A stretch of DNA of 64,000 bases from Dehalococcoidia bacterium (GCA_041390685.1 JAWKPL010000001.1:2081581-2145580); one strand, 5' to 3'. Shown: positions 1 to 64,000, counted from the stretch's first letter. The notes: generated by a model not told the origin, from the letters alone. A program made the numbers and translations.

Positions 1-426
1 CTCCGCATCCCCGGCGAGGATCGCGGCCGCCACCGGCGACGCCCCGCGGTACCTTGGCAGCAGGGATGCATGGACGTTCAACACCCCATGCGGGAACGCC
101 TCCAGGAGGTGCGAAGGCAGGATGTGCCCCGACGCGGCCAGCACCCCCACGTCCGGCTTGAGGCCCACGAGGCGCGCGGTCGTATCCCGCCGGATGCGCT
201 CGGGGGTCAGTGCCTCGATGCCGAATTCTCGTGCCACGGCAGAGACCGCGGTGGGGACGGCCGCGCCGGAGCGCCCGCGCGGGCGGTCCGGCTGACTCAC
301 GACGCCGACGAGCTCAATACCCGGGTCGTTCAGCAGCAGCCGCAGCGTCGGGAGCGCGTACTCGGGCGAGCCGAAGAACACAACGCGCAGACGGCGGCCG
401 GTGATGGGCGGTCCACTGGTCAGCAC
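1..426 (-). CDS. fmt: Methionyl-tRNA formyltransferase, N-terminal part (runs off the left edge)
   Basis: Not in the ORF track. My reverse-strand translation from GTG at 426-424 gives VLTSGPPITGRRLRVVFFGSPEYALPTLRLLLNDPGIELVGVVSQPDRPRGRSGAAVPTAVSAVAREFGIEALTPERIRRDTTARLVGLKPDVGVLAASGHILPSHLLEAFPHGVLNVHASLLPRYRGASPVAAAILAGDAE, a classic Fmt N-domain. It starts 13 nt after the secG stop. Confidence 0.85.
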   Translation of the reverse strand, partial: MLTSGPPITGRRLRVVFFGSPEYALPTLRLLLNDPGIELVGVVSQPDRPRGRSGAAVPTAVSAVAREFGIEALTPERIRRDTTARLVGLKPDVGVLAASGHILPSHLLEAFPHGVLNVHASLLPRYRGASPVAAAILAGDAE

Positions 427-439
427 GATGTCCGCCGAG

Positions 440-664
440 CTACGACGCCGCGACGCTCCACGCGGAGAACAGGAGGAACACCGCCACGAGTACGATGGTC
501 ATCCGGTGCAGCGTGCGCTGCATCCCCCGGCGCGTCCGGAACGTCGAGTCCTGGCCGCCGAGGGCCGCCCCGAAGCCCGTGCCCTTCACCTGGAGAAGCA
601 CCAGCACGATCAGGACGGTCGAAACGAGGATTTGAGCGAGGCTGAGGAAGTCCCTGAGTTCCAT
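440..664 (-). CDS. secG: Preprotein translocase subunit SecG
   Basis: 74 aa with two hydrophobic helices flanking a Gly-rich loop (LLQVKGTGFGAALGGQDSTFRTRRG), the typical SecG pattern. Confidence 0.8.
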   Translation of the reverse strand: MELRDFLSLAQILVSTVLIVLVLLQVKGTGFGAALGGQDSTFRTRRGMQRTLHRMTIVLVAVFLLFSAWSVAAS

Positions 665-704
665 AGGTCACCAAGGCTATGCGGCCCCGCTCTCGCGGGC
701 AAGC

Positions 705-2036
705 TCACGACCGGATCGAGGCGGTCGTCACCACCTCGGTGCCGGCCTGCACCCTCAGGTCGCGCTCGTAGTACTGGCGCATCACGGCCGCCGCCAGCTG
801 CTCCGGGTCGTGCCGGTAGCGATACTCCGGCGCCACGAGGTCGGCCAGCACCAGCCGCGCACCCGCGTAGTCGGCATCCCCCGGCGCCGCGACCGGCATG
901 GAGTGCCACGCGTCCGGCAGCGGCTCCGACGGCAGGTTGCTGTTCGCGAGGATGACGTCCGCCACGCGGTCCGACTTCAGGTGCCGGCGGATCGCGGCAT
1001 AGTGGTCGGCCGCCGTGTAGCCGTCTGTTTCCCCTTGTTGCGTGGCCACGTTCGGGATGTAGACCTTGTGCGCCCGCGAGGCGAGCAGGGCCTCGCCGAG
1101 ACCGCGCACGAGCAGGTTCGGCAGCACGGAGGTGTACAGCGAACCCGGCCCAATCACGATCAGGTCCGCCTCGAGCAGGGCGCGCACGACTTCAGGGTTG
1201 ACCGGCGCCGACGCCGGCTCGATGAACACGCTCGTTACCGGCGCCGCGGCGTGCGGGATGTTCGACTCCCCGCGCACCACCGTCCCGTCCGCCAGCGCGG
1301 CCGACAGCGTAACGTCCGCGAGCGTCGAGGGCAGGATCTGCCCCCGCACCGCGAGCACCCGCGAGGTCTCCCGGATGGCGACCTCCATGTTTCCGGTTAC
1401 CTCGGACATCGCCACGATGAACAGGTTGCCGAAGGAGTGTCCCCCGATCCCCTGGCCGGCGGCCTCGTCGAAGCGGTACTGGAACAGCTTCGTCACCAGC
1501 GGCTCCGCGTCCGCGAGCGCCGCGATGCAGTTCCGGATGTCGCCGGGTGGGATCACCCGCATGTCGCGGCGCAGCAGGCCGCTCGACCCACCGTCGTCCG
1601 CCACCGTGACGACCGCCGTGAGATTGCTGGTGTACCGCTTGAGCCCGCGCAGCATCGTCGAGAGCCCGGTGCCGCCGCCGATCGCGACGATCTTCGGCCC
1701 GCGGCCCTGCATCCGCTGCGCATAGATCTGGTCGAAGATCTGCGCTTGCCGCTCGACGGGCAGTACCGCCGACACGATCGACTGGTTGAGCCGCCACGCG
1801 GCGTACACCGTGATGCCGGACGCGGTCGTGATGAACAGCAGCCCGCGCAACCATCGAGGAATGAACTGCAGTGTGACCGTGGCCGCCCACTCCGGGAACG
1901 GATAGCTGAGGTAGAACTCGCGCAGCAGGTACGCCACGCCGAGCGCCATGATCACGAAGCCGAACAGCAGCAGCAGCAGCCAGCGTTTGATCTGCAGGCC
2001 GACGTACAGCCACTTGGTGATATTGGAACGACTCAT
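705..2036 (-). CDS. YvcK/CofD-family (UPF0052) gluconeogenesis-factor-like protein with an N-terminal 2-TM extension
   Basis: Contains KIVAIGGGTGLSTMLRGLK, VVTVADDGGSSG and PPGDIRNCIAAL, the hallmark YvcK/CofD motifs. The N-terminus is hydrophobic. Confidence 0.8.
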   Translation of the reverse strand: MSRSNITKWLYVGLQIKRWLLLLLFGFVIMALGVAYLLREFYLSYPFPEWAATVTLQFIPRWLRGLLFITTASGITVYAAWRLNQSIVSAVLPVERQAQIFDQIYAQRMQGRGPKIVAIGGGTGLSTMLRGLKRYTSNLTAVVTVADDGGSSGLLRRDMRVIPPGDIRNCIAALADAEPLVTKLFQYRFDEAAGQGIGGHSFGNLFIVAMSEVTGNMEVAIRETSRVLAVRGQILPSTLADVTLSAALADGTVVRGESNIPHAAAPVTSVFIEPASAPVNPEVVRALLEADLIVIGPGSLYTSVLPNLLVRGLGEALLASRAHKVYIPNVATQQGETDGYTAADHYAAIRRHLKSDRVADVILANSNLPSEPLPDAWHSMPVAAPGDADYAGARLVLADLVAPEYRYRHDPEQLAAAVMRQYYERDLRVQAGTEVVTTASIRS

Positions 2037-2123
2037 GGACAGCCCTGACCGCTGCCCCGCCGCATACCGGTATACGTGCCGTGCTCCGGGCCAGTCAACC
2101 TGCGCACCCTCGCGTAATAGCCC

Positions 2124-3614
2124 TTAGCGCCCTTCGAGGTGGCGGCGCAGCACCTCTGCGGCGCCGTTGGCGTCCGCGCGTCCGCGCGTTTGTCGCATGA
2201 CCTGACCCACAAGGAACTGCAGCGCGGCGGCCTTCCCGGCGGCGTAGTCCGCCACCGGCTTCGGGTTTGCCTCGATGACCTCGCGTGCAATGCGGTCGAT
2301 CTCACCTTCGTCGCGCACCTGCGCGAGCCCGCGTTCCTCGACGATCGCCGAGGGCCGTTCGCCGCTCGCGAACGCGATCTCCAGCACTTCCTTCGCGCTC
2401 GTCAGGGTAATCGTGCCAGCCTCTACAAGTGTCACCAGTTCGGCAATGTGCGCCGGCGTCAGCAGCGTCGAGGTCAACTCGACGTCCCCGCCCTCCTGGT
2501 GCAGTAGCCGCGCCAGTTCGCCGATGAACCAGTGGGCCACGGCGCGCGCCCGACCCTGCTCGATCCCGTCCGGGCACGCCAGGCGGACCGCCTCCTCGTA
2601 GGCCTCAGCCTCCGTCTTCGAGTCCGTGACCAGCGTCGCTTCTGACCGCGTCAGGCCGTACTGGGCCTCGAACCGCTGCCGGCGCACGTTCGGCAGCTCC
2701 GGCAGGCGCCGCTGCAGCGCTTCTACCTCGGACGGCGGGATGTCCAGGGGCGGCAGGTCCGGCTCTGGGAAGTACCGGTAGTCGTGCGCCTCTTCCTTCG
2801 ACCGCTGCGAGACCGTCGTCCCCGTCGCGTCGATGAAGCCACGCGTCTCCTGCACCACCACGCCCCCCGAGTTGAGGACGGCCGTCTGTCGCTCCACCTC
2901 GGACTCGATGGCGCGCATGACCGCGCGGAACGAGTTCATGTTCTTGACTTCGACCTTCGCCCCGAGGCTCTCCGAGCCGCGCGGCCGGATCGAGACGTTC
3001 GCGTCGCAGCGGAAGGACCCTTTCTCCATGTCTGCGTCGGACACTTCGAGGTACCGCAGCGTCTGACGCAGCTTGCGCAGGAACGCGCCGGCCTGCGCCG
3101 CCGAGCGGATGTCGGGCTTCGTCACGATCTCCATCAACGGCACGCCGGAACGGTTGACGTCGAGCAGCGAGTACCCCTCACCCGACGCTTCCTCGCGGTG
3201 CAGCAGCCGCGCCGTGTCCTCCTCGAGGTGGATCCGCTCGAGGCGGACATGATGCGGCACGCCGTCGACCTCGATGTCCAGGCCGCCGCCGAGGCACAGC
3301 GGCTCGTCGTACTGCGAGATCTGGTACCCCTTCATCAGGTCCGGGTACGGGTAGTTCTTGCGGTCGAACTTCGAGTGCTGCGGGATCGCACACCCCAGTG
3401 CCAGGCCCGTCAGCAGCGTGTACTCCACCGCCGAACGGTTGATCACCGGCAGCATCCCCGGCATGCCGAGGCACACGGGACATACCCGCGTGTTCGCTTC
3501 CGCCTCAAAGTAGTCGGCGGCGCAGCCGCAGAACATCTTCGAGTGCGTCTTGAGCTGGACGTGCACCTCGAGGCCGACGACGACCTCGTACTCGGTTGAT
3601 ACTGCGGTGGTCAT
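2124..3614 (-). CDS. gatB: Asp-tRNA(Asn)/Glu-tRNA(Gln) amidotransferase subunit B
   Basis: 496 aa. YEVVVGLEVHVQLKTHSKMFCGC, PGMLPVINR and a YqeY-like C-terminus give full-length GatB resemblance. Confidence 0.95.
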   Translation of the reverse strand: MTTAVSTEYEVVVGLEVHVQLKTHSKMFCGCAADYFEAEANTRVCPVCLGMPGMLPVINRSAVEYTLLTGLALGCAIPQHSKFDRKNYPYPDLMKGYQISQYDEPLCLGGGLDIEVDGVPHHVRLERIHLEEDTARLLHREEASGEGYSLLDVNRSGVPLMEIVTKPDIRSAAQAGAFLRKLRQTLRYLEVSDADMEKGSFRCDANVSIRPRGSESLGAKVEVKNMNSFRAVMRAIESEVERQTAVLNSGGVVVQETRGFIDATGTTVSQRSKEEAHDYRYFPEPDLPPLDIPPSEVEALQRRLPELPNVRRQRFEAQYGLTRSEATLVTDSKTEAEAYEEAVRLACPDGIEQGRARAVAHWFIGELARLLHQEGGDVELTSTLLTPAHIAELVTLVEAGTITLTSAKEVLEIAFASGERPSAIVEERGLAQVRDEGEIDRIAREVIEANPKPVADYAAGKAAALQFLVGQVMRQTRGRADANGAAEVLRRHLEGR

Positions 3615-3755
3615 GGCGTCCCTGTCCGTTGCTGCAGGTCGATTGTAGCAGCGGACAGGGGGCGGCCCGGCGGGGTGGGCGCCGGGCCGCAGGGCCGAGG
3701 GCGGACCTGCGTTCCGCAGATCACCCGCCCGCCGGCCGCGGAACGCGAAGCCGCT

Positions 3756-3929
3756 CTACGCCGATGTCTTCGCGGCCGCCTCGTCGATGTACTTCTGCGG
3801 ATTGCCGATGAAGCGGCTCCGCGCTCCGATGTCGTAGAAGTAGTACCAGCTGCCTTCGTGCATCCACTTGAAGCCGGTCTTCTCGTCGTCGAACTCCTGA
3901 CCCGTCACGAAGCACGTGCGCATCGTCAT
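3756..3929 (-). CDS. YHS-domain mini-protein (57 aa)
   Basis: Below the ORF-track size cut-off. My translation is MTMRTCFVTGQEFDDEKTGFKWMHEGSWYYFYDIGARSRFIGNPQKYIDEAAAKTSA. A GGAGG lies 7 nt upstream of the ATG. The YYF...F..NP.KY pattern is typical of YHS/TRASH domains. Confidence 0.6.
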   Translation of the reverse strand: MTMRTCFVTGQEFDDEKTGFKWMHEGSWYYFYDIGARSRFIGNPQKYIDEAAAKTSA

Positions 3930-4097
3930 GATGACTGCCTCCTGTGTCCTCTCTCCGGCGGCTCCTCTGCAGGCCGACCATGCGACCTCTCCGTCGCATT
4001 ATATTCGCGATTGCAACGTTCGTTATCGTACTGCGAGGCGGTCGCGCCGCGTGATGCGCCTGCTCACAACTCGCCGAGGCGCTAGAGTTGTCCCACC

Positions 4098-6524
4098 ATG
4101 CTCGTCTCCTTGAAGTGGCTCCGCGACTACGTCGACGTGCCCGTGGACATCGATGTCGACGACCTCGCGACACGCCTCACCATGGCCTCCTCCGAGGTCG
4201 AAGGCGTCCATCGCGTTGGCGACTGGGACCGCGCGCTCGTCACGGTGGGCAGCGTGCTCGCCGTCGACCCGCACCCGCAGGCCGACCGCCTCCGCTTGGC
4301 CACCGTGGACTTCGGCGGCGACGCACCGCAGCAAGTGGTGTGCGGCGCCCCCAACCTCGCCGTTGGTCAGCGCGTCGGCTTCGCGCGCGAGGGCGCGCGG
4401 CTGTTCGATGGGCACTCGGGCGAGCCCTCCGTGCTCAAGCGCTCGAAGATCCGCGGCGTCGAATCTGCTGGCATGGTGCTCTCCGAGCGCGAGCTCGGCC
4501 TGTCCGAGGCGCACGAAGGCATCATCGAGTTGCCCCTCGACGCTCCCATCGGAACGCCGCTCGCCGACTACCTCGGCGACGTGGTCCTCGACGTCCACAC
4601 ATGGCCGAATCGCGCCGATACGATGTCCATGCTAGGCATTGCCCGCGAAGTGGCCGCCATCCTCGGCACGCAGTGGCGGGCTCCGGACGACCCGTATCCC
4701 GAGGCCGGCCCGGCCGCCTCCGATGCCGTGTCCGTGCGTATCGAGGACGCCGACCTCTGCGCCCGTTACATCGCCACCGTCGTCGACGGCGTCACCGTCG
4801 GACCGTCGCCGGCGTGGATGCAGGAGCGGCTGCGCGCCGCGGGGCAGCGCCCCATCAACAACGTCGTCGACATAACTAACTACGTCATGCTCGAGCTGGG
4901 GCAGCCGCTGCACGCCTTCGACCTCGCGAAGGTCCGAGGCACGGTGGCGGTCCGTTCCGCGCACGAGGGTGAGCGCCTCACGACGCTCGACGGCGAGGAC
5001 CGCGAGCTGACCACGGCGACGCTCCTGATCACGGATGACAGCGGGCCGATCGCGCTCGCGGGCGTGATGGGCGGGCTGGACACCGAGGTGACGGACGCCA
5101 CGACCTCAGTCCTCCTTGAGGCGGCTCGCTTCGATCCGGCAAGTATTCGCCGTACCTCGACGCGTCTGCACCTCCGCAGCGAAGCCTCATCGAGGTTCGA
5201 GCGTGGCCTCTCAGCCGAACTTGCGGGCCATGCCTCGCGCCGCGCAACCAGGCTCCTCGTTGAGCTGTGCGGCGGGGCAGCGCGGCAGGGTACGGTCGAA
5301 GTCTACCCGCGACCGCATGCCTCGCCGGCCGTCACACTCACCCGCGCCCGCCTCAACACGCTGCTCGGTTTCGTCGTCCCCACCGAAGAGGTCGAGGCGA
5401 TCCTCGGCGCGCTCGGCTTCGACGTCCGCGCCACCGGCGATGCCTTCGAGGTACGCCCCCCCTGGTGGCGCAGTGACGTCTCGATCCCCGATGACGTCGC
5501 CGAGGAGGTGCTCCGCATCGCCGGCTACGACCGCCTGCCCGCCACGATGCCTGCCGGGCAGGTGCCTCACCACGAGGCCCAGCCTGCCATCGAGCTGCGG
5601 GACCGCCTGGCCGATTCCTTCGTGGCCGCCGGCGCGCACGAGGTGATTACGTACTCGCTGACCACCGACGAAGTGCTCGCCCGCGTCATGCCACGCGGGG
5701 CACTCGAGGCACAGCCGCCTCTCAAGCTGCTGAACACGCTGTCCTCGGAGCACGAGTCGCTGCGCCCCACGTTGCGCCACTCGATTCTTGACACCGTCGC
5801 CCGCAACATCCGCGCCGGCGCCAGCCGCATCGTCGTGTTCGAGACCGGCCGCGCCTACCTCCCCCGCTACGAGGAAGGTGCGGGCGGACCGCTTCCCGAC
5901 GAGCGCGAGCACCTGACGGGTGCCGTCACGGGCTTCGAGGTGGACCGCTGGGGCTCCTCCGCTGGCCGCCGCTTCGACTTCTTTGACGCGAAGGGCATCC
6001 TCGACGCCGCGCTCGGCGGCATCGGTGTCTCGCTCGCCTACGCACCGGCCGACGAGGAGTTCGGCTTCCTGCCCGGGCGGACGGCCACCCTGTCCGTCGC
6101 CGGGCAGCCCATCGGGATCCTCGGCGAGGTGCACCCGCGTACGCTGGAGGCGTTCGACATCGAGCAGCCGGTCCTGGTCTTCGAGCTCGACCTCACCCTG
6201 CTGCAGCCGCTGGTTTCCGATCGTCTCAGGGCGGTGTCACCGCCGCGCTTCCCCGCCGTCGAGCAGGACCTGGCGCTCGTGATCGACGACACGGTCCCTG
6301 CTGGTCGCCTCCAGGCCACGATCGAGTCCTCGCGTTTGGTCGCGAGCGCCCGCGTGTTCGACGTCTATCGAGGCGAGCAGTTGCCGCCGGGGAAGAAGTC
6401 CGTCGCCTTCTCCATCCGCTACCAGGCTGCCGACCGCACCCTGACCACGGACGACGCCAACCGGGAGCAGGCGCGCCTCCTCGCTCGCCTCGAGCGCGAG
6501 TTCGGCGCCGCCGCGCGCGGCTAG
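4098..6524 (+). CDS. pheT: Phenylalanine-tRNA ligase beta subunit
   Basis: 808 aa. The N-terminus MLVSLKWLRDYVDV, a tRNA-binding domain, B3/4 and B5 regions and a FDX-ACB-like C-terminus (FDVYRGEQLPPGKKS) are present. Confidence 0.95.
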   Translation: MLVSLKWLRDYVDVPVDIDVDDLATRLTMASSEVEGVHRVGDWDRALVTVGSVLAVDPHPQADRLRLATVDFGGDAPQQVVCGAPNLAVGQRVGFAREGARLFDGHSGEPSVLKRSKIRGVESAGMVLSERELGLSEAHEGIIELPLDAPIGTPLADYLGDVVLDVHTWPNRADTMSMLGIAREVAAILGTQWRAPDDPYPEAGPAASDAVSVRIEDADLCARYIATVVDGVTVGPSPAWMQERLRAAGQRPINNVVDITNYVMLELGQPLHAFDLAKVRGTVAVRSAHEGERLTTLDGEDRELTTATLLITDDSGPIALAGVMGGLDTEVTDATTSVLLEAARFDPASIRRTSTRLHLRSEASSRFERGLSAELAGHASRRATRLLVELCGGAARQGTVEVYPRPHASPAVTLTRARLNTLLGFVVPTEEVEAILGALGFDVRATGDAFEVRPPWWRSDVSIPDDVAEEVLRIAGYDRLPATMPAGQVPHHEAQPAIELRDRLADSFVAAGAHEVITYSLTTDEVLARVMPRGALEAQPPLKLLNTLSSEHESLRPTLRHSILDTVARNIRAGASRIVVFETGRAYLPRYEEGAGGPLPDEREHLTGAVTGFEVDRWGSSAGRRFDFFDAKGILDAALGGIGVSLAYAPADEEFGFLPGRTATLSVAGQPIGILGEVHPRTLEAFDIEQPVLVFELDLTLLQPLVSDRLRAVSPPRFPAVEQDLALVIDDTVPAGRLQATIESSRLVASARVFDVYRGEQLPPGKKSVAFSIRYQAADRTLTTDDANREQARLLARLEREFGAAARG

Positions 6525-6539
6525 GCCTCCGAGGTCGCC

Positions 6540-7430
6540 ATGCCCTTCGAGGACGGCCGCGCGCCTCTGCTGATCGTGGACGGCGACAACCTCGCGCACC
6601 GCGCGTATCACTCCACGCCGAAGTCGGTGACCGCCGAAGACGGCCGCCCGATCAACGCCATCGTTGGCTTCGTGAACATGCTCGTCGCCGTCTGGCGCGC
6701 CGAGCAGCCACGGGCCATCTTCGTCGCCTGGGACACCCTCGGCGTCCCGACCTACCGCCACGAGCTGTGGCCGCCCTACCAGGGCGGGCGCGAGTTCGAC
6801 GACGCGATCGTCCAGCAACTCGGCCGCCTGCCCGCCGTCTGCGCGGCGCTGGGCTTCGGTGTCGGCAAGGCCGAGGGCTACGAGGCGGATGACCTCATGG
6901 CCGCCGCCGCCAGCACCGAGGTCTCCGCAGGCGGACGCTGCCTCCTCCTCACTTCGGACCGCGACTCGTACCAGCTGGTCTCCGAGGCGGTGACGGTGCT
7001 CTCGCCGGCGCGCGGGACCCGCGAGCTGGCGCGCATCGGGCCCGCCGAGGTGGTGGCGTACTTTGGCGTCCTGCCCGAACAGGTCCCGGACTTCAAGGCG
7101 CTCAGCGGCGACGCCTCAGACAAGATCCCCGGCGCGCGCGGCGTCGGCCCGAAGTCCGCGGCGGCCCTGCTGCTGCGCCACGGCACCCTCGACGGTGTCC
7201 TCGAGACCTGGGCGCGGCCCGCCGAGGTCGAACTCCTCTTGAAGTTCCGCGAGGTCGTCCGCCTCCGCCCGGAGGTCCCGCTCGAATTGCCGGCGTCGGG
7301 GCCGCCCGCCTGGGAGCGCGGCGCCGAGGCCCTGCGGGCGCTCGGGGCGGAGCGCTCCGCCGAGCGCCTGCTCACGCTGCGCGACGAGCTGGCTGCCGCC
7401 GAGCGTTCGCCGCGTCTCGGCGACTTGTAG
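6540..7430 (+). CDS. Stand-alone 5'-3' exonuclease / flap endonuclease (PolI N-domain-like)
   Basis: LLIVDGDNLAHRAYHS, EADDLMA and LSGDASDKIPGARGVGPKSAAALL (H3TH motif). Confidence 0.85.
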   Translation: MPFEDGRAPLLIVDGDNLAHRAYHSTPKSVTAEDGRPINAIVGFVNMLVAVWRAEQPRAIFVAWDTLGVPTYRHELWPPYQGGREFDDAIVQQLGRLPAVCAALGFGVGKAEGYEADDLMAAAASTEVSAGGRCLLLTSDRDSYQLVSEAVTVLSPARGTRELARIGPAEVVAYFGVLPEQVPDFKALSGDASDKIPGARGVGPKSAAALLLRHGTLDGVLETWARPAEVELLLKFREVVRLRPEVPLELPASGPPAWERGAEALRALGAERSAERLLTLRDELAAAERSPRLGDL

Positions 7431-7464
7431 CTGCCTGTGGCTGGTCTGCCCGCGCCGAAGAACG

Positions 7465-7486
7465 GAGGCGGCCCTGCGGCCGCCTC
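7465..7486. terminator. Bidirectional hairpin between the convergent exonuclease gene and rplT
   Basis: GAGGCGGCC-CTGC-GGCCGCCTC forms a 9-bp GC stem with a 4-nt loop. It is followed by TGTTGTG on the + strand and GTTCTTCGG on the - strand. Confidence 0.55.
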
Positions 7487-7514
7487 TGTTGTGAACTCGT
7501 CCTGGGGGCAACAG

Positions 7515-7871
7515 CTACCCGAGGGCCGCCTTCGCCTGCTCCGCGACGCGGCCGAACGCCGCCGGCTCGCGCACCGCCAGGTCGGCGAGGGTCTTGCGGT
7601 CGAGCTCGATGCCCGCCTTCTTGAGGCCGTTCATGAGCCGCCCGTACGTGAGGTCGTGCAGACGGGCCGCCGCATTGATGCGCACGATCCACAGGCGGCG
7701 GAAGTCGCCCTTCTTGTCGCGCCGGTGTTCCGTCGCGTAGCGGAGCGCGTGCATGACCGACTCATGCGCGACCTTGTAGTTCGTCCGCCGCTTCCCTCGA
7801 TGACCCTTCGCGAGGTCGAGGATCTTCTTGTGGCGCGCGTGCGCGGCAACGCGGCTCCGGACTCGGGCCAT
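7515..7871 (-). CDS. rplT: 50S ribosomal protein L20
   Basis: [29 protein letters not shown]..., full-length L20. Confidence 0.97.
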
Positions 7872-7891
7872 GGTTCGTGCTCCCTGACTGG

Positions 7892-8098
7892 CTAGCTAAT
7901 CGGCGCGTACGGCAGTAGCCGCCGCAGTCGCTTCTCGTGCGTGCTGTGGATCGGCTCCATGCCGCGCATTGCGTACAGCTTCTCGCGGGTCTTCTTCATC
8001 CGCTTGTTGTTGCGGTGGTGCGACATCATCAGCACGCGGCCGGTGCCCGTGATCTTCACGCGCTTCGCCGTGCCCTTGTGCGTCTTCATCTTCGGCAT
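7892..8098 (-). CDS. rpmI: 50S ribosomal protein L35
   Basis: [22 protein letters not shown]..., full-length L35. Confidence 0.95.
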
Positions 8099-8101
8099 CG
8101 C

Positions 8102-8698
<597 letters not shown>

Positions 8699-8749
8699 AG
8701 ACGTAAGCCTCCATGACAAAGGGACGCCGACCGGCGTCGCCAGACGACG

Positions 8750-8779
8750 ATTCTAGCATCGCCCGATCTGCGCTCACAA
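8750..8779 (-). promoter_or_regulatory. Sigma-70-like promoter of infC-rpmI-rplT
   Basis: On the minus strand: TTGTGA (8779-8774), an 18-nt spacer, then TAGAAT (8755-8750). It lies in the 90-nt gap between the BCCP-like gene and infC. Confidence 0.5.
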
Positions 8780-8809
8780 CGAGCACATGACCCGGCGATC
8801 AAGCTCGCG

Positions 8810-9337
8810 TTACGAATCAGCCTCGATGCCGTCAGCCTCGTACTCGAGGACCAGCGCGCCCTGCTCCACCCGGCCGCCCTTCTCACAGTGGACGGCTTTG
8901 ACGACACCATCGTGGGCGGCCTGGATCTCGTTCTGCATCTTCATCGCTTCGATCACGAGCAGCGTCTGCCCGGCGGTGATCCGATCTCCGGCCGCCACAT
9001 GGACGTCGACCACCACGCCGGCCAGCGGCGCCGTTACTTCGCCCATACGGTCCTTCGCGCCCATAGCGCCGCGCTGGCGCCCGCCGCCCGTCGCCGGGCC
9101 CACGAGGAAGCGGCGACCGTCCACCGTGACCTCGAACCCCTGCCCGCGCCGCGTCACGTACGCCTGTACGGGCCGCCCGCCGATGACAAGCGAGAACGTC
9201 CCGGGAACCCCGGAAGTGGTGACGTCGACCGCGAGGGCCTCCCCGTCACCAACGGTGACGCTAACCTGGTCGCCCGCCTCGTCGACGACGACCGTGTGCT
9301 CCGCGCCGTCTAGGAGGAGCCGGTGCCGCGTCGCCAT
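8810..9337 (-). CDS. Biotin carboxyl carrier (biotinyl/lipoyl-domain) protein with a beta-rich N-terminal extension
   Basis: The C-terminal domain has the EAMKMQNEI biotinylation motif. The ATG is preceded by GGGAGGAGGG, which lies inside the accC 3' end. Confidence 0.85.
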   Translation of the reverse strand: MATRHRLLLDGAEHTVVVDEAGDQVSVTVGDGEALAVDVTTSGVPGTFSLVIGGRPVQAYVTRRGQGFEVTVDGRRFLVGPATGGGRQRGAMGAKDRMGEVTAPLAGVVVDVHVAAGDRITAGQTLLVIEAMKMQNEIQAAHDGVVKAVHCEKGGRVEQGALVLEYEADGIEADS

Positions 9338-17488: not shown

Positions 17489-19306
17489 GTGCCCGACTCC
17501 CGTATCCGCAACTTCTCCATCATCGCCCACATCGACCACGGGAAGTCGACCCTCGCCGATCGCATGCTCGAGTCGACGGGCGCCGTCGACGCGCGCGACA
17601 TGCAGGAGCAGCTGCTCGACTCCATGGACCTCGAGCGTGAGAAAGGCATCACCATCAAGGCGCAGGCGGTGCGCATGCCCTACACCGCCAGCGACGGCCA
17701 GCGGTACGAGCTGAACCTCATCGACACCCCCGGTCACGTCGACTTCGGTTACGAGGTCTCCCGCGCCCTGGCCGCCTGCGAGGGCGCCGTCCTCGTCGTG
17801 GACGCCACCAAGGGCATCCAGGCGCAGACCCTGGCGAACGTCTACCAGGCGCTGGACCTCGACCTCACGCTCGTCCCCGTCGTCAACAAGGTCGACCTCC
17901 CCGCCGCCGAGCCGGAACGCGTCGCACAGGAGGTCATCGACGTCATCGGCTTCACGCCGGACGACGTGATCTTCGCCTCCGCTAAGAGCGGCCTGGGCAT
18001 CCAGGACATCCTCGAGGCCGTCGTCGAGCGCATCCCGCCGCCGCAGGGCGACCCGGACGCGCCGCTGCGCGCCCTGGTCTTTGACTCAAAGTACGACGCC
18101 TACAAAGGCGTGATCGTCTACGTCCGCGTCATCGACGGCACCATCGAGGCCGGCCGCCCGCTCCGCCTCATGCAGCAGAACACGCGCTTCGAGCCGATCG
18201 AGGTGGGCTGTTTCCGCCCCGCCATGGAAATCGTCGCATCGCTCGGTCCCGGTCAGGTCGGCTACGTCGCCACCGGCCTCAAGAGCGTCCACGACAGCCG
18301 CGTCGGCGACACCGTGACATACGAGCGCCACGGCGCCGAGGAGCCGCTGCCCGGCTACCGCCCCGCGAAGGCGATGGTGTTTGCCGGCATCTATCCCACC
18401 GACCCCAACCAGTACCCCGACCTGCGTGACGCCCTCGAGCGCCTGAGCCTGAACGACGCCTCGCTGCAGTGGCAGCCCGAGTCCTCGGCCGCGCTCGGCT
18501 TCGGCTTCCGCTGCGGCTTCCTGGGCCTCCTGCACATGGAGATCATCCAGGAACGCCTCGAGCGCGAGTTCAATCTCGACCTCGTGGCAACCGCCCCCTC
18601 TGTCGAGTACGAGATCACGCGCACCGACGGCCGTGAGATCGTCATCGACAGTCCGGCCGACCTGCCCGTCCCGAACGAGATCGCGGAGATCCGCGAGCCG
18701 TGGATGCGCATCACCGTCGCTACCCCCTCGCGCTACCTCGGGCAGGTCATGCAGCTCGTACAGGACCGTCGAGGGCGCTTCGAGAAGCTCGAGTACCTCG
18801 ACCGCGGCGGCGAGGAAGGCGACCAGCGCGTGCTCGCCGAGTATCTCGCGCCGCTCTCTGAGATCCTCGTCGACTTCTACGACCAGCTGAAGTCACGCAC
18901 CCAGGGCTACGCCTCCCTGGACTACCAGTTCCACGGCTACGTGCCGGCGCGCGTCGTGCGGCTCGATGTGCTCGTGAACGGCGACGCCGTGGACGCCCTC
19001 TCCACGATCGTCCCCGCCGAGAACGCCGCCGCGCAGGGCCGCAAGCTCATCTCCGCGCTCAAGGAGCTGATCCCGCGCCAGCTCTTCGACGTCGCTATTC
19101 AGGCCGCCGTCGGCGGACGCATCGTGGCCCGCGAAACCGTCCGCGCCATGCGCAAGAACGTCCTCGCGAAGTGCTACGGCGGCGACGTCACCCGCAAGCG
19201 CAAGCTGCTCGAGGCTCAGAAGGCCGGCAAGAAGCGCATGAAGATGCTCGGCTCTGTCGAGGTGCCCCAGGAGGCCTTCATGGCCGTGCTTAAGCTGCGG
19301 GAGTAG
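17489..19306 (+). CDS. lepA: Elongation factor 4
   Basis: 605 aa. [28 protein letters not shown] and the LepA-specific C-terminal domain. Confidence 0.97.
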
Positions 19307-19853
19307 GCTCCGGCTGCTCCGGCTCCCCCGGGATCGGCGCGCGGCCGCACGCCTCTTGGCTCAGCAGCACGTCCACGAGGTCATCCGACAGCGAGACGGC
19401 GCTGGCCTGCACCTCCTGCGCCGCGCCGCGCGTCTCGAACTGCGCCTCCGCGTTTGCGACGGCAATCTGCTGCGCCGTCGTCGCCTTCTCGATCGCCGCG
19501 ACCTGCGTCTCCACAGCCTTCGCGGTGTCCTTCGCCTGCTGCACCAGCGCCTTGTGGTACTCCTCCGCGCCCTCCGGCGGGTTCAGGCCCTCGAGGTCAT
19601 CCGCCAGCTGTCGCGCCGCTGCCGCTTCGATGTCCCCGAGCCGCGCGGCCCGCTCTTTGCGCTCCCCGAGTTCGAGGGCCGTCGGGTCGAGGTCGTCGCG
19701 TGACTCGATGATGGCCGTCAGAAACGTCTGCTGGGCGGTGCACATACCCGTCGCCCATGCCGCCGGATCGCCCGGCTCATCCTCGCCACCGCACGCCACG
19801 ATCGCCATCGCGACGATCGAGGCAATCAGCACACTGCGCAGCCGCCACTGCAT
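19290..19853 (-). CDS. Hypothetical helical lipoprotein
   Basis: Trimmed to ATG at 19853 ([21 protein letters not shown], signal peptide plus lipobox). The upstream part of the track ORF is Arg/Gly-rich and overlaps the fabV promoter side. The 3' end overlaps the lepA stop by 17 nt. Confidence 0.6.
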
Positions 19854-19982
19854 GGCTATCCCCCTGCCCTGCCGTGTTCGCGCCGTGATTGTGCCACCTC
19901 GCGCGGATCGACGGTATCCCCGCCGCCATCGACCCACCTCCGGGCTTGCTGCTACCGTACGTCCGGAATTGGAGGCGCGCGC

Positions 19983-21176
19983 TTGTCTGAGCAGGTTGTT
20001 TCCCCGCGCATCCGGGGCTTCATCGCGACCAACGCCCATCCCGACGGCTGTGCCGAGAACGTCCGCCGTCAGGCTGAGGTCGCCCGCACCCTCGAGGGCA
20101 CCACCAACCGTTACCACAACGTGCTGGTGATCGGCTCCAGCACTGGCTACGGCCTCGCGAGCCTGCTGTCCGCCAGCGTCGGCCTGGGCGCGAACGTCCT
20201 CGGTGTCTGCTTCGAGCGCGAGTCGACCGAGGACCGTACCGGCTCCGCCGGCTGGTACAACCTCGCCGAAGCGCATCGTCTGGCCCGCGAGGAGGGTCGG
20301 TTACTGCGCACCATCAACGGCGACGCCTTCTCGCACGCGGTGAAAGGGCAGGCGATCGCCGCCCTGCAGGCCGAGTTCGGGCCCCTGGACCTCATCGTCT
20401 ACTCCCTGGCGGCGCCGCGGCGCCAGGACGCGGACAGCGACACGGTGTGGAGCAGCGTCCTCAAGCCCATCGGCGCCCCGTACGCCGGTAAGACCATCGA
20501 CCTCCGCAACGACGCCGTGGTCGAGACCACCATCGACGCCGCCACCGACGAGGAGATCGAGGCCACCGTGAAGGTCATGGGGGGCGAGGACTGGGCGGCC
20601 TGGGTCCGCGCCCTCGCCGACGCCGGCCTGCTCGCCGCCGGCTGCCGCACCGTCGCCTACTCCTACATCGGTCCCGAGGTCACCTACCCCATCTACCGCT
20701 CCGGCACGATCGGGACCGCTAAGGAGCATCTCGAGGCGACCGCCGCCTCACTCGACACGTTGCTCAGCGCGCGCTGCGGCGGCGCCGCCTGGGTCAGCAT
20801 CAACAAGGCCGTCGTCACCCAGGCCTCGGCAGCCATCCCCGCGGTCGCGCTCTACATGAGCATCGCGTTCAAGCTGATGAAGCAGCGCGGCACCCACGAG
20901 GGGACGATCGAGCAGATCGTCCGCCTCTTCCGGGACCGCCTGAACCTCGAGGCGCCGCCAGTCGACGAGAAAGGTCGCATCCGCCTCGATGACTGGGAGA
21001 TGCAGCCCGACCTCCAGGCCGAGATTGCCGGCATATGGGAGGCGATTACCACGGACACCCTGACCGAGGTCAGCGATTACGCCGGCTACAAGCGTGATTT
21101 CGAGCAACTTTTCGGCTTCTCCGTCCCCGTCGTTGATTACGCCGCGCCGACTGAGGTGCACCGCGCTCTCGAGTAG
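19983..21176 (+). CDS. fabV: Trans-2-enoyl-CoA/ACP reductase (FabV/TER family)
   Basis: RGFIATNAHPDGC, VLVIGSSTGYGLAS and YSYIGPEVT...Y give full-length FabV resemblance. The start is TTG, preceded by GGAGG. Confidence 0.9.
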   Translation: MSEQVVSPRIRGFIATNAHPDGCAENVRRQAEVARTLEGTTNRYHNVLVIGSSTGYGLASLLSASVGLGANVLGVCFERESTEDRTGSAGWYNLAEAHRLAREEGRLLRTINGDAFSHAVKGQAIAALQAEFGPLDLIVYSLAAPRRQDADSDTVWSSVLKPIGAPYAGKTIDLRNDAVVETTIDAATDEEIEATVKVMGGEDWAAWVRALADAGLLAAGCRTVAYSYIGPEVTYPIYRSGTIGTAKEHLEATAASLDTLLSARCGGAAWVSINKAVVTQASAAIPAVALYMSIAFKLMKQRGTHEGTIEQIVRLFRDRLNLEAPPVDEKGRIRLDDWEMQPDLQAEIAGIWEAITTDTLTEVSDYAGYKRDFEQLFGFSVPVVDYAAPTEVHRALE

Positions 21177-21238
21177 CTGCGGCCCCGCGCCTGGCCTCCG
21201 CCGCGTCGAACGCGCGAGCGCCACGAAAGGAGCACGAA

Positions 21239-22315
21239 GTGACGAGCGACCCGGAACAGCAGGCGGCCGACCTCGTCGAGCGTCTGTTTGAAGACCTCCT
21301 CGGAACCATCACCACGTTCAGCGTCTTCCTCGGTGACCGCCTCGGCCTCTACCGCGCCCTCTCGGAGGGCGGCCCCGCGACACCGGCCGACCTCGCGGCC
21401 CGTGCCGGCATCCACGAGCGGTACGCACGCGAGTGGCTTGAGCAGCAGGCCGTGGACGGCATCCTCGAGGCATCCGAGGACGGCGACGCCGCTCGCCGCA
21501 CGTACGCCCTCCCGCCCGGTCACGCTGAGGTCCTCACGAGCGTTGAGAGTCTGTCCTACTTCGCCCCCTTCGCCCGCCTGATTGCCGCGGCGGGCATCCA
21601 GGCGCCGCGCTTGCTTGAGGCGTACCGCACGGGCGGCGGCGTCTCGTGGGACGCCTTCGGGCCCGACATGCGCGAAGCCCAGGGCGATGCGAACCGCCCC
21701 ATGTTCTTCCAGCAACTCGCGCACGACTACCTGGCGCAGGTGCCCGACCTCTACGAACGCCTGCGCTCCGATCAGGCGCGCATCGCGGACATCGGCTGCG
21801 GCATGGGATGGTCCTCCATCGCCTTCGCGCGGGCGTTCCCGCACGTGGCTGTCGACGGCTTCGACCTCGACGCACCCTCCATCGAGGCCGCTCGCCGCAA
21901 CGCCGCCGACGCCGGCGTCGACGACCGTGTCCGCTTCCACGAGGAGGATGCCGCCGAGGCTGGTGGTTCCTACGACCTGGTCGTCGCGTTCGAGTGCATC
22001 CACGACATGCCCAGACCCGTCGAGGTCCTCGCGACGATGCGGAGGCTCGCGGGGGACCGTGGCACGGTCATCGTCATGGACGAGCGCGTCGCCGAGGAGT
22101 TCAGCGCACCCGCCGATGCCATCGAACGACTCATGTACGGCTACAGCATCCTCATCTGTCTGCCCGACTCCATGTCGCACTCACCGAGCGCCGCCACGGG
22201 CACGGTCATGCGCCCCGCGACACTGCGCGGGTACGCCGTCGCCGCCGGCTTCACGGACATCGAGACCCTCCCCATCGAGAACGACTTCTTCCGCTTCTAT
22301 CGCCTGCACCGCTGA
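21239..22315 (+). CDS. Class I SAM-dependent methyltransferase with an N-terminal winged-helix-like domain
   Basis: Motif I IADIGCGMGWSSIAFA, then VDGFDLD and YDLVVAFECIHD. The substrate is unknown. Confidence 0.8.
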   Translation: MTSDPEQQAADLVERLFEDLLGTITTFSVFLGDRLGLYRALSEGGPATPADLAARAGIHERYAREWLEQQAVDGILEASEDGDAARRTYALPPGHAEVLTSVESLSYFAPFARLIAAAGIQAPRLLEAYRTGGGVSWDAFGPDMREAQGDANRPMFFQQLAHDYLAQVPDLYERLRSDQARIADIGCGMGWSSIAFARAFPHVAVDGFDLDAPSIEAARRNAADAGVDDRVRFHEEDAAEAGGSYDLVVAFECIHDMPRPVEVLATMRRLAGDRGTVIVMDERVAEEFSAPADAIERLMYGYSILICLPDSMSHSPSAATGTVMRPATLRGYAVAAGFTDIETLPIENDFFRFYRLHR

Positions 22316-22342
22316 GCATCGCGCGGTCCGACGCGCGGGTGG

Positions 22343-23680
22343 CTACTCCCCGCTGAGGGTCACCACGCCGTCCGTCTCCAGCAGCAGTCGCCGCATCGAT
22401 CCCAGCACGTCTGTCTCCGCGCCCGCGAACGCGGCCATCGCCGCCCGAAAGAGCTCTGGCGCAGTCAGCAGCGCGTAGCGCGACGCCTCGGAGGCCACGC
22501 GCAGCGCGTCGAGGTACGGGACTGTGCGGTACTGCGGCGCCGTCGTCCGCTCACCGTTGACCAGCACCAGCCCGCGCTCCACCCGGCCCTCCGCCAGCGC
22601 GGCGTCGAGGCGGCCCCGCAGCCGGTAATGCGGCGCCATCCCGACGGTCCCCGACGCCCCCTCCACCTCGAGCAACAGGTCACCCTCGTCGCACCGCAGC
22701 ACCACGTCGTCGCCGGGCCACACGCGGAATCCCAGCAGCTCGAAGCACCGGATCGCCGCCGGCAGCAGCGCGTGCCGGCCTTCGCGCCACAGGACCTCGC
22801 GTACCCGACCGAGTTCGGCCGCCTCGCGCTCGGTCGCCTGCGCCTGCTCCTCCGCCAGTTGCGCGCGCTCCCGCGCGACCTCCGCCTTCAGCGCCAGCTC
22901 CGTAAGGCCGGGGACGGACTCCTGCTCCAGCCAGGGGGGAGCCCCCTCGCTCGCATCGGCGCGGCCCAGCTGGTCGCGCACCGCTTGCTCGATCGCGCCC
23001 CCGAGGACGTACGCCTGGTCCCCGCTGCGCCGCCGGGGCGTCGGCAGGAACACCACCGTGCCGCCGAGGACCGCGAACTCTGCGGCAGCCGGGTTGCCGC
23101 CTCCCGAGCGGGCGAATACGCGCCCGGCACCCGCGAACCCGGGCGCTGTCTCGTCGAACACCGCGCGGTACAGCAGGTCACCGCCCGCTGCATCGAGGAA
23201 CCGCGCGAACGCGTGTCCATGGTCGGTCGTCGCCACGACCGCGCCCTCGCCCCACTGGATCGCGGGTGGCCCCCAGGCAAGCCCGGCGGGAGCCGGGAGC
23301 AGCCAGTACCGGTCCGCCCCCGTGAACCCGATCACGTCCGGTAGCGTCGCCTGTGGGTACAGGAACACGACCACCACCCCGCCCCGCTCGAGGCACCGCG
23401 TCACCTCGGCACGCCGGCGACGCAGCACCTCCGCCAGGCTCATCGAGGTCGGCGTCGTCGCCCCGTTCACCACCGGCTCGTCGCCGTAGGTCCGGAACTC
23501 CGCGGTCCCGTCCACCGCGTCGCCGATCGTCTCGAGGATGCCGCCCGGGTCCAGCACCACCGCCTCGTAGTCCGACATCGCGGGCGCGTTGAAGATCGTG
23601 TGGTTGTCGATCGTCGGATGCGCGAGAGGACGCCCGACCGAGAGGATGCGCATCGAGGCTGCTCCGTCCTGCCGCGTCAT
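22343..23680 (-). CDS. Orphan hypothetical protein (445 aa) with three modules
   Basis: An N-terminal alpha/beta-looking region (MRILSVGRP...YEAVVLDPGG...ERGGVVVVFLYP) is followed by a Glu/Ala/Arg-rich predicted coiled coil (LALKAEVARERAQLAEEQAQATEREAAELGRVREVL) and a C-terminal module (FELLGFRV...DVVLRCDEGDLLLEVEG). I recognise no family. An alternative start is Met10 (23653). Confidence 0.65.
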   Translation of the reverse strand: MTRQDGAASMRILSVGRPLAHPTIDNHTIFNAPAMSDYEAVVLDPGGILETIGDAVDGTAEFRTYGDEPVVNGATTPTSMSLAEVLRRRRAEVTRCLERGGVVVVFLYPQATLPDVIGFTGADRYWLLPAPAGLAWGPPAIQWGEGAVVATTDHGHAFARFLDAAGGDLLYRAVFDETAPGFAGAGRVFARSGGGNPAAAEFAVLGGTVVFLPTPRRRSGDQAYVLGGAIEQAVRDQLGRADASEGAPPWLEQESVPGLTELALKAEVARERAQLAEEQAQATEREAAELGRVREVLWREGRHALLPAAIRCFELLGFRVWPGDDVVLRCDEGDLLLEVEGASGTVGMAPHYRLRGRLDAALAEGRVERGLVLVNGERTTAPQYRTVPYLDALRVASEASRYALLTAPELFRAAMAAFAGAETDVLGSMRRLLLETDGVVTLSGE

Positions 23681-23763
23681 CTCCGCGCGACTCGAATGCG
23701 CATGCTACATCGAGGCTCGCCTTCGCTCCCGCTGGCCCGAGCGTCCGCCTTCTCGCCCCCGCT

Positions 23764-23793
23764 TTGACGCTCGCTTCGGCTCGCGCGTACGAT
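23764..23793 (+). promoter_or_regulatory. Sigma-70-like promoter of the SRP RNA gene
   Basis: TTGACG (23764-23769), an 18-nt spacer, then TACGAT (23788-23793). The predicted start, about 7 nt downstream, coincides with the 5' end of the terminal helix of the SRP RNA. Confidence 0.55.
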
Positions 23794-23799
23794 CGAGGC

Positions 23800-24064
23800 G
23801 GTCGTGCTAGGTGGGGAGCTAGCGGTGCCCTGTACCCGCAATCCGCTCTAGCGGGGCTGAAGGCCCGTCTGAGGATCGGCACCTGGGGACTGCCACCGTT
23901 AAGCGGTGTTGAGAGCCTGGTCCTGCGCGGCGATGCCCGGCCAACCCCGTCAGGTCCGGAAGGAAGCAGCGGTACGTCGGTCGCATCGGGTGCCGCAGGG
24001 TCGCCGGGTTTGAGCTGGCTGACGGAGGCAAGCCCGTGGATCGTTTCGACGGCGGGGCACGACC
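23800..24064 (+). ncRNA. ffs: Signal recognition particle RNA, large (Alu-domain-containing, Bacillus-type)
   Basis: It contains the invariant domain IV sequence GTCAGGTCCGGAAGGAAGCAGC and Alu-domain-like GGTGCCCTGTACCCGCAATCC...GCTGAAGGCCC. The 5' GTCGTGC pairs with the 3' GCACGAC. Length is about 265 nt. Confidence 0.85.
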
Positions 24065-24115
24065 ACATTCCGCATCTCTCTGTGCCTATCGAGCCCGTGC
24101 CCGTCGGGTCCACTC

Positions 24116-25009
24116 GTGACGAGGCGCGCCGGCCGCTCGCAGCGGCCTGCCTTCGTGTCTCCCCCGGAGGCGCTGCGCCGGCTCGGTGTCACGCCGCGCA
24201 AGGCGCTCGGTCAGCATTTCCTCCTCGACCAGTTCATCCTCGGCGACATCGCTGACGCCTGCCTGCTGACCGCGGACGACACCGTCCTCGAGATCGGCGC
24301 CGGCCCCGGCGGCCTCACCGAGGAGCTCGCGCCCCGCGCTGGGCTTGTCGTCGCCGTCGAGCTCGACGAGGAGCTGGCCGCCCTCTCCCGGCGCCGCCTC
24401 GCCGGCCACCCGAATGTCTGCATCGTCGCCGCCGACGTCCTCGACTACACCCCGGCCGAGCTGCTCGCCGAGTGCGAGGCCGCGCCCCCCTATGTCGCCA
24501 CGGGCAACCTTCCCTACTACATCACCCAGCCCGTTGTGCGGCGCCTCCTCGAGGCCGACCCCCCGCCGGAACGCATCGTCGTGCTCGTCCAGCGGGAGGT
24601 GGCCCGCCGCATGGTCGGCGGCCCCGGCCACGAGTCGCTGCTCTCGATGTCCATCAAGTGCTACGGCACGCCGCAGCCCCTGTTCGATGTCCCGCCGTCG
24701 GCATTCTGGCCGCCTCCGAAGGTGCAGTCGGCCGCCGTCCGCATCGAGCGCCTGCCCGCGCCGGCCCTCCCTCGCGAGCGCCTCCCGAAATTCTTCAACC
24801 TCCTCCGGGCCGGCTTCTCGGAGCCCCGCAAGCAGCTCCACAACGCGATCCGCAACTCCTTCGGCATGCCGGACGCCGCCGCCCGCGAGCTGCTGGATGC
24901 GGCGGGGATCGACGTGATGGCGCGCGCCCAGCACCTCGAACTCACCGACTGGCAACGCCTCTTCGACGTCGTCGAGGTCCGCCACCCCCGTGCGCTGAAC
25001 CTGGACTAG
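24116..25009 (+). CDS. rsmA: 16S rRNA (adenine1518/1519-N6)-dimethyltransferase
   Basis: PRKALGQHFLLD and VLEIGAGPGGLTEEL. An alternative GTG start lies at 24153. Confidence 0.92.
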   Translation: MTRRAGRSQRPAFVSPPEALRRLGVTPRKALGQHFLLDQFILGDIADACLLTADDTVLEIGAGPGGLTEELAPRAGLVVAVELDEELAALSRRRLAGHPNVCIVAADVLDYTPAELLAECEAAPPYVATGNLPYYITQPVVRRLLEADPPPERIVVLVQREVARRMVGGPGHESLLSMSIKCYGTPQPLFDVPPSAFWPPPKVQSAAVRIERLPAPALPRERLPKFFNLLRAGFSEPRKQLHNAIRNSFGMPDAAARELLDAAGIDVMARAQHLELTDWQRLFDVVEVRHPRALNLD

Positions 25010-25017
25010 GCGTCGCC

Positions 25018-25914
25018 GTGCCCGCCCTGCGTCTGCTCGCCCCTGCGAAGATCAACCTCGCCCTGGAGGTCACCGGGCGCCGTGCCGATGGGTACCACGA
25101 CATCGACACCGTCATGACCACCATCGATCTCGCCGACGCCGTCCGCCTCTCACCCGCGCCGGCCCTCGAGGTGATCCTTAGTGGCCCGGAGGCGGCCGGC
25201 ATTGACCCGGACGATGACCTCGCGGGCCGCGCCGCGCGCGCGCTCGCTGACGCGGCCGGACGCGAGCCGGCGGTCCGCATCGAAGTCACGAAGCGCATCC
25301 CGTCGCCGGCGGGCCTGGGCGGAGGTTCCTCCGACGCTGCTGCCGTCCTCCGAGGCCTGAACGCCCTCTGGGGCCTCGACTGGCCGCTCGAACGGCTCGC
25401 CGAGGTCGCCGCGACCGTCGGCTCGGATGCCCCGTTCTTCCTCCACTGCGGCGCGGCTCGCTGCACCGGCCGCGGCGAGGTCGTGCAGCCGCTGCGCGAC
25501 CTGAAGCCGCTGCGCCTGCTCGTGCTCGTCCCTCCCGTCGGCGCTCTGCAGAACAAGACTGCCCGCCGGTACGGCGCACTGACCCCTCACGACTTCACTG
25601 ACGGCCACCGCTCGTGGCGTCTCTCCCAGCGGCTCGCTCGAGGCGCACCGCCCCCGACGAACGACCTCGTGAACGTGTTCGAGTCCGTCGTCGAGCGCAC
25701 CGACGCCGAGCTCGTCGCGCACTACGCCTCGTATCGCGCCGCCGGAGCCCCGCAGCTCCACCTCTGCGGCGCCGGTCCCGCCGTGTACGTCTTCGTACGC
25801 GAGGGCGCGCGCGTCGCCGATCTCCGGCGCGGCTTCGAGGCCCTCGGCGCCGCCGTCTTCGAGGCGCGCACGCTGCCCCGCGCCGCCGCGCTCGCCGTCG
25901 TCCACGAGCCGTGA
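25018..25914 (+). CDS. ispE: 4-diphosphocytidyl-2-C-methyl-D-erythritol kinase
   Basis: Trimmed to GTG at 25018 (VPALRLLAPAKINLALEV). KRIPSPAGLGGGSSDAAAVL is the GHMP kinase motif. The upstream part of the track ORF overlaps rsmA in another frame. Confidence 0.9.
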   Translation: MPALRLLAPAKINLALEVTGRRADGYHDIDTVMTTIDLADAVRLSPAPALEVILSGPEAAGIDPDDDLAGRAARALADAAGREPAVRIEVTKRIPSPAGLGGGSSDAAAVLRGLNALWGLDWPLERLAEVAATVGSDAPFFLHCGAARCTGRGEVVQPLRDLKPLRLLVLVPPVGALQNKTARRYGALTPHDFTDGHRSWRLSQRLARGAPPPTNDLVNVFESVVERTDAELVAHYASYRAAGAPQLHLCGAGPAVYVFVREGARVADLRRGFEALGAAVFEARTLPRAAALAVVHEP

Positions 25915-26330
25915 CGGCCGACACGGCGCGCGCGCTCCTCGCCGGGTTCATCTCCGGTGCGGCTGGCGCCTTCGCGACCACGTTCCTCATCCTCGTCTTC
26001 ATCTCCAGGAACAGCGCCTGGCAGCGGCTGCCGCAGAACCGCCGCGTCCCCATGCCGCTCGTCGGCGTCGTCTTCGTGAACCTGATGATGCTGCTCTGGA
26101 CCGCGGCCGGGCTGGTGCTCGGCGCCATCTATTTGCGCGCCGAGTCAGACTGGGACGGCTCGATTGCGCTGCTCCCGAATTGGCGGTTCACCCTCGCGGT
26201 CAGCGCCGTCATCGCGCTAGCGCTGGCGACGGCCGCCATCGTCCGTGGACGCCTCGGCACGTTGGCGCCCCTCGTCGCCCTGATCGCTCACCTGGCCTTC
26301 GCGTGGATGCTGCCGAACCTGGCGCGCTAG
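25911..26330 (+). CDS. Small polytopic membrane protein (139 aa), hypothetical
   Basis: The GTG overlaps the ispE stop (GTGA). It has four hydrophobic segments. The upstream track extension is Arg-rich and overlaps ispE. Confidence 0.55.
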   Translation: MTADTARALLAGFISGAAGAFATTFLILVFISRNSAWQRLPQNRRVPMPLVGVVFVNLMMLLWTAAGLVLGAIYLRAESDWDGSIALLPNWRFTLAVSAVIALALATAAIVRGRLGTLAPLVALIAHLAFAWMLPNLAR

Positions 26331-26477
26331 TCGGGCGCGGTCCCGGTCACGCGGCTCCGAGGTACGCCGGGGGGCAGGGTGGCACGTTCCTTTCGTCGTC
26401 CCGTATGCTCAGGAGACGGCAACCGAGGGAGGCTACCGCTGGAACCTACCCTGAACGACGGACTGAGCGCGACCATC

Positions 26478-27209
26478 ATGGACATGCACGTCCATACGAT
26501 GGGTGCCTCCTCCGACTCCATGCTCAAACCCGAGGACCTTCCCGAAATCGGCCGCGCCAACGGCCTGACGGGCTTCAACATCGCCGAGCACGACCAGGTC
26601 TGGGAACGGTACCGTCGTGATGCCTACCACGAGGAGCACCGCGACATCTTCGCCAACTTCGGCATGGAGGTGTCCACCGATCACGGCCACATCCTCGCCA
26701 TCGGCCTCGAAGGCTACATCAGCGGCATCCGCCGGCTCGCCCAGCTCCGCGAGGAGATCGACAAGGTCGGGGGCTTCCTCATCGTCGCCCACCCGTTCCG
26801 CCATGTCTTCGACCCCGTGACGGCCATGCGCAAGGGCGGCCGGCCCTTCGACCTCACGCCCGAGCAGGCCGCCGAGTTGCCGGTCTTCAAGCTCGTAGAC
26901 GCGATCGAGGTGGCCAACGGCTGCAACACCCCGCGTGAGAACGAGTTCGCCTACCAGGTCGCGAGGATCCTCGGGAAGTCTGGTACCGGCGGCAGTGATG
27001 CGCACTCCAACACCGGCATCGGCTTCTTCGCCACCGGCTTCCACCGCAGCATCACCACCCAGGCGGAGTTGCTCGAGGAGCTGCACGCCGGCCGCTTCGA
27101 GGCCGTGCACCGCACCCCCGCGGGCCGCCTCGTGAAGTTCGAGGTCGGCAGCATCGATGCCGCGCAGAACGACCGTGCACCCGCGTCGGAGCCGTCCGTC
27201 ACGACCTGA
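26478..27209 (+). CDS. PHP-domain metal-dependent phosphoesterase
   Basis: MDMHVHT, NIAEHD, STDHGHILAIG, VAHPF and GGSDAH are the PHP His/Asp motifs. I chose the start at the ATG before MDMHVHT. Confidence 0.8.
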   Translation: MDMHVHTMGASSDSMLKPEDLPEIGRANGLTGFNIAEHDQVWERYRRDAYHEEHRDIFANFGMEVSTDHGHILAIGLEGYISGIRRLAQLREEIDKVGGFLIVAHPFRHVFDPVTAMRKGGRPFDLTPEQAAELPVFKLVDAIEVANGCNTPRENEFAYQVARILGKSGTGGSDAHSNTGIGFFATGFHRSITTQAELLEELHAGRFEAVHRTPAGRLVKFEVGSIDAAQNDRAPASEPSVTT

Positions 27210-27269
27210 GCCTCAGGGCGTCGACGTAGTACGCTGCTCTCGTCCTCCCCGCCTGGACCGAGGAGCCGT

Positions 27270-30062
27270 GTGCCTGCTTTCGCGCACCGCGAATACGTCG
27301 CCATCGACCTCGAAACGACCGGCTTCGACCCGGCCGCGGACCGCATCATCGAGGTCGGCGCCGTACGCTTCGACCGCGCCGGCCATGCCCGGCGCTTCCA
27401 GTCGCTCGTGCAGCCCGGCCGTCCCATTCCGCCCTTCGTCCAGACGCTCACTGGCATCACGGACCACGATGTTGCCGATGCTCGCCTCCAACTCGATGTC
27501 ATCGAGGAGCTGCGCGCCTTCGTCGACGGCTGCGAGGTCGTGGGGCATAACGTCCAGTTCGACCTGAGCTTCCTCCAGGCGGCTGGCCTGGCGTTCGACC
27601 GGCCGTCGCATGACACCTTTGACCTTGCCTCCGCGCTCCTGCCGGCGGCCACACGCCTCGGCCTCTCCTCGCTCGCCGCGACGCTCCGCATCGACATGCC
27701 GGTCGCCCACCGCGCGCTCGCCGACGCCGATGCGACTCACCGCGTCTTTCTCGACCTCCTCGACCGCCTCGAGGCGCTGCCCCGCGCCGTCCTGCTCGAC
27801 CTCCTCAGCATCGCAGACCAGTCGGAGTGGTCCGCCCGCGCGCTGCTCCTCGAGACGCTCGAACGCGACGGCGGCGCCCCGCCCGCGCCCGCTGCCCCCC
27901 TGTCGTCGCTGGTGCTCGCGCCACCCACCCCCATCCCACCCCCGCTCGTCCCCCGTGACGATCAGCGTCCGGTGCACCGCCCCGACGTCGATGCGCTGTT
28001 CGCGGCGGCAGCCGCCAGCCCCCTGTTGCCCGGGTTCGAGGTGCGTGAGGGCCAGTTGGCCATGGCCCGAGCCGTGGCCACGAACATCGAGTACGCCGGC
28101 CACCTCGCCGTCGAGGCCGGGACCGGGACCGGTAAGTCCGTCGCCTACCTGTTGCCCTCCCTCCTGCACGCCCTCCGCAACGACGACCGCGTCGTCGTCT
28201 CCACGCACACGCTGAACCTCCAGGAGCAGCTCGCGCAGCATGACCTGCCCGCGGCGGCCGCCCTCGTCGAAGCCCACGAGGGGGTAGCGCCGGGTTCGCT
28301 GCGTGCCACGGTCCTCAAGGGCCGCGCCAACTACCTCTGCCTCGAGCGCTGGGCGGAGCTGCGCGCCACGCCCCAGCCCCGCAACCAGACCGAGGCGCGC
28401 CTCCACGCGCGCATCGCTGTCTGGCTCCCTACCACCGAGACCGGCGAGCTGGGCGAGATCGCCGTCGCCGCCACCGAACGCAGCGCGTGGAACGCCCTCT
28501 CCGCCGACAGCAACGATTGCCTTGCGCGCCGCTGCGCGTACGTCCGCGACGGCAGCTGCTTCCTGCTGCGCGCCCGCGCCCGCGCCGCCGCCGCTCACGT
28601 CGTGATCGTCAACCACGCGCTCTTGCTCACGAACGCCGCCACCGGCGATCAGGTCCTGCCGCCCTTCCGCCACCTCGTCGTCGATGAGGCGCACCGCCTC
28701 GAGGGAGCCGCCACCCAGCGCTATGGCGCCAGCCTATCGCTCCGCGATCTCGAGTCCGCCATCGAGGCGCTCGGCCCTGCTGCGCTCCGCATGCGCGAAC
28801 TTGCCGCCGGGCACGGCGCACCGCTGTCTCCCATGGCCGGCCTGCGCGGTGTAGCCGACGCGCTCACAGCGGCCGCCGCGCGTGTCCTCGCCCGCATCCC
28901 GGACCTCGACGCGACGCTGCGCGACTTCCTCGCGGAGTTCGAGGAGGCCCCGGGCGCCGACCAGCCACAGCTCCTGATCACCGCCGCCAGCCGCGCGCAG
29001 CCCTCATGGGGCGACGTCGAACTCGCGGCCTCGCAGCTCGACGCAGCGCTCCTCAGCTGCAACGACCGCCTGCTTCAGGCCCGCTCCGCGCTCAACGACA
29101 TCGAGGAGGGCAGCGCGTCGTTCGTCGACCGTCTGCGCTCGTCGATGGCCGCGACCTCTGAAACTGCCTCCGCAGCCCGCTGGGCCCTGCAGGACGCCCT
29201 CCTCCGCACGGACCCGGCCTCGATCGTCTGGCTGGCCGGCAGCAACGGCCACGTCCGTGTGAACATCGCCCCCCTCGAGGTCGCCGACCGCCTCGCCTCC
29301 GACCTCTATGCCGCGCGCACCTCGGTCACCGTCACCAGCGCGACGCTCACCGCGAACGGCTCCTTCGACTACAGCACCCGCTCCCTCGGCCTCTTCGAGC
29401 CCGATACGCTCGCCGTCCCGTCGCCGTTCGACTACCGTCGCGCCGTCCTGGCGCTCGTGGTCGACGACATCCCCGCCCCCGACGAACCGGGCTACGCCGA
29501 GGCGATGCAGGCCGTCCTCGCCGAGGCGACGCGGGCCGCCGGCGGGCGCACGCTCGCGCTGTTCACGTCCCACAGCGCGGTGCGCGCCGCCGCCGAGGCG
29601 CTGGCCGCCCCGCTCGCCGCCGATGGCATTTCCGCGCTCGCCCATCAGGTCGATGGCTCCCCTGCCCGTCTGTTGCGCGCTCTCGTCGAGCAGCCCCGCA
29701 CGCTGCTCCTCGGCACGGCCGCGTTCTGGGAAGGCGTCGATGTGCGCGGCGACACCTTGTCGCAGATCGCGGTCGCGCGCCTTCCGTTCCCCGTCCCCAG
29801 CGAGCCGGTCTACGCTGGCCGCGCCGTCCTCTACGACGACCCCTTCTCGGAATACGCGCTTCCCCAGGCGGTGCTCCGCTTCCGCCAGGGCTTCGGCCGC
29901 CTGATCCGCGGGCAGGACGAACGAGGCGTGTTCCTCCTCCTCGACCGCCGCGCGCTGACCCGCGCCTACGGCGAAGCGTTCCTCGAGGCACTCCCGGACT
30001 GCGAAGTCCGGCACGTGCACGCCGCGGAGGTGCCACACGCGGTCGCTCGATGGCTCGCTTGA
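27270..30062 (+). CDS. dinG: Bifunctional DEDD 3'-5' exonuclease / DinG-family ATP-dependent helicase
   Basis: The N-terminus has YVAIDLETTGFDP...VVGHNVQFDLSFL...HRALADA (epsilon-like exonuclease). It is followed by helicase motifs EAGTGTGKS, DEAH and TSATL in a RAD3/XPD-like layout. Confidence 0.9.
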   Translation: MPAFAHREYVAIDLETTGFDPAADRIIEVGAVRFDRAGHARRFQSLVQPGRPIPPFVQTLTGITDHDVADARLQLDVIEELRAFVDGCEVVGHNVQFDLSFLQAAGLAFDRPSHDTFDLASALLPAATRLGLSSLAATLRIDMPVAHRALADADATHRVFLDLLDRLEALPRAVLLDLLSIADQSEWSARALLLETLERDGGAPPAPAAPLSSLVLAPPTPIPPPLVPRDDQRPVHRPDVDALFAAAAASPLLPGFEVREGQLAMARAVATNIEYAGHLAVEAGTGTGKSVAYLLPSLLHALRNDDRVVVSTHTLNLQEQLAQHDLPAAAALVEAHEGVAPGSLRATVLKGRANYLCLERWAELRATPQPRNQTEARLHARIAVWLPTTETGELGEIAVAATERSAWNALSADSNDCLARRCAYVRDGSCFLLRARARAAAAHVVIVNHALLLTNAATGDQVLPPFRHLVVDEAHRLEGAATQRYGASLSLRDLESAIEALGPAALRMRELAAGHGAPLSPMAGLRGVADALTAAAARVLARIPDLDATLRDFLAEFEEAPGADQPQLLITAASRAQPSWGDVELAASQLDAALLSCNDRLLQARSALNDIEEGSASFVDRLRSSMAATSETASAARWALQDALLRTDPASIVWLAGSNGHVRVNIAPLEVADRLASDLYAARTSVTVTSATLTANGSFDYSTRSLGLFEPDTLAVPSPFDYRRAVLALVVDDIPAPDEPGYAEAMQAVLAEATRAAGGRTLALFTSHSAVRAAAEALAAPLAADGISALAHQVDGSPARLLRALVEQPRTLLLGTAAFWEGVDVRGDTLSQIAVARLPFPVPSEPVYAGRAVLYDDPFSEYALPQAVLRFRQGFGRLIRGQDERGVFLLLDRRALTRAYGEAFLEALPDCEVRHVHAAEVPHAVARWLA

Positions 30063-30616
30063 ACGCTGACGCCCCGTCCCGCGCGAACCGCATCTGGGCG
30101 CGCGGCTTTGGCGTCACGCTCCGCCCGGCAACGCCTGCCGAGGTCGCGACGCCTGGCATCCAGCGCGCGCTCCGTGACGGCATCGGGCGCAACTACGAGG
30201 GCGACCTGCCCGCTGCCCCGGCCGGCTCGCAGTGCTATGCGATCTACGCGCAGGGCGCGCTTGTCGGCCTGCTCGCCTTCCGCGTCGATATTCCCGCCAC
30301 GGGCTCAGTCGTCTTCGATTGCATCGCCGTCGCGCCAGCGCATCGCGGCCACGCGTACGGGGCACGCGCGTTGCTCGCCGCCGAGCGCCGGCTGCGAGCG
30401 CCGTCCTGCTACGGCCGCGTCCCGAGGACGAACGGGCGCGGGCTCTACTTCTTGCTGCGCTGCGGCTACGCGCCCGTGCCGCCGCCACTCGGGGACGGCA
30501 CTACCTGGTTCCGCCGCCATCATCGGCGGCCGACGGCGGCGCCTGCGGTCGCGTCGGCTGCTGCCGCGCCGCCCGCGAGGCGGCCATCCGCGCGCGGATC
30601 CAGCGCCGGTAGCTGA
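30050..30616 (+). CDS. GNAT-family N-acetyltransferase-like protein
   Basis: IAVAPAHRGHAYGARAL (acetyl-CoA-binding motif A-like) and GYAPV. The start overlaps the dinG end by 13 nt. The Arg/Ala/Pro-rich tail may be non-functional read-through. Confidence 0.55.
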   Translation: MARLNADAPSRANRIWARGFGVTLRPATPAEVATPGIQRALRDGIGRNYEGDLPAAPAGSQCYAIYAQGALVGLLAFRVDIPATGSVVFDCIAVAPAHRGHAYGARALLAAERRLRAPSCYGRVPRTNGRGLYFLLRCGYAPVPPPLGDGTTWFRRHHRRPTAAPAVASAAAAPPARRPSARGSSAGS

Positions 30617-30839
30617 GGAACACAAACGCCGCGGCCGCCAGCGGCAGCACAAGGTCGAAGACGTTCTCCAGGCCCTCGGGTAGCGCGACGGAGGCGCGCC
30701 CGATCCAGGCCCCCGCCAGGAGCGTCGCCCAGAATCCGAGCCCGAATCCCCGCCCCGCCGACGCTTCCGCCGGAGGTGGCGGGCGTCGCTCGACCTCCGC
30801 ACGGCGGCGCCGTCCGGGCTGCGACGGCCGTCCGCTCAC
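30501..30839 (-). CDS. Small predicted 2-TM protein (112 aa), last gene of the cca operon
   Basis: Only the 3' third of track ORF 30501..31247 is kept. The GTG at 30839-30837 overlaps the stop of the preceding zinc-finger gene (GTGA). Hydrophobic segments are FGLGFWATLLAGAWIG and VFDLVLPLAAAAFVFLSY. It overlaps the GNAT 3' tail convergently by 116 nt. Confidence 0.4.
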   Translation of the reverse strand: MSGRPSQPGRRRRAEVERRPPPPAEASAGRGFGLGFWATLLAGAWIGRASVALPEGLENVFDLVLPLAAAAFVFLSYRRWIRARMAASRAARQQPTRPQAPPSAADDGGGTR

Positions 30840-31072
30840 GAACCGGCCGCTCGCGCCTCGCGCAGCTGCGCGGTCGTGCCCTCCATGCAGGGCCGGCAGA
30901 AGAAGTCGAGCGTCGGCTCGAGGCCGGAGTCGATGGACGCGTCGCCGCAGTCCTTCCCTGGCGTCTGGTACGGGTTCAGGTGGTAGTCCTGCCCGCACCC
31001 GTCGCATGAGGCGAGCAACCGCCGGTCCTCGACCGTTTCCTCGCACACCCAGCAGGTCATCCCGGACTCCAT
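30836..31072 (-). CDS. Mini zinc-finger protein, PHD/RING-like C4HC3 pattern (78 aa)
   Basis: Ligands are C7, C10, C23, C26, H31, C42, C59 and C62, with the core SCDGCGQDYHLN. A GGGGAG SD lies 6 nt upstream. It is a paralogue of the adjacent 77-aa gene. Confidence 0.7.
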   Translation of the reverse strand: MESGMTCWVCEETVEDRRLLASCDGCGQDYHLNPYQTPGKDCGDASIDSGLEPTLDFFCRPCMEGTTAQLREARAAGS

Positions 31073-31084
31073 CGTTGGCTCCCC

Positions 31085-31318
31085 TCAGCCCACCCGCGCC
31101 AGCCGCCCGCCCGCCGCCTCGCCCTGGAGGCGCGCGCCGCACGGGTCGCAGTACACGCTCCAGCCGCACGCCGCGCCCACGTAGGCCGCCCCGCAGCTCG
31201 TCTCGTCGATGTCCGCGCGCAGGTTGAGGTGAAACGGTCGCAGGCACTCATCGCAAATCGCGTGTCGCGCCGGCGGCACCACCTCTCCACAGACGGTGCA
31301 CAGGACCCCGTCAGGCAT
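31085..31318 (-). CDS. Mini zinc-finger protein, PHD/RING-like C4HC3 pattern (77 aa)
   Basis: Ligands are C7, C10, C22, C25, H30, C42, (C51), C57 and C60, with the core ICDECLRPFHLN. The ATG overlaps the cca stop (ATGCCTGA). Confidence 0.7.
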   Translation of the reverse strand: MPDGVLCTVCGEVVPPARHAICDECLRPFHLNLRADIDETSCGAAYVGAACGWSVYCDPCGARLQGEAAGGRLARVG

Positions 31319-32588
31319 CGTCCGTTCGCTCCTCGGCCAGCCACGCGCGCACCGCGCGCCGTGCGTCGGCCACTCCCGTCAGAGTGCCGAGGTACCGCTC
31401 GCGGCGCAAGCGCCGCAGCATGACGCCCAGCCGGGGCCCCGCCGGCACTCCCATCGCCTCGATCGCACGCCCGTCGAGGTGGGCGCGCGTCCGCTCCCAC
31501 CGCCGCAACTCCCGCTGCAGGGCGTGCTGCCGCTCCGGTTCGATCCACCGCGCCGCCGTCCGTCCCACCTGCCCCGTGTCCGCGATCCGGTCGAGCGCCT
31601 CCGGCTCCATGCTCGACGCTTCGAGAAGGCGCGTGGCGTCGCGCACGGCCTCCGCTGCCTCCCGTGGGGGGCTCAGCCGCTGCCGTGCGCGCTCCCGCTC
31701 GGGTGCGTCCAGCGGCGCCAGCAGCACCGCCAGCAGCACGTCCACTCCAATGGGCCCCGGCCGGCGTCGCAGCGCCCGGACACTCACCGCTGGAAGCCGC
31801 AGCCCCGCGCTGGTCGCTTCAAGCACGCCCCACCGGTCGAGGAGTCGCAGCGTCGCGAGGACTCGACGCTCCTCCGCCGTGCGCTCGAGCTCCGCCCACA
31901 GCCGCCGTCCCGATACCGGTGCCAGCCAGCGTCCGCCTTCCTCGATCAGCCGCGCCGTCTCCGCCGTTGGCCGGAGCCCCACGCGCGCCGCGTAGCGCGC
32001 CCCGCGCCACAGCCGTGTCGCGTCGTCCGCGAACGAACGCGGGTGCAGCACCCGCAGCCGCCGCGCCGCGAGGTCCGCCAGTCCTCCATATGGGTCCACG
32101 ACCTCGCCCGTCCGCGGCCCTGAGAGCCCGAGCGCGACCGCGTTCACGCTGAAGTCGCGCCGCCCGAGGTCGTCCTCGATCGTGGCCCCGAGCCGCACTG
32201 CGGGGAGCGCCCCAGGACGCGCGTACGTCTCTGTCCGCAGCCCCGCGAGGTCGAGCCGGAGTCCGCCCGCGTCGACCCAGGCCGTGCCGAACCGCTCCTC
32301 GACGCCCGCGCGGCCGCCACTGCGATGCGCAAGGTCGCTCGCGAACCTCCCCGCGTCCCCCGCCACGGCCAGGTCGAGGTCGCGCACTCCGAGGCCCGCG
32401 CACAGGTCTCGCAGACATCCTCCGACCGCCCAGACCTCCAGTCCTGCCTCGGCTGCGGCTTCCCGTGTGGCGCGCAGGATCGAGCGCAAGGGCGCGATCA
32501 GCGCGCCATCGAGGGCACTCAGATTAGGATGCGTAAGCGGATGATCCGTTCTTGACACTCCGGACCCCGCTTCGTACGATCCCCGCAC
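31311..32588 (-). CDS. cca: Class II tRNA nucleotidyltransferase (CCA-adding enzyme / poly(A) polymerase family)
   Basis: VGGCLRDLCAGLGVRDLDLAV, RRDFSVNA and DDATRLWRGARYAARVG. The N-terminal boundary is uncertain (GTG at 32588 or 32558). Confidence 0.88.
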   Translation of the reverse strand: MRGSYEAGSGVSRTDHPLTHPNLSALDGALIAPLRSILRATREAAAEAGLEVWAVGGCLRDLCAGLGVRDLDLAVAGDAGRFASDLAHRSGGRAGVEERFGTAWVDAGGLRLDLAGLRTETYARPGALPAVRLGATIEDDLGRRDFSVNAVALGLSGPRTGEVVDPYGGLADLAARRLRVLHPRSFADDATRLWRGARYAARVGLRPTAETARLIEEGGRWLAPVSGRRLWAELERTAEERRVLATLRLLDRWGVLEATSAGLRLPAVSVRALRRRPGPIGVDVLLAVLLAPLDAPERERARQRLSPPREAAEAVRDATRLLEASSMEPEALDRIADTGQVGRTAARWIEPERQHALQRELRRWERTRAHLDGRAIEAMGVPAGPRLGVMLRRLRRERYLGTLTGVADARRAVRAWLAEERTDDA

Positions 32589-32655
32589 TCGCCGGGCACG
32601 AGTTCGACTCTACGTCTGCGGCGAGACCCTGGCCCACGACATCGTACGGTGGCGG

Positions 32656-33441
32656 ATGGCGTACGGTGGGAGAGGCGGACGAGTGGTTTCCGCATCCGCA
32701 GCTGCTGCTCCCGGCGACGCCCTCCCCGGTCGCCCGAGCCATGAATCGCAAGCGCAGGACAGCCTCGGTCTCGTCTTCGACGACCCGGGCCTGCTGCGCG
32801 TCGCCCTGACGCATCCCTCGTACGCGAACGAGCACCCGGAACAGGGACAGGACACGAATGAGCGGCTTGAGTTCCTGGGCGACGCCGTCCTCGGCCTCAT
32901 CGTCGCCGAGTCGCTCTACGCGGACTTCCCCGACATCGAGGAAGGACGCCTCACCGAATGGCGCGCGCAGCTCGTCTGCGGGCCGACGCTCGCCCGCGTC
33001 GCCACGCGCCTCGGGTTGGGTGACCTCCTGCTCCTCGGCCGCGGCGAGGAAGCCACCGGCGGCCGCGGTCGTGAGGGCAACCTCGAACGCGTCTTCGAGG
33101 CCGTCGTCGGTGCCGTCATGCTCGACCGCGGTCTCGAGGCCGCTCGCGACTTCGCCCAGCGCTCACTCCGCGAGGAGTTCGCGGCGCTCGATGGCGATCC
33201 CGGCGTGCTGAACCCGAAAGGCGCGCTCCAACAGCTCGTGCAGGGCGTCCTCGGCCGCCCGCAGTACGTCACCGTCGCGGAGGAGGGCCCGGAACACGCG
33301 CGCCGCTTCACCATCGAGGCCCGCATCGAGGGCGAGGTCGTCGGCACCGGCGTGGGCTCCAGCAAGCACCAGGCAGAGAAGGAAGCCGCGCGCCAGGCGC
33401 TCACGCTCATCCGCGCTCGCCTCGCCGAGCAGGCAGGCTAG
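32656..33441 (+). CDS. rnc: Ribonuclease III
   Basis: NERLEFLGDAVLG (signature motif), FEAVVGAV, and a C-terminal dsRBD (KGALQQLVQ...SSKHQAEKEAARQAL). The start may be the internal GTG at 32683. Confidence 0.93.
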   Translation: MAYGGRGGRVVSASAAAAPGDALPGRPSHESQAQDSLGLVFDDPGLLRVALTHPSYANEHPEQGQDTNERLEFLGDAVLGLIVAESLYADFPDIEEGRLTEWRAQLVCGPTLARVATRLGLGDLLLLGRGEEATGGRGREGNLERVFEAVVGAVMLDRGLEAARDFAQRSLREEFAALDGDPGVLNPKGALQQLVQGVLGRPQYVTVAEEGPEHARRFTIEARIEGEVVGTGVGSSKHQAEKEAARQALTLIRARLAEQAG

Positions 33442-33443
33442 GC

Positions 33444-36400
33444 GTGTACCTCCGCCGCGTCGAGGTCCATGGCTTCAAGTCGTTCGCCGACCGTCACCGC
33501 TTTGACTTCACCCCCGGCGTCACAGCCGTCGTTGGCCCGAACGGCTCCGGCAAGTCGAACGTCGCCGAGGCCGTCCGCTGGGCCCTCGGCGAGCAGTCGG
33601 CCCGCTCCCTCCGCGCACGCAAGACCGAAGACGTGATCTTCTCCGGCTCCGACCGGCGTCGGCAGCTCGGCATGGCCGAGGTCACACTGGTGCTCGACAA
33701 CTCCGAACAGTGGATGCCCGTCGACTTCTCCGAGGTCAGCGTCACGAGGCGTGCCTACCGCTCTGGCGAGAGCGAGTACCTGATCAACGGACAGCGCGTC
33801 CGCCTGATGGATGTCCACGACCTCTTCCGGCGTGCTCAGGTCGGCCAGAACTCCTACGCGATGATGTCCCAGGGCCTCGTCGATGAAGTGCTGGCGCTGC
33901 GCCCCGTCGAGCGCCGGGACCTCATTGAGGAAGCTGCCGACGTCCATCGCCACCGCATCGAGCTGAACCGCGCCGAGCGCCGCCTCACGGAGACCCGCGA
34001 CAACCTCGGCCACGTGCGCATGCTCATCCGCGAGGTCGAACCCCGCCTGAAGCAGCTCGAACGCCAGTCAGCCCGTGCCGAGCGCTTCAAGGTGCTCCAG
34101 GCGCAGCTCTCGGACGCCCTGCAGGTCTACTACGAGCACGAGCTGCGCGCCGCCCAGGAGGCGCTCACCGCCGCGCGCGCTCGCCACGATCAGCAGGCAC
34201 AGGCGTTCCAGTCCGCCCGTGTCGAGGTCGAAGGCGTCCTCACGCGCGCCGAGGCGGTCGACGGCCGCGTCCACGACCTGCGCATGGCACTCGAACGCGC
34301 CCAGGCCACCGACCGGGCTCTCACCGAAGAGGGACTGCGCCTGCAACAGGCCGTCGCGCTCGCCGAGCAACGCCTCGATCTGCTCGCCGTGCGCCGCGAG
34401 GAGGTGGAGGCGGAACTCGCCTCGATGCCCCCCATCCTCGACGATGACGGCGACCCGGCCGCCGAGGCCGCGGCCCTCGACGCTCGCGTCCGCGCCGCCC
34501 GTTCCGACCTCGATCGCGAGCAGGAGGCGCTGCGCGCCGCGGACGAGGCGGCTCGGACGGTCCTCCGCACCCTCGCCGAGGCCGAGGCGCGTCGCACCCG
34601 GCTCGACGCCGAGCTGGTCGACACCGAGCGCCGCCTCGCGGCGCACGAGGCCGCCGCCGCCCGGCGCGCCGAGGAGCGCGCCGCCGCGCGCGAGCGCCGC
34701 GACACCGCGAAGCACGAGCTGCGCGAGTACGGCCGCCGGGTGCTCGCGCTCGACCAGGAACGCATCCAGCTCACGTTCGCCGCGCAGGAGACGCGCCGCC
34801 GCCGCGATGTCGCCGAGCGCCAGCTCGAGGAGCAGCTGCGCGTCGCCGTCGAGGCGAACGATGCGCTCCGGCAGGCGTCCGCCCGCGTCCAACAGCTGCG
34901 CGGACGGCTCGATATCCTCACGTCGCTCTCCGAGCAGGCCTTCGACGCCACCGCGACGGCGCAAGCGCTGCTCGCGGCCGCCGGTGAGCGCCGTCCGGAC
35001 GGCTCGCCTGTCGTCTCCGGCGTCGTGGGCATCGTCTCCCGCCTCCTCCGCGTCCCCGACGGCCTGGACCGCGCCGTCGAAGCGGCGCTCGCCGAGCACC
35101 TGTCCGCGGTGGTCGTGGAGACCGAGTCCGATGCGGCCGCCGCCATCGAGTACCTGCGCGAGACCGGGGGCGGCGCGCTCACCCTCTTCCCGCTGGACCG
35201 CATGCCGCACGTCTACCCGCTCAACCTCTTCAACGAGCGCGGGGTCATCGGCGTCGCCGCGCGTCTCGTGCGCGTGGAGCAGCGCTTTCGCCCGCTCATC
35301 GACACCCTGCTCGGCCGCGTCATTGTGGTCGAGAACTACGAGGTCGCCACGCGCATGGTGCGCCGCGGCCTCGGCTCCGTCGTGACGAAGGACGGCATCC
35401 TGCTCCGCCAGGGCGGCTCGATGTACGGCGGCGGCAGCGGCGCCGGCTCCGAGACGTTCGGCGTCATCCGCGAGCTCGAGACCCTCCCGGGCGAAATCGA
35501 GGAAGCCACGCTGACCGAGGAGCGCGAACGGGCGCGCCTCGCCCGCGCCGAAGACGCCGTCGCCGACGCCCGAGACGCCGTCGCCGCCGCTCGCAAGCTC
35601 GTCGACGAAGCCGAGGAGCGCCGCCGCCTCCAGGAGGAGGCCCGCACGCGCCTGCGCCGTGACCTCGGCGCGCTGGCCGGGCAGATGCGCGTGACGCACG
35701 TCGCCCTCCGCGAGGATTCCTCGGACGCGACCGCCGTCGAGGAGGCTCGGTCCCGCCGCGAGGCCATCCGCGCCGGCCTCGAGACCGCTGCCGCCGATAT
35801 CGTCCGTCTGCGCGACCAGACCGAGGCGGTCTCCGCCGAACGCGATGCCGCCGCGCTCCACGTGTCCACCGCCACGGGCGCGCTCGCCGCGGCCGAGGGC
35901 GAACGCGACTCAGCCCAGAAGCGCCAGGCCCAGCGTGCCGAGGAGCGCCGCCTGGCCCGCGAACGCCTCGACCAGCGTCAGGCGCTGCTCGCGGCCGCCC
36001 GTCGTGAGAGCGAGGACATCGAGCTGTCGCTGCGTGACCAGCGCGCCCAGCTTGCGAATAACCGCACCGCCCTCGCCGCCGCTTCAGAAGCCGTCGGGCC
36101 TGCACACGCGGCCCTCGCGGACGCCCTCACCGAGCAGCGCGAGCTCGCCGCTTCCCGCGGCGATGCCCAGAACCGCCTCCTCGCCGCCGAGCGCGACATG
36201 CTCACCTCCGATGCCGCGCTGCGGCAGGCTGCGGGCCACCTCCAGTCGCTCCAGCAGCAGGTTGCGGAAGAGGGGCTGGAAGTCGCGCCGGACGGCTCCG
36301 TCCGTCCCGCCCCGCCGCCTGACGCCGACCCCGTCGAGGCGTCGACCGCCGTCCCGGCCCCCGCCGGCGGCGCAGACGTGGACCCCGAGGAGCTGCGCAA

Positions 36401-37049
36401 GCGCATCACGGAGCTCCGGTCAAGCATCCGCAACCTCGGCCCGGTGAACATCGACGCGCTCGACGACCTCACCGAGGAGCGCACCCGCCACGACTTCCTG
36501 TCGCACCAGGTGACGGACCTCGAAGCGGCCGAGGCCGAGCTCCGCGCCGCCATCCGCGACCTCGAAAAGCTGATCCGCACCCGCTTCGACGAGACCTTCG
36601 GTGTCGTGAACACGAACTTCCAGTCGTACTTTCAGCGCTTCTTCGGCGGTGGCCACGCCGAGTTGCGCATCGTCGAGCCCGAAGGCGACGGCGGCGAGGC
36701 GGGCGTCGAGATCGTCGCGCAGCCGCCCGGCAAGCGCGTCGCATCCCTGAACATGCTCTCCGGCGGCGAGCGTTCCATGACCTCGGTGGCCCTGCTGTTC
36801 GCGCTCCTCGCTGTGAACCCTGCGCCCGTCTGCGTAATGGATGAGGTGGACGCCGCCCTCGACGAGGCCAACGTGAGCCGGTTCGTTGACACACTCCGCG
36901 AGCTCGCGCAACGCTCGCAGTTCATCATCATCACCCACAACCGCCGCACCACCGAGGCCGCGGACACCATCTACGGCATCTCCATGGGCGAGGAGTCCAC
37001 CTCGCAGGTGCTCTCGCTCAGCCTGGCCGAACTGCCCCGCGCGTCATGA
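33444..37049 (+). CDS. smc: Chromosome partition protein Smc
   Basis: 1201 aa. The Walker A motif GPNGSGKSN is N-terminal, followed by long coiled coils, a hinge, and a C-terminal LSGGE...DEVDAALD. Confidence 0.97.
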
Positions 37050-37141
37050 CCGCCCGCGAGGGCGGATGACGGCGCTCGCCGCCACGCATAGGATCGGATG
37101 AGCCCCACCATCCGCCCGACCACCGCTCGCAGGGAGTCCCA

Positions 37142-38104
37142 ATGAGGCTGTTTCGACGCAGTCCCCAGGTCGACACCGCAACCGACGAAGCGCTCACGAA
37201 GACGAAACGCTCGTTCTTCGGCCGCATCTCTGGTCTGTTCGCCGGCTCCACCGTCGACGAGGCGCTCTGGGAGTCGCTCGAGGAAATCCTGATCGGCGCC
37301 GATGCCGGCGTCGCGACGACCATGTCGGTCCTCGACCGCGTCCGCGCCACGAATCCCCGTAGCCCCGAGGACGTCCGCGCGCGCCTTCGCGACGAACTGG
37401 TCGCCATCCTCCGTGCCCCGGAGGCGCATCCGAAGGGCCGCCTCTGGCTCGATGACCCAGAGGATGTGGCGCCGCCCGCCGTCGTGCTCATCGTCGGCGT
37501 CAACGGCACGGGCAAGACGACCGCTGTCGCCCGCCTCGCCTACGCGTATCAGCAGCGCGATCAGCGCGTCATCGCCGCCGCAGCGGATACGTTTCGGGCC
37601 GCCGCCATCGACCAGCTCCGCCACTGGGGCGACCGCCTCGACTTCGGCGTCATCAGCCATCAACAGGGCTCCGACCCCGCCGCGGTCGTGTTCGACGCCG
37701 TTGAGGCCGCCCGCGCCCGCGGTGCCGACCTGTTGCTCGTCGATACGGCCGGTAGACTACATAACAAACAGAACCTGATGGACGAGCTGAGCAAGATCCG
37801 CCGCGTCATCGAGCGCCACCTCGGCCGCGGCCCCGACGAGGTCGCTCTCGTCCTCGACGCCACGACCGGCCAGAACGGGCTCTCGCAGGCCCGCGCGTTC
37901 ATCGAGGCCGTCGAGGTCACGGGCGTCATCCTCACCAAGCTCGACGGCACCGCGAAGGGCGGCATCGTATTCGCCATCGCCAGCGAGCTCGGGCTGCCGG
38001 TGCGCTTCATCGGTACTGGCGCCGAGCCGGGTGACCTCGCCCCCTTCGAGGCGGAGCCGTTCGTTGATTCGCTGCTCGCCGCCCCGCAGGCCGCTGAGGC
38101 CTGA
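37142..38104 (+). CDS. ftsY: Signal recognition particle receptor FtsY
   Basis: GVNGTGKTT, DTAGRLH and TKLDGTAKGG form an NG domain with a short N-terminus. Confidence 0.95.
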   Translation: MRLFRRSPQVDTATDEALTKTKRSFFGRISGLFAGSTVDEALWESLEEILIGADAGVATTMSVLDRVRATNPRSPEDVRARLRDELVAILRAPEAHPKGRLWLDDPEDVAPPAVVLIVGVNGTGKTTAVARLAYAYQQRDQRVIAAAADTFRAAAIDQLRHWGDRLDFGVISHQQGSDPAAVVFDAVEAARARGADLLLVDTAGRLHNKQNLMDELSKIRRVIERHLGRGPDEVALVLDATTGQNGLSQARAFIEAVEVTGVILTKLDGTAKGGIVFAIASELGLPVRFIGTGAEPGDLAPFEAEPFVDSLLAAPQAAEA

Positions 38105-38113
38105 CCCCGCGAG

Positions 38114-40384
38114 GTGATGGACCTCTTCGCCTGGTACATCGCCCTCCTGGCGGTGGGCATGGCGAGCCTGCTCCCTGCATCGCTCGTGTTCGAGCGGCTG
38201 CGCTCCGGCGGCATCCTCTACGCGCGCCCCGTCGGCCTCGTGTGGCTCGGCGTGGGCTCCTGGGTCATCTCGGCCGCCACGCCGGTCCCGTACGGTCTGC
38301 CGCTCATCCTCTTCCTCGTGCTGGCGCTGTTCGCCTGGTCCGTCGGCCTCGCCCTCCGTTCGCCCGTCCGCCTCGATGCCCTCGTTTCCAGGACGCGCTT
38401 GTTCCTCATCGGGGAGGCCCTGTTCCTCACCCTCTTTCTCCTCATCGCGCTCGTGCGCGCGCAGGCGCCTGCCGCCTACGCCACGGAGAAGCCGATGGAC
38501 CTCATGCTGCTGACCTCGATCCGGGCATCCGACGCGCTTCCTGCCACCGACGCCTGGTTCGCCGGCGAGCCCCTTTCGTACTACCACCTCGGGCACGTCA
38601 TGGTGGACATCGTCGGCCGCCTCAGCGGCATCGGGCCCGCCGTCGAGTTCAATCTCGGCCTCGCAATGGCCGGCGCCATGGCCGGCGCGGCGGTCTTTGC
38701 GCTCGCAGCGGACGCCTTCGCCCTCACTCACCCGAGGCGGCCCGCTAGCGTGTGGGTCGCCGGCGCACTCGCTGTCGCCGGGCTGCTGTTCGTCTCCACC
38801 GAGGTCGGCTTCATCGACCTCCTCGGCGCGAATGGAGTCGGGCGCGGCCTCTGGCCCCATCTCGGCGTCCCTGGCGTGCCTCCGCCCGAGTCTGTGCGCG
38901 ATGGCGTACCCACCGAGTTCTGGTGGTGGTGGCACGCCACCCGGATCCTCCCGGGAACCATCACGGAGTTCCCGGCGTTCTCGATCGTACTGGGCGACCT
39001 CCACGCACACGTCCTCGCGCTCCCGCTGGCCGTTGTCGCGGTGGCCGTCACGCTCCCCACCTTCGAGGGCATGACGCAGCTCTCCTGGCGCTCGTGGCTT
39101 CGCCGCCCGGGCGCGCTGCTGCTCATCGCCATGCTCTTCGCCGCCCTGGCGATGGCGAATGCGTGGGACACGTTGATCTACGGCCTGCTCTGGGGTTCCG
39201 CCACCACCGTCGCCTTCCTCGGTGCCGGCTGGCGTCCGCTGCCGGCCCTGCTCCTCACCGTGCGGTATCTCGCGCTGCCCACGGGCCTCGCGCTGCTGCT
39301 CGCGTGGCCGTTCCTGAGCGGCCTCGACTCGCCCTCGCTTGGCGTCGGCCTCCTCACCGAGGAGTGGAGCGACCCCACGCGGTTCCTGTTGGTCTGGCTG
39401 CCGCTGGCGATGCCGCTGCTCGTCGCCGCCGTCATGCTGCGTCCTCGCCCCGCCCGCCCCGCTGCCATCGTCGCTCTCGCCGTCGCCACCGCCGCCGTCG
39501 TCGCGTGGATGGTCGCCACGATCGTCGCGGACGAGCCGCGCGCGATCGCCGACCGAGGCGTCGGCTGGTTCGTCCTCATCGGCCTCGGACTCACCCTCGT
39601 GTGGCACGTCGCGGCGGCATGGCACGCCTATCGAGACACCGACCGCGGTCAGGCCGCGTGGCTGGCCTTCGCCGCGTTCGCCTCTGCCGTCCTGCTTGCG
39701 CTGGAACTGCTCTACCTGCAGGACGAGCTCGGAGGTCGCCTGAACGGCATCTTCAAGTTCTGGTACGCGGTGTGGCTCATCCTCGCTGTCGCCGCTGCCG
39801 TCGCCCTCGCGGCGGTCTACGACCGCCTTCCGAACCTGGAGCCGAGGTGGTTGTCGACGCCGCTCGCCGTCCTCCTCGTCGTCTTCACCGCTGGCACGTT
39901 GCTCTACGGCCCCGCCGCCGCCGTCGCCCGCTCCCGAGAAGGCCAGGTCCGAGGCCTCGACAGCCTCCGTTACCTGGCCGCCGACCCGAATTTCGCCGCC
40001 GCCCTGAACTGGGTCCACGCGAACCTTGACAACGACGATGTGCTCCTCGAGGCCGTCGGCGCCGACTACCAGGGCGGCAACATGGTCTCCGCCGCCACCG
40101 GCGTCCCGACGCTGCTCGGCTGGCCCGGGCACGAGATTCAATGGCGTGGGAAGATACCTGCCATCACTGAACGTCAGGACGCCGTTTCGCGCGTGTACCA
40201 GGAAGGCGCCTCCGAGGATGTGCGTGCCCTTGCGAGGCGCTACGGCGTGACGCACGTGTTCATTGGCAACGAGGAGCGCGCCCAGTTCGGGGCGGACGTC
40301 GCTGAGCGTTTCGCCGGGTGGCCCGTCGCCTTCGACGTGCCCGGCGTCCGCATCGTGGCCGTCCCCCCCGGGGCCGCGCCGTGA
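38114..40384 (+). CDS. DUF2298 / Chlor_Arch_YYY-family polytopic membrane protein
   Basis: 756 aa and strongly hydrophobic. EKPMDLMLLTS and GEPLSYYHLGH (a variant of the family's YYYxG motif). It starts 9 nt after ftsY. Confidence 0.75.
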   Translation: MMDLFAWYIALLAVGMASLLPASLVFERLRSGGILYARPVGLVWLGVGSWVISAATPVPYGLPLILFLVLALFAWSVGLALRSPVRLDALVSRTRLFLIGEALFLTLFLLIALVRAQAPAAYATEKPMDLMLLTSIRASDALPATDAWFAGEPLSYYHLGHVMVDIVGRLSGIGPAVEFNLGLAMAGAMAGAAVFALAADAFALTHPRRPASVWVAGALAVAGLLFVSTEVGFIDLLGANGVGRGLWPHLGVPGVPPPESVRDGVPTEFWWWWHATRILPGTITEFPAFSIVLGDLHAHVLALPLAVVAVAVTLPTFEGMTQLSWRSWLRRPGALLLIAMLFAALAMANAWDTLIYGLLWGSATTVAFLGAGWRPLPALLLTVRYLALPTGLALLLAWPFLSGLDSPSLGVGLLTEEWSDPTRFLLVWLPLAMPLLVAAVMLRPRPARPAAIVALAVATAAVVAWMVATIVADEPRAIADRGVGWFVLIGLGLTLVWHVAAAWHAYRDTDRGQAAWLAFAAFASAVLLALELLYLQDELGGRLNGIFKFWYAVWLILAVAAAVALAAVYDRLPNLEPRWLSTPLAVLLVVFTAGTLLYGPAAAVARSREGQVRGLDSLRYLAADPNFAAALNWVHANLDNDDVLLEAVGADYQGGNMVSAATGVPTLLGWPGHEIQWRGKIPAITERQDAVSRVYQEGASEDVRALARRYGVTHVFIGNEERAQFGADVAERFAGWPVAFDVPGVRIVAVPPGAAP

Positions 40385-42345
40385 GCGTCCAACGCCTCCG
40401 CGCGCCCCGCTTCGACGCCGTCACATGGGCCGTCCTCGGGCTTGTGGTCGTCGCGCTGGTCCTGCGCCTGTACGACCTCGGGGTCCGCGCCCTCCACCAC
40501 GACGAGTCGCTCCACGCCACCTATTCCTGGTACTTCTCGATCGGTCGCCAGGTCGGGAACTGCGCCGCGGCCTACTGCCACGACCCGCTCATGCACGGCC
40601 CGTTCCAGTTCCACTTCATGGCCGCGATGTTCAAGCTGTTCGGGGACGGCGACTTCATGGCGCGCGTGCCCGCCGCGTTGACCGGCACCGCCCTCGTCGC
40701 GACGCCGCTGCTCCTGCGCCGCTGGCTCGGCCCGGTCGGCACCGTCGCCGCCGCGCTCTTCCTCACCCTGTCCCCGACGCTGCTGTACTACTCCCGCTTC
40801 GCGCGCGAGGACATCTACATCTGGCTCTGGACAGTCCTGCTCTTCGTCTCTGTGTGGCGCTACCTCGATGACGGTCGCGACCGCTGGCTGGGCATCGCCG
40901 CCGCTGCCCTCGCCCTCTCCTTCGCGACCAAGGAGTCCGTCTACCTCTCGATCGCGATCCTGCTTCTGTACCTCGATGTCCGCCTGACCATCGACTTCCT
41001 GGACCAACGAGGCACGAGCGGCCGGGATCGCTGGCTCGAGGGCCTCTTCCTCGCCCCGGTCGCGTGGCTCGTCGCCGCGTTCTGGCAGCCCCTCGAGTCA
41101 TGGCGGGCCTCCCGCGGCTTCAGTGCCCTTCCGCGGGCAGCGGACATGCTGATCGTGATCGGGGTCCTCTCCCTCCCGCAACTCTCGGCGGCGGTCCAGA
41201 TCCCGCTGCACCTGTTCGGGGTGGACGTCACTGGCGACACCGAGCGTCAGGTCGGCATCATCACGGTGTGCGCGCTCCTCGGCGGCGCGACCATCGTCGG
41301 CCTCATCTGGGACTGGCAGCGCTGGGTGCTCGTGGCCGCGATCTTCTACGGGATCACGATCCCGCTCTTCACCACCGAGTTCCTCAACACGAGGAACGGC
41401 CTCGCGTCCGATTTCTGGGGCGCCCTCGACTACTGGATGGCCCAGCAGGAGGTCCAGCGAGGCACCCAGCCCTGGTTCTACTACCTCATGATGGTCCCCC
41501 TCTATGAGTTCCTCACGCTGATTCCTGCCGTCATCGGCGGTGTCTGGCTGATCGCGAGACGGCACGATGCCCTCGCTGTGCTGCTTGCCTGGTGGTTCCT
41601 GGGCAGCCTGCTCGCCTTCAGCTACGCGGGCGAGAAGATGCCGTGGCTCACCAGCCACATGGCCGTCCCGCTGGCGTTCATGGCCGCCTACGTCCTCGGA
41701 CGCTTCCTGCCCTACGCGCTCGAGCGGCTCCGCGATCTCAACCGGTCGTCGTCCGCTACCTGGGCCGTCGCTGCCGTCGCCGGGTTCGCGTTCGTCCTCG
41801 CCTTCGGTCTCTCGGTCCGCAACGCGCACGCCGTCTCGTTCCTCCACCCCGATACCCCGGTCGAGCCGCTCATCTACACGCAGACCAGCCGCGACATCCC
41901 CAACCTCTCTCGCGACATCCACGACCTGGCCGAGGTGGCGCCACCCGGCGCGCTCTCGATCTTCGTCGACAGCAGCGAGGGCGCCACATGGCCGTGGGCC
42001 TGGTACCTCCGAGACCTCGATGTCGCCTACGCCGACCCCGCCTACATCCAGCAGTACGCCACACCGAAGACGGTCATCGTCGCGATGCAGGGCACCATCT
42101 CGTCGATCCCGGAGCTACGCGAGCAGGCCGGTGAGGTGCGACCCTACCATCACCGCTGGGCGTTTCCGGAGGACGGGTACCGGGGCACCACCTGGTCGAA
42201 TCTGCTCACGCGCCTGTCGAACGGCCGCCTCGTCGAGCAGTGGTACGAGTTCATGCTTCATCGCATTCCGGAGCAGTGGGTGCTCGGGTGGTCCCTTGAC
42301 GGGGTCGCCCTCATTCCCTCCCTCGATACCCTGAGCGAAGACTGA
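40381..42345 (+). CDS. TIGR03663-family membrane protein (GT-C / PMT-like N-terminus)
   Basis: Trimmed to the GTG that overlaps the upstream stop (GTGA). The family-invariant DE (HHDESLH) and HGP (LMHGPF) motifs are present. Confidence 0.75.
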   Translation: MSVQRLRAPRFDAVTWAVLGLVVVALVLRLYDLGVRALHHDESLHATYSWYFSIGRQVGNCAAAYCHDPLMHGPFQFHFMAAMFKLFGDGDFMARVPAALTGTALVATPLLLRRWLGPVGTVAAALFLTLSPTLLYYSRFAREDIYIWLWTVLLFVSVWRYLDDGRDRWLGIAAAALALSFATKESVYLSIAILLLYLDVRLTIDFLDQRGTSGRDRWLEGLFLAPVAWLVAAFWQPLESWRASRGFSALPRAADMLIVIGVLSLPQLSAAVQIPLHLFGVDVTGDTERQVGIITVCALLGGATIVGLIWDWQRWVLVAAIFYGITIPLFTTEFLNTRNGLASDFWGALDYWMAQQEVQRGTQPWFYYLMMVPLYEFLTLIPAVIGGVWLIARRHDALAVLLAWWFLGSLLAFSYAGEKMPWLTSHMAVPLAFMAAYVLGRFLPYALERLRDLNRSSSATWAVAAVAGFAFVLAFGLSVRNAHAVSFLHPDTPVEPLIYTQTSRDIPNLSRDIHDLAEVAPPGALSIFVDSSEGATWPWAWYLRDLDVAYADPAYIQQYATPKTVIVAMQGTISSIPELREQAGEVRPYHHRWAFPEDGYRGTTWSNLLTRLSNGRLVEQWYEFMLHRIPEQWVLGWSLDGVALIPSLDTLSED

Positions 42346-42391
42346 CCGGCCGCTGCTGGCCTCCAACGAACACAGCGAGGATCATGTCCTG

Positions 42392-43408
42392 ATGGGCCTG
42401 GCGATGTTGCGCAACCGGCGCGTGTGGATCGGCCTGCTGGTCAGCGTCGTGTTCCTCGCCCTCCTCCTCCGTTCCGTGGACGGACACGAACTGACCGCCG
42501 CCCTCGAGGAGATCGAGCCCGGCTGGCTGGTCCTCGCGTTCGCCGTCGAGCTCGCCGCGCTCTGGTTCCGCGCCCTGCGCTGGCGCTTCATCCTGGATTC
42601 GCACGTCCGCATCAAGACCCGCGACGCCTTCTCCGTCGTCATCATCGGCTACGCGGCGAACAATCTCCTCCCGGTCCGCGCAGGCGAGCTCGTGCGCGCG
42701 CAGCTACTCCATGACAGCCACGGCGCGAGCCGCCTTGGGACGCTCGGCACCATCGTCGTTGAGCGCATCTTCGACGGCCTCGTGCTCGCGCTGTTCCTCG
42801 CCGCCACCATTGCGCTCGCTGGCGGCAGCGACTTCCTCCGCATCGTCGCCGCCCTCATGACGGCGGCGTTCGTCGTCGGCACCGTCGTCCTCGCGCTGCT
42901 CGCGCTTCAGCCACGGGGCTCCGACATCTGGACGATCCGCCTTCTGCGCCTGGCCCCCACGCGCATCCGTCCTCGCGCCCGCATCTGGCTCGGCAGCTTC
43001 CTCGCCGGCCTGAGCGGTCTCCGAGGTCAGCGCGCGTGGGTCCTCGTGCTGGGGACGACGGGCGTCTCCTGGGGCCTCGAGGCCGTCTGCTACTGGCTCG
43101 TCGGTGTCGGCTTCGGCCTCGACCTCGACTTCCCCCTCTACCTCGCGGTCACCGGCGCTGCGAACCTCGCCATCGCCGCGCCGAGCACCGCCGGCGGCGT
43201 CGGCCCGTTCGAGTTCTTCGCGCAGAAGGCGCTTACCGCCTTCGGCGTCGGCGCGGCTGCCGCCACCGTGTACGCGCTCGTCCTACACGCGCTGCTACTG
43301 ATCCCGGTGGTGCTTCTGGGCATCGTGCTCCTGTGGCGGCGGCACCTCGGATTCGGCGAAATGCTTCGGGCCGGACAGGGCGCGCCCGCGGAAGGGGTGG
43401 CTGACTAG
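42392..43408 (+). CDS. UPF0104 / lysyl-PG-synthase-TM-like (flippase-like) membrane protein
   Basis: LRWRFIL...GYAANNLLPVRAGELVR in an 8-TM-like profile. Confidence 0.75.
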   Translation: MGLAMLRNRRVWIGLLVSVVFLALLLRSVDGHELTAALEEIEPGWLVLAFAVELAALWFRALRWRFILDSHVRIKTRDAFSVVIIGYAANNLLPVRAGELVRAQLLHDSHGASRLGTLGTIVVERIFDGLVLALFLAATIALAGGSDFLRIVAALMTAAFVVGTVVLALLALQPRGSDIWTIRLLRLAPTRIRPRARIWLGSFLAGLSGLRGQRAWVLVLGTTGVSWGLEAVCYWLVGVGFGLDLDFPLYLAVTGAANLAIAAPSTAGGVGPFEFFAQKALTAFGVGAAAATVYALVLHALLLIPVVLLGIVLLWRRHLGFGEMLRAGQGAPAEGVAD

Positions 43409-44778
43409 TGAAGGTCGTGATCATCGGCGGCGGCGTCGGCGGCCTCGGCGCGGGGCTCGACCTCGTCCGCGCCGGCCACGAGGTCCGCATCTACGAGGCC
43501 AGCGATGTGCTCGGCGGCCAGGTACGCACCTTCGAGGTCGGCGGCGGCCGCCTCGAGATCTTCTACCACCACATCTTCCACTCGGACACGCTCGTCACCG
43601 AGACCGTGCACGACCTCGGCCTCGGCGACGACCTCGAGTGGATCGAGTCGAAAGTCGGCTTCCTCGCGGACGGTCGTATCTACCCCTTCGTCGGCGCCCT
43701 CGACCTCCTCCGCTTCAAGCCGGTCTCGCTACTCACCCGCTTCCGTCTGGGCCTCGCCGCGCTCTATCTGCGCCGCCAGTCCGACTGGAAGCGCTACGAG
43801 GGCAAGCGTGCTCGCCCCTGGATCGAGCGCTACGTTGGCCGCGAAGGCTACAACCGCGTCTGGGGCCCCCTCCTGCGCGCCAAGTTCGGCGCCCATGCGG
43901 ATGACATCGCCATGACCTGGTTCTGGGGGAAGATCTACCTGCGCTTCGCCTCGCGCCCCGGCGGCCTCTTCGCCCGCGAGAAGCTCGGCTACCTGCGCGG
44001 CTCCTTCGGCCGCCTCGTAGACCGCATGGGCGAGGCCGTCCAGGAGCGCGGCGGTATCGTGGAGACGAACTGCCGCGTCCACGAGGTCTTGTCTGAGGAT
44101 GACCGCGTCACCGGCGTCCGCCTCGGCGGCCCGGACGGTGAGGTGATCCCCGCCGACGTGGTGATCGCCACCACGCCATCGCAGGTCTTCCAGCGCGCCG
44201 TCCCCAACCTCGACGCGGAGTACGCTCGCCGCCTCGACAGCATCGAGTACCAGTGGGCCACTGTGTTCGTGCTCGCCCTCGACCGTCCGCTGTCGTCGAC
44301 CTACTGGCTGACGATCACTGACCCCGACTGCCCGTTCGTCGTGGCGGTCGAGCAGACGAACTTCCGCTCGCCCGCTGAGTATGGCGGCCAGCACATCGTC
44401 TACTTCTCGAACTACACCGACCCCGGCGATCCCATCGTCGACGAAGACGAAGAGCAGGTCCTCGACCGCTACGAGGCCTACATCCAACGCATCAATCCGG
44501 CGTTCGACCGATCCTGGATTCGCGGCAAGTGGCTCTTCAAGGACCGCGCCGGCCAGCCGATCGTCCACTACCGCTACCACGAGGTGATCCCGCCCCTCCG
44601 CACCCCGATCGAGGGCCTCTACCTGGCCAACACCACCCAGATCTACCCCGAGGATCGAGGCCAGAACTACTCGATCCGCATCGGCAAGCAGGTCGCCAGG
44701 CTCGCCATGGAGGATTACGGCGCGCGTCTCGGCGCCGCGCACGCGCACACGGAGGGGACGGCGTCAGGCGCGCCTTGA
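43408..44778 (+). CDS. FAD/NAD(P)-dependent oxidoreductase (phytoene-desaturase / amine-oxidase-like)
   Basis: MKVVIIGGGVGGLGAGLDLVRAGHEVRIYEASDVLGG is the dinucleotide-binding motif. The GTG shares 1 nt with the upstream TAG. Confidence 0.8.
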   Translation: MKVVIIGGGVGGLGAGLDLVRAGHEVRIYEASDVLGGQVRTFEVGGGRLEIFYHHIFHSDTLVTETVHDLGLGDDLEWIESKVGFLADGRIYPFVGALDLLRFKPVSLLTRFRLGLAALYLRRQSDWKRYEGKRARPWIERYVGREGYNRVWGPLLRAKFGAHADDIAMTWFWGKIYLRFASRPGGLFAREKLGYLRGSFGRLVDRMGEAVQERGGIVETNCRVHEVLSEDDRVTGVRLGGPDGEVIPADVVIATTPSQVFQRAVPNLDAEYARRLDSIEYQWATVFVLALDRPLSSTYWLTITDPDCPFVVAVEQTNFRSPAEYGGQHIVYFSNYTDPGDPIVDEDEEQVLDRYEAYIQRINPAFDRSWIRGKWLFKDRAGQPIVHYRYHEVIPPLRTPIEGLYLANTTQIYPEDRGQNYSIRIGKQVARLAMEDYGARLGAAHAHTEGTASGAP

Positions 44779-44803
44779 ACGCCCCCCCGTGCGCTCCTAA
44801 TAT
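44775..44803 (+). promoter_or_regulatory. Near-consensus sigma-70 promoter upstream of the nuoE-like gene
   Basis: TTGAAC (44775-44780), a 17-nt spacer, then TAATAT (44798-44803). A GTGCGGC-CCGC-GCCGCAC hairpin (44814-44831) falls in the predicted 5' UTR. Confidence 0.55.
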
Positions 44804-44860
44804 GACTTCGACCGTGCGGCCCGCGCCGCACCTCCTCCCGGCTGCACGATCGGATGCGCG

Positions 44861-45352
44861 ATGCCGCTAGAGACCGAAGCGACTGCCGAGATTCGCGCGC
44901 TCGTCGCCGACCTCCGGCCCGACCACGCGGATATGCTCGAGGCCCTCCATCGCGTCCAGCATCGCTACGGCTACGTCTCCCAGGAGGCGATGTACGTCAT
45001 CGCCGAGCAACTGAAGGTGACCCCGGCGCACGTCTACGGCGTCACCACGTACTACAGCGACTTCCGCACGACCCCTGCCCCCGAGGTCACCGTTGCCTGG
45101 TGCAGCGGCCCCGCCTGCCGCCTCAAGAACGGTGCGGGCATCCGCGACGCCATGCAGGCCGTCCTCGGCATCGAGCTCGGCGAGGACACCGCGGACGGTC
45201 GTGTCGGTCTCGTGGCCGGCCAGTGCAACGGCAGCTGTGAGCAGGCGCCCCAGGTTTGGGTGGGCGAGCGTGTGGTCGGCCGTCTGACTGCCGCCCGCGC
45301 CGTCACCCTCGCCCGCGCCCTGCGCGATGGAGCGGACCCCGCCAGTGTCTGA
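44861..45352 (+). CDS. nuoE: NuoE/HoxE-like [2Fe-2S] thioredoxin-fold subunit
   Basis: CSGPACRLKNG...GQCNGSCEQAP is the C-x4-C...C-x3-C cluster motif. Confidence 0.85.
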   Translation: MPLETEATAEIRALVADLRPDHADMLEALHRVQHRYGYVSQEAMYVIAEQLKVTPAHVYGVTTYYSDFRTTPAPEVTVAWCSGPACRLKNGAGIRDAMQAVLGIELGEDTADGRVGLVAGQCNGSCEQAPQVWVGERVVGRLTAARAVTLARALRDGADPASV

Positions 45353-47357
45353 TGCCTACGACGCCCTCCGCGAACGCGCCGACGCTGCATGGGCCGCCTG
45401 GCAGCGCCCCGAGCGGCCGCGCATCGCGATCGCCATCGAGACCTCGTCCCTCGCCGGCGGGGCCGGCGATACGCTTCGCGCCCTCGAGGCCGAGATCGGC
45501 CGTCGAGGCGCAGCCGTCGACGTCGGCCGCGTGCACGGCTATGGCCTCCAGTGGCTCCAGCCGCTCGCCGACATCACCTGGCCCGACGGCACACGTGTCC
45601 TCTACGGTCCCGTGACCGCCGGGGACGTCGGTCACCTGATCGACGAAGCGACCGGCCTCATCGGCGCCGCGGCGGGCCTCGCCATCGGCGTGCTGAGCGG
45701 TCGCCGCACCGGCATCCCCCCCATCGAAGACCACCCGTTCCTGGCGGCTGAGACGATGGGCCGCCGCCTCCTCGCCCGCATCGGCCACACCGACCCCGAG
45801 TCGCTCGACCACTACCTCGCGACTGGTGGCTACTTCGCTGTCGACCGCATGCTGAGCCGCCATCAGGACCCCGCGTCCGTGCGCCAGCTCATGATCGATG
45901 CCAACCTCACCGGGCGCGGCGGCGCCTGGTTCCCCGCCGGGATGAAGTGGAACTTCCTCGCCGGCGCCCCCGTCGAGGAGCGCTACCTCATCTGCAACGC
46001 CGACGAGGGCGACCCCGGCGGTTGGGTAAACCGCGTTCTCCTCGAAGGCGACCCGCACCTGATCATCGAGGGCATGCTCACCGCCGCCTTCGCCACCGGC
46101 TCGCAGCACGGCTTCTTCTACATCCGCAATGAGTACCCCCTCGCGGTTCAGCGCATGCGCCAGGCCATCGCCGACGCCACGGCCGCTGGCCTGCTCGGTG
46201 ACGATATTCTCGGCAGCGGCTTCTCCTGCACCCTCGAGGTGATTCGCGGCGCCGGCGCATACGTCTGCGGTGAGGAGACGGGACTGATCTCCTCTGTCCA
46301 GGACGGTCGAGGCATGCCCCGCGTCAAACCGCCCTTCCCGGCGGCCGCGGGCGTCTTCATGAAGCCCTCGAACGTCAACAACGTCGAGACCTACGCCAAC
46401 GTGCCGCTCATCCTCCGCAACGGCGCCGAGTGGTTTCGCCAGGCGGCCAACCCGGCTGGGACGGACATCGGCACCAAGATCTTCTCCTTCTCCGGCGACA
46501 TCCCTCGCGTCGGCTTCATGGAGGTCCCCTTCGGCGTCCCGCTCGCGAAGATCGTCGAGGTCTGCGGCGGCGTGACTGGCGGCGGCAGACTGAAGGCGAT
46601 CCAGGCCGGCGGTCCGCTCGCGGGCTACCTGCCCGGCTCACTCCTTGGCGAGTTGAGCCTCGAGCGCGCCCCCTTCTCGAAGCACAGCGCCCTCATGGGC
46701 GGCGGCGGCATCGTCTTCATCGGCGAGGGCTCCTGCTCCGTCGACCTGAACGTGATGTTCTCCGAGTTCCTCGAAGAGGAGTCGTGCGGCCGCTGCACGA
46801 CTTGCCACCATGGCAACCAGCGCATGCACGAGGTGTTCAGCCGCGTCGCCGCCGGCGGCGGGCGCACCGAGGACCGTCACAACCTCGAGCTCGTTGGCTC
46901 CTCGCTCGCCTACTCCAACTGTGTCCACGGCCAGGCCAGCCCGACGATCATGCGCAACACGCTCCGGCTCTTCGAGGGCGAGTACGAGGCGCACGTCGCC
47001 GGCCACCGCTGCGACGCGCTCCGTTGCGCAGGCATGACGCGCTTCCGCGTGGTCGACCAGAGCGACCCCAACCTGCCGGCCGCCCGCGACATCTGCCCCA
47101 CCGGCGCCATCAAGGGCGAGCCCGGCGCCTTCGAGGTCGACGACGCGCAGTGCGTCCGCTGCGGCGCCTGCACCGACCTCGCCCCGCGCGGCCTCGTCCG
47201 CGAGGCGGCCCCTCCCGGCACCGCCACGCCCGAGCAGCGCGCCCCGAAGCCGCCCGGCGTCCCCGCCGCGGCCGGCCGGGTCCCGCTGCCCTTCCAGACG
47301 ACCGTGATCGCCCGCGCCGAGGGCGGCATGGGCGGTCCGCCGCCCTTCCGCCGCTAG
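45327..47357 (+). CDS. nuoF: NuoF/HoxF-like NAD(H)-binding FMN/[4Fe-4S] subunit with extra N-terminal and C-terminal ferredoxin-type domains
   Basis: GRGGAWFPAGMKW, NADEGDPG, ESCGRCTTCHHG and a C-terminal CVRCGACTDLAP. Confidence 0.88.
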   Translation: MERTPPVSDAYDALRERADAAWAAWQRPERPRIAIAIETSSLAGGAGDTLRALEAEIGRRGAAVDVGRVHGYGLQWLQPLADITWPDGTRVLYGPVTAGDVGHLIDEATGLIGAAAGLAIGVLSGRRTGIPPIEDHPFLAAETMGRRLLARIGHTDPESLDHYLATGGYFAVDRMLSRHQDPASVRQLMIDANLTGRGGAWFPAGMKWNFLAGAPVEERYLICNADEGDPGGWVNRVLLEGDPHLIIEGMLTAAFATGSQHGFFYIRNEYPLAVQRMRQAIADATAAGLLGDDILGSGFSCTLEVIRGAGAYVCGEETGLISSVQDGRGMPRVKPPFPAAAGVFMKPSNVNNVETYANVPLILRNGAEWFRQAANPAGTDIGTKIFSFSGDIPRVGFMEVPFGVPLAKIVEVCGGVTGGGRLKAIQAGGPLAGYLPGSLLGELSLERAPFSKHSALMGGGGIVFIGEGSCSVDLNVMFSEFLEEESCGRCTTCHHGNQRMHEVFSRVAAGGGRTEDRHNLELVGSSLAYSNCVHGQASPTIMRNTLRLFEGEYEAHVAGHRCDALRCAGMTRFRVVDQSDPNLPAARDICPTGAIKGEPGAFEVDDAQCVRCGACTDLAPRGLVREAAPPGTATPEQRAPKPPGVPAAAGRVPLPFQTTVIARAEGGMGGPPPFRR

Positions 47358-49588
47358 CCTCGTCCCGTCCGTCCCGGCGGGAGGTCCGCGTCAGCGTGCC
47401 CCCACACGCCAGCCGCGGACCGCATATGCGTGTCGATCGCGGCGGCCAGCTCCTCGGTCGTCTCGATACGCAGCCGCCGCGCGAGGTACGCGAACGCCTG
47501 TGAGTCGCGCGGCGGGATGGTGAGGTCTTTCGCGTTCCCGCGCACCACCCGCAGCCCGTCGATCAACCGGCGCAAGAACGAGTACGCATCGCCCAGCCGC
47601 TCCCCGCTTCCAGCGTCGAGCGCTCCTGCGGCGACGAGCCGCGCGATCGCCTCGCGGGTCCCGGTGACGCGCACCGAGGGCTCGGTTGCCCCGCTCTCGA
47701 TTTGACGAGCCTGCACGAAGTACTCGATGTCCACCACGCCGCCCGCGCTGTGCTTGGCGCTCACCTCGCCCGCGGGCACCAGCTCCCTCGCCTGCCGCCC
47801 GCGCAGATGGCGCACGTTCTCGAGGTCGAGCGGTGCGCCGGAGTACACGAACGTGTCGCGCGCCTCGACCACCCGCCGCGCAAGGTCCGCGTCACCCGCC
47901 ACGGGCCGCAGCTTCACCAGCGCCATCCGCTCGAACTGCTGCGCCTCACCGTCCCCCGCGTAGTACCGCTTGAACCCTTCGAGGCTTGTCGCGAGCGACC
48001 CGGCGTTCCCGTGCGGGCGCAGTCGTAGGTCGATCTCGAAGATCCCTTCGCTGCGTGTGACGATCGTCCGTAACAACTCCTGCACGCACGCGTCGAAGTA
48101 CTCGGCGTTCGACACCGGCTCGGGGCCGTCCGTGAGCCCCTCCCCCTCGTACACGAACAGCAGCTCGATGTCCGAGGCGAACCCCAGCTCCCGCCCCCCG
48201 AACTTCCCCAGCGCGCACGTCACCCAGCCGCACGGCTGTCCGGTCGCGTCTCGAGGCCGGCCGTGCCGCATCGCCACGGACTCCTCCGCGAGCGCTGCCG
48301 CTGCCTCCACCACCGCCTCCGCGAGCGCTGACAGCTCATCCGCGAACGCCCCGAAGTCGGTCCGTCCGCTGATGTGCCGCAGGTCGATGCGAAACATCTC
48401 GCGGTCCTTGAACGCGTTCAGCGCCCGTCGCCGCGCTGCGAGGTCACCCGCCCCTTCGAGGCGGCCCCGCAGCAGCCGCCGCAACTCCTCGGCAGGCCGC
48501 TCCGCGTCCAGTCCTGGCAGGTCGCCCAGCACCGGGAACAGGTTCTCGTGCTGGATACGCAGGAAGTCCTCCCACAGGAACTCGGACACGCCCATCAGCT
48601 CCGCCAGCGTCCGCAGCACGTCCCCGGACTCCAGGTCGCGCAGCTCGGAGGTCCATTCAGGCCGCGACAGCAGTTGACGCGTCAGCGCGCTGAACTGCCG
48701 CAGCGCCTGCGCCGGGTTTGGCGAGCGGGGCAGCAGTAACGTGAACTGCTTGATCAGGGCCGCCGCCACGCGCAGCTGGTCGAGGCGCGCCGCCGACCCA
48801 ATCCGTCCGCGGCCCGGCCCCTCCGTCACCCAGAACGTGTCCAGCGTCTGTCCGTCCACCGTGCGCACTTCGGCACGCTCGATGTTGACCTGCAGCAGCG
48901 CGAGCGCGTTCGTGAACTCGAACAGGAACCCCGGGGCGTCCTCCGCACGTATGCGGAGCACCGTCGAGGTCTCGGACGCGGCGTTGTCGACCTCCACCAG
49001 CGTCGCCGCCAGCGGCGCTTCGTCGGACCGCACCGCTCTCAGCACGTCGCTCACCCGCGTGATGACCCGGTCGCGCGCCGCCTCCCCCTGCCCCGAGATG
49101 ATCAGTTTCATCAAATCGCCGAGGTCCGCCTCGAACCGGCCCCAGAACGCTGCGTCGGCGGCCTCCCGCCGCACCTCGAACACGTCGAGGACGCGGCGCC
49201 GGGCCGGCGCGCTCCCCGTCGCCACGCGTCGAGGCCGCCCCGTGCGCGCGTCCACGCGCACGACCGTTTCCGTCCCTCCCGGCGCTTCGACGGTGAAGAC
49301 GTCCCCCGCCTCGATATCGATGCCGCACGCGGTGCACAGCCCGGCGATGAGGGACAGCGCGCCCACGGCGTCTTCGCAGCTGATCGCCAGCGACCACCGG
49401 TCGCCATCGATCTGGTCCGCCGCCATCGCGAGGCTCGCGCCGGCGCCCACCTCGTTGAGCAACGCGACGTGCCGGCTCGCCGCCGCATCGTCGAATCGCG
49501 CGTACGCCGCGCCGAGCTGAGCGCGCAGCGCACCGGGCGTGAGCCCCTCCGAGGCGTGTCGCATGGCATCCGTGTGCGGTGTTTGCAT
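47354..49588 (-). CDS. ACT-ACT-GlnE-like nucleotidyltransferase (single adenylyl-transferase/removase-type half)
   Basis: Two N-terminal ACT-like modules are visible (LAISCEDAVGALSLIAGLCTACGIDIEAGDVFT; VLRIRAEDAPGFLFEFTNALALLQVNIERAEVRTVDGQTLDTFWV). The GlnE-type core follows (GKFGGRELGFASDIELLFVYEGEG, IDLRLRPHGNAGSLA). The start is ambiguous; I prefer ATG at 49588 over 49654, because 49654 would leave only a 2-nt gap to the divergent gene. Confidence 0.75.
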   Translation of the reverse strand: MQTPHTDAMRHASEGLTPGALRAQLGAAYARFDDAAASRHVALLNEVGAGASLAMAADQIDGDRWSLAISCEDAVGALSLIAGLCTACGIDIEAGDVFTVEAPGGTETVVRVDARTGRPRRVATGSAPARRRVLDVFEVRREAADAAFWGRFEADLGDLMKLIISGQGEAARDRVITRVSDVLRAVRSDEAPLAATLVEVDNAASETSTVLRIRAEDAPGFLFEFTNALALLQVNIERAEVRTVDGQTLDTFWVTEGPGRGRIGSAARLDQLRVAAALIKQFTLLLPRSPNPAQALRQFSALTRQLLSRPEWTSELRDLESGDVLRTLAELMGVSEFLWEDFLRIQHENLFPVLGDLPGLDAERPAEELRRLLRGRLEGAGDLAARRRALNAFKDREMFRIDLRHISGRTDFGAFADELSALAEAVVEAAAALAEESVAMRHGRPRDATGQPCGWVTCALGKFGGRELGFASDIELLFVYEGEGLTDGPEPVSNAEYFDACVQELLRTIVTRSEGIFEIDLRLRPHGNAGSLATSLEGFKRYYAGDGEAQQFERMALVKLRPVAGDADLARRVVEARDTFVYSGAPLDLENVRHLRGRQARELVPAGEVSAKHSAGGVVDIEYFVQARQIESGATEPSVRVTGTREAIARLVAAGALDAGSGERLGDAYSFLRRLIDGLRVVRGNAKDLTIPPRDSQAFAYLARRLRIETTEELAAAIDTHMRSAAGVWGHADADLPPGRTGRG

Positions 49589-49656
49589 CGCAGCTATCGT
49601 ATCGCCACGGTCTCGTCCGGTTGCGCCAGCCGCCTCGAACAGGCACACACTCATCT

Positions 49657-50856
49657 ATGGACAGCGACGTCCCCCGCCTCCTCGCGAAGTTCGAGAGCGG
49701 CGCCCTGCGCCGACCGGACCCCGCCCGCCCCAACGTCGTTGACCTCGCCTCTGCCGTGTGGTCGGTCGCAGGCGTCCCGGGGCTCGAACGCACCCCGGCC
49801 GCTCGCGCCATCGAGGCGCAGCTCGCGGGCCGCGATCACCTCATCTTCGTGCTCGCGGACGGCCTCGGCCAGCAACTCCTCGAGTCGATGCCCTCCGCTG
49901 GCTTCCTCTGGACCCACCTCAACGGCACCCTCGACACCGTCTTCCCGTCGACGACGGCCGTTGCCCTCACCACCTTCGCCACCGCTGCCTGGCCGGCGAC
50001 GCACGGTGTGGTCGGCCACTACGTCCATCTCGATGGCGTCGGCGCGGTCGCGCCGCTCCACGGCTCGACGCGTTCCGACGGCCACCCTGTCCCCGAGGCG
50101 AACGGCGATGGTCGCCTCTTCCTCGCCCCCTCGCTCGCCCCGAAGGTGCCCCGGCCCGCACTCTCGCTGCTCCCCGCCGCCGTCGTGAACAGCCCCTTCA
50201 CCGCCTACGCGACAGCCGCCCCGCGCGCCGGCTATCGCAGCCTGACCGAGGCCGTCGATCTCGCTATCGAGTTCATCGACGCCGCCCGCGAGCCCTCGTT
50301 CACGTACCTCTACGTCTCACGCATCGATGAGACGGTCCACGAACTCGGCCCGCTGCGCCTTGAGGTGGTCGGCGCCGTGGGCGACCTCGCGCGCGCCCTC
50401 GAACGCCTCGCGGCCGCGGTGGGCGGCCGGGCTCGCATCGTGCTCAGCGCCGACCACGGCCACCTGGTTGTCCGCCCGTCGTCGCGCCGTGTGATCCGAG
50501 GCGCGGACGCGCTTGCCGGCATGCTCGCCGGCGCCCCCACCGGCGACGCACGCACCGTGTTCTTCCACCTGCAGCCCGGCGCCCTCGATGCCTTCGCTGA
50601 CCGCTTCCGCGAGCGGTTCGGCGTCGCCTACTGCCTCCTGACTCCTGACGAGGTCGACGAGCTCCGCCTCCTCGGCCCCGCCCCTCTGCCTGCCGAGACA
50701 AAACGACGCCTCGGTGACCTCGTCGCGATCTCCTTTGGCGACGACACGCTCGAGGTGCGCCCGAAGGGCGCCCCCGCCGACCGCCGACTCGCCTGGCCGT
50801 CGCACCACTCCGGCCTCACCGCCGCCGAGGTGCGCGTCCCCCTCGTGATCGTGTAA
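49657..50856 (+). CDS. Alkaline-phosphatase-superfamily protein (nucleotide pyrophosphatase/phosphodiesterase-like)
   Basis: Trimmed to ATG at 49657 (MDSDVPRLL). FVLADGLG, VFPSTTAVALTTFATAAWPATHG and SADHGH are the metal and nucleophile motifs of the superfamily. Confidence 0.75.
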   Translation: MDSDVPRLLAKFESGALRRPDPARPNVVDLASAVWSVAGVPGLERTPAARAIEAQLAGRDHLIFVLADGLGQQLLESMPSAGFLWTHLNGTLDTVFPSTTAVALTTFATAAWPATHGVVGHYVHLDGVGAVAPLHGSTRSDGHPVPEANGDGRLFLAPSLAPKVPRPALSLLPAAVVNSPFTAYATAAPRAGYRSLTEAVDLAIEFIDAAREPSFTYLYVSRIDETVHELGPLRLEVVGAVGDLARALERLAAAVGGRARIVLSADHGHLVVRPSSRRVIRGADALAGMLAGAPTGDARTVFFHLQPGALDAFADRFRERFGVAYCLLTPDEVDELRLLGPAPLPAETKRRLGDLVAISFGDDTLEVRPKGAPADRRLAWPSHHSGLTAAEVRVPLVIV

Positions 50857-50921
50857 CGCTCGCGCGCTGCGGGCGACGTGGTCCCGTCGACCATGGGCCC
50901 CAAACGACCGGACCGCCGCGC

Positions 50922-51716
50922 CTACCCGAGCCGCGTGATCCGCACCGCGAAGTCACTCGTGTCCGGCGCTTCCGCGAGGGCGCTATCGATGACGAGGGCA
51001 ACCGCCCAGATCGCTGCCGCGACCGACCATTCCGGAAGGAGCACCTTCACGCCCGGTCGGGCGGAAGCGAGACCTCCGGCGGTTGGCGCGTCGGCGGGCG
51101 GGCGAATAGCGAAGTGGGCCGGCGTGCCCGTGACCCACTCGAATCGGAACAACGTCCCGGCAACCTCCCCGAGTTGACTGGCCCACCGGGTACCATCGCG
51201 ACCGCCGAGCATGTCCTGATCGGTCGCGATGAACGCGACGGCCGGCGGACCGGAGGTCGTGCTGAACCAGGCAAGCCACTGCACGAGTCGGCGTAGCGAA
51301 GACCCACCGCCGCGCCGCATGGAACTCACAGTGAATTGCAGGCCCGAGATCTCGACGCGTCCGAATCGGCGGAGGGTATCGTGAAGGCACTCGCCCACGG
51401 ACGGGAGGGCGACCGCGACGGGAACCCCCGCCGCCACTCCGATCTGAGCCCAGGCGAGCCGCCCCGAGTCTGACGAGTCGCGGTCGTCGGACAACTCGGC
51501 CTCGTGTACTGACCACAGCGCGCTACGTCCTCGGGCGCCAGTTGGCGGCGCACCCCCCGTCTCGCTCGTGACCGACCAGCCCATCATCTCCGCGCGAGAC
51601 AAGAACAGCGACCACACGGTGCCCTCGGCGATGTGGACGCTCTCACGTCGTGCGAAGGTACCGAAGGCCTCCACAACGACGTTGGCGTCATCATTTCGCG
51701 GTGGCTGGTGTGCCAA
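50922..51716 (-). CDS. Hypothetical protein, paralogue A of an uncharacterised family (see 60842-61624)
   Basis: 264 aa with a TTG start. It shows full-length collinear similarity to the 260-aa ORF at 60842-61624 (WSLFLSRAEMMGW / WSVFRTRAEMMGW; ALWSVHEAEL / ALWSTHEAEL; RLAWAQIGV / RLGWAQVGI; LPEWSVAAAIW / MPEWSNAAAAW). This paralogy supports the frame over competing ORFs. Confidence 0.65.
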   Translation of the reverse strand: MAHQPPRNDDANVVVEAFGTFARRESVHIAEGTVWSLFLSRAEMMGWSVTSETGGAPPTGARGRSALWSVHEAELSDDRDSSDSGRLAWAQIGVAAGVPVAVALPSVGECLHDTLRRFGRVEISGLQFTVSSMRRGGGSSLRRLVQWLAWFSTTSGPPAVAFIATDQDMLGGRDGTRWASQLGEVAGTLFRFEWVTGTPAHFAIRPPADAPTAGGLASARPGVKVLLPEWSVAAAIWAVALVIDSALAEAPDTSDFAVRITRLG

Positions 51717-51849
51717 GTTCGCCCTCCAGGCCTGGGCCGATCCGCCGGGTCACTACATACACGAGGCGAACTGCCGTCAACTCGAACAGCTGGCCCGGTC
51801 GTGCATCTACATCGGGGGTCGCCGGATGTCCCGTTGCCTCCTGCGCCGC

Positions 51850-52704
51850 TCACGGCACGGGCGCGAACCCCTCATCCCCCTCCAGCAACGGCCGCCGAGG
51901 CCCCAGCACCCGTTCGATGACCGCGCGCGCCTTCGCGTACTCGCGCGGCGTCCACCCGTCCTCGCGCGCCATCCGCAGCGTCTCGATCCGCGTCCCCGCC
52001 GCGAAGACCCTCGAAGGCGGCTGCATGTACTGCGACACGTACTCCGCCGCCTCGAGCGAGGCGATCTCGCGCGCGATCCCTTCGAGGTCATCCATCGGCA
52101 GCATCGGACTCACCGAGATCCCGATGGGTACCCCCGCCTCGACGAGCGCGTGCGCCGTCCGGAGCCGCGCCTTGATCGACGGCGCACTTGGCTCGTACCG
52201 CAGCCGCACCCGCTCCGAATCCGTCGTCACCGTGATGTTGACGCGGATGCGCTCGAACCGCCGGAACAGGTCGATGTCCCGCGCGGCGATCGGGCTCCGC
52301 GTCTGCACCGTCAGCCGCGGCTGCACACCACACTCGAGCACCGTCTCGAGGATCGACCGCGTGATCCTCAGCCGCTGCTCAGCCGGCTGGTACGGGTCGG
52401 TGGCGCTCGACATGTACACCGCGTCGCCGGAACACAACGTCCCGTCTGCGCACGCCCGCGCGATGAGCCTCGCCGCGTTCCGCTTCGCCGACGCCCACTC
52501 CCCCCACGTGCGGCGCTTCTCCTCCGTCGGCGCGAACGCGCGTGCGTAACAGTACTCACAGGCAAACCGGCACCCCGAGTACGGATTGAGCGTGTACCGG
52601 TACGCCTTGATGAACCCCGAGGCAGGCGTCAGGATCGTGCGCGCCTCGGTGAATCGGACGCCCGCGGGCATCACATCGGGCGTCGCGAGTGCTGAACGTG
52701 TCAT
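51850..52704 (-). CDS. Radical SAM protein, SplB / DNA-repair-photolyase-like (COG1533 type)
   Basis: NPYSGCRFACEYCYA is the CxxxCxxC cluster motif. Trimmed to ATG at 52704. Confidence 0.8.
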   Translation of the reverse strand: MTRSALATPDVMPAGVRFTEARTILTPASGFIKAYRYTLNPYSGCRFACEYCYARAFAPTEEKRRTWGEWASAKRNAARLIARACADGTLCSGDAVYMSSATDPYQPAEQRLRITRSILETVLECGVQPRLTVQTRSPIAARDIDLFRRFERIRVNITVTTDSERVRLRYEPSAPSIKARLRTAHALVEAGVPIGISVSPMLPMDDLEGIAREIASLEAAEYVSQYMQPPSRVFAAGTRIETLRMAREDGWTPREYAKARAVIERVLGPRRPLLEGDEGFAPVP

Positions 52705-52776
52705 GGCGCTCGTAATATCGCACGACGCCCCGATCTCCAAGCGACCGTGACACCTCGACGTAGCTCCCGCCCGCCT

Positions 52777-53172
52777 CTAGAACCGCACGAGCACCGCAGC
52801 GAGGTGCGTCACCGACCCCGTCGCCGGGCTCGAGTCGTACACCTGCACGAACCCCGGCGACCCGGGCGTCGTGGGCGTGAACGTCACCGAGGCCGAGAAC
52901 GGCCCCCGCTGCCCCAGCGGCGCCGTCACCGACGCCGTCCCCGTCCCGATCACCGTGTTCGAGGCGTCCCGAACCTCCACCGACAGCTGATTGTGCTGTG
53001 TCGCCTGCCCCATCCCGGTCACGGACACCGGGCTGCTGATCGTCGCCCCCGAGGTGGGGGTCGAGATGACGATCCGTTCTCCCGGGCATCCCAGTAGCCG
53101 GCAGAGCCAGCCTCGCAGCCATCCCATCGCAGTCCTCCCATCAGCTGAGGCATCACGAACGTCGTGCGTCAC
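52777..53172 (-). CDS. Gmad2-like immunoglobulin-fold protein, possibly a lipoprotein
   Basis: ISSPVSVTGMGQATQHNQLSVEVRDASNTVIGTG...GFVQVYDSSPATG resembles the C-terminal domain of the 10966-11541 lipoprotein. A possible shorter start is Met16 (53127), with LLGC. Confidence 0.6.
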   Translation of the reverse strand: MTHDVRDASADGRTAMGWLRGWLCRLLGCPGERIVISTPTSGATISSPVSVTGMGQATQHNQLSVEVRDASNTVIGTGTASVTAPLGQRGPFSASVTFTPTTPGSPGFVQVYDSSPATGSVTHLAAVLVRF

Positions 53173-53259
53173 CCGCGGCCGATGTTACTCGCACGTAGCC
53201 ACTGCCCTCCCTGACTCCGATACGCTGGATGGGAAGCGATACGCACGCGAGGGACGTTG

Positions 53260-54678
53260 ATGGCGCTTACCCCCCCGCTTCCGCAGGATCTGCTCTTGAT
53301 CGGCGCCTCGGGCGACCTCGCCCAGCGCAAGCTCATTCCCGGGCTCTACAATCTCGCGCTCGACGGGCTGCTGCCTCCCGAGGGCTCCATCATCGGCTAC
53401 GCCCGCCGAGACCTCAGCGACGACCAGTTCCGCAACCTCGCCGCCGAGGCGATCCGCGAGCACTCCCGTCGCCCCTTCGACGATGTCGCCTTCGACTCGT
53501 TCGCCCGCCGCCTCACGTTCGTCTCCGAGGAGGATGGCGGTTTCGGCGCGCTCGTCGAGCGCTGCCAGCTCCCCAGGCGGCTCGCCTACCTCGCCATCCC
53601 CCCCTCGGCGTTCATGACCTACGTTAGCCTCTTCGCCGACCACGGCCTGGTCGATGGCACGCGCATCGTCATCGAGAAGCCGTTCGGCAACGACCTCGAG
53701 AGCGCGCGCATGCTCGACGCCGAGCTCCACGAGCAGTTCCAGGAGGACCAGATCTTCCGTATCGACCACTACCTCGGGAAGGAGACCGTCCAGAACATCC
53801 TCGTGTTCCGTTTCGGCAACTCCCTCTTCGAGCGCGTCTGGAATCGCGACGCTGTCGACCACGTCCAGATCACCGTCGCCGAATCGATCGGCGTCGAGGG
53901 CCGCGGCCAGTTCTACGAAGAGGTCGGTGCCCTTCGCGACATCATGCAGAACCACGTCCTGCAGATCCTGTCGCTGCTCACGATGGAGCCCCCCAGCTCC
54001 TTTCGCGCCGAGGCCATCCGCGACGAGAAAGCCAAGCTCCTCGAGTCGATCCCGCCCGTCGACCCGCGCTCCGTCGTCCGAGGCCAGTACGCCACCGGCG
54101 CCGTCGGCGACACCGTGGCCCGTGGCTACCGCGACGAGCCCGATGTCAGCCACGCCTCGAACACGGAGACCTTCGTCGCCATGCGCCTCAATATCCAGAA
54201 CTGGCGCTGGGAGGGCGTCCCCTTCTACCTCCGCACCGGAAAGCGCATGCCCGAGACCGTCACCGAGGTCACCGTTGTCTTCCGCGAAGCCCCCATCCGC
54301 TTCTTCAGCGAGCTGCCCGAGGTGAGCCGTCTCCGCCCCAACCAGCTCACGCTCCGCATCCAGCCGCAGGAGTCCATCACCTTCTCGTTCCTCGCCAAGG
54401 AGCCGGGCCCCGAGGTCCGCGTACAGCCCGTGGGCATGCATTTCGCCTACGGCGAGGCCTTCGAGGCCCGCCTCCCCGAGGCGTATGAGCGCCTCCTCCA
54501 CGACGCGATGGAGGGGGATCAGACGCTCTTCCTCCGCTCCGACGGTGTCGAGGAGGCCTGGCGCATCCTCGAACCCGTCCTCGAGAACCTGCCGCCGCTG
54601 CGCTTCTACGCCGCCGGCAGCTGGGGCCCGCCCCAGATCGATGACCTCATCGAGCCCCGCCGCTGGCGCCTCCAGTAG
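53260..54678 (+). CDS. zwf: Glucose-6-phosphate 1-dehydrogenase
   Basis: GASGDLAQRKLIPGLY, RIDHYLGKE and EPGPEV-type motifs. ATG at 53260 (the track start, TTG, is one codon upstream). Confidence 0.95.
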   Translation: MALTPPLPQDLLLIGASGDLAQRKLIPGLYNLALDGLLPPEGSIIGYARRDLSDDQFRNLAAEAIREHSRRPFDDVAFDSFARRLTFVSEEDGGFGALVERCQLPRRLAYLAIPPSAFMTYVSLFADHGLVDGTRIVIEKPFGNDLESARMLDAELHEQFQEDQIFRIDHYLGKETVQNILVFRFGNSLFERVWNRDAVDHVQITVAESIGVEGRGQFYEEVGALRDIMQNHVLQILSLLTMEPPSSFRAEAIRDEKAKLLESIPPVDPRSVVRGQYATGAVGDTVARGYRDEPDVSHASNTETFVAMRLNIQNWRWEGVPFYLRTGKRMPETVTEVTVVFREAPIRFFSELPEVSRLRPNQLTLRIQPQESITFSFLAKEPGPEVRVQPVGMHFAYGEAFEARLPEAYERLLHDAMEGDQTLFLRSDGVEEAWRILEPVLENLPPLRFYAAGSWGPPQIDDLIEPRRWRLQ

Positions 54679-54683
54679 CTCCG

Positions 54684-55316
54684 ATGCGCCGCCTCGAGGT
54701 TGTCCCCGACATCGCCGCGGCCGCTGCGGACATCATCGAGCGGCGCCAGCCCCGCACGCTCGTCCTCACCGGCGGCAACACGCCACAGCCGCTCTACCGT
54801 CGCCTCGCGACGACGCCCCTCCCCTGGCGCGAGATGGAGCTGTTCTTCGGCGACGAGCGCTGCGTCCCGCCCGACCACCCCGACTCCAACTACGGCCGCG
54901 CCGCCGAGGCCCTGCTCGACCACATCGAGGCGCGCGCGGTCTACCGCATGCGCGGCGAAACCTGCGACGCCGAGGGCTACGAACGCAACCTCCGCGCCCG
55001 CTTCGGTCCCGGCGTCCCTGCGTTCGACCTCACGCTGCTCGGCCTCGGCGAAGACGGCCACGTCGCGTCGCTCTTCCCCGGCGACCCGGCCCTCGAGGAG
55101 CGCGACCGTCTCGTCATCCGCGTCGAACACACGGACCACCCGCGCCTGACACTGACGCTCCCCGTGCTCTCCGCCTCCCGCCTCGTCCTCTTCCTCGTGA
55201 CGGGCGAGGCCAAGCGCGACGTACTCGCGAGACTCATGACCGGTGACGACATCCCCGCCACCCGCGTCGCTGCCGCCGAGGTCACCGTCCTCGCCGACCC
55301 GGCCGCCGCCCCCTGA
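54684..55316 (+). CDS. pgl: 6-phosphogluconolactonase
   Basis: LTGGNTP, FFGDERCVPPDHPDSNY and LLGLGEDGHVASLFPG. Confidence 0.9.
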   Translation: MRRLEVVPDIAAAAADIIERRQPRTLVLTGGNTPQPLYRRLATTPLPWREMELFFGDERCVPPDHPDSNYGRAAEALLDHIEARAVYRMRGETCDAEGYERNLRARFGPGVPAFDLTLLGLGEDGHVASLFPGDPALEERDRLVIRVEHTDHPRLTLTLPVLSASRLVLFLVTGEAKRDVLARLMTGDDIPATRVAAAEVTVLADPAAAP

Positions 55317-55334
55317 CCAGAACGAGGGCGGAAC

Positions 55335-55671
55335 TCAGACCGCGCTGGCAGCCAGTAGCGCCAGGGTCCCAAAGGCTACGCCGACCGTCACGCCGGCCAG
55401 ACTGACCTGAGTCGTGTCTGCTGGATGCTCCACCCTCGCGAGGCCAACGGCCCAGGCGACTGCGGCGGGCAGGAGCAGCGCGCCGAAGCTCACGATGCCG
55501 GCGATGCCCGACGAGAAGAAGGCGCCACAGGCCGCTGCGGCCGCGAACGTACGCTTCGTCGCACCGCTATCGGCACTCCCGCCGATCAGCGAAGCTGCGA
55601 CGGAGATCGCCAGCAGCGGGACCGAGGATGATCGGACCCCGCCCTGCTCCCGCGTAGATGATGAGGGACAC
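55335..55671 (-). pseudogene. Possible frameshifted small membrane-protein gene
   Basis: One minus-strand frame reads ...VPLLAISVAASLIGGSADSGATKRTFAAAAACGAFFSSGIAGIVSFGALLLPAAVAWAVGL...VTVGVAFGTLALLAASAV-stop (55337-55335) but has no start codon. A GTG (55671) followed by hydrophobic VSLIIYAGAGRGPIILG lies in a different frame and stops at 55568. Confidence 0.25.
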
Positions 55672-55834
55672 CCGCCGTCGCTAGTGCGGACGGTGCCCAG
55701 ACCAGGCGACCGTGGCGCGAACGCGCCTGCATCGGCTATCCCGCTCCGCTGTCAGGAATCTCGAGATGACCCCTTCGCGTCTCGCTAGGAGTCTACTCCG
55801 GCACCGTACCGCCGCCTCCTGACGCCGGACAGAC

Positions 55835-55864
55835 GAAGACCCTCGACTCACGTCGAGGGCCTTC
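55835..55864 (-). terminator. Hairpin terminator after the DUF6458-like gene
   Basis: Core stem CCCTCGAC-TCAC-GTCGAGGG, flanked by GAAG/CTTC. On the minus strand it is followed by GUCUGUCC, a weak U tract. Confidence 0.45.
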
Positions 55865-55892
55865 GCTTCCCGCCGCATGGGAAGACCTCGTA

Positions 55893-56132
55893 CTACGGGC
55901 CGACTCGCGGCCCGTCCTCCACGTCGATCTCCCGATACTCACGCCGCCGCGCCCCGCCCATCGGCGAGAAGCTCGTCCAGAAGAGGAGCGACAGCAGCAT
56001 TCCGGCGAACCCCACCGCCATGAGGATCAACCCCACCGTCGCGATGTCGACTCCCGTCACCGTCGTCGTCACGGCAAACGCCAGGACCGCCCCCACCGCG
56101 ATCAGGAACAGGCTCAGACCAAGCGCAGGCAT
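55893..56132 (-). CDS. Small 2-TM membrane protein (DUF6458-like)
   Basis: 79 aa. LSLFLIAVGAVLAFAV...VGLILMAVGFAGMLLSLLF with a charged tail. Confidence 0.6.
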   Translation of the reverse strand: MPALGLSLFLIAVGAVLAFAVTTTVTGVDIATVGLILMAVGFAGMLLSLLFWTSFSPMGGARRREYREIDVEDGPRVGP

Positions 56133-56165
56133 ACGTCCCTCCTTCCGCCTGGGAACCCCGTCGCT

Positions 56166-56957
56166 CTACTTCCGTCCCAACCCCATCAGCTTCTTCCCCT
56201 TCAACTCCTTGCGGCTGCGCATCTCGTCGATCGCGAGCACCTTCGCCCGCACTTCCTCGACGGTCGGCATCCGCTCCGAGATATCGGAGATCAGCCGCCG
56301 TGCCTGTTCCGCGACGTCCTCGGTCTTCGACTTCTTCCGCTTGTGGCGCACGATCAGGCCCACGGCGAGCGCCGTGACCCCGACCGCCGCCGCGCCCGCA
56401 GCCGCCTTCGGGACCGCCATCGGCATACCGTCGCCGTTGTGTCCGTGCATCTCACGCATCGGGTCGAACGGGTCTTGGCCCTGGCCGCTGCTCTGCCAGC
56501 GCCCTGCGTCACCGCCGCCCCCGCCGCTCCCCGTGGTCCCCATGCCCGCGCTCCCAAACGGCGTCCCGCCGCCGGGGATCGACGTCACTTCGGGCGGTTG
56601 CGTGGGCAGTTCCCCCGGCTCGCGGTCCGAAGCGGACTGGTTCGAAGTCATTTCCTCTACCTCCTGCCTGCTGCCTCCGGTGAAGTCCGTCGCGTCCGAC
56701 ACCGGCCCCACGGGCTCCGAGGTGCCGGTGTGCGTCTGCTCATCCGCGATGTCGTCAGGGATGACGGACTCACCGCGCAGGACCTCGTCGAGGTCCTCCT
56801 CTGCGTTCGTGCGCGCGTACCCGAGCCGCCCCTGCAGGAGCGCGAGTAGCGCTTCTCGGTTCCCGTGTGACGCCTCGATCTCCCCTCTCTCCAGGCCCGG
56901 CCAGCGCCGCTCGAGGCGCAGGCAGACCTCGTCCCAGTCGCGAATCTCAGCAGTCAC
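56166..56957 (-). CDS. Hypothetical membrane-anchored protein with an N-terminal CsbD-like helical motif
   Basis: DWDEVCLRLERRWPGLERGEIEASHGNREALLALLQGRLGY follows the W..V....W..L....I...G.R..L pattern of CsbD-like proteins. It continues with a disordered Gly/Ser/Thr region, one TM helix (AAAGAAAVGVTALAVGLIV) and a basic C-terminus. Confidence 0.5.
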   Translation of the reverse strand: MTAEIRDWDEVCLRLERRWPGLERGEIEASHGNREALLALLQGRLGYARTNAEEDLDEVLRGESVIPDDIADEQTHTGTSEPVGPVSDATDFTGGSRQEVEEMTSNQSASDREPGELPTQPPEVTSIPGGGTPFGSAGMGTTGSGGGGGDAGRWQSSGQGQDPFDPMREMHGHNGDGMPMAVPKAAAGAAAVGVTALAVGLIVRHKRKKSKTEDVAEQARRLISDISERMPTVEEVRAKVLAIDEMRSRKELKGKKLMGLGRK

Positions 56958-57181
56958 GTCCGTCTCCCGTCACCAATCGAGACATAACATCCTGCCTCTG
57001 CGGGGTCCCCCGCCGGTGCGAGCGTAGGCGCACCCCCGCCACACAGCCGTTGCGCGGGCGCCGCGAGGGCTCGCAACGGCATTGCGGTCGGACGCCGGCT
57101 CGCGTCGCTGGGCGACGCTTCGAGGCCGCGCGACGTCGAATGCGCGATACTCCATCCGTTCGTCCGCGGGGGAGGTGCGCG

Positions 57182-57670
57182 ATGGCGCTGAACGACTATC
57201 ACTTCATGGTCGGCTGGTACGTCGAGGCGCCGCCCGACGACGTCTGGGCGCTCGTGGCGGATCCCCGCACCTACACCGACTGGTGGCCCGAGTTCAAGAC
57301 GGTCAGCCGCCAGAATGACATCGAGGGCGTCGGCGCCCGCGTCGCTGCGGACGTGAAGTCGTTCCTGCCCTACCACCTGCGCTTCCGGCTCGAGTCGGTC
57401 CGCTACGACCGCCCCCACGTGGCCGAGGTCCGCTCCGCAGGCGACCTCGAGGGCATGATGCGCTGGCTGCTCGTCCCCTACGCCAACGGCACCTACCTCG
57501 TCTTCGAGGAGACGGTGCGTACCCCCGCACGCCTCATGACGCTACTGGCGCCCGTCGGCCGCCCGTTCTTCAAATGGAACCACGCCCGCATGATGCGGCA
57601 CGGCCACGACGGCCTGCGGCGCGCGCTCGCCCGCGCCGCCTCCGCCTCACACTCGATGCCCGCTCGCTAG
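57182..57670 (+). CDS. SRPBCC (START / polyketide-cyclase-like) family protein
   Basis: Trimmed to ATG at 57182 (MALNDYHFMVGWYVEAPPDDVWALVADPRTYTDWWPEF). Confidence 0.7.
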   Translation: MALNDYHFMVGWYVEAPPDDVWALVADPRTYTDWWPEFKTVSRQNDIEGVGARVAADVKSFLPYHLRFRLESVRYDRPHVAEVRSAGDLEGMMRWLLVPYANGTYLVFEETVRTPARLMTLLAPVGRPFFKWNHARMMRHGHDGLRRALARAASASHSMPAR

Positions 57671-58470
57671 CCCACCTCCGCCGCGCAGGCTGCCGCGGCG
57701 CCCTGCATTGCGGTCGCGACCAGCCCCCAGCTGTCGAGCGACGTGTAGTAGAGCGCTTCCTCGTGTACCGCGAGGCACGATCGCAGCGCATCCGCCTCCG
57801 CGGCGTAGCTGCCTGCCTGCGCCTGGCTCACCGCGGCTTGCTGCTGGCTCACCGCCGCCGCCGCTTCGGCCTGCTCTACCTGCACCAGCAGCGCCGCCCG
57901 GTCGGCGTTCGCCTCGGTCAGGTCCGCGCTCACGGCATCGAGGTCGCTCAGGACGCGCGCCCGCTCAGCCTGCTCCGCCGTCAACGAAGCCTCTGCGGAT
58001 TCGGCCCGCCGCGTCGTGATCGCCGCGGACTGCTCCAGTGCCGCAAGCTGCCGCTCAAGGTTGTCGGCGCGCTCCGTCGTCGCCCGCAGCTGCGCTTCCG
58101 TCGCCGCGAGGCCAGCGCGCGCCTCGGCCAGTTGCCGCGCGTCGGCGCCGCTCGCGGGCGCTGCGTCCGCACTGCCGCCTCCCGCTGCCGTGCTCACCGA
58201 CGTCCCCGCCGCGCCCGCGGTGTCGGCTCCTTGTTGCACGGCGGCGGTGCCCGCCGTCTCGGCCGGTACCGAACCCCGCTCACGTCCTCCCAGCACCAGC
58301 ACACTGACCAGCGCCACGATCAACACGCCCGCGCCCACCGCGGCCGTGACGAGCATCCAGCGTCGCGTCGCGATCTCACTCGGAGGCATCGAGGAATCGT
58401 CGTGTGCGTCCCAGGCGTCACGCTCTCCCGGACCCACGCGATACGCGTAGCGAGGTGGAAGGTCGGCCAT
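57667..58470 (-). CDS. Membrane-anchored coiled-coil protein, hypothetical
   Basis: Trimmed to ATG at 58470 (GGAGG lies 5 nt upstream). It has one TM helix (WMLVTAAVGAGVLIVALVSVLVL) and then a long Ala/Glu/Gln heptad-like region. The 5' 633 nt of the track ORF are Arg/Gly-rich and antisense to the cupredoxin gene. Confidence 0.6.
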   Translation of the reverse strand: MADLPPRYAYRVGPGERDAWDAHDDSSMPPSEIATRRWMLVTAAVGAGVLIVALVSVLVLGGRERGSVPAETAGTAAVQQGADTAGAAGTSVSTAAGGGSADAAPASGADARQLAEARAGLAATEAQLRATTERADNLERQLAALEQSAAITTRRAESAEASLTAEQAERARVLSDLDAVSADLTEANADRAALLVQVEQAEAAAAVSQQQAAVSQAQAGSYAAEADALRSCLAVHEEALYYTSLDSWGLVATAMQGAAAACAAEVG

Positions 58471-58614
58471 CACGGCCTCCATTCGTCGTCTACACCCCGC
58501 CACGGTCATCCGCGCGTGCCAGCGCGGACGGCTAGCGTACCACCGATAACCCGTAACGTAGCTGGCGCTTGCTCGTTCATACGGCGCTAACATTGTCCCG
58601 GCAGGCTCCTCCGT

Positions 58615-59250
58615 ATGCGGTCGCGCGCGGTCTTCCTCCCCTTCCTGGGTGGATGTGCGCTCGTGCTTGGGTGCTCGAGCGCCGGCAGCTCGTCGGTCGC
58701 GTCGCCGAAAGCCACCGCCGCTGTCGCGTCGGCGAGCACTCCCATCAGCACGCCGGACGCGCCCCTCCCCGCGGTCGCCACCCCCACCCCAACGCCACTC
58801 GCGACGCCGTCCGCGCCACCTCCGCTGCCAACCGCCGAGGCGACGCCACCGCTGCCACCGACCCTCACGGCGCCGCCCACCGTGCAGCCGCTCGCCGCGC
58901 CGCCCGCCGTGGCCACGCCTGTGCCCGTCGTCCCCACCTCGACTCCCGCCGCGACGCCGGCCCCGGAGGTGTCCCCGCCGCCGGCGCCCCGCCCCGCGCC
59001 GCTCGTCCGGCACACCGTCATTCAGGACCTTTCGTTCGAGTCCGTCATCGAGGTGCCGGCGGGCAGCACGGTCGTATGGACGAACGTCGACGGCCTCGCC
59101 CACACCGTGACCTCGACGGATCCGATGCTCGATTCACCGTTCCTGTCCACGGGCGATAGCTACTCCATCACCTTCGCGCAGGCCGGCGTGTTCAGCTATT
59201 TCTGCCGCCCGCATCTCCAGATGACCGCGACCATCATCGTCGTCGACTGA
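58615..59250 (+). CDS. Cupredoxin (plastocyanin/amicyanin-like) lipoprotein with a long Pro/Ala/Thr linker
   Basis: Lipobox LVLGC and a ~100-aa P/A/T linker. The C-terminal domain has type-1 copper ligands (GLAHTV ... FSYFCRPHLQM). Confidence 0.8.
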   Translation: MRSRAVFLPFLGGCALVLGCSSAGSSSVASPKATAAVASASTPISTPDAPLPAVATPTPTPLATPSAPPPLPTAEATPPLPPTLTAPPTVQPLAAPPAVATPVPVVPTSTPAATPAPEVSPPPAPRPAPLVRHTVIQDLSFESVIEVPAGSTVVWTNVDGLAHTVTSTDPMLDSPFLSTGDSYSITFAQAGVFSYFCRPHLQMTATIIVVD

Positions 59251-59315
59251 CATCCCGCGAGACGAACACGTCCCGCTCGGGTACGCTCTCCCGCGATGAC
59301 GGACGTGTTGTCTCG

Positions 59316-60827
59316 GTGACGCTCTCGCGTGTCCGCTCCGGCGCGCTCCTCGGCATCGAGGGCATCCCCCTCGACGTCGAGGTCGACATCGGCAGCGGTC
59401 TCCCCGCCTTCAACATCGTTGGCCTGCCGGATGCTGCAGTGCAGGAGGCGCGCGAGCGCGTGCGCGCTGCCATCCGCAACGCCGGCTACGAGTTCCCCCT
59501 GCGCCGCATCACCGTCAACCTCGCCCCGGCCGACGTGCGCAAGGAAGGCCCGATCTACGACCTCCCCATCGCGGTCGCCCTCCTCGTCGCCTCCGGTCAG
59601 GTCGAGTCACGCTTCGAAGACGTCTCGCTCATCGGCGAACTCTCGCTCGATGGCCACCTCCGCCACGCAAACGGCGTGCTCCCCCTCGTCGCCATGTGCC
59701 GCGACGCCCGCATCCCGACCGTCATCGTGCCCGCCGAGGACGTCCCCGAAGCCCGCCTCGTCGACGGGATCGAGGTCATCGGTATCGAGACGCTGACGCA
59801 GCTCAAGGAAGACCCGGGCAGCTGGCCGGTCGCTGTCCCGGCGGAGGGCGCGTCCGACGGTCTCGAGGTGCACGACCTGTCCGTGGTTCAGGGCCAGGAG
59901 CACGTGAAGCGCGCCCTCGAGGTCGCGACCGCGGGCGGCCACAACCTCATGCTCCAGGGCCCGCCCGGCGCCGGGAAGACGCTGCTCGCACGCACCATCC
60001 CCGGCCTCCTGCCGCCCCTCACCCCCGACGAAGCCCTCGAGGTCACGAAGGTCTATTCCGTCGCGGGCATGCTCGGACGCGGCCACCCGATGGTCCTCGA
60101 ACGCCCCTTTCGCGCGCCGCATCACACCATCTCTCACGCCGGCCTGGTCGGCGGAGGCAGCAAGATCCGCCCCGGCGAGGTTTCCCTCGCTCACCGCGGC
60201 GTGCTCTTCCTCGACGAGTTCCCCGAGTTCGGCGCCACCGCCCTCGAGGCCCTGCGCGAACCACTCGAGTCCGGCAGCGTCACCATCTCGCGTGCCCGCG
60301 GGTCCGCCACCTTCCCCGCGCGCTTCCTGCTCGTCGCCGCCATGAACCCCTGCCCCTGCGGCTACCACGGTGACAACCGCCACCCCTGCACCTGCGCCGA
60401 GGCAATGGTCACCCGCTATCAGCGCCGCATCTCCGGCCCCCTCCTCGACCGCTTCGACCTCTTCGTCGACGTTCCCCGGGTCGAGTACGCCGAGCTCACC
60501 GCCGCCCCCTCCGGCGAGCCGTCCGCAGGCGTCCGCGCCCGGGTCGCCGCCGCCCGCGAGGTACAGCGCGCCCGCCTCGACGGCACCCCCTACATCGCCA
60601 ACGCCGAGATGGGCCCCCTCGAGGTCCGCGAGCACTGCCAGCAACGCCTCGCCCCCGCCGCCCAGCCGCTCCTCGCCTCCGCCATGGACCGCCTCGCCCT
60701 CTCTGCGCGCGCCTTCCACCGCGTGCTCAAAGTCGCCCGCACCATCGCCGACCTCGCCGCCTCAGAAACCATCGAGGCCCCCCACCTCGCCGAGGCTGTC
60801 CAGTACCGCCGCCGCGCCGTGGACTGA
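59316..60827 (+). CDS. comM: YifB/ComM-family Mg-chelatase-like AAA+ ATPase
   Basis: An N-terminal Lon-protease-like domain is followed by LMLQGPPGAGKTLLA, GVLFLDEFPEF and a zinc-ribbon-like CPCGYHGDNRHPCTC. GTG start. Confidence 0.92.
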   Translation: MTLSRVRSGALLGIEGIPLDVEVDIGSGLPAFNIVGLPDAAVQEARERVRAAIRNAGYEFPLRRITVNLAPADVRKEGPIYDLPIAVALLVASGQVESRFEDVSLIGELSLDGHLRHANGVLPLVAMCRDARIPTVIVPAEDVPEARLVDGIEVIGIETLTQLKEDPGSWPVAVPAEGASDGLEVHDLSVVQGQEHVKRALEVATAGGHNLMLQGPPGAGKTLLARTIPGLLPPLTPDEALEVTKVYSVAGMLGRGHPMVLERPFRAPHHTISHAGLVGGGSKIRPGEVSLAHRGVLFLDEFPEFGATALEALREPLESGSVTISRARGSATFPARFLLVAAMNPCPCGYHGDNRHPCTCAEAMVTRYQRRISGPLLDRFDLFVDVPRVEYAELTAAPSGEPSAGVRARVAAAREVQRARLDGTPYIANAEMGPLEVREHCQQRLAPAAQPLLASAMDRLALSARAFHRVLKVARTIADLAASETIEAPHLAEAVQYRRRAVD

Positions 60828-60841
60828 CGGGCGCGGTCGAC

Positions 60842-61624
60842 ATGCTCGAACCACACGGGGGATGGTCCGCCGCCCCCCAGGCCGTCCCGCCGGACGGCAT
60901 CCTCCTCCTCGAGATGTTCGGACGGTTGACCGCTGCGCCCGACGCACCGTTCCGAGGTGAGGGAGCATTGTGGTCCGTCTTCCGCACCCGCGCCGAGATG
61001 ATGGGCTGGGAGCGCGGCAGTTCCCGGCCCGGTGCGCTCTGGTCGACCCACGAAGCGGAACTGACTGCCGGCTCGGAGACGGCTCGCCTGGGCTGGGCGC
61101 AGGTCGGCATCGAAGAAGGCTCGAGTCTCGTGCGCGTGCTGCCCGCACTCATCCAGTGCCTCGAGGACGCGCTCGGTCGCTTCGGCATCGTCGAATCGTC
61201 GGCGCTGCAACTCACGGCCGTGGGCATGTCGCCCGCTCCCTCTCGCTCCGATGCCACGCACGCGTCCTGGCTCCCCTGGTTTAGTGCGCACGACCACGAC
61301 GCGGCCGTCGACGCCGCCCTCGCCTTCAACGGCGAGATGCTCCGAGCACGCGCAGAGTTGGACATCCTTGATCGCCTCGGTCGCTCGGGAACTCCGTTCT
61401 TCAGCTTCGGGCCGTCCGCGACGGTGCCGGCGGAGTTCCGCATCGTGGCTCCGCCGGAAGCGCCGCTCGACCGACCCCTGTCTGCTGCGAGCCGCGGCAT
61501 CGCCGTACGCATGCCCGAGTGGTCGAACGCCGCCGCGGCGTGGGTGCTCTCCGCGGCCGTCGACGCGACCCGTGCCTCCGCATCCACCACCGCCTTCGCT
61601 TGCAGGCTGTCGAGGCCCGCCTGA
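60842..61624 (+). CDS. Hypothetical protein, paralogue B of the family at 50922-51716
   Basis: 260 aa, starting 14 nt after the comM stop. It aligns collinearly with paralogue A (see that entry). Confidence 0.65.
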   Translation: MLEPHGGWSAAPQAVPPDGILLLEMFGRLTAAPDAPFRGEGALWSVFRTRAEMMGWERGSSRPGALWSTHEAELTAGSETARLGWAQVGIEEGSSLVRVLPALIQCLEDALGRFGIVESSALQLTAVGMSPAPSRSDATHASWLPWFSAHDHDAAVDAALAFNGEMLRARAELDILDRLGRSGTPFFSFGPSATVPAEFRIVAPPEAPLDRPLSAASRGIAVRMPEWSNAAAAWVLSAAVDATRASASTTAFACRLSRPA

Positions 61625-61642
61625 CGCCGCCACCAGAAACAC

Positions 61643-61670
61643 GGAGGCTCGCGCCGCGGCGCGAGCCTCC
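61643..61670. terminator. Bidirectional palindromic hairpin between convergent genes
   Basis: GGAGGCTCGCGCCGCGGCGCGAGCCTCC is a perfect 28-nt palindrome. On the minus strand it is followed by GUGUUUCUGG. Confidence 0.6.
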
Positions 61671-61695
61671 TCGTCGCTCCGTCTATCCAGTTCCG

Positions 61696-63279
61696 CTACG
61701 GCAGCTGCGGCGCGTCCCGCCCTACGGCTCCCGCGAACTCGAGCAGTTCGAGCATTCCGAACGGCTCGCTCATCGGCCGCCAGCCTCGCACCTGGAAATA
61801 CGAGTTCGGGTCCGCGTCCATGATGCCCGCCAGCGTCTCCGCGATGATCGTCCCTCCCACGCGTCCGATGCGCTCACCGTTGTTCACCACCCCCGACTCC
61901 GCGAGGATGTAGAACCACAGCGGCGCCTCGCCGTTGAACTCCGGCCGCGCTAGTTCGATCGCCGCCTGCGTCGGGTTCCCTGTCGCCGCCGCCAGCTCCG
62001 CGTTCGTCAGCACCGGCGCCCCGATGTGCCTCGCGACTTCCTGCCCGCTCGGGAGGCCCACCTGGACGCCCCGCTGCATGTTCCGCGCGGGAAGCGAAGT
62101 CCGCTCCGGCGAGGTCGGCAACGACTGCGGCGGCAGGTTCAGCAGGTTCGCCGACAGCGTCGCATCGATCCGCCGCGTGCTGTTGAACGGGTCCGGCACC
62201 GGCGGGTTCGGGCTGTCGGGGAAGTGGAAGAAGTTGCGGAAGTCCGCTTTCAGGTGCGCCGGGATCGGCCGGAAGCCGTTCAGGTTCCCGTCCCCGGCCA
62301 CCGGCTGCTGGATCGCGACCCGGTTCGGCGGGTTGATCTGGTAGTTGTTCCGCACCTGCGAATGGCCGAACCGGAACGCCGCCACGGCGAACTCCAGCGG
62401 CGTGAACAGTCGCAGGCGATTGCGGGGCCGATAGTACTGCGTGACCGCCTTCCGCTTGCCATTCGGCAGCAGCCGCACCACCGAGTCCACGACTTCCTGG
62501 CCCACGTTCCGAGGTAGCAGGTCGTTCATCACCACCCACTGGTGGTGGTGCACCGTCGCCCGCCGAGCCTGCGCGAACGTCATCCCCTCGTCCACCAGCC
62601 GGTTGTGGAACCGCGCGAACGCGATGTGCAGCTGGCAGATGATCAGGTTCTCTTCGTTCCGCGGGTCCCCCAGCTTGGCCGTCCCGTCCGCGTTGCGAGG
62701 CAGGTCGAGCACGCCGTGCTCGTTCACCACCAGCAGCAGCTTCGCCGGGTTGGCCGGGTCGCGCACCGCCCCCGCGCTCACCCCGTCCGGCTGGATCGGG
62801 TTGTACAGCGTGTCCAGGTTCAACACCGGCGACCGGAAATTCGTCGCCCCGTCCGGGTCCGACTGCTGGCTGCCCAGCATCTCCCGGTCCATGGTGAGGT
62901 CGTGGTCGGTGAACTGCCCGAAGAACGTGAAGCCGGAGGGCAGGTCGTTGTTGTTCCCCGTCGTGGACCCGTTCGCCGGGTCGCGCATCGTCACCGCCAG
63001 GGCATCGGTCGCCTCCAGCGGCACGTCGAACGCCGGCAGGTCTGGGAACATGAACCCGAACCGCCCCTGCGCGAACCTGCCCCGTCGACGAGGCAGGTTG
63101 ATGCCCCGCATCGAGGCTCCGTGCGCCGCCATCGTCCGCTGCGCCGCCGCTTCCGGCACCCATGCTCCGTGCGCGAAGACCATTCCGGCCAGCGCTCCGG
63201 CGCCCAGGCCCTTCACGAAGGTGCGTCGGGACACGCGGCTTCGTTGCTGCTCTTCATCTGCTCCCGTGGGTTGAGGCAC
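61696..63279 (-). CDS. Secreted haem peroxidase of the animal-peroxidase (peroxidase-cyclooxygenase) superfamily, with a Tat signal
   Basis: FGQFTDHDLT (distal His motif), AAFRFGHSQV (proximal His) and the twin-arginine signal SRRTFVKGLGAGALAG. Trimmed to GTG at 63279, which is preceded by GGAG. The upstream track extension runs into an AT-richer non-coding region. Confidence 0.8.
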   Translation of the reverse strand: MPQPTGADEEQQRSRVSRRTFVKGLGAGALAGMVFAHGAWVPEAAAQRTMAAHGASMRGINLPRRRGRFAQGRFGFMFPDLPAFDVPLEATDALAVTMRDPANGSTTGNNNDLPSGFTFFGQFTDHDLTMDREMLGSQQSDPDGATNFRSPVLNLDTLYNPIQPDGVSAGAVRDPANPAKLLLVVNEHGVLDLPRNADGTAKLGDPRNEENLIICQLHIAFARFHNRLVDEGMTFAQARRATVHHHQWVVMNDLLPRNVGQEVVDSVVRLLPNGKRKAVTQYYRPRNRLRLFTPLEFAVAAFRFGHSQVRNNYQINPPNRVAIQQPVAGDGNLNGFRPIPAHLKADFRNFFHFPDSPNPPVPDPFNSTRRIDATLSANLLNLPPQSLPTSPERTSLPARNMQRGVQVGLPSGQEVARHIGAPVLTNAELAAATGNPTQAAIELARPEFNGEAPLWFYILAESGVVNNGERIGRVGGTIIAETLAGIMDADPNSYFQVRGWRPMSEPFGMLELLEFAGAVGRDAPQLP

Positions 63280-63523
63280 TGAACTCCACTTCGCGTAGTC
63301 ACCAGTTGGTGAACGGAAGATTACGTAAGGTTTTGCCGGTTGTCGATATGAAATCGTAACGACCTGAAAAGTTCCGGTTACGAGTATGTAAGCGCCGGGC
63401 TCGCGCAAACGATTGAGGACGACGCGCACCGAGAACGCGATGCATTTGCGAGGAATTCCGAGGAGACCGCCGACGCCTGCAAGAACCCCGGAGCTACGGT
63501 GCCCTCAATGAAGGGGGGCACCC

Positions 63524-63592
63524 ATGTACATCGGTGTCGGCACGGTACTGGCCATCGTCCTGATCATCCTCTTGCTGGTCTGGCTCTTCTGA
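63524..63592 (+). CDS. Possible 22-aa hydrophobic micro-protein
   Basis: MYIGVGTVLAIVLIILLLVWLF. An AAGGGGGG sequence lies 5 nt upstream of the ATG. It ends 14 nt before the DUF2795 gene. Confidence 0.3.
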   Translation: MYIGVGTVLAIVLIILLLVWLF

Positions 63593-63606
63593 CCCGGCGG
63601 CGGACG

Positions 63607-63840
63607 ATGCAGTCTCGAGCCACGCGCGAGGACTACGATCGCGCTCTCGCAGGCCTCGAGTACCCCGTATCGAAGGCCGCCGTGGTCCGCAATGCGCGCG
63701 ATCACGGCGGCCTCGATACTGAGGTCGCCGCGCTCCTCGACCAGCTCCCCGATCACACCTTCGACTCGCTCTCAGATCTGGTCGAGGCGATCCGCGCGCT
63801 CTATGGCCAGCGAGGCGGCGCCGGCTCTTCGCCGATCTAG
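63607..63840 (+). CDS. DUF2795-family protein
   Basis: Trimmed to ATG at 63607. LEYPVSKAAVVRNARDHGGLDTEVAALLDQLPDHTFDSLSDL matches the DUF2795 pattern (YP.sK..L...A...GA...V...L..LPD..Y.sp.dv). Confidence 0.7.
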   Translation: MQSRATREDYDRALAGLEYPVSKAAVVRNARDHGGLDTEVAALLDQLPDHTFDSLSDLVEAIRALYGQRGGAGSSPI

Positions 63841-63979
63841 CTCACCGCGTCCCGCCGTGCCGGACCAGCCGCGCCGGTGGTGTATAGTGCCGCCGACGCC
63901 TCGCCCTTCCTTGCCGTCCGGGCGCCACCGGGCCGAGGCCGCACACCGGTCTTGTGCGCTGCGCGCAGGAAGGACTCCA

Positions 63980-64000
63980 ATGAGCCCGCAACCCGTCCGG
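63980..64000 (+). CDS. Start of an unidentified CDS running off the right edge
   Basis: ATG at 63980 (MSPQPVR...), preceded by AGGAAGGA. It is too short to identify. Confidence 0.3.

Follow-up and report, generated by a model that had tools for sequence, protein, structure and literature searches.

A group of Dehalococcoidia carries, behind the gene of a class II tRNA nucleotidyltransferase (NTase), a gene encoding a small zinc finger protein and, usually, one for a two-transmembrane (two-TM) hairpin. Judged from sequence comparisons, the NTase-finger(-hairpin) operon is conserved, and specific to Dehalococcoidia, and the finger protein appears to represent a previously undescribed PHD-like family. 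The arrangement suggests that the finger and TM genes provide an accessory module for an enzyme of tRNA 3'-end repair. The usual view is that tRNA nucleotidyltransferases act as stand-alone enzymes and that PHD-type fingers are modules of eukaryotic chromatin.

The locus and its nucleotidyltransferase

Four genes are chained on the minus strand at positions 30501–32588 of the window, the whole 64-kb stretch of Dehalococcoidia DNA analyzed. They encode, in order, the NTase (31311–32588; 425 aa when the longest ORF is taken, with a PolyA_pol head domain), two paralogous fingers and a two-TM protein. Of the PHD-like pair, finger 1 (31085–31318, 77 aa, ending in RLARVG) is the divergent copy. Finger 2 (30836–31072, 78 aa) features the core HLNPY...PGKDCGDA, and is the copy nearest to single-finger relatives. 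The hairpin protein (30501–30839, 112 aa) starts at a GTG codon. The ATG of finger 1 and the NTase stop overlap by 8 nt (ATGCCTGA). Fingers 1 and 2 are separated by a 12 nt spacer (31073–31084, GGGGAGCCAACG), which holds the hexamer GGGGAG (31079–31084, minus strand), read from the sequence as a putative Shine-Dalgarno-like element, and the TGA of finger 2 overlaps the GTG of the 112-aa ORF (GTGA). The chaining, the two overlaps and the spacer with its GGGGAG had been listed in a first-pass annotation of the window, and all are present in the sequence.

No internal promoter was found in the operon, and no RNA element by an Rfam scan of positions 30000–33200. A strong promoter-like site on the plus strand (32552–32580) falls within the first codons of the longest NTase ORF, and the real start of the enzyme may be GTG 32558 or lie further in. 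A programmed frameshift from finger 2 into the TM ORF, a hypothesis prompted by natural finger-TM fusions, was discarded, as the GTGA junction features no slippery sequence and each of the separate ORFs is conserved.

The NTase scores 76.3 bits against Pfam PF01743 (cutoff 23). The catalytic motifs, all on the minus strand, are GGCLRD (motif A, 32406–32423) and DLD (second part of motif A, 32367–32381), RRDFSVN (B, 32142–32162), DPYGGLAD (C, 32073–32096), DDATRLWR (D, 32004–32027) and RRLWAELE (E, 31884–31907), and are invariant throughout alignment A6. Head domain and motifs assign the predicted enzyme to the class II tRNA NTases of the PolyA_pol superfamily. The best PDB match is the A-adding enzyme of A. 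aeolicus (4WBY/1VFG, E = 1.8e-38), the next the CCA enzyme of T. maritima (3H37, E = 6.4e-34). When the two Aquifex enzymes are set against the window NTase, the A-adding one matches at E 1e-38, the CC-adding one at E 1e-10. None of the NCBIfam equivalog cutoffs was reached, the best models being the A-adding NF041569 (135.8 bits vs cutoff 1440) and CCA_actino (104 bits vs cutoff 438.8). The nearest kin by sequence thus seem to be A-adding enzymes and CCA enzymes of the Thermotoga type; the name cca given at first, like the label CCA-adding, is too specific, the nearest relative being the Aquifex A-adding enzyme and no equivalog model being satisfied.

Like the A-adding and CCA-adding class II enzymes of known structure, the NTase keeps the head domain and motifs A–E, has a similar overall length, and carries a C-terminal LGV..GP.LG motif. 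Unlike the described A-/CCA-adding enzymes, its gene adjoins genes of candidate accessory proteins; no dedicated accessory protein for this enzyme family was found in literature searches. A second NTase was not found within the 64 kb. All three tRNA genes of the window end with an encoded terminal CCA, as had been reported, and the role assigned to the NTase is repair, because the tRNA genes already encode CCA.

The zinc finger family

Both fingers feature eight putative zinc ligands in Cys4-His-Cys3 order, spaced C7-x2-C10-x11-C22-x2-C25-x4-H30-x11-C42-x14-C57-x2-C60 in finger 1, and C7-x2-C10-x12-C23-x2-C26-x4-H31-x10-C42-x16-C59-x2-C62 in finger 2. The two proteins are 35% identical over 75–78 aa (E = 2.6e-4), in agreement with the paralogy claimed earlier. 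Ligand conservation among homologues had been proposed as a test, and the outcome is positive: the eight residues are invariant in an alignment of 16 sequences (A1), invariant or >90% conserved in one of 69 sequences (A2), and the full motif is found in 184 of 208 collected relatives. The family comprises about 215 clusters at 50% identity of small bacterial proteins, which are free-standing, measure 63–140 aa and lack annotation. Most relatives have a single finger. The tandem fingers described in the first-pass annotation are a trait of one sub-clade only, that of the window; orthologues of finger 1 are P0009–P0025. The alignment-based genome scan (A4) used only the PGKDCGDA pattern, and is biased towards finger-2-like members. 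The literature searched gave nothing relevant on PHD fingers of bacteria or Chloroflexi, on Prok-RING_1, or on the tRNA nucleotidyltransferase of Dehalococcoidia.

Profile and structure comparisons, as had been advised, place the fingers nearest to the PHD/FYVE class, all matches being sub-threshold. Finger 2 aligns to positions 1–47 of the 47 of the Pfam PHD profile (PF00628) with 23.5 bits, against a gathering cutoff of 24; finger 1 reaches 15 bits, again below the cutoff. PHD matches at E ≤ 0.01 were obtained for 19 of 69 relatives (best, 5.8e-6). Searched against the PDB, the family profile retrieves the PHD fingers 1WEV (E = 6e-4, over 71 profile positions) and 1F62 (E = 1.4e-3). AlphaFold2 models are confident for finger 2 (pLDDT 88, pTM 0.73) and for its relative P0007 (pLDDT 92–97 over the finger core). 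The best Foldseek neighbours of the models are Rim2/FYVE domains and the PHD fingers of BHC80, BAZ2A and UHRF1, with E values of 0.06 or higher and TM scores of 0.5–0.63. The single best structural match is Rim2 2A20 (probability 0.99, TM 0.63 on target), and viral models gave only weak matches to uncharacterised proteins. Sequence profiles and predicted models hence point to the PHD/FYVE class.

PHD is the best family for the fingers by Pfam, PDB profile search and Foldseek. As in PHD fingers (PF00628; WSTF/BAZ1B 1F62, INTS12 1WEV, BAZ2A 4Q6F, BHC80 2PUY), ligands follow the Cys4-His-Cys3 order, the core C-x2-C ... C-D-x-C-x3-[FY]-H is almost identical to the CDECNKAFHL of WSTF, an aromatic residue directly precedes the last CxxC, and a small beta-hairpin core with a C-terminal helix is predicted. 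The domain is also acidic, and PHD fingers bind basic peptides with an acidic surface. In contrast to PHD fingers, the canonical H-x2-C is absent, replaced by H-x10-C (finger 2) or H-x11-C (finger 1). Three residues past the His, alignment A1 and the window fingers show Pro or Leu and in no case Cys, and the sixth ligand is found 10–11 residues past the His, within an invariant (D/S)CG. The family is set further apart by its invariant HLN, by an inserted loop, and by a context of tRNA enzyme plus membrane hairpin rather than chromatin. Lacking H-x2-C, and scoring under the gathering threshold, the fingers would not be classed as members of the PHD family proper. Of the initial PHD/RING-like reading, a Cys4-His-Cys3 family nearest to the PHD/FYVE binuclear fingers is retained, PHD membership is not.

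FYVE/rabphilin/Rim2-type fingers (2A20, 1ZBD, 2YW8, 1Y02) and C1 domains belong to the same binuclear fold class. FYVE/Rim2-type domains act at membranes or bind partners, which fits a membrane-tethered adaptor, and weak C1_1 matches were noticed in 13 of 69 family members. Unlike in FYVE domains, no WxxD, RR/KHHCR or RVC signature is visible in the finger alignments, and the structural matches all have E values of at least 0.06. A lipid-binding basic pocket is not expected, because the domain is acidic. Prok-RING_1 (PF14446), reportedly described by Burroughs, Iyer and Aravind in 2011 with other prokaryotic binuclear treble-clef fingers, resembles the family in being a bacterial finger of that type. 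Finger 2 scores 20.9 bits (cutoff 29.1) over positions 4–40 of the 54 of the profile; its match, and those that 6 of 69 relatives give at E ≤ 0.01, are weak (E ~3e-4). With a partial domain and a score under the cutoff, finger 2 would fall outside PF14446. Genes for ubiquitin-like, E1/E2 and JAB proteins, unlike in Prokaryotic RING finger family 1, are absent from all neighbourhoods seen. A few finger orthologues are tagged PF14446 in precomputed annotation.

Two readings would deprive the family of this placement. In the one, the small ORFs are open by chance in a 70% GC genome, and no protein is expressed from them. Spurious long ORFs are indeed plentiful in the window, as exemplified by a 248-aa ORF lying over finger 2 in another frame. 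Purifying selection is nonetheless indicated for all four genes (dN/dS 0.18–0.46; GC3 in called frames 0.83–0.92), and for the three small ones, compared with four orthologous loci, dN/dS is 0.18–0.34 with dS up to 1.6 (finger 1, 0.20–0.34; finger 2, 0.22–0.31; two-TM protein, 0.18–0.23). GC3 values of 0.85–0.92 in called frames, the 215 representative clusters of the family, and its occurrence, with all ligands kept, in low-GC marine lineages (L012–L020, L049) go the same way, and conservation data effectively refute the chance reading. In the other, each finger consists of two sequential zinc ribbons or knuckles, and the likeness to PHD is a by-product of CxxC spacing. The displaced sixth ligand (H-x10/11-C) would suit a double zinc ribbon, a cross-brace pairing of the ligands is presumptive, and ribosomal zinc-ribbon proteins occur lower down the Foldseek lists. 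Pfam matches to DZR, DZR_2 and Zn_ribbon_6 are weak (E 0.0002–0.04), and concern 3–7 of 69 relatives; the window fingers match PF12773/PF18912/PF07191 at E 0.012–0.044, well under the cutoffs and not significantly. The PHD profile, in contrast, is aligned end to end, and 1WEV is aligned over 71 profile positions. Foldseek matches with probability >0.7 are nearly all PHD, FYVE or Rim2. Both the CDxCxxx[FY]H core and an aromatic residue ahead of the last CxxC mark PHD fingers, and interleaved sites typically have a His four residues past the second CxxC. A double zinc ribbon is, on balance, improbable.

The hairpin protein and the linkage to the NTase

The 112-aa protein features the two hydrophobic helices recognized at first reading, at aa 32–53 (TM1, 30681–30746, minus strand, as the segments that follow) and aa 60–77 (TM2, 30609–30662), each with Arg-rich flanks. 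The N-terminal segment GRRRRAEVERR maps at 30783–30815, the juxtamembrane motif YRRWIR at 30594–30611. Pfam and NCBIfam searches assigned the protein to no family. Among 36 loci with enough downstream sequence, a family profile located the TM gene directly 3' of the finger in 31, often with a 4 nt overlap; it located the gene in none of the 78 finger-less NTase loci. Five loci have a finger without a TM partner, so a membrane tether is, by gene content, not universal. Natural finger-linker-basic-2TM fusions are found in P0042 and P0085, the former being an intact ORF of L111 located immediately 3' of the NTase end, and the sequence RRRRAEVER at the N-terminus of the window's hairpin protein is similar to the tails, RRRFRRIDR, that single-finger proteins carry. 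Finger and hairpin are thus most likely one unit, a cytoplasmic zinc finger at the inner membrane face. The unit would be encoded in various ways: as a fusion, as a finger with a basic tail plus a hairpin, or, as in the window, as a finger plus a basic segment with the hairpin. The two fusions support, at the level of sequence, the membrane tethering through the last gene that had been suggested.

The finger starts –8 to +41 nt from the NTase stop in 37 of 38 finger-bearing loci, and the linkage persists down to NTases only 27–30% identical to that of the window; one finger copy, in L027, does not adjoin an NTase. Core Dehalococcoidia loci are syntenic throughout (SMC, RNase III, NTase, finger, TM, GNAT, DinG-like), and the linkage could largely be inherited gene order, since the whole neighbourhood is conserved. 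The pair is, however, also kept where either flank is rearranged: the downstream flank is changed in L026, L114 and L115; in L032 the upstream flank is changed and TM and GNAT genes are missing; in L049 genes are inserted. Of the neighbourhood that the first-pass annotation wished to see checked, the NTase-finger linkage is thereby borne out. Among metagenome relatives of the NTase, 78 of 80 have no finger, and varied genes downstream. As most relatives have none, this type of NTase works without a finger.

Possible roles of the finger-hairpin unit

The reading that we tentatively prefer, with somewhat less than even confidence, is that the membrane-tethered finger-hairpin serves as a protein-interaction adaptor for the NTase, within a translationally coupled Dehalococcoidia operon. 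The NTase gene is followed by that of an acidic PHD/FYVE-class finger, probably coupled to it in translation, and in most lineages by the hairpin gene; in the window's sub-clade, the finger gene was duplicated in tandem. The finger, expected to bind two zinc ions, would grip a basic peptide or surface, candidate targets being the conserved tail RRR[YF]RRI[DE], the hairpin protein with its Arg-rich N-terminus, or the NTase, which is net-basic; tRNA 3'-end repair might as a result be localised or regulated at the membrane. Gene structure, conservation, ligand pattern, linkage, fusions and charge pattern are seen in the data, as is, at the level of profiles and models, the fold class; from these we infer zinc binding, the association of finger and hairpin, and the contact of the finger with, or its effect on, the NTase. 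The stronger proposal, that PHD-like finger and hairpin are a genuine NTase subunit, a reader of an Arg-rich peptide which localises or gates 3'-end repair at the membrane, is unlikely. A defence system made by an NTase and a TM effector was also considered and set aside, the locus being part of a block of conserved housekeeping genes (SMC, RNase III), and the enzyme featuring the full tRNA-NTase motif set.

Net charge bears on what the finger may bind. The median charge is –7 for finger domains, which are negative in 182 of 184 cases (99%), and +5 for the tails of finger proteins; in the window, finger 1 measures –3, finger 2 –8, the NTase +10 and the TM protein +9. RNA binding by the finger, envisaged in the first-pass annotation, is disfavoured because the domains are strongly acidic. 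The operon link to a tRNA enzyme could still indicate a role as specificity subunits: the fingers would bind RNA or tRNA and directly help the NTase to recognise or select its tRNA substrates. The Arg-rich C-terminal tail RRR[YF]RRID of many single-finger relatives could contact RNA, and P0007 is annotated by one source as a predicted nucleic acid-binding Zn-ribbon protein. Finger 2 of the window has no such tail, however, and the nearest folds, PHD, FYVE and Rim2, bind peptides, proteins or lipids, which makes an RNA-binding role improbable. A further alternative, rather unlikely in our opinion, is that the finger-hairpin pair is a unit of its own, for instance a membrane-associated factor dealing with membrane proteins, lipids or the envelope, which only shares a transcript with the NTase; the adjacency would be a legacy of operon structure that does not couple the pair functionally to tRNA repair. 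The syntenic block extending from SMC to the DinG-like gene, the absence of fingers beside nearly all related NTases, the finger of L027 with no NTase nearby, the weak matches to lipid-binding C1 domains and the presence of FYVE among structural neighbours are all consistent with such independence. Against it, NTase-finger is the sole surviving adjacency in the five rearranged loci, where the TM gene is gone together with one flank or both, and in four of them the two genes are separated, or overlap, by 1–4 nt; the TM partner persists less than the NTase.

The NTase-finger operon would add a new bacterial branch to the PHD/FYVE fold, one whose sixth ligand is displaced. It would also offer a candidate for regulating or localising the repair of tRNA 3' ends, and another instance of membrane-organised RNA-processing machinery. 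If the finger-hairpin were a true subunit, it would be the first dedicated partner of a CCA/A-adding enzyme, and would reveal a prokaryotic PHD binding mode outside chromatin. Dehalococcoidia are hard to culture, and are important for dehalogenation as well as for the carbon cycle of subsurface and marine settings; about 200 clusters of their unannotated small proteins would gain names and an operon context.

Organisation and coding of the gene chain

Four minus-strand ORFs are chained at 30501-32588, and re-reading of the sequence upheld the layout given in the first-pass annotation. The first ORF (31311-32588, -), as read from the sequence, encodes a 425-aa protein of the PolyA_pol family, a tRNA nucleotidyltransferase (NTase). 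The ATG of finger 1 (77 aa; 31085-31318, -) and the stop of the upstream gene overlap in ATGCCTGA, and a 12-nt spacer, GGGGAGCCAACG, precedes finger 2 (78 aa; 30836-31072, -). The TGA of finger 2 is overlapped (GTGA) by the GTG of a 112-aa ORF (30501-30839, -) encoding a protein with two transmembrane (TM) segments, called here the TM protein or hairpin. The fingers are paralogues, as had been proposed (35% identity, E = 2.6e-4), with the common ligand order C-x2-C-x11/12-C-x2-C-x4-H-x10/11-C-x14/16-C-x2-C.

At 70% GC the window is rich in long chance ORFs, and the coding reality of the four ORFs was therefore checked. GC3 in the called frames is 0.83-0.92. Relative to four orthologous loci (dS up to 1.6), the three small genes have dN/dS values of 0.18-0.34, and the NTase has values of 0.29-0.46. 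In the face of these values, it is hardly credible that the small ORFs are non-coding.

Searches between the four genes gave no sigma-70-like promoter, no convincing terminator and no Rfam element. The sole strong promoter-like site, TTGACA-17-TACGAT at 32552-32580 (+), matches 10/12 positions (0.0 expected in shuffles). It faces the divergent RNase III gene, and its position, within codons 1-12 of the longest NTase ORF, makes the start codon of the enzyme (GTG 32588) uncertain; the conserved N-terminus VSRTDHP may be promoter DNA rather than protein. At the other end of the chain, the TM-protein ORF and a GNAT acetyltransferase ORF (30050-30616, +) overlap convergently at their 3' ends by 116 nt (30501-30616), with comparable overlaps in the calls for the related loci L001 and L004/L005. 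The GNAT stop may be over-extended, because the last 30-odd residues are of low complexity and poorly conserved. The adjacent 930-aa DinG-like protein (27270-30062, +) joins an RNase_T-type exonuclease domain at its N-terminus to a helicase C-terminal domain; its gene, kept in nearly all loci, is the right-hand end of a syntenic block.

The PolyA_pol head domain of the NTase scores 76 bits in Pfam (cutoff 23), and ten diverse aligned orthologues show no variation in motifs A-E of class II tRNA nucleotidyltransferases. The closest solved structure is the A-adding enzyme of Aquifex aeolicus (4WBY/1VFG, E about 1e-38), followed by the CCA-adding enzyme of Thermotoga maritima (3H37, E = 6e-34). 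The Bacillus CCA enzyme is far more distant (E = 4e-15), and the Aquifex CC-adding enzyme is the most distant of the four (E = 1e-10). The protein reaches no equivalog cutoff in NCBIfam, so that the name tRNA nucleotidyltransferase, implied by the earlier label cca, is safe, while CCA addition is not proven. All three tRNA genes of the window (3/3) terminate in an encoded CCA, as already noticed in the first pass; the role of the enzyme would accordingly be tRNA 3'-end repair, whether it adds CCA or A.

The finger family and its predicted fold

Direct searches retrieved only 7-8 relatives per finger, a profile search 67, and an exhaustive one, through 1.84 billion cluster representatives, 215 at E <= 1e-3 (117 at E <= 1e-10). 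Nearly all measure 63-210 aa, and are named in their sources only as hypothetical protein or, once, as predicted nucleic acid-binding Zn-ribbon protein. Residues C7, C10, C23, C26, H31, L32, N33, C42, G43, C59 and C62 do not vary within the close set, and are invariant or >90% conserved among 69 sequences. The Cys/His ligands picked out in the first-pass annotation are thus kept in homologues, the complete eight-ligand motif being present in 184/208 collected proteins. One called ORF from the representative search (P0168, 682 aa) combines garbled pieces of NTase-like, finger and TM-like sequence. Rather than a genuine triple fusion, it most likely reflects read-through or a frameshift in gene calling on a high-GC contig. 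Another protein (P0143, 546 aa) gave nine partial matches to 22 profile positions (TFHLSPHQ... repeats) without Cys ligands, and is a false positive.

Finger 2 aligns with the full Pfam PHD profile at 23.5 bits (cutoff 24), and scores 20.9 bits with Prok-RING_1 (cutoff 29.1); the PHD score of finger 1 is only 15 bits. At E <= 0.01, PHD is matched by 19/69 family members, C1_1 by 13/69, Prok-RING_1 by 6/69. Among PDB sequences, PHD fingers come first with the family profile: 1WEV is matched end to end (E = 6e-4), WSTF 1F62 is second (E = 1.4e-3), and further PHD fingers trail behind. AlphaFold2 models are confident for finger 2 (pLDDT 88, pTM 0.73) and for the finger core of the relative P0007 (pLDDT 92-97). 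Their nearest solved folds, all sub-threshold matches (E >= 0.06, TM 0.5-0.63), are the Rim2 zinc finger, the PHD fingers of BHC80, BAZ2A/B, UHRF1 and DPF3, and FYVE domains.

Profile matches, confident models and structural neighbours therefore place the predicted fold in the PHD/FYVE-like class, and a sequential double-ribbon fold is unlikely. The PHD-like assignment of the first pass holds in that PHD is the best match in both Pfam and PDB profile comparisons; the family differs from PHD fingers in having the sixth ligand 10-11 residues after the His, instead of two, and in scoring below threshold.

Linkage to the nucleotidyltransferase and the membrane protein

Look-ups and scans yielded 38 finger-bearing sources, the window included, several being near-duplicates from different samples. 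In 37/38 the finger starts -8 to +41 nt past the stop of an orthologous NTase. Core Dehalococcoidia loci share one block, in which SMC and RNase III genes diverge from the NTase, finger and TM genes, and these converge with the GNAT and DinG-like genes. The block is kept even where identity to the window proteins is 27-30% for the NTase and 34% for SMC. Inheritance of gene order could by itself account for such synteny. The NTase-finger junction outlasts changed flanks in five loci. In L026, L114 and L115 the two genes overlap by 4 nt, the TM gene is missing and a convergent peptidase-like gene lies downstream. At L032, 1 nt separates the two genes, a different gene lies upstream (putatively RelA/SpoT-like, by reading), and RNase III, TM and GNAT genes are missing; at L049, 24 nt lie between them and a dehydrogenase gene follows. 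The only finger gene not adjoining an NTase (L027, 4900-5216) is finger-1-like, and lies at a contig end next to an aldehyde dehydrogenase gene. A frameshift moves its first CxxC (CEVCG) into another frame, so that the gene is a pseudogene or else the product of an error in long-read assembly. One locus (L019) is titled Deltaproteobacteria bacterium UBA6930; its proteins are identical over the locus to those of Dehalococcoidia UBA2979 (L020), and a mistake in binning or labelling of the public record is the probable cause.

Of 80 loci retrieved by scanning metagenomes for NTase relatives, only two carry a finger. The genes downstream of the 78 finger-less enzymes vary, with RbfA (4), YfiH-like (4) and ScpA (2) recurring. 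An M50/site-2-protease-type membrane metalloprotease-like gene (HExxH ... LNPLKHLDP, read by eye) follows in at least seven (L042, L063, L067, L085, L098, L102, L109), and is another recurring membrane-protein neighbour of the NTase. A rough neighbour-joining tree unites the core finger-linked enzymes in a single clade and places those of L026 and L032 among finger-less relatives. Enzymes of this type therefore do not generally require the finger, which is an accessory restricted to certain lineages.

Searched with a profile of ten ORFs from downstream of fingers, 31/36 loci with enough downstream sequence show the TM protein directly 3' of the finger, often with a 4-nt overlap, and no finger-less locus gives a match. 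Of the gene order first proposed, the NTase-finger and finger-TM neighbourhoods are conserved; tandem fingers are confined to one sub-clade (window, L001/2, L004/5/8, L006, L007, L112/113), where finger 2 is nearer to single fingers (46-59% identity) than finger 1 (about 30-40%).

The TM protein is conserved in its Gly-rich TM1, in the short loop that leads to TM2, in TM2 itself and in the juxtamembrane motif [YW]R[RKT][WF][AIV]R. Basic flanks mark the cytoplasmic side of membrane proteins (positive-inside rule); both ends being Arg-rich, both termini are predicted to be cytoplasmic. In P0042, an intact ORF directly after the NTase 3' end on L111, and in P0085, finger, Pro-rich linker, basic segment and hairpin are fused in one chain, in support of the suggested tether through the last gene. 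Most single-finger relatives have a Pro-rich linker and a conserved C-terminal tail, RRR[YF]RRI[DE]. In the window lineage finger 1 ends in RLARVG, finger 2 lacks the tail, and the TM protein starts with RRRRAEVERR followed by a Pro-rich stretch. These differences and the fusions show that the finger/hairpin boundary shifted during evolution, as would be expected of two parts of a single unit.

Candidate role of the finger-hairpin unit

Finger domains are acidic in 182/184 proteins (median charge -7), and the last 25 tail residues have a median charge of +5. In the window the charges are +10 (NTase), -3 (finger 1), -8 (finger 2) and +9 (TM protein). PHD fingers grip histone tails. By analogy, an acidic module of this PHD/FYVE-like class makes a good candidate for a grip on basic peptides or protein surfaces. 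It is a poor one for direct RNA binding; the fingers are thus rather unlikely to be RNA-binding subunits, as entertained in the first pass. In the P0007 model the tail (pLDDT 70-77) is above the linker (66-68), which is compatible with docking of the tail but no proof of it.

From genomic context, we tentatively favour a zinc-finger adaptor, co-translated with the NTase, which, held at the membrane by the hairpin, would localise or regulate the enzyme. The main rival, in which the finger-hairpin unit has a membrane-related function of its own and simply shares the NTase transcript, is somewhat less probable.

The fingers and the TM protein lie outside all Pfam and NCBIfam models, and our literature search found neither a zinc finger tied to a bacterial tRNA nucleotidyltransferase nor a description of PHD-like fingers in Chloroflexota. 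A survey of binuclear treble-clef fingers in prokaryotes, reportedly the key one (Burroughs et al. 2011), may already mention the family. The fingers would represent a known fold in altered form, placed in a new, conserved genomic partnership from which their function is read, and the partnership with the NTase is of interest chiefly because it is directly testable.
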